NCBI GenBank assembly: GCA_010093705.1
Contig: MU006097.1
Span: 569,905 to 633,904 of the forward strand
Reading direction: 5' to 3'
Source: Patellaria atrata CBS 101060
Lineage: Eukaryota
DNA: 64,000 bases
The notes under the pieces were generated by a model. The model did not search any database. It saw only the letters and a list, made by a program, of their open reading frames with translations, and was not told where the DNA came from. This document shows, in pieces, positions 1-64,000 of the stretch. Position 1 is the stretch's first letter, and every line of letters starts with the position of its first letter. A program made the position numbers and the translations under genes.

Positions 1-1009
1 CACCATCCGATATCATTAAAAGCGACTACGAATTCCAAAGAGCTGGATCGACCTCATTAGTGTCGTCCGCTTCATACTCCTTCATCAGGCGTGTTGAAGT
101 CCCGCAATTGGAGCCCATGATGTGAATGGTGCAACTATAGAAACTCGGAATAACTGAATAGTATGGCTGATGTGGGGATAGGAATTGAATATTGTGGGCT
201 AGATCCTGCGAGATGTGTTGATGTTGATGTTGATGCTGATGCGGATTTGACTTATGGAGGTTAGATCTGGGGATGTTCCGGAATGCTCGGGGTGTACTCA
301 GCTGTAGGAGTATAAATGATGATAGGGGTAGAGTAGAAAGAAGAAGAGAAAGAGAAGAAAAGAGTGGCAAAAAGGGGTTGAAGGGTTGACGACCGAAAAG
401 GGAAGAGAAAGGTAAAGAGGCTGAGGTGATTGAAAGATTGGGAAGAGGGCGCTTTGCAGCATAATTTAGAGAAGACGCCAGGCGATGAGGGAAATCGAGG
501 TTATAGTTACTCAGCACATACATATAGCTCAGACCTCAGTGTCCGGATGCCAATCGGGTCTCAGTGATTCTGTTCTAGATGATATGTGAGATTCAGGACT
601 AAGTCTATGAATCCGTTGGCTGATCACGGTAAACTCTAAAGCACTTTAAGAATCTGACTTGGGGTGAGGTCCTCGATTCTTTATGAGAAGTAATCCAAAG
701 TCTCTGATATAATCTATGTATCTTCGATGTAGGTGTCGTGGGCGTACAGTAGTTGTCCAACATCGGATGCTGGTCAGTGACCGAGCTCCGCAACCGGCCC
801 GAAACCCGAACTGCCTAACCCCAGACTATGAGTACTTTGAGTTACATATAGACGAAGAACTGTCCTTTTCTCAATTTTCTTTGTTAAACTAGGACGTACA
901 CTCAAGGGATGCCATATATATATATATCTGAGAGTTATCTCAGCATATTGACGGATTCCTTGGTAGATGAGTTCTAGGTATGGCTAAGGTGGATTAGTTC
1001 TACTAAAGA

Positions 1010-1016
1010 TGACTCA
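1010..1016 (+). promoter_or_regulatory. Gcn4/CpcA (cross-pathway control) response element TGACTCA upstream of trpC
   Basis: ATGACTCA at 1009-1016, ~130 nt upstream of the trpC ATG; amino-acid biosynthesis genes are classic Gcn4/CpcA targets. Confidence 0.6.
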
Positions 1017-1148
1017 GGGCAGAATATAAATCATTACACACTACTGTTCACAAAACAGAGCTGCTTTCCGTTGAACATACTGATTCACGGGAAAGTATAA
1101 AACGTCGAACTGGTCGATTTTCCTGGAGATACCATCTTGGAAGCAATT

Positions 1149-3529
1149 ATGGCTGGTTTATCCCTCGTTGACAATTCACCCCACAATCCTAAGCCATCTC
1201 CTCCCATCCCAACGGCCTCTAACGTTATCCTGATCGATAACTATGATTCCTTCACATGGAATGTATATCAATACCTCGTCCTCGAAGGAGCTACCGTCAC
1301 GGTATATCGCAATGACGAGATTACCCTTCAAGAATTAATCCACAAATCGCCCACACAGCTTGTTATAAGTCCGGGTCCTGGACATCCGGAGACAGATTCA
1401 GGAATAAGCAATGAGGCCATCAAGCACTTCTCAGGCAAGGTACCTGTCCTCGGTGTCTGTATGGGCGAGTAGGTATTCTGTCTCCATAACGTGCAGAACA
1501 CTGCTAATTATCCCCCACTAGGCAATGCATTTACGCAGCCTTTGGTGGTAAAGTAGATGTAACTGGAGAGATACTACATGGCAAAACATCCCAATTACAA
1601 CACGATGGGAAAGGCATGTATGCGAATCTACCGCAAGAGCTCAATGTCACTCGTTACCATTCCCTCGCCGGCACACATCCCACCCTCCCAGAGTGTTTAG
1701 AAGTCTCATCCTGGGTGAAATCAGGGACAGAAGGTGGCAAGAGCATAATCATGGGTGTTCGACATAAAACATACCTTGTTGAGGGAGTGCAATTCCACCC
1801 GGAAAGTATTTTAACGGAAGAGGGATATACGATGCTGAAGAATTTCCTTCACATGCAAGGCGGCACTTGGGCGGAGAATGAAAGACTCTCGGGGAAAGCA
1901 TCTAGGAACGGTACCGTCACTGATGGAACTCCTAAGTCTAAAGGGAATTCTATTCTTGAGAAGATATATGAACATCGCAAAACTGCCGTAGCGGCACAGA
2001 AGCAAATTCCATCGCAACGCCCATCGGATCTCCAAGCTGCTTACGACCTGCATCTCGCTCCTCCTCAGATATCGTTTCCTACCCGTTTGAAAGACTCACC
2101 GTTTAAGTTATCTTTAATGGCTGAGATAAAACGAGCCTCCCCATCCAAAGGCATTATCTCAATATCAGCGTGTGCTCCAGCTCAGGCGAGAACATATGCT
2201 GCAGCTGGTGCAAGTGTAATCTCAGTACTGACTGAACCCGAGTGGTTCAAAGGCAGCATTGAGGACTTGAGAGCTGTTCGCCAGAGTTTAGAAGGAATTC
2301 CCAACCGTCCAGCTATTCTTCGAAAGGAGTTTATATTCGAAGAGTATCAGATTCTAGAGGCGAGACTAGCGGGTGCAGACACAGTCTTGCTAATCGTGAA
2401 GATGATTGATGGTCCTACACTTGAACGACTTTACAGGTACTCAAAATCTCTGGGTATGGAACCGCTAGTTGAGGTAAACAATGTCGAAGAGATGGAAATT
2501 GCTGTCAAGTTGGGTTCTCAGGTTATTGGGGTGAACAATCGCAACCTTACGAACTTCGAAGTAGATATGGAAACCACCAGCCGCCTGATGGACTTGGTCC
2601 CGAAAGAGACTGTGGTATGTGCTCTGAGCGGAATCACTGGACCGCAAGATGTCGTTCCATACCTACAAAATGGCGTAGGTGCTGTCCTAGTTGGTGAAGC
2701 TTTGATGCGCGCCTCGAATGCCACGCTGTTCATTCGTGATCTAATTGGTACAAAAGAAAGTAAGGTCTCGAACGAGAAGCAAGGCAAACAAACTCTTCTA
2801 GTAAAGATCTGTGGGACACGCAGTGCTGAAGCGGCGAGAGCAGCCATAGAGGCGGGTGCTGATTTGATCGGTATCATACTAGTCAAAGGCCGGAAAAGGT
2901 GTGTTTCGGAGGAGACTGCCCTCGCCATTTCTAGAGTAATCCATGAAATACCTCGGGGGGGTTCGTCAGACGTCAATTCGGAACCAGACTCTTCGATAAC
3001 GGGGCGTCAATATTTCCAATACGCATCCTCACATCTTATATCACATCCCAAACGCGCTCTGCTTGTTGGAGTGTTCCAGAACCAACCTTTAGATTACATC
3101 CTAGCGCAGCAACAGCTACTAGATCTTGATATCATCCAACTCCATGGATCAGAACCACTGGAATGGGCCTCCTTGATACCTAGACCAGTGATCAAGAGCT
3201 TTGCACCGCAGGATAAACAGGTAGGAGTCCGGGGATATCACTCAATTCCATTACTAGATGCTGGATCTGGTGGATCCGGCCAAATGTTAGACGTGTCCGG
3301 CGTGGGGGAAGTATTGAAGAATGATCCGCATCTTCATGTCCTTCTTGCGGGAGGCCTCAATTCCGGGAACGTCCTAGATTATGTTACCTCATTAGGTGGC
3401 GTCGCTGGCCAAATCGCTGGTGTAGATGTTAGCAGTGGCGTCGAGACGAACGGAGAACAGGATATCGAGAAGATCCAATCTTTTGTCTCTGTTGTCAAAA
3501 ACTTCCATTCTAACAACGGCTCCAGTTAA
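1149..3529 (+). CDS. trpC: Trifunctional tryptophan biosynthesis protein (anthranilate synthase component II / IGP synthase / PRA isomerase)
   Basis: ATG 1149; intron 1469-1521 (GTAGGT..CTAG) joins GVCMGE|QC. GATase motifs [27 protein letters not shown] motifs [11 protein letters not shown] and LRKEFI; PRAI motifs VKICG and [15 protein letters not shown]. Confidence 0.97.
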
Positions 3530-4415
3530 TTTAACCGGGTGAGGATTCAGAAAGAAAAGTGTCTCTTATGATTCACGATTGTTCAACTAACGTTAATGGT
3601 TTGAAACGGATAGAGCTTACAGGACCGCTTGAGAGTATAAAGACCTCGTCTCTTACGCTCTATAAAGATTCAATAAATTCAGACACAGTTTTCCCATATG
3701 CCATACCCTTTCAACTAGCCTATCGCCTCTCACAATACATATCGTTACTCCATATGCCTTATGCGAATGATCGTCTATAGTGAAAAGGGGTTCATTAGAA
3801 GGCGGGCGTCGAATAGGAAGAAAACACACAACCTCCTTAATTAGCAGAGTGTAACCAGGCGATAAACCAATCAACGGGTAATCGGGTCCAAGCGCCTCTT
3901 TCTCCGTTCAAACAGTGTGTTGGGAAAGGTAAGATCTGGGAAGGTCGAGAAGTAATGGTCGAGGTGAGGGTCTATGTCTTTCTATAACACCTAATCAGAT
4001 TCCAATACACAATACATATGTGGTTAAAAAAACGGACTATGGCTCTGTCCAACTTATTTTATCTAATCTCATCTTGAATTACTAGACCGCTCTTTTAGTG
4101 GTCATAGGTATGGTTGGCGTTTTAGAACCTTTGCAAGTGCTGTCAGGGTGACTCTTTCGTTCCGTTTGTCCATATTTGACCGTGGTTTGTCATATGCACC
4201 ATCTTTTGAATCAGTATTAGATGGACAACTCGTGGTCTTCCAGTCTAACTCAATCTCAAAACACCACACTTTCTTCAGATCTCGTCTTCAATGTGATTGT
4301 CTCACAATCCGCCGCGAGCATCTGGTTCATTGCCAGAAAAGTGTGACATCTGCGCTCTCAATCCGCTGACCGTTTAGTTTTCTTTGTTATGGGTGCATAG
4401 GTTTGGGTAATCAAG

Positions 4416-5764
4416 ATGAAGAATCCATTGGCCAAACATGTCATCGCCATATCGGGCGAGTTTGGCTCTGGTGCTTCACATGACAACATGCGGCGATGGA
4501 TCGATGCTCATGGAGGCAAAACAACGTCAACCATTAACAACTCTACTACACATTTGATTTGTTCTAAGGACCACTGGAAGCACCAAGTCGCTGTAGGTGA
4601 GTACAGTACCTGGAATACATTCACTACACAGCAGTCATGCGCGTTTGCTGATCTTAGATGTCTCAGTCAAATCTGCTCGCAATTTTTCCAGCATTAAAAT
4701 TGTTTCTTATGACTGGCTTGAGGATTCTTTACGCGGCCAGACTCACAAACGCGAAGCTCCTTACTTGTGGACAAAACTAGAGAAGACAGACAAGTCGCTG
4801 AGAGAAGCAAGAGACAACAGGGAGCGGAAGGAAATGAAGAAAGAAGGTACATTATCCAGCTTCATGATCGATTGAATGACATTCAATTCTCTCACATGCA
4901 ATTGATACTAACAACATGACTCCTCACAGTTCGAGACTTTGAGGCTGGCTGCCAATCTGCCATGGAAGACATCGGCTCTGGTACGTCTGGAAAATCTTCT
5001 TGGGCTATTTCTGCATTATCATCATCATTTGGACCTCCTCAAGCAAACCTCAACAGCACGCCACCATCTAAATCCAAATCCAAATCCAAGTCACCAGACG
5101 AGAAGAAGGATCCAAAGACAGAACCACAAATTTACAGTAAAGGGACTAACGAATGGCCTGTTGATGACCCAGATAATCACCATATATACCGTGATACCAC
5201 AGGATTCGACTACGATGTGCACCTTGTACGGGTAGATAAATCCCGGAACATGAAGGAGTGGATTCGGCTTCGTGTAAGTCTCTCTTGTCAGAAACCCTCT
5301 AATCCGTGAAACATATTAAGCACTACCGTACTTACATGGAGACGATATAGATCTACGAATCCCACACCTTCCCTCACACCTACAGCACTCACTTCCTACA
5401 CTGCCTGCCTCCAAACGACCCAACCTCACATATTCTCTCTCCCATCGGCACACCCTTCAACCTTGCTTTCGCCGAGTTCCGCAAACTATTCAGGAGCAAG
5501 ACGAAGGTGCACTGGGATGAGCGTCTGAACACACAGCCACAGAACCAGGTATATATGGGTCCTCCGGAGGTTGTAACGAGCTATGGCATAGGGCAGAATA
5601 AGATGAAGACGGATTGGAATCCGGTGCTGCCGTTTCATTATATTCACCCGCAGGTGCATGAGCCGATTGGTATACTTCCTGGGGCTGGGATGAGGGTTTA
5701 CGGTTTGCATGGAATCGTGGGAGGGACTGGTGGTGAGGAGGCTAACGTTCGGTATTATGGATAG
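4416..5764 (+). CDS. BRCT-domain protein with C-terminal WGR-like domain (multi-exon)
   Basis: BRCT signature IAISGEF..WIDAHGG..THLIC..IVSYDWLEDS. Intron donors at 4598, 4848 and 5273, and probably 4981. Last exon IYESHTFPHTY...FAEFRKLFRSKTKVHWDERL resembles WGR domains. Confidence 0.75.
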
Positions 5765-6196
5765 GGGTTTGCATCTGAAATGGTGCACTGAATGTGGTGC
5801 ACTACGGTTCTTACTTACCTTGATATATCTTCGTCTCCTGGCGGAGAGGATGGCAATGTGGTTTCATTTATTACTTGGTTATTCCCCTTGGTGGTATGGA
5901 TTAGAATTATGGAATTCCTTCCGACTCCTGGAAAAGGAGCAAGTGTATTTACCTAACTCCGAAAATGCAATCCATTAACACTTTATTTTGCCGTTCAGGT
6001 GCAATGCTTTTAGTACTCATCGAGATGAATTGACGTTGTTAAGTAGAACTAGTTCTCTCGAAGCTCCGGAACCTCGGCTCATCGGAGTCGGATATCATCG
6101 CCATCCAAGCTTAAGATACAACAACACCACAACAATCATGGGCTGGACACATCAGAAACCCCCATTCTCCTCCTCCCTCCCCCCTTGAAGCTAACT

Positions 6197-7224
6197 ATGT
6201 CCCCCTCAAAAACCCCCAAAGCAATCCTCTTCGACATCGGAGGTGTCTGCGTGCGTAAGCTCCCATCTCCTCTCTCTCTATACACCCACCTCTACTACCA
6301 TATCATAGAGCAATCACATGTAAAAAGCAAAAGCAAAACACCATTCCCAGTACTAGACTAACGCCTTAAAAGGTCATCTCCCCTTTCCGCGCAATCCTCG
6401 ACTACGAACTCCACAACCACATCCCCATAGGCTGGATCAACTTCTCCATCGCGCGCTCCTCCCCCCAGGGGGCCTGGCCACGGCTCGAACGCGGCGAAAT
6501 CCCCCTCGACGACGCCTGGTTTGCTCAATTCTCCGCCGACCTCACCAATCCCTCTCTGTGGGCCGAATTTCTCAGCTCCAAAGCCCCCCACGAACGACCA
6601 AAAGTGACAGACCCGACCACGCCACCGCAAATCGATGCCAAAACCCTTTTCTGGGACATGATGCGCATATCCCGCACGCCGGATCCGGAGATGTACCCGG
6701 CGCTCGTGGCGCTCGTCGCGTCGGGGAAGTTTTTGATTGCCGCATTGAGTAACACTGTTAAATTCCCGGTGGGGATTAGGGATGAGAGGGGGGATTTGTT
6801 CAACGGGGGCTCCCATTCCCCTATACCTTCTTCCTCTTTTTCCTCCTCTGTCACCCCTGACCCTAACACTACTACCGGCGATGGAGGGAACGGGCCCCAT
6901 ACAACGCTCAACCCCCTCGCGTACCTCTTCACCCCGTACATCTCCTCCGCGCACTGCGGTCTTCGCAAGCCGGACCCGCGCATCTACCACTACGCGCTGG
7001 CGGAGCTTAATAGAGTCGCCAGGGCACAGGGGAGAGGGGAGTTGGAGATGCGGGATGTGTTGTTTTTGGATGATATTGGGGCGAATTTGAAGGCGGCGAG
7101 GAGGGTGGGTATGAGGACGCTTAAAGTCGAGTTGGGGAGGACGGGGGAGGCGGTTAGGGAGTTGGAGGGGGTGACTGGGTTGGATCTATCTGGGGTTACG
7201 GGGACAGGGAGGGCGAGGTTGTAA
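6197..7224 (+). CDS. HAD-superfamily hydrolase (epoxide-hydrolase N-terminal phosphatase-like)
   Basis: MSPSKTPKAILFDIGGVC, intron 6251-6372, then VISPF; motifs AALSNT, GLRKPDPRIY, FLDDIGANLKAA. Confidence 0.9.
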
Positions 7225-7954
7225 TACGGTTTAAGGGTGTAGTGGGCGGGGGGATGGGAGGGAGGTATGATGTCCAGTAGGGGGACTTCCAACATCACAT
7301 TCCAAGAAGCGCAACCGATCTATTTGCTCCTCACTATCACCCCACGTGAGCACCGAGTATACAGTGGGACTAAGCACCCATCTCCACACCCCACAAGCAC
7401 CCCCTCCCTTGTCCAACCTCCACGGTACACACTCGGAACATAACCCTATATCATACCCTTCAACGAACGCAGTAACCCGTTCTTAACAAAAGCACCTCAC
7501 CCTAATCCACCATTTCTCCCGTCAGAGCCGAGTCGAGGTCCAACCCTATCCCACCGAGAAAATTAGGACTACGACCATGACTACAATATAAACATACTAT
7601 CCGTCTATACCGCTTCCCCTTCTCCTTTCCCCTCACATAAAGCACGATACGCTAAACGGAAGAACCACACAAACCATAGGACCGGGGATAAGGCCAGATA
7701 AGGTAATGCAGTTACGACCGCGCCGGCAATGGAAGGAGATGAGGTTGGATATCTCTAATTTTAGATATTTTGGTTCGGGTTCATTCACATTAATATTCTC
7801 ATCCGCATTCCCGCAACTTGAGTGATAAGTGACGAAGGGATGTCTTACGGCTTTCCGATCCTCATTCCGTCGTTGTTGGGCGTTATCCTGGAACCCTCAC
7901 ATTTTTTTTTGATCGATACAAAGCATGGCGATGTTTATATTTCCCCTCTACGAG

Positions 7955-7955
<1 letters not shown>

Positions 7956-8014
<59 letters not shown>
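7956..8014. repeat. poly(C) tract, 59 nt
   Basis: Uninterrupted C run seen directly. Confidence 0.95.
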
Positions 8015-8017
<3 letters not shown>

Positions 8018-8296
8018 CCTTCGAAACCCCCACCCTTTATACTCTTCCTCCCTAGCAGCGTCTTAGCCTCTACCCGTCAAGTAGCATGACAACCCCACTT
8101 TATCCCGCCTCAGCACAAAACTCGACCACAAAGGCACCAGTCCTGCAGAGTCGCTCAAGAAACAGGTAATGCGGGGAAAGACTGGAAAGAGACCTGGCGG
8201 AGGTGTTCCAGGGGTTTGGTGTGTAGAGTGTAGAGTGGAGTACTAGCTGCGGGACGGAGATGGTGGTGCTGGATCGATTACGGAGATGTTGGATTT

Positions 8297-8320
8297 GGGG
8301 GGGGGGGGGGGGGGGGGGGG
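8297..8320. repeat. poly(G) tract, 24 nt
   Basis: Uninterrupted G run seen directly. Confidence 0.95.
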
Positions 8321-11300
8321 TTGAAGGTGAGAGTTGATTTTCGGGTTGGTACAGGGTAGGTATAGGTATGTTTACTTCATTTTCTTTTCATTTGTTTTCG
8401 GGAGTAGGTCAGAAGCTTTCAGGGATTCGGGAAATCGAGAGTGGTAATGGTCAGTTCATATGTCTTTTCAGATATAAAAGAAAGGGCTTATATAGAGCGT
8501 TACTGTATGAAGTGTTTACTTTAGGATTATGTGGAGAGATATCGAGCGTGGAGAAGTATGGAATAGATCCATTTACTTTGATAGTGGAAAATTATGGCAT
8601 GCAATCTCCTATTTTGGTATTGATATATCTAGGATTCTATATGCTGTACTAGATGTATATATAGACAGGTTTATGTTGAGATTTCTAGTGGAATTCCATA
8701 ATTTGCAAGATAGTTGTTCTGTACAGTCCAGTCTGGCCATAGAATAATTCAAGAATACCTATACGAAGCATAGGAATGCCGAAACAAGCAGAGACTTATA
8801 ACGATATAGAAGACGAAAGTAGATTATGAAAGGGAAAAAAAAAAAAAAAAGCACACCTACCGGAAGACATATAAGTCTTAAAACGATATCAAGTCCTACC
8901 TTCAGACTGAAGATAGTCCACAACTACAAATATCTCTCTCGATCTATAGGATATCGCTTGTAGCACTAATGCTCGGTTACCATCGCCATAACCACTCCCC
9001 GAACCCAAACCGAACCAAAAACACAAACACCAAGTAGTGCTACAGCATCGGATGACTCGGTCCTCTAGCACGAAGCGTCCAGAGCTAGAAAATGCCGTGT
9101 TGCCCCCGTTGGGAGCCGCAGGGTTCCGACAGGGGCAAAAGTCCCAAAGATACAATTGTTGAGGAACGGGTGGATTCCTTTATCCCGGATAACGCCTACT
9201 GTGCGCATACGTGTACAACGTACAAAGCTGAAGGAAGGAGGTACAGGGTATAGGGTACCTTAGTGCCTGCCTAGTTCGGTTGGACAGGGGACTTGACAGT
9301 TTCCTATTTGACCTGTCACGTGTCTATCTTTGGGCATAAAATCTGGCAAACCTTAAGGTTGTAAGGTATGCTAGCCGTTCTTGCCTACATTGATGCTTTC
9401 CTGAATCCCGGGGGCATTGGTTGTTGTTGCCCCGAAGTAAGCAGTTAGGAGAACATTTGCCTGAAAAAAGGCTCATGAGGGACCTATGGGCCTTTCACGG
9501 CACTTGGTAAAAGTGATAGTGATCTAGTCGGAGCGTTGGGCGTTAGCTATTACTCAGAAATGATGGTGTTCGTGGTAAGGTAGTATCGTCGCGTACACTT
9601 CTCTGAAGATGTTTCTCCACTGGGTGTTCTTGAATAGTTCAACATGAAGAATTTTTTCAAGCCACCATGTGGCGACATCGTTTCGCCGATAACAAACGGT
9701 AAGGTAAGACCGTCAACGGTAGTCAATATTCCAGGGCCCTGACGGCTTTTTCTCGGACGTGGTGTCAAATTTCACGTGGGATTCGTTGTCCCGAGCTGTG
9801 TTTGGACTGCATATAATCGTTAGCCCAGATCTTCACTTAGTTGCCGTGTACTGCATGGAATGACTTCACACTCATGTGTGGAAGGTTAGAATAGGGTTGG
9901 GATCGTTCAATTGGTGTCATAAAAGAACAACCTGCATCAAACGAAGAGGTCGAGATGTGTAGGCTTCGCTCAAGATAGGTGATTGTCAAAGCTGAGGTTT
10001 CTGAACAACAGATCAGATACTCTGACGTCGATAGTTCGTCAAAAAAAAAAAAAAAAAAGAAAAAGAAAACCTCGTCTACAACTACTGTATGCTTTAGCGG
10101 ATATCGTGTAAAAGTGATTAAAGACGGCGGACTTGGACAAACAAGGGTAGAAGAAGAAACAGCTTTAGAAAGAGCTAAGATACATAGTCCGTATACGCAC
10201 CTGATCTTTACAAACCGCATATCTAGCCAAGTTTAGCATGACATGTCTCTATCTTACCGTTCGCTAAGAACATCTCATCGTCTTCGTTATTGTTTCGTAT
10301 GGTGGAATGAAGCCATCTACGTCAAGTGACGATGTTATGCACAAAGATCTGAAAGTGGGATATTCCGAACACTGGAATAGACGTTAAGCGCAATAACGGT
10401 ATTGGCAGATCACCTGAGAACGGAAATATTCTTGTTGCTCACTAAATAATAAGTTATTGCCGGGGTATCCAACTTACAATCGACACCTGCACGATTACGC
10501 GCCTTTGCACATAGAACTATTCATCCTGCAAATCCCTCACACAGTATCATTAAATAATATGGTATGAAGGACAAAATAGAGTATCTAGCATGAAGCAATA
10601 CAACGTATAGTACACTATTATTGTAAAATGTCATGTCCGTAGTCAGAGAGAACCTGCATTATATTGACACATCAGCAGCCAAATATTTGTAAGAAAAATC
10701 TTGTCAGTAAGGTAAGGTAACGACGAACTATGAGTACCGTCTCCATGAGCGCGTGCGGACCATGCAACCTAAAGACGGAGATCCATGTGCAAATAAGGGT
10801 ATCAATCGGCTTCCAGCGCAGTGTCTTAACGAGCACGATTTGTACTTTACGCTTCAGTTCTACCTGTTTAATCTCAAAACAAACAGCCTGGAGAATCGAC
10901 TGTATGCAGGAACTCAAATGTCCCTACATCTGTATTTCGATCTCATGACGATTGATCCCCAATTGAGGTAAGAACCAGGTACGGCTAATCACGAGTTCGA
11001 GACAGTGACAGGCCGGGATAGATCATCTCGAGGTAGAGAATGCAAGGAGGACCTTAATATCTATATTCAAACAGAACCTTCCTGGACTGCGTCTGCGAGG
11101 TGTCTAACACGACTTCCTCTTCCTGTCTTCCTGCCCGGCTTCGGAATAATGTAGTCAATGGCTGTGGGGCGAGTGATCTACCAGCCTGCTTTGCCGATAG
11201 TACTAATATCCGATCAATTTCTGTACTGAGAAAGAGTCCCACAAACGAAAAGGAAAATCAACGATCAGCGAGTTGAAAAGTCTAGAAAGGCCCCCAGAAT

Positions 11301-14300
11301 AGCTACGGCTATCGATTGAAGGTAAACGGGTAAAAGATCAACGAACCATGTGGTGAAGGCTCAAGAAGCCCTTATGGCTTTCAGCTTTAGCCATAGGGAT
11401 TTGTGGTGTATAGTAAAGTGTTTGATATATATGAGTTTGGAAGGTGGAAAAGCGACGAATAATATGGACGGAGGAAAAAGGAAAGGCGCAGTAGCAAATT
11501 GCCCGTGACGGAGTGATAAGGTACTGTACCTACCTTATGTGCGTGGGCATCCATGCTGATGAAGCTAAGCTGAAGGTATTACTTTAGGGAAGTTACTCGT
11601 GTAGTTGCCCTCCTGGTCTGTTCCTTCTCATCCTGAAGATGTTAAGTGTCGGTGGCGCTGGAACTAAAGGTGGGCTGTAAGCGATTCCAATCAGAGCTTC
11701 TCGAAAGGACGCAGGAAATAAAACTGGTGGGACACAGCCGACTTGAAGCCGGAGCGCATGACCCAAGTTCATCCAACCCCAGATTTTTCTTCCGATCGAG
11801 AAATGATTGTCGGAAGTCAAAACCCGCTCGAGACACCGTGCACCCAAGAAGCTAAAAAAAAAAAAGCGCGATGCGTCCGCGAAAGCGCCACGCTTTTCAT
11901 GCTGTCCGTGCAGTCGTGCTACACTACTTTCGTTAAGTTTCGTCCCATAACAGTAGCAGACTAGGTAAGCCGACCCTCCTGTGGCTCTGACGATTTCTAC
12001 GATTTCTTCGTGAATAATGCCCTTGCTGCCGCCGCGCGGCGGAGCCTTTTCCTGTTTCTCTTTGGTCCAATCTCGATTTCTAACGAGACGCTAATGTCGC
12101 ACAGCAAAATCGTCTAGGGTGGATCGTACCCTCGATGCCTTACCCCAGGTTTTCTCTTAGGTGGCGGCTGTCAGCAGTCATCATCCTTCAAACCTGGGGT
12201 CTTCAAACATCGGCCAGTTTGATTGCTCAGAGGTAAAGGTAAGCATAACCAGGGAGACGGCGACCATGCTGACGGGCTTTTTGATGGGCAGATCTGCCGT
12301 TGTTCTCTTGCTAGAATGCGAAGGCCTGATCTACGCGATATTAACAGTCACTCTGAATTTGAATATCTGTGTAAACTGTGTGGCTTTTTGTCAATCAAAT
12401 GGAAAGTTGCGACAGGGGGTTACTGCAAGAGCCTGTAAATCCACTTTGTAGCACGTCTCAGGTTCCTTGTCAGAGCCTCTCAGAAGTCTTGCTGTTTCGA
12501 TGTCGCACGCAGGGTCCCAGTCAGCACGATCTCGGAAGCCTAAGCATATTTCGACCCGTGCCTTTTCTCGGCCTTCGCCCAGGGCCATATTGTTTGCCAT
12601 ATAGTTCAACTCATCTTTTGCCGGGTAACAACAATTCATAATAAATTGTCTTCCGCAACCAGATGGGCCAGACTAGGCGAATAACGTGCGTGATATTGCA
12701 CACCTAGATGGATTGTTGGCCCTCTCTTTTGCATTTCAAAAACCCGTGCCTGACACATTTAGACTGAGTCGTGGTGCTGTAAACTTGCTCGTTAACAACG
12801 GAGGAATCTATTTAGATAGCGCAACGTTCCGGTGTACCGCGTACTAAGACGAAGAGGGCTCATACGTGCCACAAGTGGTTGATATTTCAGTCCTTTAAGG
12901 CCTAGTTTTAAGGTATTGTATCTGGCTAATGAAGCCATAGAGTACGGACTAAGAACGTGGTCAGAATGTCCACGGTCCTGGCCATCAATGGATTCCTTTA
13001 GGATATCGTTCCAAGCTTAATTGACAGTTTGTGCTCTTTGTATGATTGAATGAGGTATCATCCGGCGTTTCGAGATGAATACATCATGTCTGATATCAGG
13101 TTTCTAAATCCAAAGAGCCTGAAAACGCATGAATAGCCGCTTTGCGAATAATATAACGATAGAAAGGTAAATAAAATAGCTCAAAGAGTTTGCGCAGCAT
13201 AAGGTTGAAGGAGCTTAAGCAGGGAACTAGTGAAGTATTTCTCCGTGAATGGATGGACCCCTTGGGCCTTGTGGTCGAGGGTTCGGCCTCGGTGTACAGT
13301 ACTAGGAAGGTCAAGGTTAAAGGTTGCTGCAGAAGATTCACAACCGTCTTTAGCAGCGAAAGGAGGCCGGGAATGGTATACTGTAGAGTAGGTAATTGAT
13401 TACCGTATGTTCCGTATGGACCTTCTTCACACGAGCCGTGTGAGCCAGTCCCGAAGCTTTTAATCCTGCATGCATGCATCAGCAGCAGCAGCAAGCGGCG
13501 TCACAGTCCATCCATGTCGAAAGCGAAAAAAAAGGTCCATGGATTGATGGGCTCATGGGCTCATGGGCTTCATGGGCTCTGAAAAGACGTTGATTCTGCA
13601 TTTTCTGCTGTGTCATGCTCCCGCTGCTCTCCAAGACGCTACTCGCCTACTGGCCAGAAGCTATTACGACGGCATCCTCATAGGCGCATGCGCGACGGCG
13701 AATCTTCGTGGTTTGCTGAATCGTTCGTCGTTCATCGTTCATAGCTTGCGAGCTCCCTTTTTCCTTCCAGTTCTTTTCTCTCATTTGTCACTTTTGTCCG
13801 TTGAAGGTTGTATGATCTCGTCTGAGAAGAGAAAGAAAGAAAACGAGGGATCTCGGTACTTGCTGGCTTATTGAAGGCTCGAAAACGCTCTTTCTAGCTT
13901 CTCGGCAACCCACTCAGGCCAACCCCAGCTTTTCTTCCCGTTGCTCCTGCTGCTTAGGTTGTCCTCCCACCAGGAACTTGCCTACAAGTGCCCACAGGCT
14001 ACCCAAGTGTAGTGGAGGGTAGTATTCGTCTAGAAGTTCGCCGTCTACGCAATTTCCCCGTCCAGAACTTCTACTCATCTCTCTCTCGCTTTGCCATTAT
14101 TAGAGAAAAGAGTTCTGTTCTGTTTGGTTGACGTTTACTTTGAACGTAAACTGTTCAGGTCTGGAGGCAATTTGTTTTGATCTCTCGACCTTTGCAGATT
14201 TCCCAAACATCTAACCGCGGCGAACTGAACGGAGTGGGAGTTACTTCGATCAACTACGCTTGATATCCCAAAACCTCGACCTTCTGTGACTTTGCGGCTA

Positions 14301-15039
14301 TCGGTCGAGTTTTATGGGGAGAAGCTGAAAGCTGTGCCTTATCCCGCACCGAAAATATCTCTCCCAACACCTGGGTAATCCTGTAAAGGGCAACTAGTTG
14401 TTAGTAGAAGTTTGTTCCTCTAGTTCGTAATTACTACCAGCTGACCAGCCAAAGTGTTTGGAGCATCTGCGGCTCACTCTTCGATTTACAGTCTTCCAGG
14501 AACACTTCACACGTTTCGAGGTCTTTTGATTGTCTATGAAAATTGAAGATATTATTTCTCCTTGCTACTCTCGTTCAAAGTCCTGCTGTTGAAACCATTG
14601 GGTTCTTCCTCGTTCGCGTCCACTGTACCCGTCGTGTTCGTAGGACCTCAATCCGCTCTCGACTTTCGCTATTTGCCTGTGGACTACTTTTGATAGAAGG
14701 TTACCATCGGCGTTGTGTATGATTCACAATTCCTGCAAGGTGTGCGATTGAGCCTTACTTGTTATCAGAGCTATTACTCATATGCAAACCCTCTAGTAGG
14801 CATCGTACCATATCAGTGCCTCAGTTTTACCCGGTAACCTTCCAGGTTTAATGCTACGCAGATTTAATATACGTAAGCGATCGCAGGCTGAAAACTTTCC
14901 GAGGAAGGTCTCAAGCGGTTGCGTTCCTTACGGTACCTAACGGCTTGTTCGTAATCTGAGAGTGTTGAACATACTGGGCCTTAAGCATTGGACAGTTTGT
15001 TCAATTAGGCAGGGACTGTGAGGTCGGTTCAATATCAAT

Positions 15040-18000
15040 ATGGCAGCGACTACCACCAACACCGTGGTGACCGCTACGGTTGGAAATGCAAATGGTAACC
15101 ATCAAACAAAGCTTAAGTGAGGTAATATTGTACTGACATATGAGTCTTAGGTGCTCCATCGATTGTAAAAGCTGACGGGACACACAATTCTACTGGTAAT
15201 TTCCCGCCTCCGAAAACAGACAAACCACGCCCACATGTATGCGGAACTTGTGGCAGGTCCTTCGCAAGATTGGAACATCTAAAGCGCCATGAGAGGTCCC
15301 ATACAAAAGAGAAACCGTTCGAATGTAATCAGTGTTCAAGGTGCTTTGCTAGAAGAGATTTACTCCTTAGGCATCAACAAAAGCTCCATCAAGCTGGCGC
15401 GGCGTCTACAAGACCCCGAAATGGCAGGCGTGAAAGCACAAGTGGTATGGCGACAGTTGGTGGACGTATCCGTAAGAATTCTGTGGCCGGTGGGATGGCA
15501 GGTACTCCTAACGTCCCAACATCTATGAGGCCAAGAGCGAACACGATAAGCCATATTGACGGTGCTGCTTTGAACGACCTCTTAGCAGCGCACAACTCGA
15601 CCCTTAGAGGCGGTATCCCGAACGGGCATATCCATCACCCAAATGTGAATAGCATGGCAGGATCTGGTGGATTTGATTATCGTGGAATGCCAGGTTTAGG
15701 TCATGCTGGGCATGCTGGCCTCCCAAAGATCAACACTCATCTAGGTATCGGCCTTGGAGGAGGTTTAAGAACAGCACCGATTCCCAACTTCAACGACCCT
15801 TTTGATATTGATAAGATGTTTCACTCCGGTTCTACAGTTAATCCCGCACAACTTCACTTTAGTTCCCCTTTAGGTCCACCTCAATCTCCTTTTCATCTCG
15901 GTCACTTCCATGGAATTCCTGGATTAGATGAAGATGATGGATTTGACTGGGCTGCCGGTTTAGACTCCTCCATGATGATGAATGGCAACCACGAGCATAA
16001 CTTTGATGGGTCTTCACCTTCCGCTATCAGTACAGCCAGCCAGAGCGGTTTCAGCGAAATCATGCTTGACGGTTCAAATAGTGCAGCGCAGGCCTCTAGC
16101 GGAATGTGGCAAACACCAATGCTGGTACCTTCTATGGGCGGCCCATCCCCTTTCCAGCTGGAAAATATGGGCCCAATTTTCTCGGACGGGATGCCACCCC
16201 CTAACACGATCTCGCCAACTGACCTTCATGATCAGATTACTGGAGGTGACTTCTATCTTTCCGGTCCGCAACATATGGCGGCTATGAGCGCTACGACAGG
16301 CGTACCTGCCATGCCTAGCCAATATTACAACCCACAGATGACGTTCAAACCGGATAGTCCTAGCATATCCTCATCTTCAGCAAACGGTAACAGTACGCGG
16401 AATACCTCTATGACAACGCTATCTTGCGACTCTATCACGGAGGCAACTAGACAGAACCTCCTAATGGCATTGAATCAAGCATCCTACAACCATCGTAAAT
16501 ACACTCAACCCGCCGTGAGCTCTCCGTTATCACCGGGATTCAATGCGAGATCCTCCGGCGAAAACTTCACCCTTCCCAGTACACAAGAGCTACAAAGATA
16601 TGTGAACGCATATATTCATTATTTCCATCCCCACATGCCGTTCCTCCACATACCTACCCTTTCCTTCGATTCCCCGGCGTATTCGAAAAATGTACGGTCA
16701 TCTGCAACTCACGGTGTTGTGAATGATGCTTTAGGCGGAGGCGGTTGTTTGATACTCGCGATGGCAGCTATCGGAGCTTCTTACGATTTCGACCACACTG
16801 CTGGCGAACAGTTGTTCAAGGCTGCGAAAAAGATGATTCAAATTTATCTTGATGAACGGCGGCGCGCTGATCTCTCTGCTGCAGTGAATGGAGCAAACGC
16901 TACCGATGCAGCTGCGCACAAGTCTCCGCTGTGGCTGGTGCAAGCCATGCTGCTTAATCTGATATACGGTCACCAGAGCGGTGACAAGCAGAATGCAGAA
17001 ATTGCTAACATCCACTGTGCTGCACTTGTTAGTCTAGCGAAGGCCGCAGACCTCTCGAATCCGGAATCCGAGAAGAGTGCGGACGATAACACTCCTAGTG
17101 ATGGTGATGTAAACATGGCCGAAGAGGGTTCTTCCCCAGGTACATGGAAGATGACTGCACAAAGGGAAGCTCTTGATGAACAGTCGACTTGGATAAAATG
17201 GAAGACGGAGGAAGAGCGCCGGCGAACTCTATTTGCCGTGTTTACTCTGTCTAGTCTGACAGTCATTGCATACAATCACGCACCGCGTATACTCAACTCG
17301 GAACTTCATTTGGATCTACCCTGTGACGAGGACCTTTGGGCTGCGGAGAATGCACAACAATGGTCCGCTATGGGAGGAGCCGCGGCAGCCAAACAAAAAG
17401 CAGTCTCCTTTGCTGATGCTCTGACTTTTCTTCTCACTGCCAGTCAGAGAGAGCAGAAGGATTCTCGCCTACAAGTGCCGTATCAACAACAGTTCGGGTC
17501 CAAACCACCACATGAAGACGTGTCCGAGAGTGAACTTAAGCCCAGTACCTTCGGCTGCTACATACTTATCAATGCGTTACACGTCTACATCTGGGAAACG
17601 AGGCAAAGACATCATGCCCGGCAATGGAGGGCCACAGAAACGGAAGCGATGCATGCTCAGATTGAACCTGCGCTTAAAGCATGGCAAGCTGCATGGAGGT
17701 CAAACCCTCACCACAGTCTAGAACGCCCGAATCCATACGGTCCTTTACCAGCAGATAGTATCCCGCTTTTAGATCTAGCGTACCTTCGCTTGTTCGTCAA
17801 TCTTGGCCGTTCCAAAGATGCTTTCTGGCAGAGGGATTTTGATGGCATGGCCGAGGAGCTTGCTAGGGGCACGGAGATTATACAACACGCTGACGATAGC
17901 CCTGATCCCTCGGGTGAAGGAACAGGTGCTCCGGGAACTAGTACTGCAGCACCTGGAGATACTGATGCAGGTAATATCCAGGCACTGCGTAACGGCACTA

Positions 18001-18598
18001 CCTCCTCAAAACGTGAACGACACTTACGTAAAGCGGCCTTTTACGCAGCTGATTCGCTGTGCATGTCGGATAAACTTGGAGTGACTTTTGCAGAGTTCAA
18101 TTCGAGAGAACTTCCCATTCAGTCTGCAATGTGCACGTTCGACTGTGCGCAAGTTCTAGCAGAGTGGGTGGCTACGGTGCAGGAGAGGGTCGGACGCTAT
18201 TTGGGTGTCTTGGGGAAAGATGAAATAGACTTTACTCAGGTCCCTGCTATCATGTTATTGGAAGATGAAGACTGCAAGCTCCTTGAGAAGATCCAGGATG
18301 TTCTCAATAATGCGGAGATGAAGGTGACCTTCGATATGAACAACATGGGGACATCAGCGGCAGCATCCCTCCTGAGCAGCCTCTCAAGTATGAGTCATGT
18401 CGGTTATGGCAGCAAGTTGTTGATGATGACGGCTTATATGATGGAGAAGGCTGCCGTGTGGCCTGGTAAGTGATGAACTCCATTTTTGACACAACTGTAT
18501 CTAACACTGCTTAAGTGACTCATGTCATGTCCCAAGCTCTCCAGGCTCATGCTGTACATATGACTCAACGAGCCGAAGCTTCATTGTCTGCACCTTAG
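15040..18598 (+). CDS. amdX: C2H2 zinc-finger transcription factor with fungal-specific TF domain (AmdX/Adr1/Tda9 family)
   Basis: ATG 15040; introns 15095-15150 and 18466-18515. [56 protein letters not shown] (two C2H2 fingers); [13 protein letters not shown] and EERRRTLF of the fungal TF domain. Confidence 0.9.
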
Positions 18599-19519
18599 AA
18601 ACGTGCGTCAACGCTTTAGGGACCCTTTTTCCTTGTACATACCTACACTATTAGTTCGATCTCATGTTTATCATGTCGACTCTGATGACGATGATACGGC
18701 CGTGAACGAACAAACCCGGAATGCCGATCGCGGCCAAATGCGTATGATGCGATGATATGACATTTGGATCCCCAAAACCACCTTTCGTCTCGGATATGAT
18801 CACCATTACGATGAAATTTTATCATCATCTATTGGGACGCTCTTACCTGTACATTCTACATGTACCTTCGGCTTGGAATCTTTTACTAATGTAGATGCTG
18901 GGATTCTTTTCGTACATACAAATATTCACCTAAACCGGATATCTACCGAAATCTATGTTGACGTTTGAACCGCGCAACGATTACGACTGTCAATGAGTAT
19001 GGCCGTCAATATCATTATCATGCGCATTTCTCCTACTGGGAGCTTGTAATTGTCTTTTATCCTTTTCATACCTAAGATACTACGCTATCTTGTCTACATC
19101 ATCTTATTCTTCGACAACTATCAATTATGCGAAGGTCATGCCCGTAGAGGACATTCTGTCGACCTTTTTATATGGGAACTATGAATATAGTGTCTATTTT
19201 TCTCTTATTACCCCTTGCGTACGACATTATACGATTTTCATGCGCTCAAGACCAAAATTAGCGGACTTCTGGGGTGGCGAGGCGCTTTGTGTGTGGAGTA
19301 CATATCTGGCTACTTCTGCTTACTTCGTGGTTCTTCATTCTTCCTGTTTTACTTATTCATTGGCGTTATGTCGGCTTGGGAGCAAGTAAAAATATTTGGG
19401 AGGCCGGGCTGATACGGGTTCGCATGGCACCCGCGAGCCAAAGTTGGGTTAGCCAACCTGAATTTTAGTACAGAGAGAAATAATGGCAAAGGGTGGTATG
19501 GGTGCTACAAAAACAAAAT

Positions 19520-20959
19520 TCAAGATTCGGTTTTTGGAGAACCCCTTGATCTCTGTGACTTCCAGCATGCTTGTGTGCGTGCTCGTGCCCGTGATGACCG
19601 CTCAGAGCTACCGGGGGAAAGGAGGTCTTCGATATCAGGCACACCCGATGACAGCGGCGGCGGAGCCGCTGTTTCCGCCTCTCCTTTTCGCGACCCTTCC
19701 TCCTCCGCCTCCTCAGCCTTCACTTCCACGGCCCGCTCCACAGCTCCCCCCACAGTCGCCGTAACTTCCTCCTCCACTTCAACCCGAACATCCACCTCCG
19801 GCTCCCCCTTCACCCGCACCTTCCCCCTCCCTTTTTTCTCCTTAACCTCCCTCTCTACGACCGCACTCGGACACAATCCCGCCCTCCCAACATCACACGC
19901 CCCACACCGTCTGCCAACGGGTAAACAAACAACCTGCCCGAAGCCGACCAGCAGCGCGTTAATCTCGCGCCACTTCGCCTGCGGCAGCCACGCCTCCAGC
20001 CGCCTCCGCGTCTCCTCCGGTGTCTTGGTCTCCGGCCTGTGCCAGCCCAGCCGGTTCGTGATGCGGTGCACGTGGGTGTCGACGCCGATGCCGAGGACGA
20101 TGCCATGCGCGGCCTGGAGCGTCAGATGCGCGATTTTGGGCCCGACGCCGGGGAGCGCAAGGAGGGGTTCCAGGGCTTTTGGTACGGTGGAGGCGTGGTG
20201 CGCCTTTAGGAGTGCGGCGGTCAGGAGGATGTTTTTGGCTTTGGTGGCGTGGAAGCCTACGGCGCGGATTAGGGTGTCGAGGGTTGCTTCTGGGGTCGAG
20301 AGGATGGAAGGGATGGTTAGACCGCCGGGCAGGGAGGTGTGGAGGTTGCGCATTGCGGTCGCGGTCGCGGTGTCTTTGGTTTGCGGGGAGAGCATTAGGG
20401 AGACGAGGTGCTGGAAGTGTTGATCCTGTGGGGGGGAGGTGGGGAGGGCGAGACGCTCGCATCCTAGGGTGTCGACTGGGGCGGGGGTGTGGGTGCGTTG
20501 AGTGGAGATGAGGGTGTAGACTTCTTCCCAGTGGGGAGGGGGGGAGGAGGGGGTGGCATTGGGGTTGGTGGTCTTGGAGGGTTTGGAGGGAGCGCGTCGG
20601 AGTTTCTTGGAGGTGGGGAGGGGACTCGCTTTCTTTGGAGGTGTTGCGGAGTCTGTTTCTCGTTTGCGCTTTTGAGATGTTGTGGGCTTTGAGGAGGGCT
20701 TGCGGTCTTCGTCTTCTTCTTCTTCTTTCCCGGCGATGGAGGATATAGGGGATGAGAGTTCCGAGCTTGAATCGTCGTTTTCGCTTTCCACTTCTGATTT
20801 TATTTCCGTCTCTTTCTTTGCCGTGGGACTTGATCGTCTTCTGGTTGTATGGGCGAAACTCTGCAGCGAGAGACCCTGACTTCGTCGCGTTCGACGTGGG
20901 CTTGTGGAGAGAACGTCTAGAATCTTGTTCGTATCGCGGGAGATCCTTGAAGTTCGCAT
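19520..20959 (-). CDS. nth1: Endonuclease III homolog (HhH-GPD DNA glycosylase/AP lyase)
   Basis: ATG 20959 (MRTSRISRD). APVDTLGC, LMLSPQTKD, HhH LLALPGVGPKIA, GIGVDTHVHRI and 4Fe-4S motif CLPVGRRCGAC...LCP. Confidence 0.92.
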   Translation of the reverse strand: MRTSRISRDTNKILDVLSTSPRRTRRSQGLSLQSFAHTTRRRSSPTAKKETEIKSEVESENDDSSSELSSPISSIAGKEEEEDEDRKPSSKPTTSQKRKRETDSATPPKKASPLPTSKKLRRAPSKPSKTTNPNATPSSPPPHWEEVYTLISTQRTHTPAPVDTLGCERLALPTSPPQDQHFQHLVSLMLSPQTKDTATATAMRNLHTSLPGGLTIPSILSTPEATLDTLIRAVGFHATKAKNILLTAALLKAHHASTVPKALEPLLALPGVGPKIAHLTLQAAHGIVLGIGVDTHVHRITNRLGWHRPETKTPEETRRRLEAWLPQAKWREINALLVGFGQVVCLPVGRRCGACDVGRAGLCPSAVVEREVKEKKGRGKVRVKGEPEVDVRVEVEEEVTATVGGAVERAVEVKAEEAEEEGSRKGEAETAAPPPLSSGVPDIEDLLSPGSSERSSRARARTQACWKSQRSRGSPKTES

Positions 20960-21236
20960 CGCAAGTTCACAAAGGTTACAATTGTCAAAAGAAAGTTCGA
21001 GGGTGAAACGTATTTTGAGTGTGATACAAAATTTCGAAACTGTATCGCGGAACCCCTGGGGAGGACGGAAGGTGAAATGGCTGGGCACACGCAGCACCGT
21101 TTCTCGCGTTCACATGTCCACGCGAGGACCCTTAAGCCACCTGCTCCATTCTCCGTATTCTTCATAAAGTTTGTATCCTTCACTGTTGAGGCTTGTCTTA
21201 GACTCAAACACCTCAGTATTCTCCGATGCGCGCATC

Positions 21237-23585
21237 ATGAAACCAACCGACATCCCCACCTTCGCAGCCAACCAACTCACTCTCCTCGATGCGGAGCTCA
21301 AAGCCGAACTGGAAGAGACGTCCTTACTCGTGTCTCAGTCCTCTCCCACCGCTCTTCAGCGCGCCGGAGTTGCGATTTTGAACCTTCAAGTGTCATCGCA
21401 GCGTACTGGTCTCGGGGGTAAGACAGTTATTGACCTCGAACTCGACCCTGTGGTCGGAGGAGGAGATATCCCAGAGCACGGTATCCGCACGGGAGATATT
21501 GTTTCTGTGCAGGAACAGCCGTCTGGGTCTGCGAAGAAGAAGGAGAAGAATGAGTTGGTGAAGAAGGGGGCGGATGGGGTGGTACTAAAGGTTTCTCCGG
21601 GAACGGTGGCTGTTGCGTTGGATAAGGAGGAGGTTGATGTCCCCGGAGGCAAGCTATGGCTGGTCAAATTGGCTAACGATGTCACGTACAAGAGGATGAA
21701 TCAGACTATGGTGAGGATGCAAAAGCTTACCGATTCGGAATATACACCCTTTATGAGGGTGTTGTTCGGGTTGGGCTCGCCTTCACCCCTACCCGCAGAT
21801 CTATCGAATTCAGATACAGGCGTTGGTAAGATCGAGTGGATTGATTCCTCCCTTAATGGTTCTCAGAAAGATGCTATACGATTCGCCATGGCATCTCGTG
21901 AGATTGCTTTAATCCATGGACCTCCTGGAACCGGGAAGACACATACTCTGATCGAACTCATCTTACAGATACTCCAGCGAAAACTCCGGCTACTGGTGTG
22001 TGGACCTTCGAATATCTCTGTAGACAATATCATAGAGCGTCTGGCGCCACATAAGGTTCCGATGATAAGGCTAGGTCATCCCGCACGTCTTCTTCCTTCG
22101 GTCTTGAACCATTCCCTAGATGTCTTGACACGAACATCGGACGCAGCAGCTATTGTGCAAGACATCCGCAAGGAGATGGACCAGAAACAAGCTAGCATCC
22201 GTAAAACCCGAAATGGGAGAGAACGTAGAGCAATCTACGGAGATCTGAAAGAGCTACGGAAAGAATTCAGGGAAAGGGAACGTGGATGCGTCGACAACTT
22301 GGTTCGGGAAAGTAAGGTCGTGCTGGCAACATTGCATGGTGCCGGAGGGTTTCACTTAAAGAATCAACAGTTCGATGTTATAATCATCGACGAGGCAAGT
22401 CAGGCATTGGAAGCTCAATGCTGGGTCCCTTTACTTGCAGCGAGCAAGGCTGTCCTAGCTGGAGACCATCTTCAGCTACCCCCAACCATTAAGTCAGTCA
22501 ATTCGAAATCAAAGGCTAAGGTATCTACGGAGGGCACCAAATTTGAGGATAAGAAGAGTCCTGGAATTACCTTGGAGACTACCTTATTCGACCGTTTGCT
22601 TGCATTGCACGGTGAGCAAATTAAAAGGATGCTAACTACACAGTATAGAATGCACGAAAAGATCATGGCATTTCCATCAAAGGAGTTATATGATTCCAAA
22701 TTACAGGCTGCGGATTCAGTCAAAACACGGCTACTGATTGAACTTCCATATGAGGTAAGGGAGACAGAAGATACAAAAGAACCTATAGTCTTTTATGATA
22801 CTCAAGGCGGAGAATTTCCCGAAAAGACCGAAGACGAAGAGGTAGGTAAGAAAGCAGGTAAAGGCATGAGTTTGGGGGAAAGCAAGAGCAACGAACTTGA
22901 AGCGTCATTGGTGAAGCTGCACGTCAGAAATCTAGTCGATGCGGGAGTCAAAGCAGAAGATATCGCTGTAGTGACGCCATATAATGCACAGGTAAGATCA
23001 ATGCTGCTCTTCTAGAACAGATCATGCTGTTCTAGAAAGCGAGATGATGTTTATGCTTCGTTTGTTGACCTTCCCTGTCTTCTCTTATAGCTGGCTATAC
23101 TGTCTCAGCTGCTAAAAGAGCAATTTCCGGGCATCGAATTAGGCAGCGTGGACGGTTTTCAGGGCCGTGAAAAGGAAGCTGTTATAGTCAGTCTGGTGCG
23201 GAGTAATGCAGAGCATGCAGTTGGCTTTTTGGGCGAGAAACGTCGTCTTAATGGTGAGCTGGGATTGCTTTATAGCCATACCCGCATAAGCTTTGTGAAT
23301 TATTCTAACCCTTGATTTGCAAAAGTCGCAATGACCAGACCTAAACGACACCTCTGCGTTATTGGGGATTCAGAAACAGTTGGCCGGTGAGTGGAAGTTC
23401 TACTTTCTTACTTATCACTATACCTACCTCATATTACATCTCGGAGAGCTTGCGCGCGGTTCATGCTTACTTTTAACCGCGGTCACAGCGGCAATAAGTT
23501 TCTCAAACGATGGATGGAGTTCTTGGAGGAGAATGCGGATCTCAGATATCCTGATCCGAGCGATATCTTGGAGAGAGCCCGATAG
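21237..23585 (+). CDS. hcs1: SF1 Upf1-like DNA/RNA helicase (Hcs1/IGHMBP2)
   Basis: [55 protein letters not shown]; introns 22992-23090, 23254-23325 and ~23387-23488. Confidence 0.93.
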
Positions 23586-24688
23586 TGGATGAGCTGAGAG
23601 TTGCAGGAAACCAAGAGCTCAAAAAGTCTCAATGCACTCAATCTGATATTGAGACTCGCTATTATACACTCCTCCTGGATGGGGATATGTTGTAAGACGC
23701 GACCGAAGAGCACAAAAAAGGACAAAAAGAAACGTGGGACGCTGGGACGAGGTGCATGGCCGCCCCGGTCACTCGTTTCAAGGGCGCTTATATGCTTTAG
23801 CACTGAACGGAAATATGCACATGTCGAAAATTGGGATTATGGATGATTTCGAACCATCGTCTCGACCGGTGTACAGCAGACAAACAACTCATCGGATCAG
23901 GAGGTGATATAGAAGGTGTTAGTATCGCGGTTTAGTCGCGACACGTAGATACCACGCAATATGGCCTCTTATGCGACGCACAGAACATATCATGATTATT
24001 GGCTAATACTCCGTTCCCTAAATGTAAGGGCTTTAGGATCCGATTTCAAGATACAGGTGCGAATGCTCCGTACTGGATCGTCCTTTTTAAGGCCCAGTTT
24101 CTTTCTTTCGTCACAAAAAGGCATGTTCGGCAAGGCTACTGGTGGGAAAGCAGCGCCTTTAGTCTCGATCGTCACCAGCAAAGTCTAGCAATTGATTCGG
24201 TGGATTGGACAGAGAGCAGCGCACCTGCATACAGTACAGTACGTACAGTACATGGTCCGGCAGGATATCGCGTCTCGAGCTTTTGCTGATGGGGGAATAT
24301 GCAGCTTCAAGGGGATTGCCTCGTTGGTCAAACAAAGGGCTTGCCAATAAGCTGGCTTTCCACGCCTTCTCTTACAACTTCGTCTACAGAGCTTACAAGT
24401 CTTATTACATTCATAAGAAAGCTAGTTCCAAAGTACGACACCACCTCAGATAGAGCGGAGGAGGAGGGACGGTTCTGAAACTGCCAATCACAACACCGCA
24501 GCTGTCGTATGTCTGGCAAATGCTTCTGTCCAGATCTTTTCCCGTGGGGCAACAACGCCCGTTGAGCTGGTTCACTACTGGTGAATGGCGAGTGGTCAAG
24601 CCTTCGACGATGGCGTACGAGTTGCTAAAGTTTGTTCTAACTGTTTAACTCCCCCGTGTGAGTCGTGCCCCATCTGGATTTTGAGGAA

Positions 24689-24724
24689 CTTGAGGGGCTT
24701 GAAGGGCTTGAGGGGCTTGAGGGC
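24689..24724. repeat. Short tandem repeat (CTTGAGGGG-like unit x4)
   Basis: cttgagggg cttgaaggg cttgagggg cttgagggc. Confidence 0.7.
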
Positions 24725-25722
24725 ATCGATAAGCTCTTGTGGCGCCAGCAAAGTTGGCTCCATAGTCGTCCACCCAAGACTAGGTGAGGGCCTGAAAGAC
24801 GTAGGTAGATGGAAAAGGGATCAATTGAGGGTTTGTTAGGTTTAGAGGAGGCTCTCGTAGCTGTTCTGAAACGACTATAGCTGCAAACGCACGGATTCCC
24901 CTTGGTAAGTTTGATCGCGGAACGCACTAGAGAAGTACATAGACCTCTAACCTCTTGTACCCTTACCTCCACCCCCATACCTTACCGTACTGTACCTTAT
25001 CCCTCTCATTGAACTTATTCCTTTATTACTTGTATCTCCGTCTGGGGCTCTAGGATCCAGAAGCTTGGATATCTGCAACCATTACGCCCATAAACTGCTT
25101 GACACGATGGAGCAAGGATTACGATTCATTCGTTCAATCCAAGACTGTAGCACCGGACTGCTGTCTCCCTCTCAAGGCTCAAGCTTGTCCCGGCCGTGAT
25201 CGCTCCCTTGATAACGAGAGGGATTGCACTCTTCTGTCACTCTTCTCGAGCTATTTTCAGCTCCGCTTTCCAAGTACGGTACTGTATCGTACTGTACAAA
25301 ACCAGCTGTCATCCTGATCTCCCGGCCGGCTATGACGCTTCACTCTCATACATAGCCGTGTGACATCTCTATGTAAGACTCACATCTCCCCTTCTCTTCA
25401 TCCTTCCCCCCCCCCTCCCCAACATCTCTCTCTCTCTTTACCCCTTGTACACCTCTCATATATTTACTGTACCTGCTAGACATGGATGACTACTATTAGC
25501 TGTAGGCAAACTAATTCCATGTTACCCAAATAGCTTTTGTTTGATAGATACTAATGAGTATGCTAGTTTTGAGTCACCAATATCTCCAATTATACTCATT
25601 CCCATTTTCTAGGGCGATTCCAAGGTATGGCGCTAATTGAATTTGGGATCGGCCTTCTTCCACCTGCATAGTGATATTACAACTGCGAGTACCCGATCTC
25701 CATGCTCGCCATTTCCGTTACC

Positions 25723-28108
25723 ATGGCTGGTCCACAAGAGAAAGCTGGAGCCACCAGCAATGGCGGCTTACGGCGTACAAGCACTACGGCTGCAGCCATT
25801 AGACGAGGTGATCTGAAGATTAGTTCACCTATACCAATATCGATACCTGGAAAGTCCGAGAAGCTAGCTACGCAGCCAGCAACAGCTGAGATACCTCCAC
25901 CGGTCACGGAAGGGTCGGTGGAAGGATCTAATATAACAAATGATGAGAGTGTAAGGGAAGACGTGGTGCTCAAGGCGGAGGAGATAGAGCCAGTAGAGAA
26001 CAATCAGACGCCTCATGTATTACGACACAAAAGATCCTCACTGGACATAAGAGATCTGGGGCACAAGCAGGAAAGGGCAGAAGACCCTAGCGTAAAGAAA
26101 AGACATACCACCGAACTGGCGTCTACCTTCAATACCACTCATCCGTTCGTTCCAACGACCCCAAGAAGTCAGACGAGTATGGACATGAGGAAACCCCAAA
26201 AGGTTGGATCATTGAAAGCAGTACTTCGTAAGATATTTCGTCGAAAGTCAAAATCACCGACCGCAGCTCGGCGCCAGTCCCGTGGTCATGACTATCATCG
26301 AAGTGTGAGTTCTTAGATGGGCATCTGCTCGATTTTATGGGCAATGGCTAATTCACAACCAGGATCCCGGCGTGTTAACGACAGCCCCGAAAGAAACGAT
26401 CAAGGAAGAAGAAGAAAAGGAGTCCTCACCTAACTCACGACGTATCTTGTCTTTGCCCGTAAAGGAATTGACACCCATCAATCCCCTTGGCTCTCATCTC
26501 CCCTTCCCTATGAATGTCAATGCTCCACAGCAGAAGAGTCCACCACATGAGTACCTACCATTCGATGTTAATGCCACTCCGACTATTCGCCAGCGACGTG
26601 CTACTCTTCCCAGTGTAATCCTGAATTCAGCCGATGTGGAGGCTCTAACAGCAATTTGGGGGGATTCGGGCGCTCACGTTACCGCCGTAGAAGAGCAGAG
26701 ATTATCCCAGATGGACTCTGAAAAGCCGATAGGAATAGCTGTTAGCAGCAATACCAGCTCCAAGAGGAGATCACAGAGTGCGGGCGCTCTCCGTGATCTC
26801 TCAAAGGAACACGCGATCCCCAGTCTTCAGCGCCGAAGAAGTGCGGAGATAAGATATTGGCGATCGAACGCTGCTCACCGTTCTCGAAGTGTCAGTGTGT
26901 ATAGCACTGAAATGCAGGAACGACGGGATAGTCTGAAGAGTTTGTCTCCTCACGACCCGACTGACGATTCACCGCGTGGTCGGAGTTCAGCCACCACAAC
27001 GGGGAAAGAACCGTCACCATCAATACCCATAGAAAAGGTACAGCTACAAGCATTCGATTTCGGCACACTCGACTCAGCGCCGGAACGAGAATCCGGGCAT
27101 CAAGATGAAACCTATGCTTCCCCAACATTCAGCCTCGAAGACCGCATCACAAACCTCGAAAAGCACCACTCCTCTCTCGAATCCTCCCTTCAGCGCCTCA
27201 CAGGCCGCTCCCACCGTCAAACCATCATCCTCGAAAACGCACCCAAAGGCCGCTCTCGCGAACGTCGCGACCGCAGCACTTCCTCCTCTCCCTTCCGCTC
27301 ACGTCTTCTAAACCGCTCTTCATCTCCTAGCCCAAATATTTCGGAGCAACCCCTAGGACTTGACCCGGGCCCCGAAATCTCCGCACCCGCAATTCCGCCA
27401 TCAGAAGTGCCTCACAACCTTACGTTTCTAACTTCTCCAAGCACCAGTAATACTTTACATCATTTACACCACGGCCTCGGCTTCGCCGCCTTCCCGCCCG
27501 CCTCCTCAGCCTCAGAAACCTACAGCGCGTCCCAACCGCACAGCTCACCGCCCGCTCTCAGCTCCCCCGCCTCAACCTCAAACCCTCAGACCGTCGTCCA
27601 CAGCTCGTCACCTCTACAAAATTCCTCCCCCAGCCAGCAGCAGTCGAGTTCCTCAGGCGGAAGCCCGACCCAGCAACAACTTGCCGCGCTAAGCATACTG
27701 CTTAGCCATGAAAGGGCAGCGCGCAAAGCCCTCGAGGCACAGGTCGGCCACCTGCAGACCGAGATGTACGAACTCCGCACCGAGCTCGGCCGCCTCGTCG
27801 CCGGTTTACGCGGTGCGGCCGAGAGGGCCGTCGGCGCCCACCCCCATCCACATCCCCATACGGCGGAACACGCGTATCCCACCCCGGACTCGACCCGCAT
27901 CTTGCACCCTTCCCACCACGCGGAAACGGGCTGGGAGGAGCGCGAGAAGAAGACGCTGAGCCGGTTTTCAAGGGAGACGGAGGGGAGCGGGAGCATGGAG
28001 GATGTTGGGACTGAGAGGGGCAGTGAGGGCGAGGGCGAAGTGGGGAGCCCGGAGGTCTTTGAAACGCCGAGGGAGGAGAGTGGGGGTTTCGTTTATGGGG
28101 GTGAGGGG
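25723..28108 (+). CDS. Uncharacterised Ser/Pro-rich fungal protein with C-terminal coiled coil; 3' end falls in the assembly gap
   Basis: Two long ORFs (25702-26316 and 26372 to the gap) joined by a GTGAGT..GCTAAT..CAG intron (~26304-26362); coiled-coil-like LLSHERAARKALEAQVGHLQTEMYELR. Start is 25702 or 25723. Confidence 0.7.
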
Positions 28109-28335
28109 NNNNNNNNNNNNNNNNNNNNNNNNNNNNNNNNNNNNNNNNNNNNNNNNNNNNNNNNNNNNNNNNNNNNNNNNNNNNNNNNNNNNNNNNNNNN
28201 NNNNNNNNNNNNNNNNNNNNNNNNNNNNNNNNNNNNNNNNNNNNNNNNNNNNNNNNNNNNNNNNNNNNNNNNNNNNNNNNNNNNNNNNNNNNNNNNNNNN
28301 NNNNNNNNNNNNNNNNNNNNNNNNNNNNNNNNNNN
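28109..28335. other. Assembly gap (227 N)
   Basis: Run of N, entered from a G-rich stretch. Confidence 0.99.
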
Positions 28336-28886
28336 TAAATTGTACCATAGTGCATAGGGCAGGTCGGGTTTCGTCCATGAGGCGAGTGCTTAATGTGATT
28401 TTTCGTTTGTGAACGTGGTGGGATAATGTGATTGATTGTTATTGTGATTGTGAGGTGGAGAAGATGTAGGTGGATGAATGGAACGGTATATGATCCCCCT
28501 TCCCCTCGTCTCAGAATAGATGACTGAGGTGGTATATTCATCCCGATTCAAACCGAAACCCAAGATGCAGGTATATACTACTTGCTACTGTTACTGTTAC
28601 TGTACAAGCCCACATCGCTCGATATCCAACCCTCCAAAAAGTTCAAAAATGCAGACATCTCAGCAAGAGGTATACTCCACTCCCTTTGAGCTGTGAAAGA
28701 AAAAAAGGGAAGGGAAATAGAAAAGTACAAGAGGGGAAAGTACCACGAACATCCGCAAGACTCCATACACCCGTACGCACGCCCACGAAAGAGGAAAGAG
28801 GAAAGAAGCCGGGGGTATCCACCCAAACCAGAAACTCCAAGACGACACCACTCCTCCATCTCTCATAATCTCTATCGTTTTCCCAC

Positions 28887-31155
28887 CTACGCACCACACC
28901 CCTCCAACCGTTCGCGCTCGCCCTCCTCCAGCTCCCCCAGGACCTCAGGCAACATCCCCTCCACATCCTCCCCCGAGACGCCCAAAGCGCCAACGATAAG
29001 CCGCTTATACTCAGCATGGCGCTCTCCAACCCCCGCCGCCGCAAGCGCGCCCACGATCTCCTGAACCAGTTTCCTCCTCTCGAGCTGCGCGAGCGCCAAT
29101 GCCTTCGCGAGCTCCGCCTTAGCGAGTTCGGGATCGCGATCGTGGTGGTCACGGTTCAGGTTCTGCGGCTGCTGGAGGAGCTGAACGAGAGAGTGAAGCT
29201 CGGCTCTCTGCTCGACTTCGAGCAGTGCCTCTGCTTCCCGCTCTAGAGTCCGTAGTTCCTGCTCCAGCCGTTCGTCGAGGAGGTCTTCGTCCCCGAGGCC
29301 GTTGATGCCGAGGTGCGTTCCCTGGAGTTCCTTGATCGCCTTTTTGGTGGCTTCGATCTCGGCTTCGCGTTTGCGGATCACGCGGTCCGCTTCCGCGTTC
29401 TCTAGTTCTTTTTCCTCGAGCTCGGCTTCGTAGGCCGCGGCGAGCTGTTCGACTTTCTCGAGGAGCGTGGGTGCGATCTTGGTCATGAGGGTGTTGGCGG
29501 TTTGGGAGCGGTAGGTCGGCTGGCTGGGGGTGGGGGGAGCTACGGAGGAGGGAAAGAGGGCGATATCTCCGTTGACGGGGCCGAAGGGGGATGAGGAACC
29601 GGCCCGATGGCGAGGGTCTCTGCGACGGTGATTGAGGTCGCGGATCAGGTCGTCCGCGGTCTGGCCTGTGCTATTTTGGATGTCGAGGGCGACGTTTCGG
29701 CCGAGGAGGGTGCGAACGCACTTCCGGGCGCCGTTGCGGGCCGCTATCATTATGGCGGTGTCGCCGTGTTGGTCCTGCATGTTCAGCAAGCGGGTGAGAT
29801 CGGCTGGATTCCAGGTTTCCGACAGGTTGTCCAGGATGGTATCGAGGTAGTATCGTGCGCAGACGTATTTGTTCTTACTGCTTGTTGTTGCGGTGATGTG
29901 ATGGAAAACCGTAGAGCCGTACCAATCGGCGCGGAAGACGGTCGAGTGGAAGATTTGTACCATTTTTGGCATTGTTTGTTTGTCAAAGTTGTTTGTGAAT
30001 AGAACCGCTCGGATGAGGGGGGTTTCTAGGCTGTTGGAGACACAGTCGACTTTTGCGCCGCGTCGAATCAGGTCCTGGACTACGTCTACATCTCCCATCG
30101 CCGCGGCCCAGTGCAATGCCGCGTGTCCCTTTTCGTCAATGGGACGGTCTAAATCGATACCAGGCGGTGGATCAGGCGGCGCAGGGAGCCGGTCCACGGT
30201 GTCTAATAGCATGAAGTAATCGAGCAGCGCATCGGACCATATTTGTTGGTCCCTCTCTTGTGCGGACATCTGGTCAAGTCCTCTTTTACGCTTTCGTCCA
30301 CCTCCCGTATTAGAATATTGGGATGGAAACAGATCCTGCTCGTCTACTATAGAGTCCGTCACTATGGATACGTTATCGGGCGTCTCGTCGTTGAGTTGGG
30401 TGCTTAGTTGCTCGAAGTGTTCCTCGCTCTGCTGACTAGGTGCTACTTGATAGTTAGCGCTACATATCAACAAGACACAATGTGGTTATTATCATGTCAA
30501 GCACGCGACATGACTAACGAGGCTCGAGAGCGTTTCCAACACTCCCAACGGGGATCTTCCGCCTACCGGGAACAGCGCGTCGGACAGCCGCACTCTGTCG
30601 CGGTGCCCTAGGTCTTGAACTCGCAGCGGTAGCATGTTTTGGCGCAGGAGGCGGACTTCTATCTCCAGGTACGAAGTCGAAGATGGGCAGTAACTTCTCC
30701 AGCACACCATTACGTTGCGCCAAATCCCGTCCTTCGGTGAGAGGTATCCAGGTCCCTAATTATTCCTACTTCAGCAATGTCTGTAGTATCACCATGTCTT
30801 TTATGAGCCCAGACCTTGATATTTGCCGTATCCACCCTGAACCTTTTCATGCACACCTTTCTGGACTTCTCTTTCCAGAATGCGAGTACGAGCAGGTTTA
30901 TCGTAGTCTGCTACCTTAAGGATATGTGTCGCGTTGATCCAGTCGTCAACACGCCTTCGCATGACATGGTTGCCATCAGCGTTATACTCGTAGACCGGGA
31001 CCTTGTGCGATTGTCAGTAAATGTGGTGACAGGGCTGACGAGAGATGGAGGATCATGGTGTCAAAACGCTTGAAAGCTCCAAGGGAGTGGCGAAGGTGAA
31101 TATTTACATTACTATATGTAGCAGAGTAGATCTTGCCCGTGTTCTCAATGGGCAT
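28887..31155 (-). CDS. mbp1: APSES/KilA-N + ankyrin cell-cycle transcription factor (Mbp1/Res1, MBF subunit)
   Basis: [58 protein letters not shown]; ankyrin repeats [12 protein letters not shown] and [13 protein letters not shown]-terminal coiled coil; three introns. Confidence 0.92.
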
Positions 31156-31388
31156 GATGAAGCGATCGACCTCTTAACGTATGTGGTGGAATTTTGTCTC
31201 AATGCACGGTTGGTGAGGTCCTTGGGTCTTGCGATAGACGCGTTGGGCGCGTGCAGTGAATCTAATTTACGGCTGTCAATGGCGGATCTCCTGTCTCGGC
31301 ACGCCGTAGAATCCCCGAATGACCACAAGCTATCACTTCACCCATATCTATCGACATTGCGACCACAGATTCCGACCTCAATTGCGCC

Positions 31389-31803
31389 ATGACAGTTACA
31401 GAATCGATCAAGGAAGCCGTCGGTCTCGACCATGGCAACAAATCCTCCGTCCGTACGTCCTACCTCCAATTCACTGCATTCTAAGCTACCCAGAGCTCCG
31501 ACTAACCCAATGGACTACTGTAGCTGCTACCCGCGAGGAAATGTCCGCTGCCAAACTCCCCTTAGCATATAGAGATAGTTGCGCACATCTATTGATCCCC
31601 CTGAATCGGTGTCGGTATGAGACATATTACATGCCATGGAAATGCGAAGTACGTCCCACGTAGCATGGACGGGAAATATTAGCTTACACGGGATGCAGAA
31701 TGAGAGACACAGCTACGAGAAATGCCAGTACGAGGAGTTTAAAAAGAGGGTAGCAAAAATGGATGAACTAAGAGCCGCAAAGGGCGGTGCGAGAAGCAAT
31801 TGA
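31389..31803 (+). CDS. NDUFB7: NADH:ubiquinone oxidoreductase B18 subunit
   Basis: MTVTESIKEAVGL...; introns 31453-31523 and 31649-31698; ATREEMSAAKLPLAYRDSCAHLLIPLNRCR..PWKCENERHSYEKCQYEEF (twin CX9C). Confidence 0.93.
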
Positions 31804-32343
31804 GGGATGAATGATATTGAGGGAGTTTAGATGGGAGGAAAATATTATGGTGCAGAGGAAGAGTGTGTAGCATTGCTGCTTGTACATATGCATTGAATCA
31901 TTATGAAGAATAATTCCCTGCCGTGCCTGCTTATCCCACGTTGTGATTTGGGACTTCGCTAAGAAATATATTCAATACTTCTTCTAACATTCAGAAAAGA
32001 AAGTGCCGAATCTGCACCTTCACCTTATATACAACTTCAGGTAAACCATTTTCATCTAACCCGTTTTGCTGAGCGGTCAGGCAGTCCGACTACGATACGC
32101 CCTCTCCCGAACGTCGTCGGTTCGAATCACCCTCCGGGCGGGTTCAACGGTAAACATTTGCTCAATGGATCAATGGAACAGCGGCAGCAAAATTCCGTCC
32201 GGGGTGTTCAAGGAGTCCTACAGGGCTAATTATTTTGTAGAAATTTCAATTTCTTTTTTTATTCTTTTTGAATCCCTTATATCTATACATTAAATGGCTG
32301 TTCTCTTTAAGCACCGGAGCGACCAATTGCTCTATCGCTATTT

Positions 32344-34243
32344 TTAGAGCTTCGCAGCTAGTGCTACTTTTTGAGTCTCAGCTTTTGCCTGATCTCGAAG
32401 AATCTTGCGTAAAATCTTGCCAGACTTGGAAGAGTGTTAGCGTATACATCTCTAATAGGAATAAACAGCACTCACTGGATTCTTAGGTATAGCATTAACG
32501 AAGCGTGCACCTGCTTTCAGTCGCTTATGTTTCGATACTTTGGAGTCTAAGAAAGTGACGATATCATCCGCGGTTGTGGTCTTCCCTTCCTTTAGGACCA
32601 CATAGGCGCGAGGTGCTTCATCTCCATCCCTGGGATGTTTTAGTAATGAAATGAATATTTCCATTTGGACTGGAGTTCTGACATTTCAACACCAATAACA
32701 GCTACATCCGCGATTGCTGGATGGTCCAAGAGCAGTGCTTCAAGTTCTGCCGGCGCAACTTGGTTGCCCTTTACCTTAATCAATTCCTATACCATAGGGT
32801 CAGTGACATAACCGAGTCGACGAAATTGTTTTCTTTTTCGGAAACTCACCTTCATCCTGTCCACGATATAGAAAAATCCATCCTTATCGACGAATCCAAT
32901 ATCACCCGTCCTCAACCAACCATCGACAAGAGTCTCTTTTGTCGCTGCCGGTTTATTCCAGTATCCCTTCATAACGACTGGCCCTCTCACCCACAACTCT
33001 CCTCTTTCACCATGCTTAACTTCTTCTAAGCCTCTCTCATCACGGACTATTTTAATTTCACAGTTCGGATTTACCTGCCCTACTGAAGCTGATGTTGATA
33101 TGGCGTTCGATTTCCAACCCGTTGCAGCACATGTCAACCTGTATTTCCATTAGAAAAGACATACTCACAACCGGAGGTAAATACTAACTCAGTCATCCCC
33201 CACCCCTGTTTGATATTAACCCTCCCATCCCATAATTTCTCAAATCCCATACAAATCTCTTTCCCTAATGGCGCAGCTCCACTAGCCGCTCTTTCCACGG
33301 AGCTCAAATCAAACTTCTTAGTTGCGGGATGCTTCACCATGGCCACCACAATAGGGGGCACCAGCCACAAATCCGTAATTCTGAATTTCTCCACGATTTG
33401 CAGCATCTGGAGAAAGTCAAATTTCTGCATCAGGTACACCTGAACCTCACGAATGGGTGCGAGGACAGTGAACACCGTTTGCGCGTACGCGTGATACAGA
33501 GGGAGGAAGCACAGCCATCTCGCTCTCGTAGTCTTTGATTGATATTCCGGATCACCCTTCATCATGAAGAACACTTGCTCGATGTTGGCAATATAATTCC
33601 TATGTGTAATCTCTACACCTTTCGCCATGCCCGTGGTGCCGGAGCTATAGTTCAGGGCAATGGTACGGTTAGCTTCCTCTTCCGTCCCCAACTCCTCCCA
33701 CACAAGCCTGTCCCCAAGTTCGGGAGATGCAACAAGCTTAGACCAGTGACGAATGCTGCCGCGGTCCTTGCCCGTGCCGTCGAATGTCGCTTGGCCGTCG
33801 TCGAAAGTGAAGATCTGCTCATCTTTCAATCCGGCTATCCTCGCTGCTTCGATTGCGGTATCGAAACTTCCTTCTGCCGCGATCAGGAACCGGGCTCCTG
33901 AGTCCTGGAGCTGGTATGCGAGTTCACGGGCTACGTAAGAGGGATTTGCACCGGTGAAGATACCGCCGGCCATGATCACGCCCATGATGACGCAGGGGAA
34001 GAAGAGCGTATTTCCCGAGAAAAGAAGGACGCGGTCGCCGGGTTTGAGACCCGTGGCTTGCAGACCTGCGGCGATACGTTTGGACCATTGTCGGTAGGTC
34101 CGCTTGGTGAGGTAATGAGTTTCTGGTCTATCGACGTCAATGAAGGTGGGCTTGTCAGATAGAGGTGCGGACGGTGAGGTGAAGAGGTATGTAGGTAATG
34201 GAACTTGAGGAATCGGGACCTGGAGATGAGCTTTGATAGGCAT
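32344..34243 (-). CDS. 4-coumarate-CoA-ligase-like / phenylacetyl-CoA ligase (AMP-binding), peroxisomal (C-terminal AKL)
   Basis: [37 protein letters not shown]; last exon [26 protein letters not shown] carries a PTS1; four introns. Confidence 0.9.
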
Positions 34244-35208
34244 CTTGATATGGTAAGTGATATGAATAATTGTAGAGCAAGTGTGACTTCGTCTGTCCTT
34301 TCTTTATGGAAATCGACCCTAGCTAGACTTGAGTGGATCAAAATGAAGAGTAGAATCGTGAATACTCGCTATCACTGTCCGAAGGTGAATGGCAATTGTA
34401 AAACCTAAGGTATAGACTGAAGGTCATCGCACGGGGAGATTCGATCACTGATTGAACAGATAGCCGACAGCGCCTGATTTTGGAGAAATGATAGAACCAT
34501 TCGGTCACTTGTACAACTATAAATACATGTCGTGCTAGAGGTTCATATTGAAACTAAAGGAATAACTTTATATGAAGTAGGCCTTGAAACTTATGATTTA
34601 GACATGAGGTAGAATAGAGATTAAAGGTTTAGAACTAGGAAGACACGCGGAGCAGAAATACAGAAAAAATGTTCAACCTATACTTTCCCTACTATACACG
34701 ACTAATCTAGAATAACTATGCATCATCTGCGGGGTCTCCATGGATACACACAGCTTCCTAGGCTTTTTACCTATGGTGGCTTGAAGACTGCGTGATGCAA
34801 ATGAAGTTCCGAGGCATTTCGTTTATAGACGTGCTATTGAGTTACCCGTGACCTCAAATCATGAATAGAATAGACTGCCTCCCCCTCTATATCTGTGCCG
34901 TTTCGAGCGCATAGATACGATTAGAAATTATATAAGGTCTAGTTCTGTTCGAAATAGAGAGGATAGGGAATTCTAAGCATAGATAACTATTAATCACGTG
35001 GGCGGAGTTTCATACTTTGGGCACAAAGAGATCAATAACACGCCATTGATACTTCATGGATTGATTTTCAACGCTTCAACCGATCCGCCACTGTACTGCA
35101 CTATAGGACTGCTTTTGCGTTATTGCGTTCAATTTGTGAACATGGGGCGATTCCGGTTAATCGCTTCCAATTTTTGGGGAGCACGAAGCGCGGTCTTAAT
35201 TCGTGATT

Positions 35209-36448
35209 CTACCATTGAGACATGTGTTCAGTACAACTTGATAAACTGGAAAGGATCGGGTAAGGGTTGACTTGGTCCTCGACGCTACTGATAACAGCAT
35301 AGAGATAAATTCGAAGTATATATCGTGTACGTATACGCTTACAGAGATAACCAGGAATAGGGATAACGACACCCACGATACTATAAAACATATTTTGCTC
35401 CGACCGTAGGGAGAAGTCCAGTTTATTCCTCTTTGCATTCAAAACCAACTCTACTTTATCCAGAACGTAGTCTACCCAATGTCTTTGACCGTTCCATCCT
35501 GGAATAGCACGTTGACAATGCAGAAACTCCTCTTGCGGATCGAGCGGTATTCCCACATCAATTAAACGTTTCAAAGCAAAGTCCTCATGTGATGCTTTTT
35601 TAATTTGCGCCAAGCTCCAAAAGTCTCGCAGGTATCTGGCAAACTTGCCTTTGAACACGAATTTCTTGATATTCGTTAGGGTAGTCATGAGTAGCGCATA
35701 AAATTGATTGAAAAAGAGGACCACCATGATACTATAATGGTTACGCGTGCGACGAGTTTCCCACTGCCAACGATTGAAGTCGAAGATAAGTAAGGTGATG
35801 ATTTCGATATTTCCTAGACCTCTTTGCCTCCAGTTCTCGAAAAATCCACACAGACCAATGTACGAGTAGTGCACATCGAATTCTTGGGACGCCGAAATCT
35901 TGGTTTACTCTTCTAGGTTTATGGCACATACTTGGTTCCGCGGATAATACATATATAGGGAAGTCCGCAGTACATCGCTATCGGCTGGGAACGTGTGCAC
36001 CATATTGCCCGAGAAGGATTGCACCCGAGAGGGATTGCACCCGAGAAGGAATATATTTGATCTTCCTGGAATTAAAGGCACAGTCGTAATGCTCAGGAGA
36101 GATTTTGAATCGTTCTGGAGGATCAAATATTGATCCCTTAAGTTCGATTCGAGTATGGAGCTCAATCTCGACCTCGCGCACGTAAGACGGGAACCCCTCC
36201 GGGCAATCAGGCGCCGTTTTGTTTTTGAAGTGATTAATCGAGGTGAAGCACAATTTAAGATTTAGAAAATAACCCAAACATTCACTATTAAACTGACGAT
36301 TGAGAGCAAGAATTTGGGGAAACCGATGTTTCTGCTCGTCGCTTCTCCGAAGGTCTACCACCGACTTCTCGTAAAACGTGAGATATTCATAGATCATGTT
36401 TCGAATGTCAAAAGGAAGCTCCAGAATTGATTTCCGGTTCGTGTTCAT
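35209..36448 (-). pseudogene. Disrupted gene with F-box-like N-terminus
   Basis: MNTNRKSILELPFDIRNMIYEY is F-box-like. Three ORFs become one frame if one copy of the 16-bp tandem duplication (36008-36050) is removed and TAA 35905-35907 is read through. Confidence 0.6.
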
Positions 36449-36547
36449 CGTGGATAATTTGACTGTATTGGGCGGGGTATGATATCTTTGGAGTCTGTCT
36501 TGAAAGAAGCCCAGGTATTGGGATGTACGCAATGGAAAGAGGATTGA

Positions 36548-37648
36548 TTAGACAAATGGTTTCAAAATACTCGAAGAAAAATTGAGGAACGAGGTTTTCT
36601 TGGACGTAGTTTTCTTAGACGAAGTTTCTCGGTGTTTGATTTGACACTTTGGACGGTACAGTCCAGCACCCAAAAACTGTACCAAGCTAGCCGGTGTTTC
36701 CATTACCAGCTCAAAAGCACATCTTAACAACCAATCCAAACTTATATAGATGACAGTTGTTGCGCTGGTTATGTGCCGAGTATCTTCCATATTGTACACC
36801 GTTTCTATGCTATTTTTTTGCGCTTTGCTATCTTTTAAACCATATTGCGCTCTATTTATCTTATGCTCCGAAAGCTCAACAACCGGGAGATCAATCAAAA
36901 CCCTAACATCCATGGGCGTTACTTTCTCTTGGTCTTGTGCTTCCAGGTAGACACGAGTAGAAATATAATTGTCAATCCCTTAGAGTTCCAAAGGCTTCTC
37001 TGGCCAGCCTCGCCATCCGTCGAGTGTATCCCACTTTTCTGTTCAGAATGCGCAGGGGGCGTTGAACGCCTTTATTGGTCCCTCTATGCGGTAAATCCGT
37101 TCAACTTCTATCTGGAACTTCTTTTTGCCAAACTTAACGCGAATCTTCGGTTTATAGGTCGCTTCAAGGTATTCAACATAAAGTCTTTGGCATACGGTGA
37201 TGTGGTCTGTAGCAATATCGGTGACCTCGACGATCATGGAAAAACATGGTGGGTAAGTGGGTTCGTATGCCGCATCCGCTGTGGTTAACTCGTAAAATGT
37301 CTTGATTTTTGCCCATATTAGTGGTTCATCTAGGTCTTGACCATAGAAAATGTTAGCAGTTATTGCGTATAGGATATTTGGCTTCATCATGGCTTCTGTC
37401 TCTTCATCTGGGCTGAAGAGTCGCGCGGTAAGAACTTGTCCAGTTGGCCAAGCAGGTATAAGCAGTTCCATACTCGTCCAGTTGACTATATGCGTGTGAT
37501 GGCCGTCACTCTTCTTTTCGTCCCATGTTCGCAGAACCATAACATGTGTGCCAATGGAAGGGGGAACGGTGGAAGCTTTCTTGAGGTCATCCTTTGCGCT
37601 TTTATACAGCTCATCCACCGTAGAGTTCAACATTGGTAAAACTTCCAC
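36548..37648 (-). pseudogene. Orphan intronless ORF broken by two in-frame stops
   Basis: ORFs 37043-37648 and 36548-36913 are in the same frame, separated only by TGA 37043-37045 and TAA 36980-36982. Confidence 0.45.
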
Positions 37649-38081
37649 AGTTTCAAATCATCAGGATCAAGCGATGGTATTCGTCTTTGAATTCGTCACT
37701 TAGCTCAACTCTTGAGATCTTATCTCGAACCTTGGACGACATATTCTGAAATCTGGTCGATGTATCGTCCAGATCAGACTTAGAGTGTGAGTCCATAATA
37801 TCAGACAGTATCTCTGCTAACTGTGCATAACTCGTGCTAGGCCTTTATTAGAATGCGTGTAATCCTCTAGTCCAGCTATGTATACCATAACGTACAGCCC
37901 TACCTACTGATCGGCCACGACGTTACTGTGGGCCGTATTTCCGTTTTGAGAGATGAAAAAAGTGGACGAGGAGCATACTACGGGCTATAAGACATGGAAC
38001 GTAATTTTGAAGGGAGATCTGTGGTTGGTGGTGATGGTTGGGTCTACTTTAGGAGCTTCGAAAATTTTCGTTTCAGTTTAG

Positions 38082-38085
38082 TTTT

Positions 38086-38127
<42 letters not shown>

Positions 38128-38132
38128 TTTTT
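38082..38132. repeat. poly(T)-rich tract
   Basis: Near-pure T run directly left of the LTR cluster. Confidence 0.85.
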
Positions 38133-38171
38133 GGGCTAGAACTATAGTTGCCTCTTGAAAACATTAGTTAT

Positions 38172-38369
38172 TGTGACGGCGTAGCGGTTGTAGAGAATCG
38201 AATTGGATTGCAACTAGTATAACCTAACTACAGTGTAAAGAGATTAAGTTAAGGAAAGAAGAAGTTATAGTCGCGCGATCTACTAGTATCAAGCACGTAG
38301 CGGTAGAACCTCGGCGCGACTACTACTAATAAGGGAAAGTAGGAAATGATAATCTGTGACATCGTCACA
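38172..38369. mobile_element. Solo LTR, family A (198 bp)
   Basis: Termini TGTGACG...CGTCACA; 5-bp target-site duplication GTTAT at 38167-38171 and 38370-38374. Confidence 0.85.
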
Positions 38370-38572
38370 GTTATACTAGATAAAACTAATATATTTTGAA
38401 CTCTATAATGTTAAACTTTCTAATATATTCAAAATATGAATAATAGCTATAAAATCAAGATAATTATACTAATTCAGAAAATAAAAATAAAAATTAAAAC
38501 TTTGGAGTATCTATAAACGTGGAACTATAATAAGTCCTTCGAAGCTTTTTAAGGGATTTATCGTGTTGTAGG

Positions 38573-39307
38573 TGTGACGGCGTAGCAGTTATATGTTACG
38601 GCCACAAGTTGTAAAGGGACGCAGACAGTGGATGAGGGGAACCACTCGGGGGAACTGCGGACTAGAGTAAATGACCAGGGGTCTCGGACTTGGACGTACG
38701 GACGTTTCGGTCGCATGGTCGTAGGAAACGACCAAACGACCAGAACGACCAGACGACCAGACGACCAGACGACCAGTGCAAAATAGGACTGTGGAGAAGG
38801 AATACTTAAGGACGCTCCTTTACGCATGTATTTAGATTTTTCGTAGTTCTTCTTACCAACATATCTTACCAATAGATTTGGATGTTACGGTTTAGAACTT
38901 GACTTTGTCTTATCACGCTGTTTCCATACAGTACGTCTTGTCTCATTGCGAGCATCACCCACGAAGTCAAGGAGTCAGCAAGTTGTATCGTCAACTTGAA
39001 GTGCCAATTCACACATCATTCCTATCATTAACGGAACCCACCTTTGAGGTTGATCATGTTAGTGAGAAGCCTGGCGCGTTTCTAGACTTATCTTGTTCTG
39101 TCTCGATAAGTATAGACTTCCGTTGTAACATTATAGCTAATCGAATTAGATTTAACTAGTGTAACCTAACTACTATGTAAAGAGATTAAGTTAAGGAGAA
39201 GAAGAAGTTATAGCTAAACGATCTACCCTTACAAAGTTCATATCGGTAGAATCCCGGCTCCACCGAATAAGGAATGGTGGAGAGTTGCTATCTGTGATAT
39301 CGTCACA
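38573..39307. mobile_element. Solo LTR, family A, second copy interrupted by a nested LTR
   Basis: Termini TGTGACG...CGTCACA; TSD GTAGG at 38568-38572 and 39308-39312; shares internal sequence with the first copy (taacctaactac, tgtaaagagattaagttaagga, gaagaagttatag). Confidence 0.85.
38594..39130. mobile_element. Nested solo LTR, family B (537 bp)
   Basis: Termini TGTTAC...GTAACA; TSD TTATA at 38589-38593 and 39131-39135; contains an ACGACCAG tandem repeat at ~38729-38776. Confidence 0.85.
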
Positions 39308-40054
39308 GTAGGGGTGTTTTCTGAACTAATGCCTGTTTAGGAGTTAGTAGGAGTTAATAGATCTCTTTATTCTCTTCAAAAGCGTCTGAGCACCTGAGAC
39401 AACCCAGTTGGGTAAGTGTCAGATTGCTGCGGTAGCTGAAAAGATGCATGTGCTTGATTCTCTAAAGAGTGGTTCTATACTGCAGGTGTGTACTAGAAAG
39501 GACGGAACAGTATGAAATCTGTGTCTTAGAAAATAACGAAAATAGTACGAACAGTAAGAACTAAAAGATAATGCTGTATCAGATTAGTAACCCCAGTTAC
39601 TCTGATACCATAGTCCGTGGCGAAATAAGCGAGTAGCACATTAATCCTGGTTGCCAATACTCTAACAGTAAGGCAGTGAAGGAGGACTTGTTATCATGTT
39701 ATGACAGTTGTTGCCTCACAACACTAGTTCTAAGGTTGCAGATATATACTGCTAGCATGGTCGATCCAGCTCGTGCTCTACTACATCAGTACCTTATTCT
39801 GTCAAAACTAACGTAACGTCTATTTGCCTCCCATCTCACCCATCAAGGAGCGAAATCACATCAGGAAGGTGCTAATAAAATTTACGCCCTTCGCTGGACC
39901 CACTTAAAAGTCAATTCATGGTAGAATTTAGTCTCCTGAACTCAGGGAGAAAAAAATATCTCGAGGTTTCACTTTTTCTATATTTCTCCGAACAAGGCTG
40001 TAGAAATAGCCAGCGAAGGAGGTACTTAAAACAGAGGACAACTTAATTGGAGAT

Positions 40055-41006
40055 ATGGCGATACAAGGTGGTGCTAGCGATGAAATCGCACCGTCGATAG
40101 ATGTTGAGTCCTTGAACTACGCATTCCCAGATGGAACTACTGGCCTGAAGGATGTCATACTTTATCTGCCACCAGGGAGTCGGACTCTGCTGATAGGAGG
40201 TTAGTAATAACAACCAAAATCCCAAGCTAGGACAAGAAAATCGATACCTTCAATTTTACTGATCCTAACACTTGATAGCAAATGGTGCGGGGAAAACAAC
40301 TCTTCTGCGACTTCTCTCAGGCAAACGTATGGCGCCCTCCGGAACGGTTTCAATCGCCGGTGTAGACCCCTTCAAGCACGGCCTAGAAGGTGTAACCTAC
40401 TTAGGCCTTGAGTGGGTTCTCAACCCTATCGTACGTACCGATATCGACGTGCCGACGTTACTCTCTTCAGTAGGCGGCGACTTTTATACGGACCGTCGTG
40501 ACGAGCTTGTGTCTATACTCGATATCGACCTCAACTGGCACATGCACGCAGTTTCTGATGGTGAGAGGCGAAGAGTTCAGCTAGCGATGGGTCTACTCCG
40601 GCCGTGGAGGATTTTGTTACTTGACGAGATCACTGTGGACTTGGATCTACTCAGCCGGAGTAACTTTTTACAGTTTCTGAAGAAAGAAACGGAAATTAGA
40701 CCGTGTACTATTGTGTATGCGACGCATATCCTCGATAATCTAGCGGAGTGGCCGACTCACCTAGTGCATATGAGTCTGGGAAGAGTGAAGAAATGGGGGA
40801 GCATGAAGACTTTTGATGTCGAAGTAAGAGAGGGAGGGCAAGGTGGCAAGTACAACGGGAATAGCCAACTTGGGGAACTTGTCCTCAAGTGGCTGCAAGA
40901 AGATCTTAATGAACGCGGCCCCCGGAAAGGAAGGAGTGGGCAAGGAAAGACTTATGAGAGCCTCGAAGGAAAGGGAGGTTATGGTAATGAGAAGGTGAAT
41001 GATTAG
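40055..41006 (+). CDS. caf16: Soluble ABC ATPase, CCR4-associated factor 16
   Basis: ATG 40055, intron 40200-40278; LIGANGAGKTT, VSDGERRRVQL, LLLDEITVDLD, YATHILD. Confidence 0.9.
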
Positions 41007-41665
41007 TGGAGGATAGTGGTGAAATATAACGTGAAAAGGTTGCCTTATTGGCAGAGTCTATCAACTAGGTTGATGTAGGACTTCATGTGCGATTTAACAC
41101 GCACCAACAAGAATTATAAGCTCTCTCAGTGTTCCGACACTTTATCATAATGTGTAAAATGCTTCTAAGAGTACATATGCAGTCCTGTTGGTCGTATCTG
41201 CCCGCAACTGAACTACTCTTTTCACCCTTTACTTAAGTCACACGGAATATGATTTGCAAACATTTGGATCGCAAGAAGTCGCTGAATACGCTACCCAGGG
41301 ACTTGTTCTCCCTTCTAACGCGCTAATAGAAAGTAATTACTTGCACATTAGACAGCGAGGCCGGTGTATCTAGCACCGGGTGTCATAATCCAGTCATTTA
41401 TCCACGCTTACACCTTGATCAGGGAAAACGGAGACGATCATTTGCCGTGATGGTTGAGTTTATCTTCAAACTGAGATGCAGCAATAAATTGGCGAATTTA
41501 CTCCCAGCAAAATATTCGAGGTGCGCGTGCGTTTAGAGCCTTCGCATAAACACTATCTCTCGCATCGAACGCTTTGCTAAGTATAGCTGAACTCCTAAAA
41601 CCGTGGTCGAATCCACAGCGAAACCATATGGATAACATCCAGGACATATCGCTCGAGCTTCAGTT

Positions 41666-44029
41666 TCAAGCGTACAATTTCCCAGGAGTAGGAGTTCGAA
41701 GGGGTCCGCTAGAGAAAGAACAATGTCCAACTTCACCATCTAAGGTCGGAACCTCTCCCCATCCAATTGAATTGGAGAGAGAATCTGAGCTCTTTTCCGG
41801 AGGATGGCATGCAGCCGCAATAGCGAAACTGCAGCTTCCTACGAGCGGCATCCCAGGCTTGTAACGCCTTCGGGAAGTCACAATGAGCGCGACGATCATC
41901 AATCCTCCAATGATAACAACAAAAATAATTGCAATCGGTGAGAAGCCACATGTTAATATCCGGTCGATTGGCACTTCGTGTGGATTGTATTTATCGATTT
42001 TAACGAGGAATAAGCTTTGAGAAACGAGCCAGTGCATGAGGCCGGATACCATGACAAAGGGGATTCCGTATCGGTAGGGGAGCTGAAGGGCATATGTTGA
42101 GCGTTGCGCGCCTTTCGGAGCGGAGACTCGAAGACCTTTACGCTCGTGAATAAACCCAGACCATTCTTCTGCGGCGAGCATGCAGGTGTAGAGACCGTTG
42201 TAAGTTAAATATATGAATGAAAAGATGGTCTGCGGTAAGTTGGCTAAGAGTACCACTCCAAGGAGAGAAGTAGGAAACGCGCGGTCATCAGTAGAAATCA
42301 TGGTCCCTGTAGAGACGCCTCCGAATCCTAAGTCCCAAAGAGATTTGATGTCCTTGGGACCAGCAGTGGCTTTGATGGACCAGCCGAGCATCCAGACACA
42401 TACAATGAAGGCAATGAATGTTCTGTAGGAATGTTAGTCAGGTTCATTTTGCGAACATGAGATACTCACAATACTAATGTCGTATACCATCGTTTGCGGC
42501 TAATAGCCGCTATCCAGTGCTTCACTGGCGTCTCATATGGCCGTGGTGTTTCTTCCTTTCCGACCTCTGTTTGGTACGTGTCAATGCTGGTTTTTGTAGC
42601 TAAGCATATTCCTCTGGTATTATCGTCGGGACGCTCCATGAAAGAAGCCACGGCATCTCCAAGAGTGAGCAAAGGAGAGTCTTCCAAACTGCCGAAGGAA
42701 TAAACGGACGCTACCATCGCTGCTGCTTTTATCAGATTACATATAATGACGATCGATAGTATGCCGATATGAAATTGGACGGTGCACTTCTCTTCGACAG
42801 GCTCGCTGAGACAATATTCCACTGTCGTTGTCGCAGGTGCCCACTTTTCGGGATGAGCTAGGAGAGCATTCATTTCCGCTTTCGAACAAGACTCCTTATC
42901 CATTTCCTGATCAGATGTGATTCTATTCCCATAGCACACCCAGAGAGAGTCTGATACGGATGCCACATCCATGAAAAACAACGAATATCCATCAATGAAA
43001 CCTGGATATGAACCATTCTGAAAGTACCATGGCTCTCCGGTACCATTGATTCCATTCTTCGTATTACCAACCATTATAACAGCTTTCCGGGAGGTTATGA
43101 ATTCTTTACTAAATTCTTTGATGCAGTTTTCGTTGTCTAGAACGTCCAGTCGCCCGGTACTGAATTTTGTTTGAAGCCTTTTGATGTAATCCCACCCATA
43201 TGAGGGTTCATCATAGTAGGTATCGTAATATGTTGCCCACCAATCCTGGTAGACCGGACAATCACGTAAGGTGTCATTGTTCCAGTTCGGTTCGCCACAG
43301 AACGGATCTCTATTGTTCAAGAACTTTTCATCAACTTCTAAAAGGCTCGTTGCATAAGCAGATGTTGAAACAAATATGGCAGAGTTATATCTATGAATAA
43401 ATATTAGACGGCTAGCTAACTGAGAGATGCGATTTACTCACAAAAGATGTAGAGGTACAGACGAGATCCCCAGAGCCCACCAGAGCAACTTTCTTCTGCG
43501 ATTAACATACATCAGATTCCTTACGCTGGGTATTCCTATATCCATCCATTGGCCTTTTGCATGGGATATATCAATGTCTCCTCTTGTCGGGGCGGAAAGG
43601 CATTGCATACAGTAATTGCTACCACTGAGCAATATACTGCTTAAAGCATTTATTGCTAAATGCATCCATAGACTTGTGTTCTTCGTCTGATCGCAACTTC
43701 CTTGGTATAGAGTCCCAATACCATTGGAAATGTTGTACCTTGTTCCGGCAAAGATCGTGAAGCCAAGGTTGAGGAGCATCGAGATTATAGCGCACGTTGC
43801 GAATGCGATAGTTCCACTCTTCCATCCTGAGAAGCTCCTATCTAGGTACTGATCAAATCTAATAAACGGATTTCTCGATCGTTTAGACTCGGATGTAGGT
43901 TGAGGGTAACTAGGGATAGATGAGTAGACCTTCGAAAGTATATACAGCGCAATTCCATGCAACCAACCTCCAGTCACCATCCGTATCTGATCGGACGGCC
44001 TCATACTTCTTCCTCTTATGCTTATACAT
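41666..44029 (-). CDS. Multi-pass fungal membrane protein (DUF6536-like)
   Basis: LHLAINALSSILLSGSNYCMQCLSAPTRGDID..GQWMDIGIPSVRN, PLLTLGDAVASF, LANLPQ, GAQRSTYALQLPYRYGIP, SCSFAIAAACHP. Exons match ORFs 43438-44040, 42466-43320 and 41666-42391; start inferred via a short first exon. Confidence 0.8.
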
Positions 44030-45424
44030 GATATCTTCACGCTTTATATCCAGTCGTAAGTTTTTATCTCGTATTGAGGGTAGTGAGCTTCAATGACACG
44101 CGAAACGAATACTCCATGAGAGAATGATGAAAATGTTTAGATTCAAAGTGAAGGAAGGAAACGACATCATAAAAGTACCTTAAATTCCATCCATACTGGG
44201 ATACGGTTCCTTCATGTGTTAAGACCGATGGTGCTAGGGTGTATCAGTATGAATAAGTGGCTGTGCCATACTTCAAATATTGTTGGCGCTAGGTAACCTT
44301 ACAGTCTTAAAACGTCGGTGATTTACATGTTGATCTGAGAGATCCTAAATGGGGCCAAAATCGACCAATAAACTGTCATATAAATGCGGCTTATTCCCAT
44401 CTTCTATATCAGGCACATACACTTGGCGACTGGAAACTCGCTTTATAATATCCCAAACTGGCGGTGCTCGAGCTGGGTCGTGGGCTTTTAGTTCTACGCC
44501 ACAGCGCGTCACGGGGAGGGGATTCATCGTGGTGCTTCTGTTATCGAGACCGTACCTTTACACGAAATAGATGAGATGTTGAAATGGTTGGCCCTATCTT
44601 TCTTCTAATATGTGCTTCGCGCAAATATTCCAGTTATTTAGGGCTGTTTTCATCACCAAGAACTAAGGTAGTTCTACGGAGGTACGTCAAGGTAGTTCCA
44701 GCTCAAATGGCTCGTAGAAATACCGCTGGATAAGGTAGACTCCAGGGGCGAAACAATTTTATCGTTGCTAAACGAACTGCCTTTTAGATCTATCAACAAT
44801 GAATCAATTATCTGGGAACCGACCAGAGCCATAACAACCACCAGTGGGTAATCTCTGTGCCGCAAACTGTGTGGCAAAGGTCACGACGCCCAGCTTTGGG
44901 GATGAGAGTCTTTACCAGTTGATGAACTCAATATCACTCGTAGCATTGACCTATCGAAGAGTTCAAGTTTGCATCAACCATGTCCACAGCCCTATCATGC
45001 AAGATGTCCTTTCGCAACAGTTTCATCAAATAAAGAGCCCTCAAATGTATCTTTGGATTATGTCTGTGACCTACTTGCAGAGGGCCCTAGTATTAAACCA
45101 TCAAATAGATTATGAACTCTTGATGGGGGCGATTCGGTAATTCGTCAGCGCACTCATACTCTTTCCAATTGGCATCAATCAAGAACACGCATGAGCAAGA
45201 GCTTGGAACATCGAGCCTCGGAAGATGAAGTGGTAGTGATCCACTCAACGGGCGTCTCCTTCGACGTCGTCGTACACTCATGTACTAAATGCAGAGTTCA
45301 GCTCGTGCTTAGCTTTGATCCCAGCCCTAGACCGCTTGCCGGCCATGTATAATTTGTGAACCAAGGGGCCTGAGAAAATTGGTTTCTAGTTTCCACATGG
45401 TTTTCTCGAAACTCCCTCGCCGTC

Positions 45425-46237
45425 ATGGCACATCTCCACCACCAGCACCGGCGCAACTCTATCCCTCTTATAGATATAAATCAGGGTCGACCCAAGGCAA
45501 AGGCAAATGAATACGGACATATGATACTGGATGGGTCTTCTAGAAATATATTAGGGTTTGTAATCTTCATGACTGTCGACTATCTTGCTAACTTCACGTT
45601 AAGGGATATTCATCACTACACCAGTAATATAGGAATGAAAATGGATTGTCAGCACATTGTAATTATTGTTGCTATAATCGCATTTGTTATTGTCCTCGCC
45701 ATTGTTCTTGTCGCTCTAGCAGTCACTGGACATTTGAACAACAAGGCATCCCCGGCTCTGCCTCTCACCCTTTCTCAAGAATTACGGCAGACAACTCCCT
45801 GGGGATCTTCTGCAACAACGACATCAAGCGAAGGAATATCAGGGGACCCGTTATCTTCTACCAGTATACAAAAATCTCTTTCATCAACAGTGTCCAAGAC
45901 GCTACAAGAAATGCCCGTACGCACCATAAGTTCATCAACCATCACTAAAACATTAGACCCTGAGTCCGAAGCTTCACTGGAATCAGAACCGCCGGAACCT
46001 TCATCGCACACTTCACAGCCTCCTATGTCCACCAGCATTTTTGGTGTTACGGCACCTGTAATGAGTTATTCAAAAGATGGCACCTATAGTTATTGTACAC
46101 CATGGTCTGGCCTTGCTTGCCCTGGAATGAAGTGCAATGCTAATACCTGCGAAGACCCATGGATGTGCGTCGATGGACGGTGCTGTACAACTTCGTGTAA
46201 TAGGGGCACCACAACGAATCTCGATCCTAGATGGTGA
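45425..46237 (+). CDS. Putative type II single-pass receptor-like protein: N-terminal HET-s-like amyloid R0 motif, TM helix, Ser/Thr stalk, Cys-rich C-terminal module
   Basis: No signal peptide. In-frame 48-nt intron 45556-45603 (GTTTGT..GCTAAC..AAG) gives NEYGHMILDGSSRNILG|DIHHY. Hydrophobic IVIIVAIIAFVIVLAIVLVALAV (~45656-45725), then an S/T/P-rich region, and 8 Cys in the last ~50 aa. Confidence 0.75.
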   Translation: MAHLHHQHRRNSIPLIDINQGRPKAKANEYGHMILDGSSRNILGFVIFMTVDYLANFTLRDIHHYTSNIGMKMDCQHIVIIVAIIAFVIVLAIVLVALAVTGHLNNKASPALPLTLSQELRQTTPWGSSATTTSSEGISGDPLSSTSIQKSLSSTVSKTLQEMPVRTISSSTITKTLDPESEASLESEPPEPSSHTSQPPMSTSIFGVTAPVMSYSKDGTYSYCTPWSGLACPGMKCNANTCEDPWMCVDGRCCTTSCNRGTTTNLDPRW

Positions 46238-46918
46238 AACCACGGACAGCGAATTGAAGTTTACTCAGATACAAGATGAACTTAAATGTGTCTTGAGAAT
46301 ATTTTGATACGCTTTAAATCAGTGCTTTACTATATATAGACATATGATGCTCTTTACCAAAAGCAGCGAGGTTTGTGCTTCGATAACTAGAAATTAGCCC
46401 TTTTTCTCATTTGTTGCAAAGGCGTCAAGGCTTTACCCTTTGCTTTCCACGGAGTACGTTACCTACATTTAAACATCTTCCTGTACGCGCCCCCAGATGA
46501 TTGCATATAACCGCTTAGATTTTTACAGGTAACAGCTCTCCGAATCTCAGCTCTTGGCCGCAACTGATGGGGCTTGATTACAATATATATGCTAATTTCA
46601 TCATATACTCAGAGCGAATCATTCATGAGCGTAAAATTCATATGTAACTGTGGCTGTAAACTGTATTACCCAAGGCAGATAAGACAGTAGGGCAATGTTT
46701 CATCCCATCCACTCTCACCGCCCGGAACTGGTGGTAGACCGCCAGTATCATAGGTTGGGCTTAGTAGTTCCGCCTCAGTCTGTTTTCATACGATTCCAAC
46801 GATAGGATTACCTATATACGGTCAGTTTTTGTGACCGCAAAATACCTCTCTTATCCTCTTCCAAACCCCCATTACCCCTCGACTGCGGATTAGTTCACTT
46901 TGTCCAGTTCGTCTCACC

Positions 46919-47964
46919 ATGTCCGGCCTCGAAGTTATGGGCGCTGTGGGCAGCGCAGGACAGATTCTTCACCTGACTACCTACCTGTACACCACTATCC
47001 GAGATCTATACAACGGCGCTCAGAGCCAACGCTTCGCTCACCATGCAGATAGCATCAAAGAAATCAAAGACGTTGCTAAGTTAATCACGGATACACCCTC
47101 TCTCTGCAAGCCGCACAACTCGCACGAGCTCGAAAAGATACTAGGTGGAGTTCTCTATTCAGTGGTCAGGGTGGAAAGGAAAGTGAATAAAGCGTTGGTA
47201 GAGGTAACTGCGAAGTCAAAGAAGCGGTACTTCAAAGCGGTCTGGTCATCGGATCGTGAAACCAGCATTCTGAAGGAACTTACACACCTTGAGAAGAAGA
47301 AGACTACGCTCGTACTTTGCATCTTGACGTCTATTGGATGTGCGGTTGTAAATACTGAAGCTTCGGTTGAGGACCTTAAGGAAATGTTACGAGGGACAAC
47401 TTCTGCGAGGTTCAGGGCAGCTCATCCGGATAACTTAGATCCAGTAGCGAATGCAGTAACTCTGAACAGAAACCAGGTAGGCGATTGTAACCCCACCCCC
47501 TTTTATAATAGACCAGTACTCTGAACCCACCGTAGGGCATTATGATCCAGGTCGAGAGTGATCCCAGCACTATGGAATCCACTCTAAGCACGTCGTCCAG
47601 TCACTCAAATATCTCTCACGGCCAGGTCCAGTTTCAACAGATGCAAGTCTGTTCTAGTACGACTCGGCCAGTGGAGGACGCCAGACATGGGAAAGTAAGC
47701 GGGATCAATGAGACAACCCGTCTCGACGAAAGAGATGATGATGACCACAGAAAAGACGGTAATTCCTACAGAAATCTGAAGCAGTGTGACGAATCTATCC
47801 AGGTGATAGGGAACGTGGGCGGAAGGGGCACAGGAGTTGCGGTTCCCCGTCACACATACCAAAATATCAAATCCGGTGGTCAGAGCAGAACAATCCTTGG
47901 TAATGCTTCTGAGAGTGCGGTTAGAGATCTCTGGGCAGCGTATCCCGTATTGATGCGGAAATAA
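46919..47964 (+). CDS. HeLo-like/SesA-like effector with C-terminal two-repeat HET-s-related amyloid motif (HRAM), ~328 aa
   Basis: N-terminus MSGLEVMGAVGSAGQIL...LTHLEKKKTTLVLCI is typical of HeLo-like/SesA helical domains; intron 47477-47535. C-terminal repeats NSYRNLKQCDESIQVIGN and HTYQNIKSGGQSRTILGN align with HET-s R1/R2 and are followed by a Trp. Confidence 0.8.
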
Positions 47965-48944
47965 TGTCACCTCTTCGGTTGCGGTTGGCATTCCTCAGTC
48001 ACTGTACGCTTGCACAACACCTACAAGCGGACTTTAATTCAACGATATAGTGTACCTCGATCATCTGCCCGCTTAAGTGTTTCGTACGGTTGGGCATTAC
48101 TTGTACGTTTCCAGTTTGCCGTACAGGGGTGTTGGACTGCATCTTGAGAGCGAGCGTACAGTATGCAAAGAATACGAGATACGGGGAAGATATCTGCTAT
48201 GTCGTTCTCAATCTTTATAATTTTTCGGCGGTGGTTTTTTGATGTTATATTCGTCTGCAATATCGTTCTGAAATGGGTCTCCACGGCCTCCAACCATATA
48301 AGTACCTCTTCGATTGATCCTAATAAAGTACCTTAGCTGGATTCAGGTCAAAGAACAGCGTCATGCATTACCATAACCCGGTGACCGTACTCGCTTCAAG
48401 GGCTAACAACATCATGAAATAGGGTTATTCTTTGTATCTCTTACATTCCAAGTAATGAACTCATATCTTTAGGTTCACACAGATATGACACGTCGTGCAA
48501 CGTACTCAACTATAATTCACTGTCGTGTTCTTCCGGCCGTAAGATAATTAGATCCGATAGCGCCAGCCAAGAGCGGGAGCGGGAAGTTTTAGGGGCGGAA
48601 CGGGAGGATATCACTCCGTTCGATTATAGAGTTCGTCCGAAATGCATTATGCTATATGTAGTAGGGAAAGAAGAGTTGAAAGGTATAAAGAAGAGGGTGG
48701 AGTGAATCAGGGGCAGATGGATAAACCATAATCTTGCAGTATTTTAGCTATTGGGCAGCCTTCTAAAACACAAATCAACATAATGTTTCAACTGAACTGG
48801 AATATACAAAAAGATCCCTCATAACTATTGGCACAAGCGTGACCATAACCTTTCTGGGTACATCACTGGTACAGTAAGCATTTCCGCCCTTTTATTCTGT
48901 CTCCCTCCACATTCTAACGAACACTATCATTTCTCCCACCATCG

Positions 48945-49439
48945 ATGTGTTGCAAATCTCCCGAAGCACTTACACGCAAATAAGCGCGTCTTGAGGCCCG
49001 TCTCACCCGAAGGATTGCTAGATACGACCTCAAACACGCTCCTCACATTGCCTCCTCACAGCCGCTCCCTTTCCCCGAACACTCATATCCCTACACTATT
49101 ACACAATCCGCTCAGACTCCTGACCCCTATCCCCAATTTCAGACTGGAAATCCTCGCTCAATCAACCTCGCGCGAGGTGGAGTTGGGAGCGGATGTTGTA
49201 AACGAAATAGGGCGCAGTGTAGAAGGGAGGAAAGAGGGTTGGTGAGGTGGTTGTTGGGGATGTGGATCATGAGGAATGAGGGAAACACTCAAAAATATTT
49301 GAATTCTGGGGACAGCTGGGTAGAGAGAACAGAAGAGAGAGATAGGCAGAGGGAAGAAAAGAGGAAGGCGACGAAGACGACAGATGATTTGCCGACATAT
49401 GAGGAATCAGAAGAACTGAAGGGAAGGAGAACAAACTAG
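48945..49439 (+). pseudogene. Small orphan ORF with a premature stop at codon 13
   Basis: MCCKSPEALTRK*ARLEARLTRR...GLVRWLLG...DDLPTYEES; single TAA at 48981-48983, otherwise open for 164 codons. Confidence 0.4.
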
Positions 49440-51306
49440 GAAATGATGACGAAGCGCTATAGAGGAGATAACCAGGGCACGATGTTGAAGTTTGAACATA
49501 GAAGGAAACAAAAAAGCTCTCCGATAAGCTAATTTAAATTCGAATGAACCCTCATTAGTATCAAGATAGTCAGCTCTGAAGAACGAAATGTAAAATAAAC
49601 TGCAATACCTCTTGCGACCTTGATCATTGAGCCAGAAACTTATCTTTCCTCTTCACTTCATTATTACCCTATCATCTACAGGTACACCTGTCACTTGCAC
49701 TACGATGCTGCAGGTGTCCCAATTAGAACTGTAGGACATTTTCTTACCACCCCATTTTCGTCGAATAAAACAGAAATATGTCATTACGGGCCGTGTATTC
49801 GCATACGATATCCAGAAGTTACTCACACTCTGAAGATAGAACTTAAGGGATACGCTCGTTACTACACAAGTCCTGTACAGCCCGAAGGATTTTGAAATCG
49901 TCTTACCGTGCTGTTTAATCTTATCCACATACCGCGGACTTACCAGCTTCCAACTTGACGGTTCAGTCACATCATATTCATTTTCTCTCTGTATCGTCTA
50001 TGGCAATAGGAGGCTAATGGTACTCGACAATAGGCATCTGACTCTTGCTAAGTAGACCGTGGACTTCGGATGAGTATGGAAACAATGGTACTAGTCCAAG
50101 TGTCGGCATAGTCGGTGAAAGAAACTGTTTTAAGACAGATCAGAGTCCTGCCAGATCATCTTTAATATAATTATATCTCACTTGATCATCACTAACCCAC
50201 ATCTCGTTGGCTACACTTGAGGTATCGATCTTCAAAACCCTACGCGACCGAGGAATAGACTTACCGCCGAGGATCGTCATGGCCTTCTCATGCGCGTTGC
50301 TCCCAGAGAGCAAGACATTGGGCAGCACGGCGTCGAATATGTCAATATGATGCTATTATCCAATTCTCGAGGGTTATGGGTGCAAAGTGATTGGTCCTCA
50401 ACGAGAATTCTCATTGCTCGAGCGAGGTGGTGGCTCTGAAAGATGGTTATGACCGCGGACAACGACCAAAATGAGCCGAAATCCGATGAGAAACAAGCAA
50501 CCTCTTGGTTTAGGGTAACATACAAAGACTTCACCGTCTAATAGGGAAGCTGAAAAGCGTAGAACTCAAGAAGAGGTTGCAAAAGAGCATGGCTCCCCTA
50601 TAGCAGGTGCCACGCGACGTTGACCCCATGGGGTATCCCCCGCAGCCAAGAGAAAACCTCGGCGTAGACGGTGCTTAGTCTTAGGTAAGCACTCCAACCA
50701 CCAGAACCAATATGAACCTCTATTCTACTCTCAACATCATCATGCGACCGCTTCATTATTGAACTGTACTGTCAGTTCATTTAGATTATCTATTCAAACT
50801 GCATATATTCCCAGTAGTGATGTCGTGAAGAAAGCTAGGTTGAATTCCCAGCATGTCTCCCTTCGCTCATTCCCGTCCATCTCTCAATCAATCTTCATCT
50901 CCTTTTTCATCAATCTTGATTCCGAGATCTCTTTGCTCTGCATAGACCGATTCCTGGTACTGTCTTTATCTTAATGTCATTATGGTTGGGGTTGACTAGC
51001 TCTCGGGTCAGCAGAAGCTTTGTCCACTCGATACCGCTTTCTCTTGATATTCAGTCGTCCTTTCCAGTACCTTCAACAGTACAACATGTACTCACCTCAG
51101 GATTTGACACCCCTGTTTCTATGCCTCACAACCAGCGAACCCTAGTATGGGCTCAACTGTCGATGCTACATATCTTTCCACGAGACCTCCCAAGAGTTAG
51201 ACCTGGTATCTCATCCCTACAAGAGCTGGGTGTCAATCATTATTTAATCCCCCATAATCTGCTCTCGAGGGATTTAGTTCAACAGTTTTAGATATTGATC
51301 CTGAGA

Positions 51307-53633
51307 ATGTGGATATCATCAATAGCTTGTTTAGTGGCGCTGACTAGCTTCAGCAATGCAGCCTCAACTTTCTCCCCTGCAAGACCACCAGCAATCCCAC
51401 TTGCTGTGAGGTCTCCCTACCTCAGTACATGGCTACCTGCGGGCCGTGACGCTGAGACTTCTGGGGAATTATCCGCTGGAGTCTGGCCTTCTTATTGGAC
51501 GTAAGTCCCCGAAGTTCCCTTCAACAGAGTAGTGTATTAATCCTTCTTACTAGTGGGGATGCAACAGCGTGGACTGGCTTTGTTCGAGTCGACGGTAGAA
51601 ATTACAGATGGATGGGTGGCGCTGATGGTGATGGGGCTACTCAGGTTGCCTTCAACTACACATCGACTCAGAGCATCTTTACCTTTCATGTCGGCGACGC
51701 AGTGGAGCTAACCGCAACCTTTCTTTCACCCTTGTATCCAAATGATTTCAAGCGACAATCACTCGTTTTCTCTTATCTTCATGTTGATGTCGCTTCCCTT
51801 GATGGGAACACACATGATGTTCAAGTTTATACAGACATCTCTGCCGGTCAGTCTCCTTAGTTTTTTCTTCAGTTTCTCAAGTGAACGGACATTGATACTT
51901 CTTTTAGAGTGGGTCTCAGGCGATCGTACATCGAAAGCAACTTGGGACTACGGGACCACTGGAGATGTCGCCTTCCATAAGATTTCAAAAGCTGCTCCGG
52001 TTTCTTTTGGTGAATCCAGAGACCAAGCGGAATGGGGCAATTGGTACTATGCCACAAATGCAGGCGATGCTACTACTTACCAGTCAGGTCCTGATGTTGA
52101 CGTTCGTGGGGCATTTACCGATGATGGGAAATTGAAGAACTCCAAAGACGAAGATTTTAGAGCAATCAATGATAGGTGGCCAGTCTTTGCCTTTGCTGTG
52201 GACCTTAGTTCTGTCGATAGTTCTGGAAGTTCTGCCCTCTTCTCAATTGGGTTGTGCCAGGAGCAAGCTGTGCAGTTCTCCAGTAGGAACGGATACGGTC
52301 CATCTCCCGCTTTGTGGAAGAGCTATTTCGAGGATGATCTTGCTGCATTATCGTTTTTCCACGGTGACTTCGAAACTGAGCTTCGGGATGCATCTACTTT
52401 CGATAGAAAAGTTGCAGATGATTCCATCCGTGCCGGTGGGGAAGATTATTTGACAATCACATCGTTAACTGCACGGCAGACCTTTGGAGCAACACAACTA
52501 ACGGGCACAGAAGACAAACCTTATCTATTCTTCAAAGAGATCAGCTCCAATGGTAATATGCAGACTGTAGATGTTGTCTTTCCATTTCATCCTTTCCTCC
52601 TTTACGCAAATCCTCAGTTACTGAAACTGACGCTGGAGCCTCACTACGAAATTCAGGAGTCAGGACAATATCCAAATAAATACGCTATGCACGATATCGG
52701 CACTCACTTTCCTAACGGTACTGGTCATTCTGACGGTGCTGACGAACCTATGCCTTTGGAAGAATGCGGCAACATGATCATCATGACGCTCGCTTACGCG
52801 CAGAGGGCAGACGACAACGATTATCTAGGGACCCATTATGATATTCTCAAACAGTGGGCGGAATATCTGATCGAAGACTCACTTTATCCTGCAGAACAAC
52901 TTTCAACCGATGACTTTGCTGGGCATCTCGCGTAAGTAGCGTTTGACTATTACTCCGTTCATGTCCTTACTATGGCTCAGGAATCAAACCAATCTTGCAT
53001 TGAAAGGGATGGTCGGGCTCGCTGCAATGTCGGACATAGCAGCACGTAGTGGACATGACGATGATGCTACCCGATACCTCGATACAGCCAAAGATTATCT
53101 CGCGCAATGGCAGGATATAGGGATTAACAAGGACGCTACTCCTACCCACACGGTCCTCAGTTACAATGACCGCGAGTCTTGGGGTGTGTTCTTAATGCGT
53201 CAGGTTATTTATAAATGACTAATCACTCTAGGCATCCTGTATAATCTGTATGCTGATAAGGAACTTGGACTGAACTTTGTTCCTCAAACGATCTATGACC
53301 AGCAGAGTAATTTCTATCCAACGGTGATGCGTGAGTATGGTGTACCTCTTGACACTCGCCACACGTACACGAAGAACGACTGGGAACTTTGGGCGGCCGC
53401 AGTAGCATCGGACGACACGAGGGGCATGTTCATCAGCAACCTGGCTGCTTGGATCGATGAGACTCCGTCGAATCAGCCCATGACAGATTTGCTTGAAACT
53501 GACACTGGAGCGTAAGTACTGTTCGTTATTCGTAGGGAAACCTTTAGCTGATGACTCTTTCTTTAGTCAACCTGGACTGCAGTTCAGAGCCAGGCCCGTG
53601 GTTGGGGGTGCGTTCGCTCTCCTCATACTCTAA
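51307..53633 (+). CDS. gtaA: Secreted glutaminase A (GtaA family)
   Basis: Signal peptide then STFSPARPPAIPLAVRSPYLSTW; KEISSNGNMQTVDV, MPLEECGNM, QLSTDDFAG, YGVPLDTRHTYTKNDWE, FRARPVVGGAFA; five introns. Confidence 0.92.
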
Positions 53634-54865
53634 GTAATGGTCGACTACTTGTTCGTTCATTGTTAGCTTTCCATTATTCTTTTTCTATCAGCGTTGAATT
53701 GATTATCATGTGTCTTTGTACAGTACATTGGATGCTCTTCGTGTGACTTCTTGCAGTTCTATTATCTGGTATGTCGTGGTAAACATTAGCAGGCGCCAGC
53801 GTGCACTCAATATCATGTCCGATTTTCGTTTTTATTCACTTAGCATTTCATTGCATCTACAGTCTTAGATACTCCTCAATAGTCATATAACATTGCTCTA
53901 CATTACCATAATATTCGACTGTACAAAGCACACTCCAATAGGTCAATTTAACCGTTTCCATGGAGACTCAGACCAAGTCGAAACTCAAGTCGATCCTCTA
54001 CCATAGAGTCAGATATCAGAGAACTCACCCTAGATCTAGGGGACGTAAATATTCTTGATCTTCTAAGCCTGCCGTCTCTTTCGGTTTACTAGTTTCTTTG
54101 CCTATATACGCTCTCTTAAGTTTGTATCGCACGATAGTTGTACTGTACATACGGATTGAAGACATTGAGGAAATTAGGCAAGATCAGTGTCTTATCTTAT
54201 AGATGGTTTAAGTTGTGTATAAACATATATACTAATTATTCAGCTTCTCATATAACTTTTCCACTCCTACACTTGAAGGAAAGGTGATGCTCCGTTTGTC
54301 AGTTAATACCCGCATATACCCAGACTAATGAATGAAAATTACAGAGCAGTCAACTTTGGAGTAGAATGTAAACCGCTCGTGATTACTCTATTTAGTCGAT
54401 AATTTCGTAAGTCCAGAATCTTCGTACTGTACTGCTAATATTTTGTTTTATATATAAAGTTACGCCTAGTTCTCATAAGCTCAACCCGTGGTATCAAGAT
54501 GAACAGCAAAGCTTTAAAAAGGAGAGTTCAATGTTGAACAACTTGAATTTGCTCTCGTTCTCATTCTCAAAGTAGTATGTTCTCTCTTTGAATAGGACTT
54601 GGGTCTTCAAGAGTGTTTCCTCGAGCGCAGGCATATTGACGCGGGATATTCTTAGAATATTCCTAAGATATTCGTGCATTCCTGGAACATTCTCGAAGTA
54701 TTCCTGGGATATTCTTAGGTGATTCTCTCATGCGATCTGAACCAGACTGCGTGAATGATATACTAATATCTAGGACGGTAATCTATCGGCTCAAGAAAGA
54801 ACCGACGGCGCCCCATATGAAAACTAGTAGGACGTAATATTCGAATAAGATGGATGTCTTTTTGC

Positions 54866-55802
54866 TCAAGTGTCGTCGGCAAAACGGACAGTTTTCTTCG
54901 GTCGTAACCTTCGGCTTATCCGGACACGAAAATCATCTCGGTAGAGGATCCCATAAGGCGTCCCTTTCCGCGGTCCCAAAAAGGGAAAGATGAGGGAATG
55001 GGTAAATTGTCTAAGAAGCATTCCTTCGAAGATGAACTTGTGCAACTTGGCTATATGAGCTCCGAAGCGCTTTATCGTGTTATATATCGTGATTACCAAA
55101 AGGGCGAGAATTATCTTCTTGAAGAATGATGTGCTGGTACTTGACGAAGTTCCTGCCGTAAGGACGTCCGGGTCTTGTCCGTAGAGTCCTGTCTCAAACG
55201 TGAAAGCCTTAGTGGGCCCAACGAATAGTGATTCTGAAGCGTCAACTTGATTTAGTGGATGCTCATTGAAGAGAGGTTGCTCGATCAAGCTCTTCTCGAG
55301 TTCAAAAGCTCTATCATGCTCCACAAGGATTTCCTCCTGGATAGTCTAGACATGGCCGCTCAGAATAGGTTTTGAGGACTCCAAGAGGTAGCACTCACCT
55401 CCAAGACTTTTTTCTTATTGAACTCGTCGGTTGCCCTGAGAGACCCAACTCGCAAGTTGCGCTTATATCTCAATACTTCTGATGATTGGAGACGTCTTGA
55501 AGCGGAATCGGATTTGATGTGCTTTGGGTTAGCACTGGCTATAGATCCTACGTTCCATAAGTGAATGTACAAGAACGGATGGAGTAGAACTAACCATATC
55601 TCCTACAAGTCACAGCAGATCTTTCTCTAGCTTGTACAGAAGCTGACTTCAGGGACTGCCACAGCTTGTCAAATGATACTACTTTCGGTCCACTAATTGT
55701 GATGGACGATATCCAGCAAGACAATGAGACAACCCAAGATAATGTGAAGGAAACAAGAATACTAAAGACAAATGGATAAGCTAGGACTTCGATGGAAGCC
55801 AT
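54866..55802 (-). CDS. Orphan membrane-associated protein (3 exons)
   Basis: MASIEVLAYPFVFSILVSF... joined by two GTTAGT/GTGAGT..TAG introns (RRYG|SIAS and KKVLE|TIQEE) to ORF 54866-55324; two hydrophobic segments. Confidence 0.5.
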
Positions 55803-56873
55803 ATCGTAACCATGGAGAAAGAAAAATTCAGAATTACGACAGCAAATTTTCAGGTGATGATCTTTCATACAAAGACTATACTTTGAGATAGTCTGGGACT
55901 GTAGTCCTCTTCTAGTTCATATCAAAGTCCATACTGATCTCACACCTTTATGGAGGGCCCCATAGGGATAATATCTACTAGACCAACAAGGTCCAGACGT
56001 ATCATGTTTGAAAGAAGCAGTCTTGAAAATTGTCCGAGATGTACTATATATTCAAGGCATCGAAAGAAACAAGGAACAAAATACGCCGATGCGCATAGAA
56101 ACTGGAATAGAAAGCTCCACTAACCTACATTCAGCTTGATTACGATATACTATAGGATGCTGTTGGATTTTTAGATCTCGTTTACATGCGTGTTAGTTTT
56201 ACATGCAGATACTTGTTAAGGCAGTGTGGGGGCGAGGGGCACAGTTCCTGTGGCAGATATGTAGGCCAAGAGGTTGCTGTCGAGAAGATGCCGGCGAGTA
56301 TAAGTCATGCGGCGTAAATGAGGTCGTCCTACCTTACATGATACTTGTATTGCTAAATTCTGGCCGCTTTGCTCGGCCGCCTGGTGAAATACAGGGATTC
56401 TGTTACCGATCCGGGCGGTCGAGTAAGCGTGCAGCGTTTGGGGCAAATTTCCAACAACCACCCCTCGACCGGTCGTTGAGCATGCCGTAAGCCAGGCTCT
56501 TGAACTGGACAACGATAAATATCGACAGCAACGCTTGGTGGGGAACGAGTGGAGATAGTTGTCGAAAGGTGAACAGGATGACGGGAATCACCATCGTCGA
56601 TGACTAAGGTGCATTTAGCGTGTGATCGCCACGCCCCTTTTCAGGAGGAATTCAAAAGGAACATGTCAGCTTATACGGATAGAAGATTTATGCTACTAAA
56701 ATGCAGTATAGATTTCAGGGTTTACATGGTTAGCTGGCCGAGGCCTAACTACCGAAGCTATATAGTCAAATTTTTCCACATGCTTATGTGTGTGTACTTC
56801 GTTGACCCCTTAAGTCAATATGTGGGAAATCTATACTCGATAATGTACAGCTTTATCTACAATCATCCTCTTT

Positions 56874-58886
56874 CTATTCCGGGCGCACAAGTATGTTCGA
56901 ATCCGTTTTCTTACACAGCTTCCCATCCAAAATCTCCGTCCACCCTTCCGTCCCTGGGGTTGACTTAGCATAAAACACATTCTGAGGATCCCACTTCTTC
57001 TTAACCTCCAGGAGTTTGGGGTAATTACTACCCCAATAAACCTCCTGCCATTCCGGCTCATTAACGTCTCCCTCGTTCACATAGCTCGCCCCATCCGGAC
57101 TAGCATCCCTCCACGCCTGTCCCAGCACATTCGTCACCATATCCTCTGCCTTCCTCCTCTCGGCCAAACTCGGGGTTGCCGAAACCGGAAGTATGTATAG
57201 GTCGGCACTGGCAGCCCTTCTCCAGGCTGGATGTACCGCATTATCAACGGTAGGTTTTGCATGTCCGGGGTTAAGGATATGTCCTCCGATTACCGCACCC
57301 GCATTCTCACTGACAAAGCGGAATGCTTTAACGATGTCATCCCCATGGGTTTCGACATCGGAGGCGGTGAAGAGACGGCCGCCAACGAGAGCTTGGTTGG
57401 CGCCGGCGTCGTGAGCAAACGACCACATGCCTTGGTAGAGCTCGTAGAAAGTAGGCCATTCTTTGATTTCGTAGGTAAAGGTTACATTGTCTGCTGTGAG
57501 TTGGTCGAGGAGGGGGTTAATAATCTGGTTAAGGGTCAGAAACGACGTATTCATAACTTGATTGGGCGATACATTACCTCCTCAAATTCAGCTTTAGTCT
57601 TGTTAGGCGCAACAAATGGTCGAACAGTGAGACTTGGTACTGGTGAGATCGAGAACCAAACGTACATGCCAGCATCGGTATAGACGTTCGCCATGTTATG
57701 GAAATCGGCAACTCCTTTCCAAAATGTATCTCCAGTACCAGCTATATTTAGTCTCATACCTGAGGAACCATTAGACATCCTTTGATTAGTTCTCGGCTTG
57801 TGGTACATACCTGTACTGTGAACTTCGGGGAACGTCCTCAATGTCGAGCTAACCACAACTCCAAATGTTGAAGGGCCGCCTCCCTTGAGCGCCCAGAACA
57901 AATCGGGGTTTTCGTCAGCGTTCGCCGTAACGAAGTTTCCATCTGCAGTGACAACATCGAAGGATAAAGCGTTATCAGCAGCTATCACGACCTCTTGTCA
58001 GCTCTCGCGCTGTCGCATCAAGGTTTAAAGAAGTACCTACCCAAACCATAGAATCCAGCCATCGGGCCATGCCCACCACCTTGAATATAACCTCCACTGA
58101 TACCTACTGTCTAGATATCTGCTGTCAGCAAACTGTAAAATACTAAAACTCCAGCGAATCAACACATACTGGACATTCTCCCCCAACAACCACCCTCTTC
58201 GGCTCCTGCTCAAACGCAGCTTTGTACAGCTCGTTATGCAAGACTCCCGCTCCGATAGTCACGGAGTCCTCATTAAACTGGATGCTATCGAAGGAGTTCG
58301 TGTTGATAGCAAGAGCACCGTATCCAGTCGAACGTCCCATAAAGTCATGTCCAGTATTACGAATGACCAATCTCAGGTTATGGTCGCGAGCGAAGTTCAC
58401 TCCGGCTTGAATGTGTGCTTTAGTCCTTGCTTTGATAACTATTTCAGGCAGGTAGCCCAGTGTGCAAGTTGAATTACTCGCATTTGGACGTGGGTCGCAT
58501 GTGTTGTTGGAGTAGAAAGGCCATTGTGGAGATACTAGGTCCTCGGTGCTAGATTTAGGATTAGCTGAGTATAACGTTGGGAAATATAATACATACACCC
58601 AAGTTGCGTTTGCCCAGTTTGCCGTCGCCGCAGAGCATTCTTGCACATTGTACGTTCGGGTCCCATTGAAGTTGTTGTAACATACAGAGCCAGCAGGTTG
58701 CACGGAGTAGATGTTCCCAGCCACAGCAGTCCTAAGGGATTCCCATTCGCTAGTACTAGGCCAGCAACTATCATCTTTATAGCATTTACAGCTATACGGC
58801 TGTCCGTCTACTGTCGCCATTTGCGCAGATACAAAGCCAATGGCCTGTAGAGTAGCAGCAACAGTAACCAAGGACTGGACCCTCAT
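56874..58886 (-). CDS. Secreted FAD-linked oxidase (FAD_binding_4 + BBE; isoamyl alcohol oxidase-like)
   Basis: Signal peptide [36 protein letters not shown] (covalent FAD His), [34 protein letters not shown]. Confidence 0.92.
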
Positions 58887-60324
58887 TCTTGCGTATGGAT
58901 TGAGCTCAGGAATCAAAGAAGAGCTGGAGGAGACCAGCATGAGACCAAGGTACTATTTCAATGAAAGCTCTCATCCCACGATCTTCTGATAATTTCCGGG
59001 TTTCCCACATGCATATTTTTCCTTATAGATCGTGTCCAGGATAGATATACAAAGAATAGATACTTTCAAATGAAGCTACCGAAATCTAGAAAGCGGGTAA
59101 AGCTTATGTTGAAATCTATCGTCGTGTCCCGGTTCGGCAGATAAATGTTGAGCAATCATGGAGCAGACAGCGAGCGGGGAGAACCAGAGTACTGGGATAA
59201 GAAGATCTGGTAGATTGACTGGAATGAAAGACCTGCATCGTAGGAAGAAAATATAATCAAAGTCGAATGTGTTCTTTTGTTCCTAGGGAACAGACGATTG
59301 ATTTAGGCTAAACCATATATTAGTAGGCTGACACTTTGAATCCCAATAGGAGCGATATTTAAACCTATAATAGAACGAATCCTAGAGTGCTGTCAAAACT
59401 TAAACTGGCAAATAAATAGTATAAAACGTAGAACGGTAACTTGAAAGAGAAAAGGGAATAATATGTATGTATTAGAGAGGACTCTCTCAGGTTAATGCAA
59501 TCTAGACCTGGGCCATCTAATACAATCCAATTCCCAGATAACACTATGACTGAAGTTTTACGCCTGTTAGATCTTACCTCTAGAGAACTCTCTCGCATAA
59601 TTCAAATGAAATCTGTAGGTATATCGGACGTAAAGTATAGCTGGTTTAGGTCAAGCGCTAAGATGGTTCTCTTCTAATGTAGAGCAGAATACTCCGTAAA
59701 TCTGAGCACAAGTAACAGAACATGAAATCGCATCATTCACCCAAAGATATCAACCCGGAACCGGGTTCTTTTTGGTCCGCAATCGTGCAGTACAGTCAAA
59801 AAAAAAGTGTTGCAGAATATTAGTAAAGCAATATAGGGAAATTGATTATTTAAAACAAATGTAAAGAAAAGGTAGGATATCGAATCAGTGCTGATACATA
59901 TACGCATTCACATGGGGTCATTATAAATATACTAGAAATCAGAGAGAAGTTCATAGAATCTACGGGAAACTGTGTTGTAGGATTCATGGGCGGAATTCAA
60001 AGTTGTTTGGGCAAATCTCCTACCTTGATTAACTTCCACGAAGCGTATTAAAACGCTTTCAGCTCTTACATATTGAGATTCTCGGATATGGGATAGAAGA
60101 GACCCGGATTTATGGACTTGTAAGGGGTTTGAAAGGTCGACGTTCTGTCCGTTGTTAGGGAGCTACAAAAGAAAATGTAAAACACTTATATAAGTCCAGG
60201 GAGAGAATCGTCTGTGCTAGTAAGTGAACAAGAACTTTAGTGGCATCAACAAATGTGTAGACCACTCAGATAAAGGTTCGAGAAAAGAAATGCCTGGAAT
60301 AATCTCCTAATTTTCTCCATAATC

Positions 60325-61669
<1,345 letters not shown>

Positions 61670-61725
61670 TCGTTTGATATCAACTTTCTCTATCTTTAAG
61701 TTGAATAGTATCCCAGCATGAGTGT

Positions 61726-62865
61726 TCAATTCGCGTAAGTTGTTGTCGCATCGTACAACCGTTCCGCATTCGTCTTGAACAGCTTTTCAACCAGCTGTTG
61801 ATTATCTTCACACCACTTCAAGCTGATATCAAGCCATTCTTTAGCATCAACCTTATCCTCAAATCTGGTATGCGGCCAGTCACTAGCAAAAACAACCGCC
61901 TCGCCCCCCCTAACCGCTATCAGACTTTTAAAATAAGGTTCAAGATGCTCTTGATTATCTGTGATTCTGTACGGTGCAGATACTTTCACGAACACTTTCT
62001 GTCTTTCCAATAGCCGTAATAGACATGCCCAGTGATCACCTTTCAGAATCTTTTGTCGTTCTTTAGCATTCTCTGGTAACTTGGGTAAACCAGCAAAATG
62101 GGCGAGTACAATCTTCGCACGGAACCTATCCACAATTTCTTCTAGGGCAGGCAACATGTCTAGTCCAACATATAAATCCAGACACCAGTTTTCCATCCTA
62201 CGAATCGCGAGATCGTGGGAGTAAAGTATATTTTGGAATAGCTCTTTCAACAAATATGGGTCTTCAACTGGCTGAAAATCAAAGCTTGATTTGATCTTAT
62301 CCCATGACTTGATGTGCTTAATATGGGATACGTCACGTTTCCAGAACTCATCCGATTTCAGATTAATCCTTAAACCACGGACACCAAGTTTGTGCCATCG
62401 TTTGAGTGAGGAGTCTTCCACTTCCTTCCTCGTTGAAGTATACAGCTTTGGTAAGGAGAGGGATACTATCCCCCTAGCGCGATGAGTGCCTAGTCCTTTG
62501 AGCGCTGCTAACAGGCAATTATTCCAGGTTGTGTATGTGGATGGCTGTACCAATACGACATTAGGAAGATTCAATCTTTCAGCATTCTTCAGGGCATCCG
62601 GCAATAGCGCGTCATGAGGTTGGTAGCTGGCGTGTACGTTGATTGGGAATTTCTTTGTATCTGTGACATGAATATGACAGTCCCAAGCATCCTTAGGAAT
62701 TGAAAGATTGTGATTCTTCTGTGATTCTTGCGAAACAGACCTTGTGGTGTGAAGCTTCTGGAGATGATAACTCACAGGGAAGCTTGGGCAGCATTTTGAT
62801 CGCGATGAATGTTTGAACCGGTTTCTTGCAGCGAAAACTATGAAGTGATGCGATTTCTTATCCAT
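61726..62865 (-). CDS. Amidohydrolase_2 family TIM-barrel hydrolase
   Basis: AWDCHIHV, VVLVQPSTY, GVRGLRIN, IVLAHF, FVKVSAPYR, FASDWPHT; basic N-terminal extension, possibly a mitochondrial presequence. Confidence 0.88.
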   Translation of the reverse strand: MDKKSHHFIVFAARNRFKHSSRSKCCPSFPVSYHLQKLHTTRSVSQESQKNHNLSIPKDAWDCHIHVTDTKKFPINVHASYQPHDALLPDALKNAERLNLPNVVLVQPSTYTTWNNCLLAALKGLGTHRARGIVSLSLPKLYTSTRKEVEDSSLKRWHKLGVRGLRINLKSDEFWKRDVSHIKHIKSWDKIKSSFDFQPVEDPYLLKELFQNILYSHDLAIRRMENWCLDLYVGLDMLPALEEIVDRFRAKIVLAHFAGLPKLPENAKERQKILKGDHWACLLRLLERQKVFVKVSAPYRITDNQEHLEPYFKSLIAVRGGEAVVFASDWPHTRFEDKVDAKEWLDISLKWCEDNQQLVEKLFKTNAERLYDATTTYAN

Positions 62866-63056
62866 ATCAATTAATACAGTACTCGGATTGTGAGTTGGGG
62901 TCGGTATGCCCAAATGGGTTCAAGGTTGCGGAGGACCGACTGCTCGAGAAGTCTGCGGAATTCAAAAAGTTCGCCCACCAAAACCTCAATAAAATTTTAA
63001 CTGTGAGCAAATTTAACACCGTACAACTCACGCAAACATCCACAAGGCTTCTCATA

Positions 63057-64000
63057 ATGCCGAAAACTCTCACATCCTCGGACCCACGGCAGGAAAAGCG
63101 GCATAACCCCCTAACAGAAGAATATGCGCCATCGGATCCCTTCAAGAGAAAACCCGCAAAACGGAGGAAGTCTCTAAAAGACTCAGAAGACAACGAAGAG
63201 CATTATGTAGATTCAAAAGCTTCGAGAAGGATTCTTCAGATTGGACGTGAGCTTGCGGACGAAGATGAGCTAGAACGACAACCCAAAAGACCGATCCCGG
63301 CCAACACCGCTTTCTCGTTTGAATCACGCTTTCCGGGTGAGGAAGAGATAGAGGAGGAGGTGGGAGATTTTGACGATGAGGCGTGGGGAGATGAGGAAGG
63401 CGAGGAAGTAGAAGAGATCGTAAGACTCAAGAACATACAATACTCAAACTCACACATTTGCTAACAGTGGGGTAGGAAATTGACCCCAACGACCTCGAAA
63501 CCTTCAACCGCTTCATACCCTCCTTCGACGATCCCATTCTACGCCCCGATGATCCTCCTTCTCAAGGTACAGGAATTAATCTCGCAGACCTTATTCTCGA
63601 GAAGATCGCGCAACACGAGGCTTCCACCCAAAACCGAAACGAAGGCCCTTCCGCTGACCCAGTTGACGCTCCCCCTTTCCCTACCGAACTTCCTCCCAAA
63701 GTCATACAAGTCTACACGCAGACCGGCCTCCTCCTCTCCCGCTATAAATCTGGTCCCTTACCCAAACCTTTCAAAATCCTCCCCACTCTCCCTCACTGGG
63801 TCTCGCTCATCCAACTCACCCGTCCTGAAAAGTGGACCACCAATGCTCTTTCGGCGGCGACACGTCTTTTCGTCTCCAGTCCCAAGCCCGTAGTTCAGCC
63901 TTTCCTGACGCACATCCTCCTCCCAGCGATTCGAGAAAACATCTATGAGACCAAGAAATTGAACGTCCATCTATATACCGCGCTAAAGAAAGCTTTATAC
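63057..64000 (+). CDS. enp1: Bystin / Enp1 (40S biogenesis factor), runs off the window end
   Basis: MPK...RHNPL..YVDSKASRRILQIGRELADE; intron 63420-63475; then LSRYKSGPLPKPFKILP. Confidence 0.92.

Follow-up and report, generated by a model that had tools for sequence, protein, structure and literature searches.

Can an amyloid death signal in a fungus start at a membrane protein instead of at an NLR? The question is raised by two genes of the wood-rotting fungus Patellaria atrata CBS 101060, which lie on the same (plus) strand and encode proteins of 254 and 328 amino acids (aa), here called P0001 and P0002. An initial annotation of the surrounding 64,000-nucleotide stretch of DNA (hereafter, the window) had paired them as a transmembrane receptor with one amyloid repeat, R0, and an effector with two, R1 and R2, an interpretation that is partly supported by our analysis. 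We tentatively favor the reading that P0001 and P0002 form a HET-s-type (HRAM) amyloid-signaling pair whose receptor side is a single-pass membrane protein and not an NLR, and we would give this reading a little less than an even chance.

Gene models and the putative effector

Independent in silico splicing yielded products of 254 and 328 aa, which are the lengths of the database proteins. The stop codon of P0001 lies 681 bp from the ATG of P0002, and the initial annotation was thus right to describe two same-strand genes at this distance; the 18-residue motif that it saw in both was also located, at residues 28 to 45 of P0001 and residues 262 to 279 and 292 to 309 of P0002. The intron of P0001 is 48 nucleotides (nt) long, in frame, bounded by GT..AG, and provided with a branch site CTAAC, and the reading frame remains open without splicing; the intron of P0002 is 59 nt long. 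Codon-usage log-odds placed the annotated frame of P0001 at the top in all five receptor segments tested. The signal was weak, at 0.06 to 0.08 bits per codon versus ~0.2 for P0002, which counts against the receptor reading. For the spacer between the genes, codon log-odds were negative in all three plus-strand frames, and its short ORFs matched no family at E ≤ 0.01. Only two sequencing runs, both probably of DNA, contain the locus, and their contigs are without joints.

Table 1. Features of the P0001/P0002 locus (positions counted from the first letter of the window)
Feature	Position	Strand	Detail
P0001 gene (R0 carrier)	45425..46237	+	exon 1 45425-45555, intron 45556-45603, exon 2 45604-46237 including stop
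R0, single HRAM-type repeat of P0001, residues 26-46	45500..45610	+	intron-spanning; 18.8 bits spliced
Predicted transmembrane helix of P0001, ~residues 60-84	45650..45724	+	Kyte-Doolittle
Ser/Thr-rich stretch of P0001, residues 87-205	45731..46087	+	37% Ser+Thr, 12 Pro; no Pfam family
Cys-rich C-terminal module of P0001	46094..46234	+	8 Cys in residues 208-242, tail to 254
Spacer P0001/P0002	46238..46918		681 bp, intergenic
P0002 gene (putative effector)	46919..47964	+	exon 1 46919-47476, intron 47477-47535, exon 2 47536-47964 including stop
Helical N-terminal domain of P0002, residues 1-164	46919..47410	+	SesA-related; starts MSGLEV.G..(G/A)S..Q
R1, first HRAM-type repeat of P0002, residues 260-280	47755..47817	+	22.3 bits; AF2 strands
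R2, second HRAM-type repeat of P0002, residues 290-310	47845..47907	+	29.3 bits; AF2 strands
C-terminal tail of P0002, aromatic (LWAAY)	47908..47961	+	aligns with AFF/FF tails of relatives

P0002, the candidate cell-death effector, consists of a helical N-terminal domain, a disordered linker, and two 21-residue repeats of the HET-s (HRAM) type. Thirty proteins were found with the N-terminal domain at E ≤ 1e-3, and M1, E5, G8, A11, and Q15 are conserved. This domain had been labeled HeLo-like, a label that found no support in that form. P0002 itself matches no Pfam family, and Helo_like_N (PF17111) was matched at E ≤ 1 by only 1 of 28 relatives; SesA (PF17107) is nearer, with matches in 10 of the 28 at E ≤ 1 and in 4 at E ≤ 1e-3, the best of them having E = 1.7e-6. 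The SesA cutoff of 26.3 bits was passed by a single relative, P0016 (28.6 bits), and another, P0039 of Glonium stellatum, carries the source name NACHT-NTPase and P-loop NTPase N-terminal domain protein. P0002 resembles the SesA/HeLo-like proteins of fungi in the way it starts, in its helical domain of ~160 residues, and in the SesA matches of its relatives, but differs from them in having no Pfam match of its own, in that just one relative exceeds the cutoff, and in the outcome of fold searches. In the AF2 model, residues 3 to 164 are all-helical, and searches with the full model returned generic helical bundles only (Foldseek best E, 0.18; for the vinculin tail, a VIA Z of 12.4, no more than noise can give with helical proteins). 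The best PDB match of the N-domain profile, to the spectrin repeats of alpha-actinin (E = 3.6e-6), was read as long-helix bias and not as kinship.

At the other end of the protein, AF2 predicts strands at residues 263 to 265 and 274 to 277 in R1 and at residues 293 to 295 and 304 to 307 in R2, which are repeat positions 4 to 6 and 15 to 18 in both. The repeats form two in-register beta rungs in the model, a fold that AF2 may have learned from solved structures, with a block-mean pLDDT of 89 to 90 over residues 261 to 280 and of 89 to 91 over most of residues 261 to 320. A profile of the repeat region found HELLF (6EKA) as its best match among PDB sequences, weakly (E = 0.25). When the repeat region was modeled alone (pLDDT, 68), the top Foldseek row was again the HELLF fibril 6EKA, and again weak (E = 0.31; TM, 0.48/0.60); the HET-s entries 2RNM, 2MUS, and 2LBU ranked 3rd, 5th, and 10th among the rows with E ≤ 10, of which there were 14, and no row reached E = 0.001.

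Relationship of R0 to the effector repeats

The identities between R0 and R2 that had been reported for the 18-residue motif (Y3, G10, S12, R13, I15, L16, and G17) are exact and amount to 7 of 18 residues. In ungapped BLOSUM62 comparisons, R0 scored 31 against R2 and 18 against R1. A score of 31 against R2 was also reached by one unrelated 18-mer (37443-37496, minus strand) among the 60,406 six-frame 18-mers of the window, and the pairwise similarity of R0 and R2, taken alone, is thus weak. A more discriminating comparison came from a 21-position matrix built from 11 repeats of five effectors of other species, with the Patellaria repeats excluded. On this profile R2 scored 29.3 bits, R1 scored 22.3 bits, and R0 scored 18.8 bits when spliced and 11.9 bits when unspliced; the best unrelated 21-mer of the window (54,039 21-mers) scored 8.5 bits. 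No non-repeat position of the fetched proteins reached the R0 score (0 of 5,089; maximum, 2.3), and shuffling of P0001 residues 1 to 58 gave it only once in 20,000 trials. This profile test argues strongly for R0 as a member of the effector repeat family.

R0 also fits the HRAM pattern at eight of the nine positions checked (N3, Y5, M8, L10, R15, L18, G19, and D20), and its conserved Gly19-Asp20, the G-[ND] of the motif, is produced by splicing of the annotated intron. That pattern comprises G19, hydrophobic residues at positions 5, 8, 10, 16, and 18, R or K at 15, N, Q, or H at 3, a loop of 6 to 18 residues, and an aromatic tail of the kind described for HRAM effectors (PMC4518210). R1 agrees with it at N3, Y5, L8, I18, G19, and N20, and R2 at H3, Y5, I8, R15, L18, G19, and N20; the loop between them is nine residues long, and the tail of P0002 is aromatic. 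Departures are found at position 10 (Q/S), at position 16 (Q/T), and at position 15 of R1 (I). None of the five HRAM subfamilies was fitted cleanly, given H3 in R2, N3 together with Q16 in R1, and a polar position 16 in all three repeats.

The initial annotation had proposed scoring the motifs against PF11558 (HET-s_218-289). Neither this model nor the other Pfam amyloid-motif models matched the P0002 repeat region or the R0 exon, even at E ≤ 10, an outcome that is to be expected for PF11558 because only 38 of 155 HRAM effectors match it (PMC4518210). The broader claim of the initial annotation, that the three motifs are of the HRAM/HET-s kind, is upheld by the cross-species profile and by HELLF as the best PDB match, which together point to one HET-s-related family.

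It is conceivable that the likeness of R0 to R1 and R2 is a coincidence and that the genes are merely unrelated neighbors, as the equal score of an unrelated window 18-mer and the lack of Pfam amyloid matches would allow. Such a coincidence is very improbable, however, in view of the 10 bits that separate R0 from every unrelated 21-mer, the rarity of shuffles that reach it, and the place of the motif, which is N-terminal, in the immediately neighboring gene, and in keeping with HRAM at nearly all positions checked.

In its placement R0 follows the receptor side of known systems, being single copy, N-terminal, and nearer to R2 than to R1; the r0 motifs of HRAM1 and HRAM4 likewise tend to be closer to R2 than to R1 (PMC4518210). 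Two features count against an NLR-like r0. R0 keeps the charged residues K1, E4, D11, R15, and D20, whereas NLR r0 motifs are usually depleted of charge (PMC4518210), and it begins at residue 26, compared with positions 5 to 9 for most HRAMs of NLRs (PMC9815663). A recent DNA duplication between R0 and R2 was ruled out because their nucleotide identity is only 27 of 54, and no nucleotide repeats joining R0 to R1 or R2 were found. When the repeat-region profile was run against longer proteins, the 14 hits at E ≤ 10 were effectors without exception; in a database of that size, neither P0001 nor any other single-repeat protein attains the cutoff, so this search is uninformative on the existence of NLR partners.

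P0001 and the search for an NLR

The Kyte-Doolittle mean over 19 residues peaks at 3.82 at residue 62 of P0001, windows above 1.6 begin at residues 53 to 73, and the protein has no signal peptide. Hydropathy and composition bear out the helix, Ser/Thr stalk, and Cys-rich C-terminal module of the initial annotation, and a Pfam search of P0001 returned no NACHT, NB-ARC, TPR, WD, or ANK match, again as claimed, and no WSC domain. A predicted single-pass membrane protein without an NLR domain is thus a supported description of P0001. A stretch so rich in Ser and Thr, followed by eight clustered cysteines, is typical of an exposed, glycosylated, disulfide-bonded ectodomain, and this is what the C-terminal part would be. 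Around the helix, the positive-inside signal is neutral, with flank charges roughly balanced, so that the case for a type II topology, with the N terminus probably in the cytosol, depends on the character of the C-terminal region.

P0001 has no detectable homolog and is an orphan. A word-index search gave one match at E ≤ 0.01 among 948 candidates, and this was P0001 itself. The whole-protein Atlas search returned no usable feature match, with all structure rows at TM ≤ 0.25, and PDB sequences gave only noise (E = 0.33 and 3.7). For the Cys-rich module, no relative was found in Pfam, among PDB sequences, or in the Atlas (best feature score, 0.76; TM ≤ 0.41; all below threshold).

This orphan status, together with the weak codon-usage signal and the probable DNA nature of the runs containing the locus, is compatible with a humbler origin: the R0 exon might be what is left of the 5' end of an nwd2-like NLR gene since lost, a relic that came to be read in frame with a young or unrelated ORF, and P0001 might be silent or have no signaling role. 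We consider this quite unlikely. An open frame of 287 codons (stop to stop) would hardly persist in DNA of 47% GC without selection, codon scores are highest for the annotated frame in every receptor segment tested, helix, stalk, and eight-cysteine module make a coherent membrane-protein layout, and the G-D of the motif is restored by splicing.

No NACHT/NB-ARC domain or other NLR relic was found in the 82 (of 109) window ORFs of at least 100 aa that were scanned. Among the scanned ORFs, no NLR turned up in the 45 kb before the pair or in the 16 kb after it. Closer by, at 43.9 to 51.7 kb, 100 of 117 ORFs of at least 35 aa were scanned and contained no NACHT/NB-ARC remnant, which also speaks against a relic. 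In the searched literature, the only receptor-side carriers of amyloid motifs described in fungi are cytosolic NLRs, in agreement with the remark of the initial annotation that it knew of no description of the present architecture there.

Alternatively, the true trigger may be an NLR or another nucleator elsewhere in the genome, and P0001 may be, alongside P0002, a client of its amyloid signal, acting as a membrane docking site that recruits the fibril, as a co-effector, or as a damping single-repeat cap in the manner of Pirk/Rudra in Drosophila IMD. Our NLR search of P. atrata covers the scanned ORFs of the 64-kb window, and NLR-effector pairs can be distant, 95 kb apart in Sphaerobolus (PMC9815663); 57 of 155 HRAM effectors lack an NLR neighbor (PMC4518210). 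A single NLR is also known to activate two motif proteins in clusters of three partners (HELLP/SBP/PNT1 and SesA/SesB/HET-eN [PMC5485727]), effector-side PNP_UDP proteins bear single-copy HRAM-like motifs as well (PMC9815663), and in a stack made of R0 alone, its charged residues would be mutually repulsive. On the other hand, the clients of the described systems carry the motif C-terminally and the receptors carry it N-terminally (PMC4518210 and PMC9815663), as does P0001, which moreover has no enzymatic or pore-forming domain and no NLR among the scanned ORFs around it. We regard a client role as unlikely.

A scan of metagenomes with a six-sequence alignment provided a partial parallel. Contigs L002 and L003 each carry, 2.9 kb upstream of an effector homologous to P0002 and on the same strand, an ORF of 180 aa with one HRAM-type repeat at residues 17 to 37 (22.8 bits); its product is not an NLR and, with a maximum hydropathy of 1.04, not a membrane protein either. 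The dN/dS of this ORF is 0.25 (9 synonymous and 8 nonsynonymous changes; binomial P = 0.006), and no NLR domain was found in any of the 94 ORFs of at least 75 aa on these contigs. Because this non-NLR carrier lies upstream of a homologous effector, single-repeat carriers other than NLRs may recur. The carrier is unrelated to P0001 (best E, 0.20), and its repeat is closest to those of a neighboring repeat-only ORF (scores of 63 and 52) and not to those of the SesA-type effector (19 and 28). One of the repeat-only ORFs, m1, shows decay when the two contigs are compared (63% identity; 87 gap columns), and the presence of repeat-only ORFs at loci of P0002's effector family is a point for the relic account.

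A possible route from the cell surface and its known parallels

If P0001 is expressed and the favored reading of the pair as a membrane-anchored HRAM system holds, signaling could run as follows. P0001 would be inserted with its N terminus inside (type II), R0 lying ~13 residues from the inner membrane face, and with the Ser/Thr-rich stalk and eight-cysteine head outside the cell. A cue from outside the cell or from the cell wall would act on head and stalk, gather several P0001 molecules in the plane of the membrane, and so bring about nucleation; several would be needed, as a single repeat is unable to form a two-rung unit alone. The stacked R0 repeats would then serve as a template on which R1 and R2 of P0002 fold as a beta-solenoid, and the SesA-related helical domain, thereby freed, would attack the membrane and cause cell death. 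In the most far-reaching form of this scheme, P0001 would be a cell-surface sensor whose exposed Cys-rich head, borne on a glycosylated stalk, responds to a signal in the cell wall or outside the cell, for example damage, contact, or a microbial product. By lateral clustering, its cytoplasmic R0 would become an amyloid nucleus, and this nucleus would directly activate a membrane-attacking executioner of the SesA type. This specific role is possible but doubtful.

Several known systems share parts of this arrangement. As with P0001/P0002, HET-S/NWD2 and HELLF/FNT1 of Podospora anserina are encoded by adjacent genes, their effectors combine a helical killing-type N-terminal domain, a disordered linker, two 21-residue pseudorepeats, and an aromatic tail, and their partners have a single N-terminal repeat nearer to R2 than to R1. 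The two-rung beta-solenoid of these effectors is predicted for P0002 too, with HELLF as the best, if weak, match by both sequence and structure. Unlike their partners, P0001 has no NACHT/NB-ARC NTPase and no WD, TPR, or ANK repeats and is predicted to be a type II membrane protein, of 254 aa, and unlike repeats of the HET-S/NWD2 type, those of P0001/P0002 fit no HRAM subfamily cleanly and do not match PF11558.

Outside fungi, PGRP-LC/PGRP-LE/Imd of Drosophila (cRHIM) offers what P0001 is proposed to have: a single-pass receptor with a cytoplasmic amyloid motif, a sensing part outside, and a downstream partner with a matching motif (PMC4262963 and PMC13506858). The motif there is cRHIM and not HRAM, the receptor has a PGRP domain that P0001 lacks, and the output is NF-kB signaling and not death; the likeness may be taken as an analogy only, with no homology. 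In Bab/Agp of Escherichia coli ECOR25 (BASS11), a bacterial system, a receptor-side amyloid motif likewise sits on a non-NLR protein beside an adjacent small helical effector that attacks membranes (bioRxiv 10.1101/2024.11.07.622273).

Should the sensor role prove true, the pair would be the first fungal example of an amyloid death pathway that works without NLRs, and also the first that leads from outside the cell to its interior, a convergent counterpart of PGRP-LC/Imd. A membrane-anchored trigger would tie prion-like death signaling to events at the cell surface and broaden the inputs of regulated cell death in fungi, and the metagenome carrier hints that non-NLR nucleators may explain some of the HRAM effectors, about one in three, that have no NLR beside them. 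With 254 and 328 aa, the two genes would also make a compact system for studying how membrane proximity nucleates a functional amyloid.

P0001 shares its building blocks with the cell-wall stress sensors of the yeast Wsc1/Mid2 type, in which a head rich in Cys and a stalk rich in Ser and Thr are joined by a single membrane helix to a short tail in the cytoplasm. P0001, which has neither a WSC match nor a signal peptide, mirrors their order, its cytoplasmic tail being N-terminal and its head C-terminal. The cytoplasmic tail of Wsc1/Mid2 bears Rom2-binding motifs, and that of P0001 has an amyloid repeat instead.

The motif-sharing gene pair and the carrier protein

The initial annotation had reported two same-strand genes separated by 681 bp, and splicing and database protein lengths agree with this from the stop codon of P0001, the single-repeat carrier, to the ATG of P0002, the putative effector. 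The intron in the P0001 gene is 48 nt long and in frame, with GT..AG borders and a CTAAC branch site, and that in the P0002 gene is 59 nt long. Database proteins of equal lengths (254 and 328 aa) from Patellaria atrata CBS 101060 are annotated as hypothetical proteins. By codon usage, the annotated P0001 frame scored best in all five segments tested, with a smaller margin than for P0002. The single repeat of P0001 (R0) and the two C-terminal repeats of P0002 (R1 and R2) lie exactly where they had been placed, and all seven identities listed between R0 and R2 (Y3, G10, S12, R13, I15, L16, and G17, in 18-residue numbering) are present. The observation of an adjacent, motif-sharing pair is confirmed.

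Locations of the genes, ORFs, and other features discussed
Feature	Location	Strand	Remarks
P0001 gene	window 45425-45555 + 45604-46237	+	254 aa; canonical splice sites
P0002 gene	window 46919-47476 + 47536-47964	+	328 aa; canonical splice sites
DUF6536 protein gene	window 41666-44043	-	next gene upstream of the pair
Interval downstream of P0002	window 48000-51450		no ORF with a recognizable family
Glutaminase GtaA-type gene	window, start near 51456		next gene downstream of the pair
Long ORF	window 26309-28357	+	no clear family
227-N run	window 28109-28335		assembly gap within the long ORF
180-aa ORF	L003:3604-4146; L002:6687-7229	+	same strand as effector homolog
Double-repeat ORFs (two)	L003:5161-5535; L003:2750-2995; counterparts in L002	-	little beyond a double HRAM-type repeat

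The upstream DUF6536 assignment rests on an N-terminal ORF (E 1.5e-52), and no link between that gene and the pair was seen. The interval without a recognizable family extends ~3.4 kb downstream of P0002.

The window has 109 ORFs of ≥100 aa, and no NACHT or NB-ARC domain was found in the 82 that were scanned, the other 27 being other-frame overlaps with scanned ORFs. Between 43.9 and 51.7 kb there are 117 ORFs of ≥35 aa, and the 100 scanned likewise lacked both domains; the 17 short ORFs left out were those of the P0001 and P0002 genes and other-frame overlaps of the P0002 gene. P0001 matches no Pfam family, in line with the claim that the R0 carrier lacks NACHT/NB-ARC. Compared with a receptor-side role for P0001, a trigger encoded elsewhere in the genome, with P0001 acting as a dock, co-client, or cap, seems less likely.

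The proposed layout of P0001, a hydrophobic helix followed by a Ser/Thr stalk and a Cys-rich C terminus, was also borne out. The N-terminal 58 residues are basic and His-rich and include R0 at residues 26 to 46; they are followed by a very strong hydrophobic segment at ~60 to 84 (Kyte-Doolittle mean of 3.82, centered near residue 70), a 119-residue stretch with 37% Ser+Thr, and eight cysteines within residues 208 to 242. Comparisons with Pfam, PDB sequences, and Atlas clusters explained no part of P0001, and database searching found no homolog. A Ser/Thr-rich stretch with a compact eight-Cys module is typical of a glycosylated, disulfide-bonded ectodomain. Charge balance flanking the helix does not decide orientation; from this ectodomain-like arrangement and the lack of a signal peptide, we infer a predicted topology with the N terminus inside the cell.

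R0 against the repeat family

Judged by pairwise score alone, motif sharing between R0 and R2 would be only suggestive, as their ungapped BLOSUM62 score of 31 is equaled by one unrelated 18-mer among the 60,406 six-frame 18-mers of the window. R0 was therefore tested against the whole repeat family rather than one repeat. With P0002 as query, a complete phmmer search of 1.84 billion representatives yielded 30 proteins at E ≤ 1e-3, and at least 6 of the 27 examined (P0003, P0005, P0007, P0010, P0012, and P0013) have two or three such repeats at the C terminus, P0010 (309 aa) having three HRAM-type repeats, not two. The scoring matrix covered 21 positions and used 11 repeats from five relatives, excluding the Patellaria repeats; P0005 (339 aa) was left out because, in both its repeats, the spacing from the conserved Tyr to the conserved Gly is one residue less.

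R2 and R1 scored 29.3 and 22.3 bits, and R0 scored 18.8 bits when spliced and 11.9 bits unspliced. The top unrelated 21-mer in the window (n = 54,039) reached 8.5 bits, and the top of 5,089 positions outside the repeat regions of the examined proteins reached 2.3 bits. Only 1 in 20,000 shuffles of P0001 residues 1 to 58 attained the R0 score, and a chance likeness of R0 to R1 and R2 is highly improbable. The 21-position profile found no fourth repeat in the window. R0 agrees with the 21-residue HRAM pattern published in section 3 of PMC4518210 at N3, Y5, M8, L10, R15, L18, G19, and D20, and departs from it only at position 16, which is polar in R0 as in R1 and R2. The repeats fit no single HRAM subfamily cleanly: by comparison with the same section, H3 in R2 recalls HRAM3, and Q16 in R1 HRAM5. 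Gly19-Asp20 of R0 arises only through splicing, a point in favor of the intron as well as of the motif. Nucleotide identity between R0 and R2 is 27/54 and no DNA repeat linking them was found, which rules out recent DNA duplication as the source of their likeness and argues that it was kept at the protein level.

The effector and a possible signaling route

P0002 itself has no Pfam match. With regard to the expected HeLo-like/SesA N terminus, 10 of 28 N-domain relatives match SesA (PF17107) at E ≤ 1 and 4 at E ≤ 1e-3, only one above the curated cutoff, and 1 of 28 matches Helo_like_N (PF17111). MSGLEV.G..(G/A)S..Q is the start common to the family. An AF2 model from the family alignment has helices at 3 to 164, disorder at 172 to 257, and strands at 263 to 265, 274 to 277, 293 to 295, and 304 to 307, with block-mean pLDDT of 89 to 91 across most of residues 261 to 320. 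The modeled strands occupy equal positions in R1 and R2, as would be expected for two stacked rungs. The top PDB sequence match of the repeat-region profile was the HELLF prion domain 6EKA, spanning both repeats at an E value of only 0.25. Modeled alone (pLDDT 68), this region gave the HELLF fibril as the top Foldseek row (E 0.31; TM 0.48/0.60), with HET-s fibril entries at ranks 3, 5, and 10 among 14 rows at E ≤ 10. On this evidence, P0002 is probably related to SesA and bears a HET-s-type double repeat.

Fold searches with the full model returned generic helical bundles only. Among PDB sequences, the N-domain family profile (alignment A1) matched spectrin repeats of alpha-actinin (E 3.6e-6), probably through long-helix bias.

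P0001 may tentatively be seen as the receptor-side partner, whose clustering in the membrane would stack R0 repeats, which could template R1/R2 and release the P0002 helical domain against the membrane. This is favored by R0 being single copy, N-terminal, nearer R2 than R1, and encoded in the adjacent gene. It is disfavored by the orphan status of P0001, the charged residues retained in R0, and the start of R0 at residue 26, compared with positions 5 to 9 for most NLR HRAMs in the relevant part of PMC9815663. A further point against it is that the only sequencing runs containing the locus are probably of DNA rather than RNA. The reading in which P0001 is what remains of a lost NLR, joined to a different ORF, we consider unlikely.

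The passages bearing on fungal amyloid signaling in PMC4518210, PMC9815663, PMC5485727, PMC7889193, PMC12881547, PMC13506858, PMC12258605, and PMC12261475 concern NLR receptors only. As to the suggested novelty of a membrane R0 carrier in fungi, the searched full-text literature (main texts, few from subscription journals) contained no description of a membrane-bound or other non-NLR amyloid-motif carrier. Outside fungi there are two functional precedents: Drosophila PGRP receptors, whose cytoplasmic portion bears RHIM-like motifs (PMC4262963), and the Escherichia coli Bab/Agp pair, in which the sensor is not an NLR (bioRxiv 10.1101/2024.11.07.622273). P0001 and P0002 would constitute a variant of the fungal amyloid-signaling pair, resting on one genome, and the proposal of NLR-independent amyloid signaling is partly supported.

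Single-repeat carriers in related loci

Since P0001 is an orphan, the context around effector homologs was examined instead. A metagenome scan gave three loci; of these, the contigs L002 (13.7 kb) and L003 (18 kb) are related and share synteny. Both encode a 180-aa ORF, in L003 2.9 kb upstream of a SesA-type HRAM effector, that starts MAH... and has one HRAM-type repeat (residues 17 to 37, 22.8 bits), with Pro and Gln abundant in its middle part and a short hydrophobic stretch at its C terminus. It matches no Pfam family and is not an NLR. Its maximum hydropathy of 1.04 indicates no membrane helix, so its membrane architecture differs from that of P0001; kinship with P0001 was rejected (best E 0.20). 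Across the two contigs, 94 ORFs reach ≥75 aa; none has an NLR domain, and only XRN and RabGAP-TBC were recognized.

Between L002 and L003, the 180-aa ORF is under purifying selection (dN/dS 0.25; 9 synonymous and 8 nonsynonymous changes; binomial P = 0.006), and the effector homolog has a dN/dS of 0.35. A second lineage thus also has, next to effectors of this family, non-NLR proteins that carry a single repeat at the N terminus. No killing domain was detected in the two double-repeat ORFs, and they could encode prion-only proteins or else be copies in decay; one is conserved (dN/dS 0.2) and the other has many indels. The loci look evolutionarily unsettled. The repeat of the 180-aa ORF scores 63 and 52 against one double-repeat ORF, compared with 19 and 28 against the SesA-type effector, and this most similar double-repeat ORF is decaying between the two contigs.
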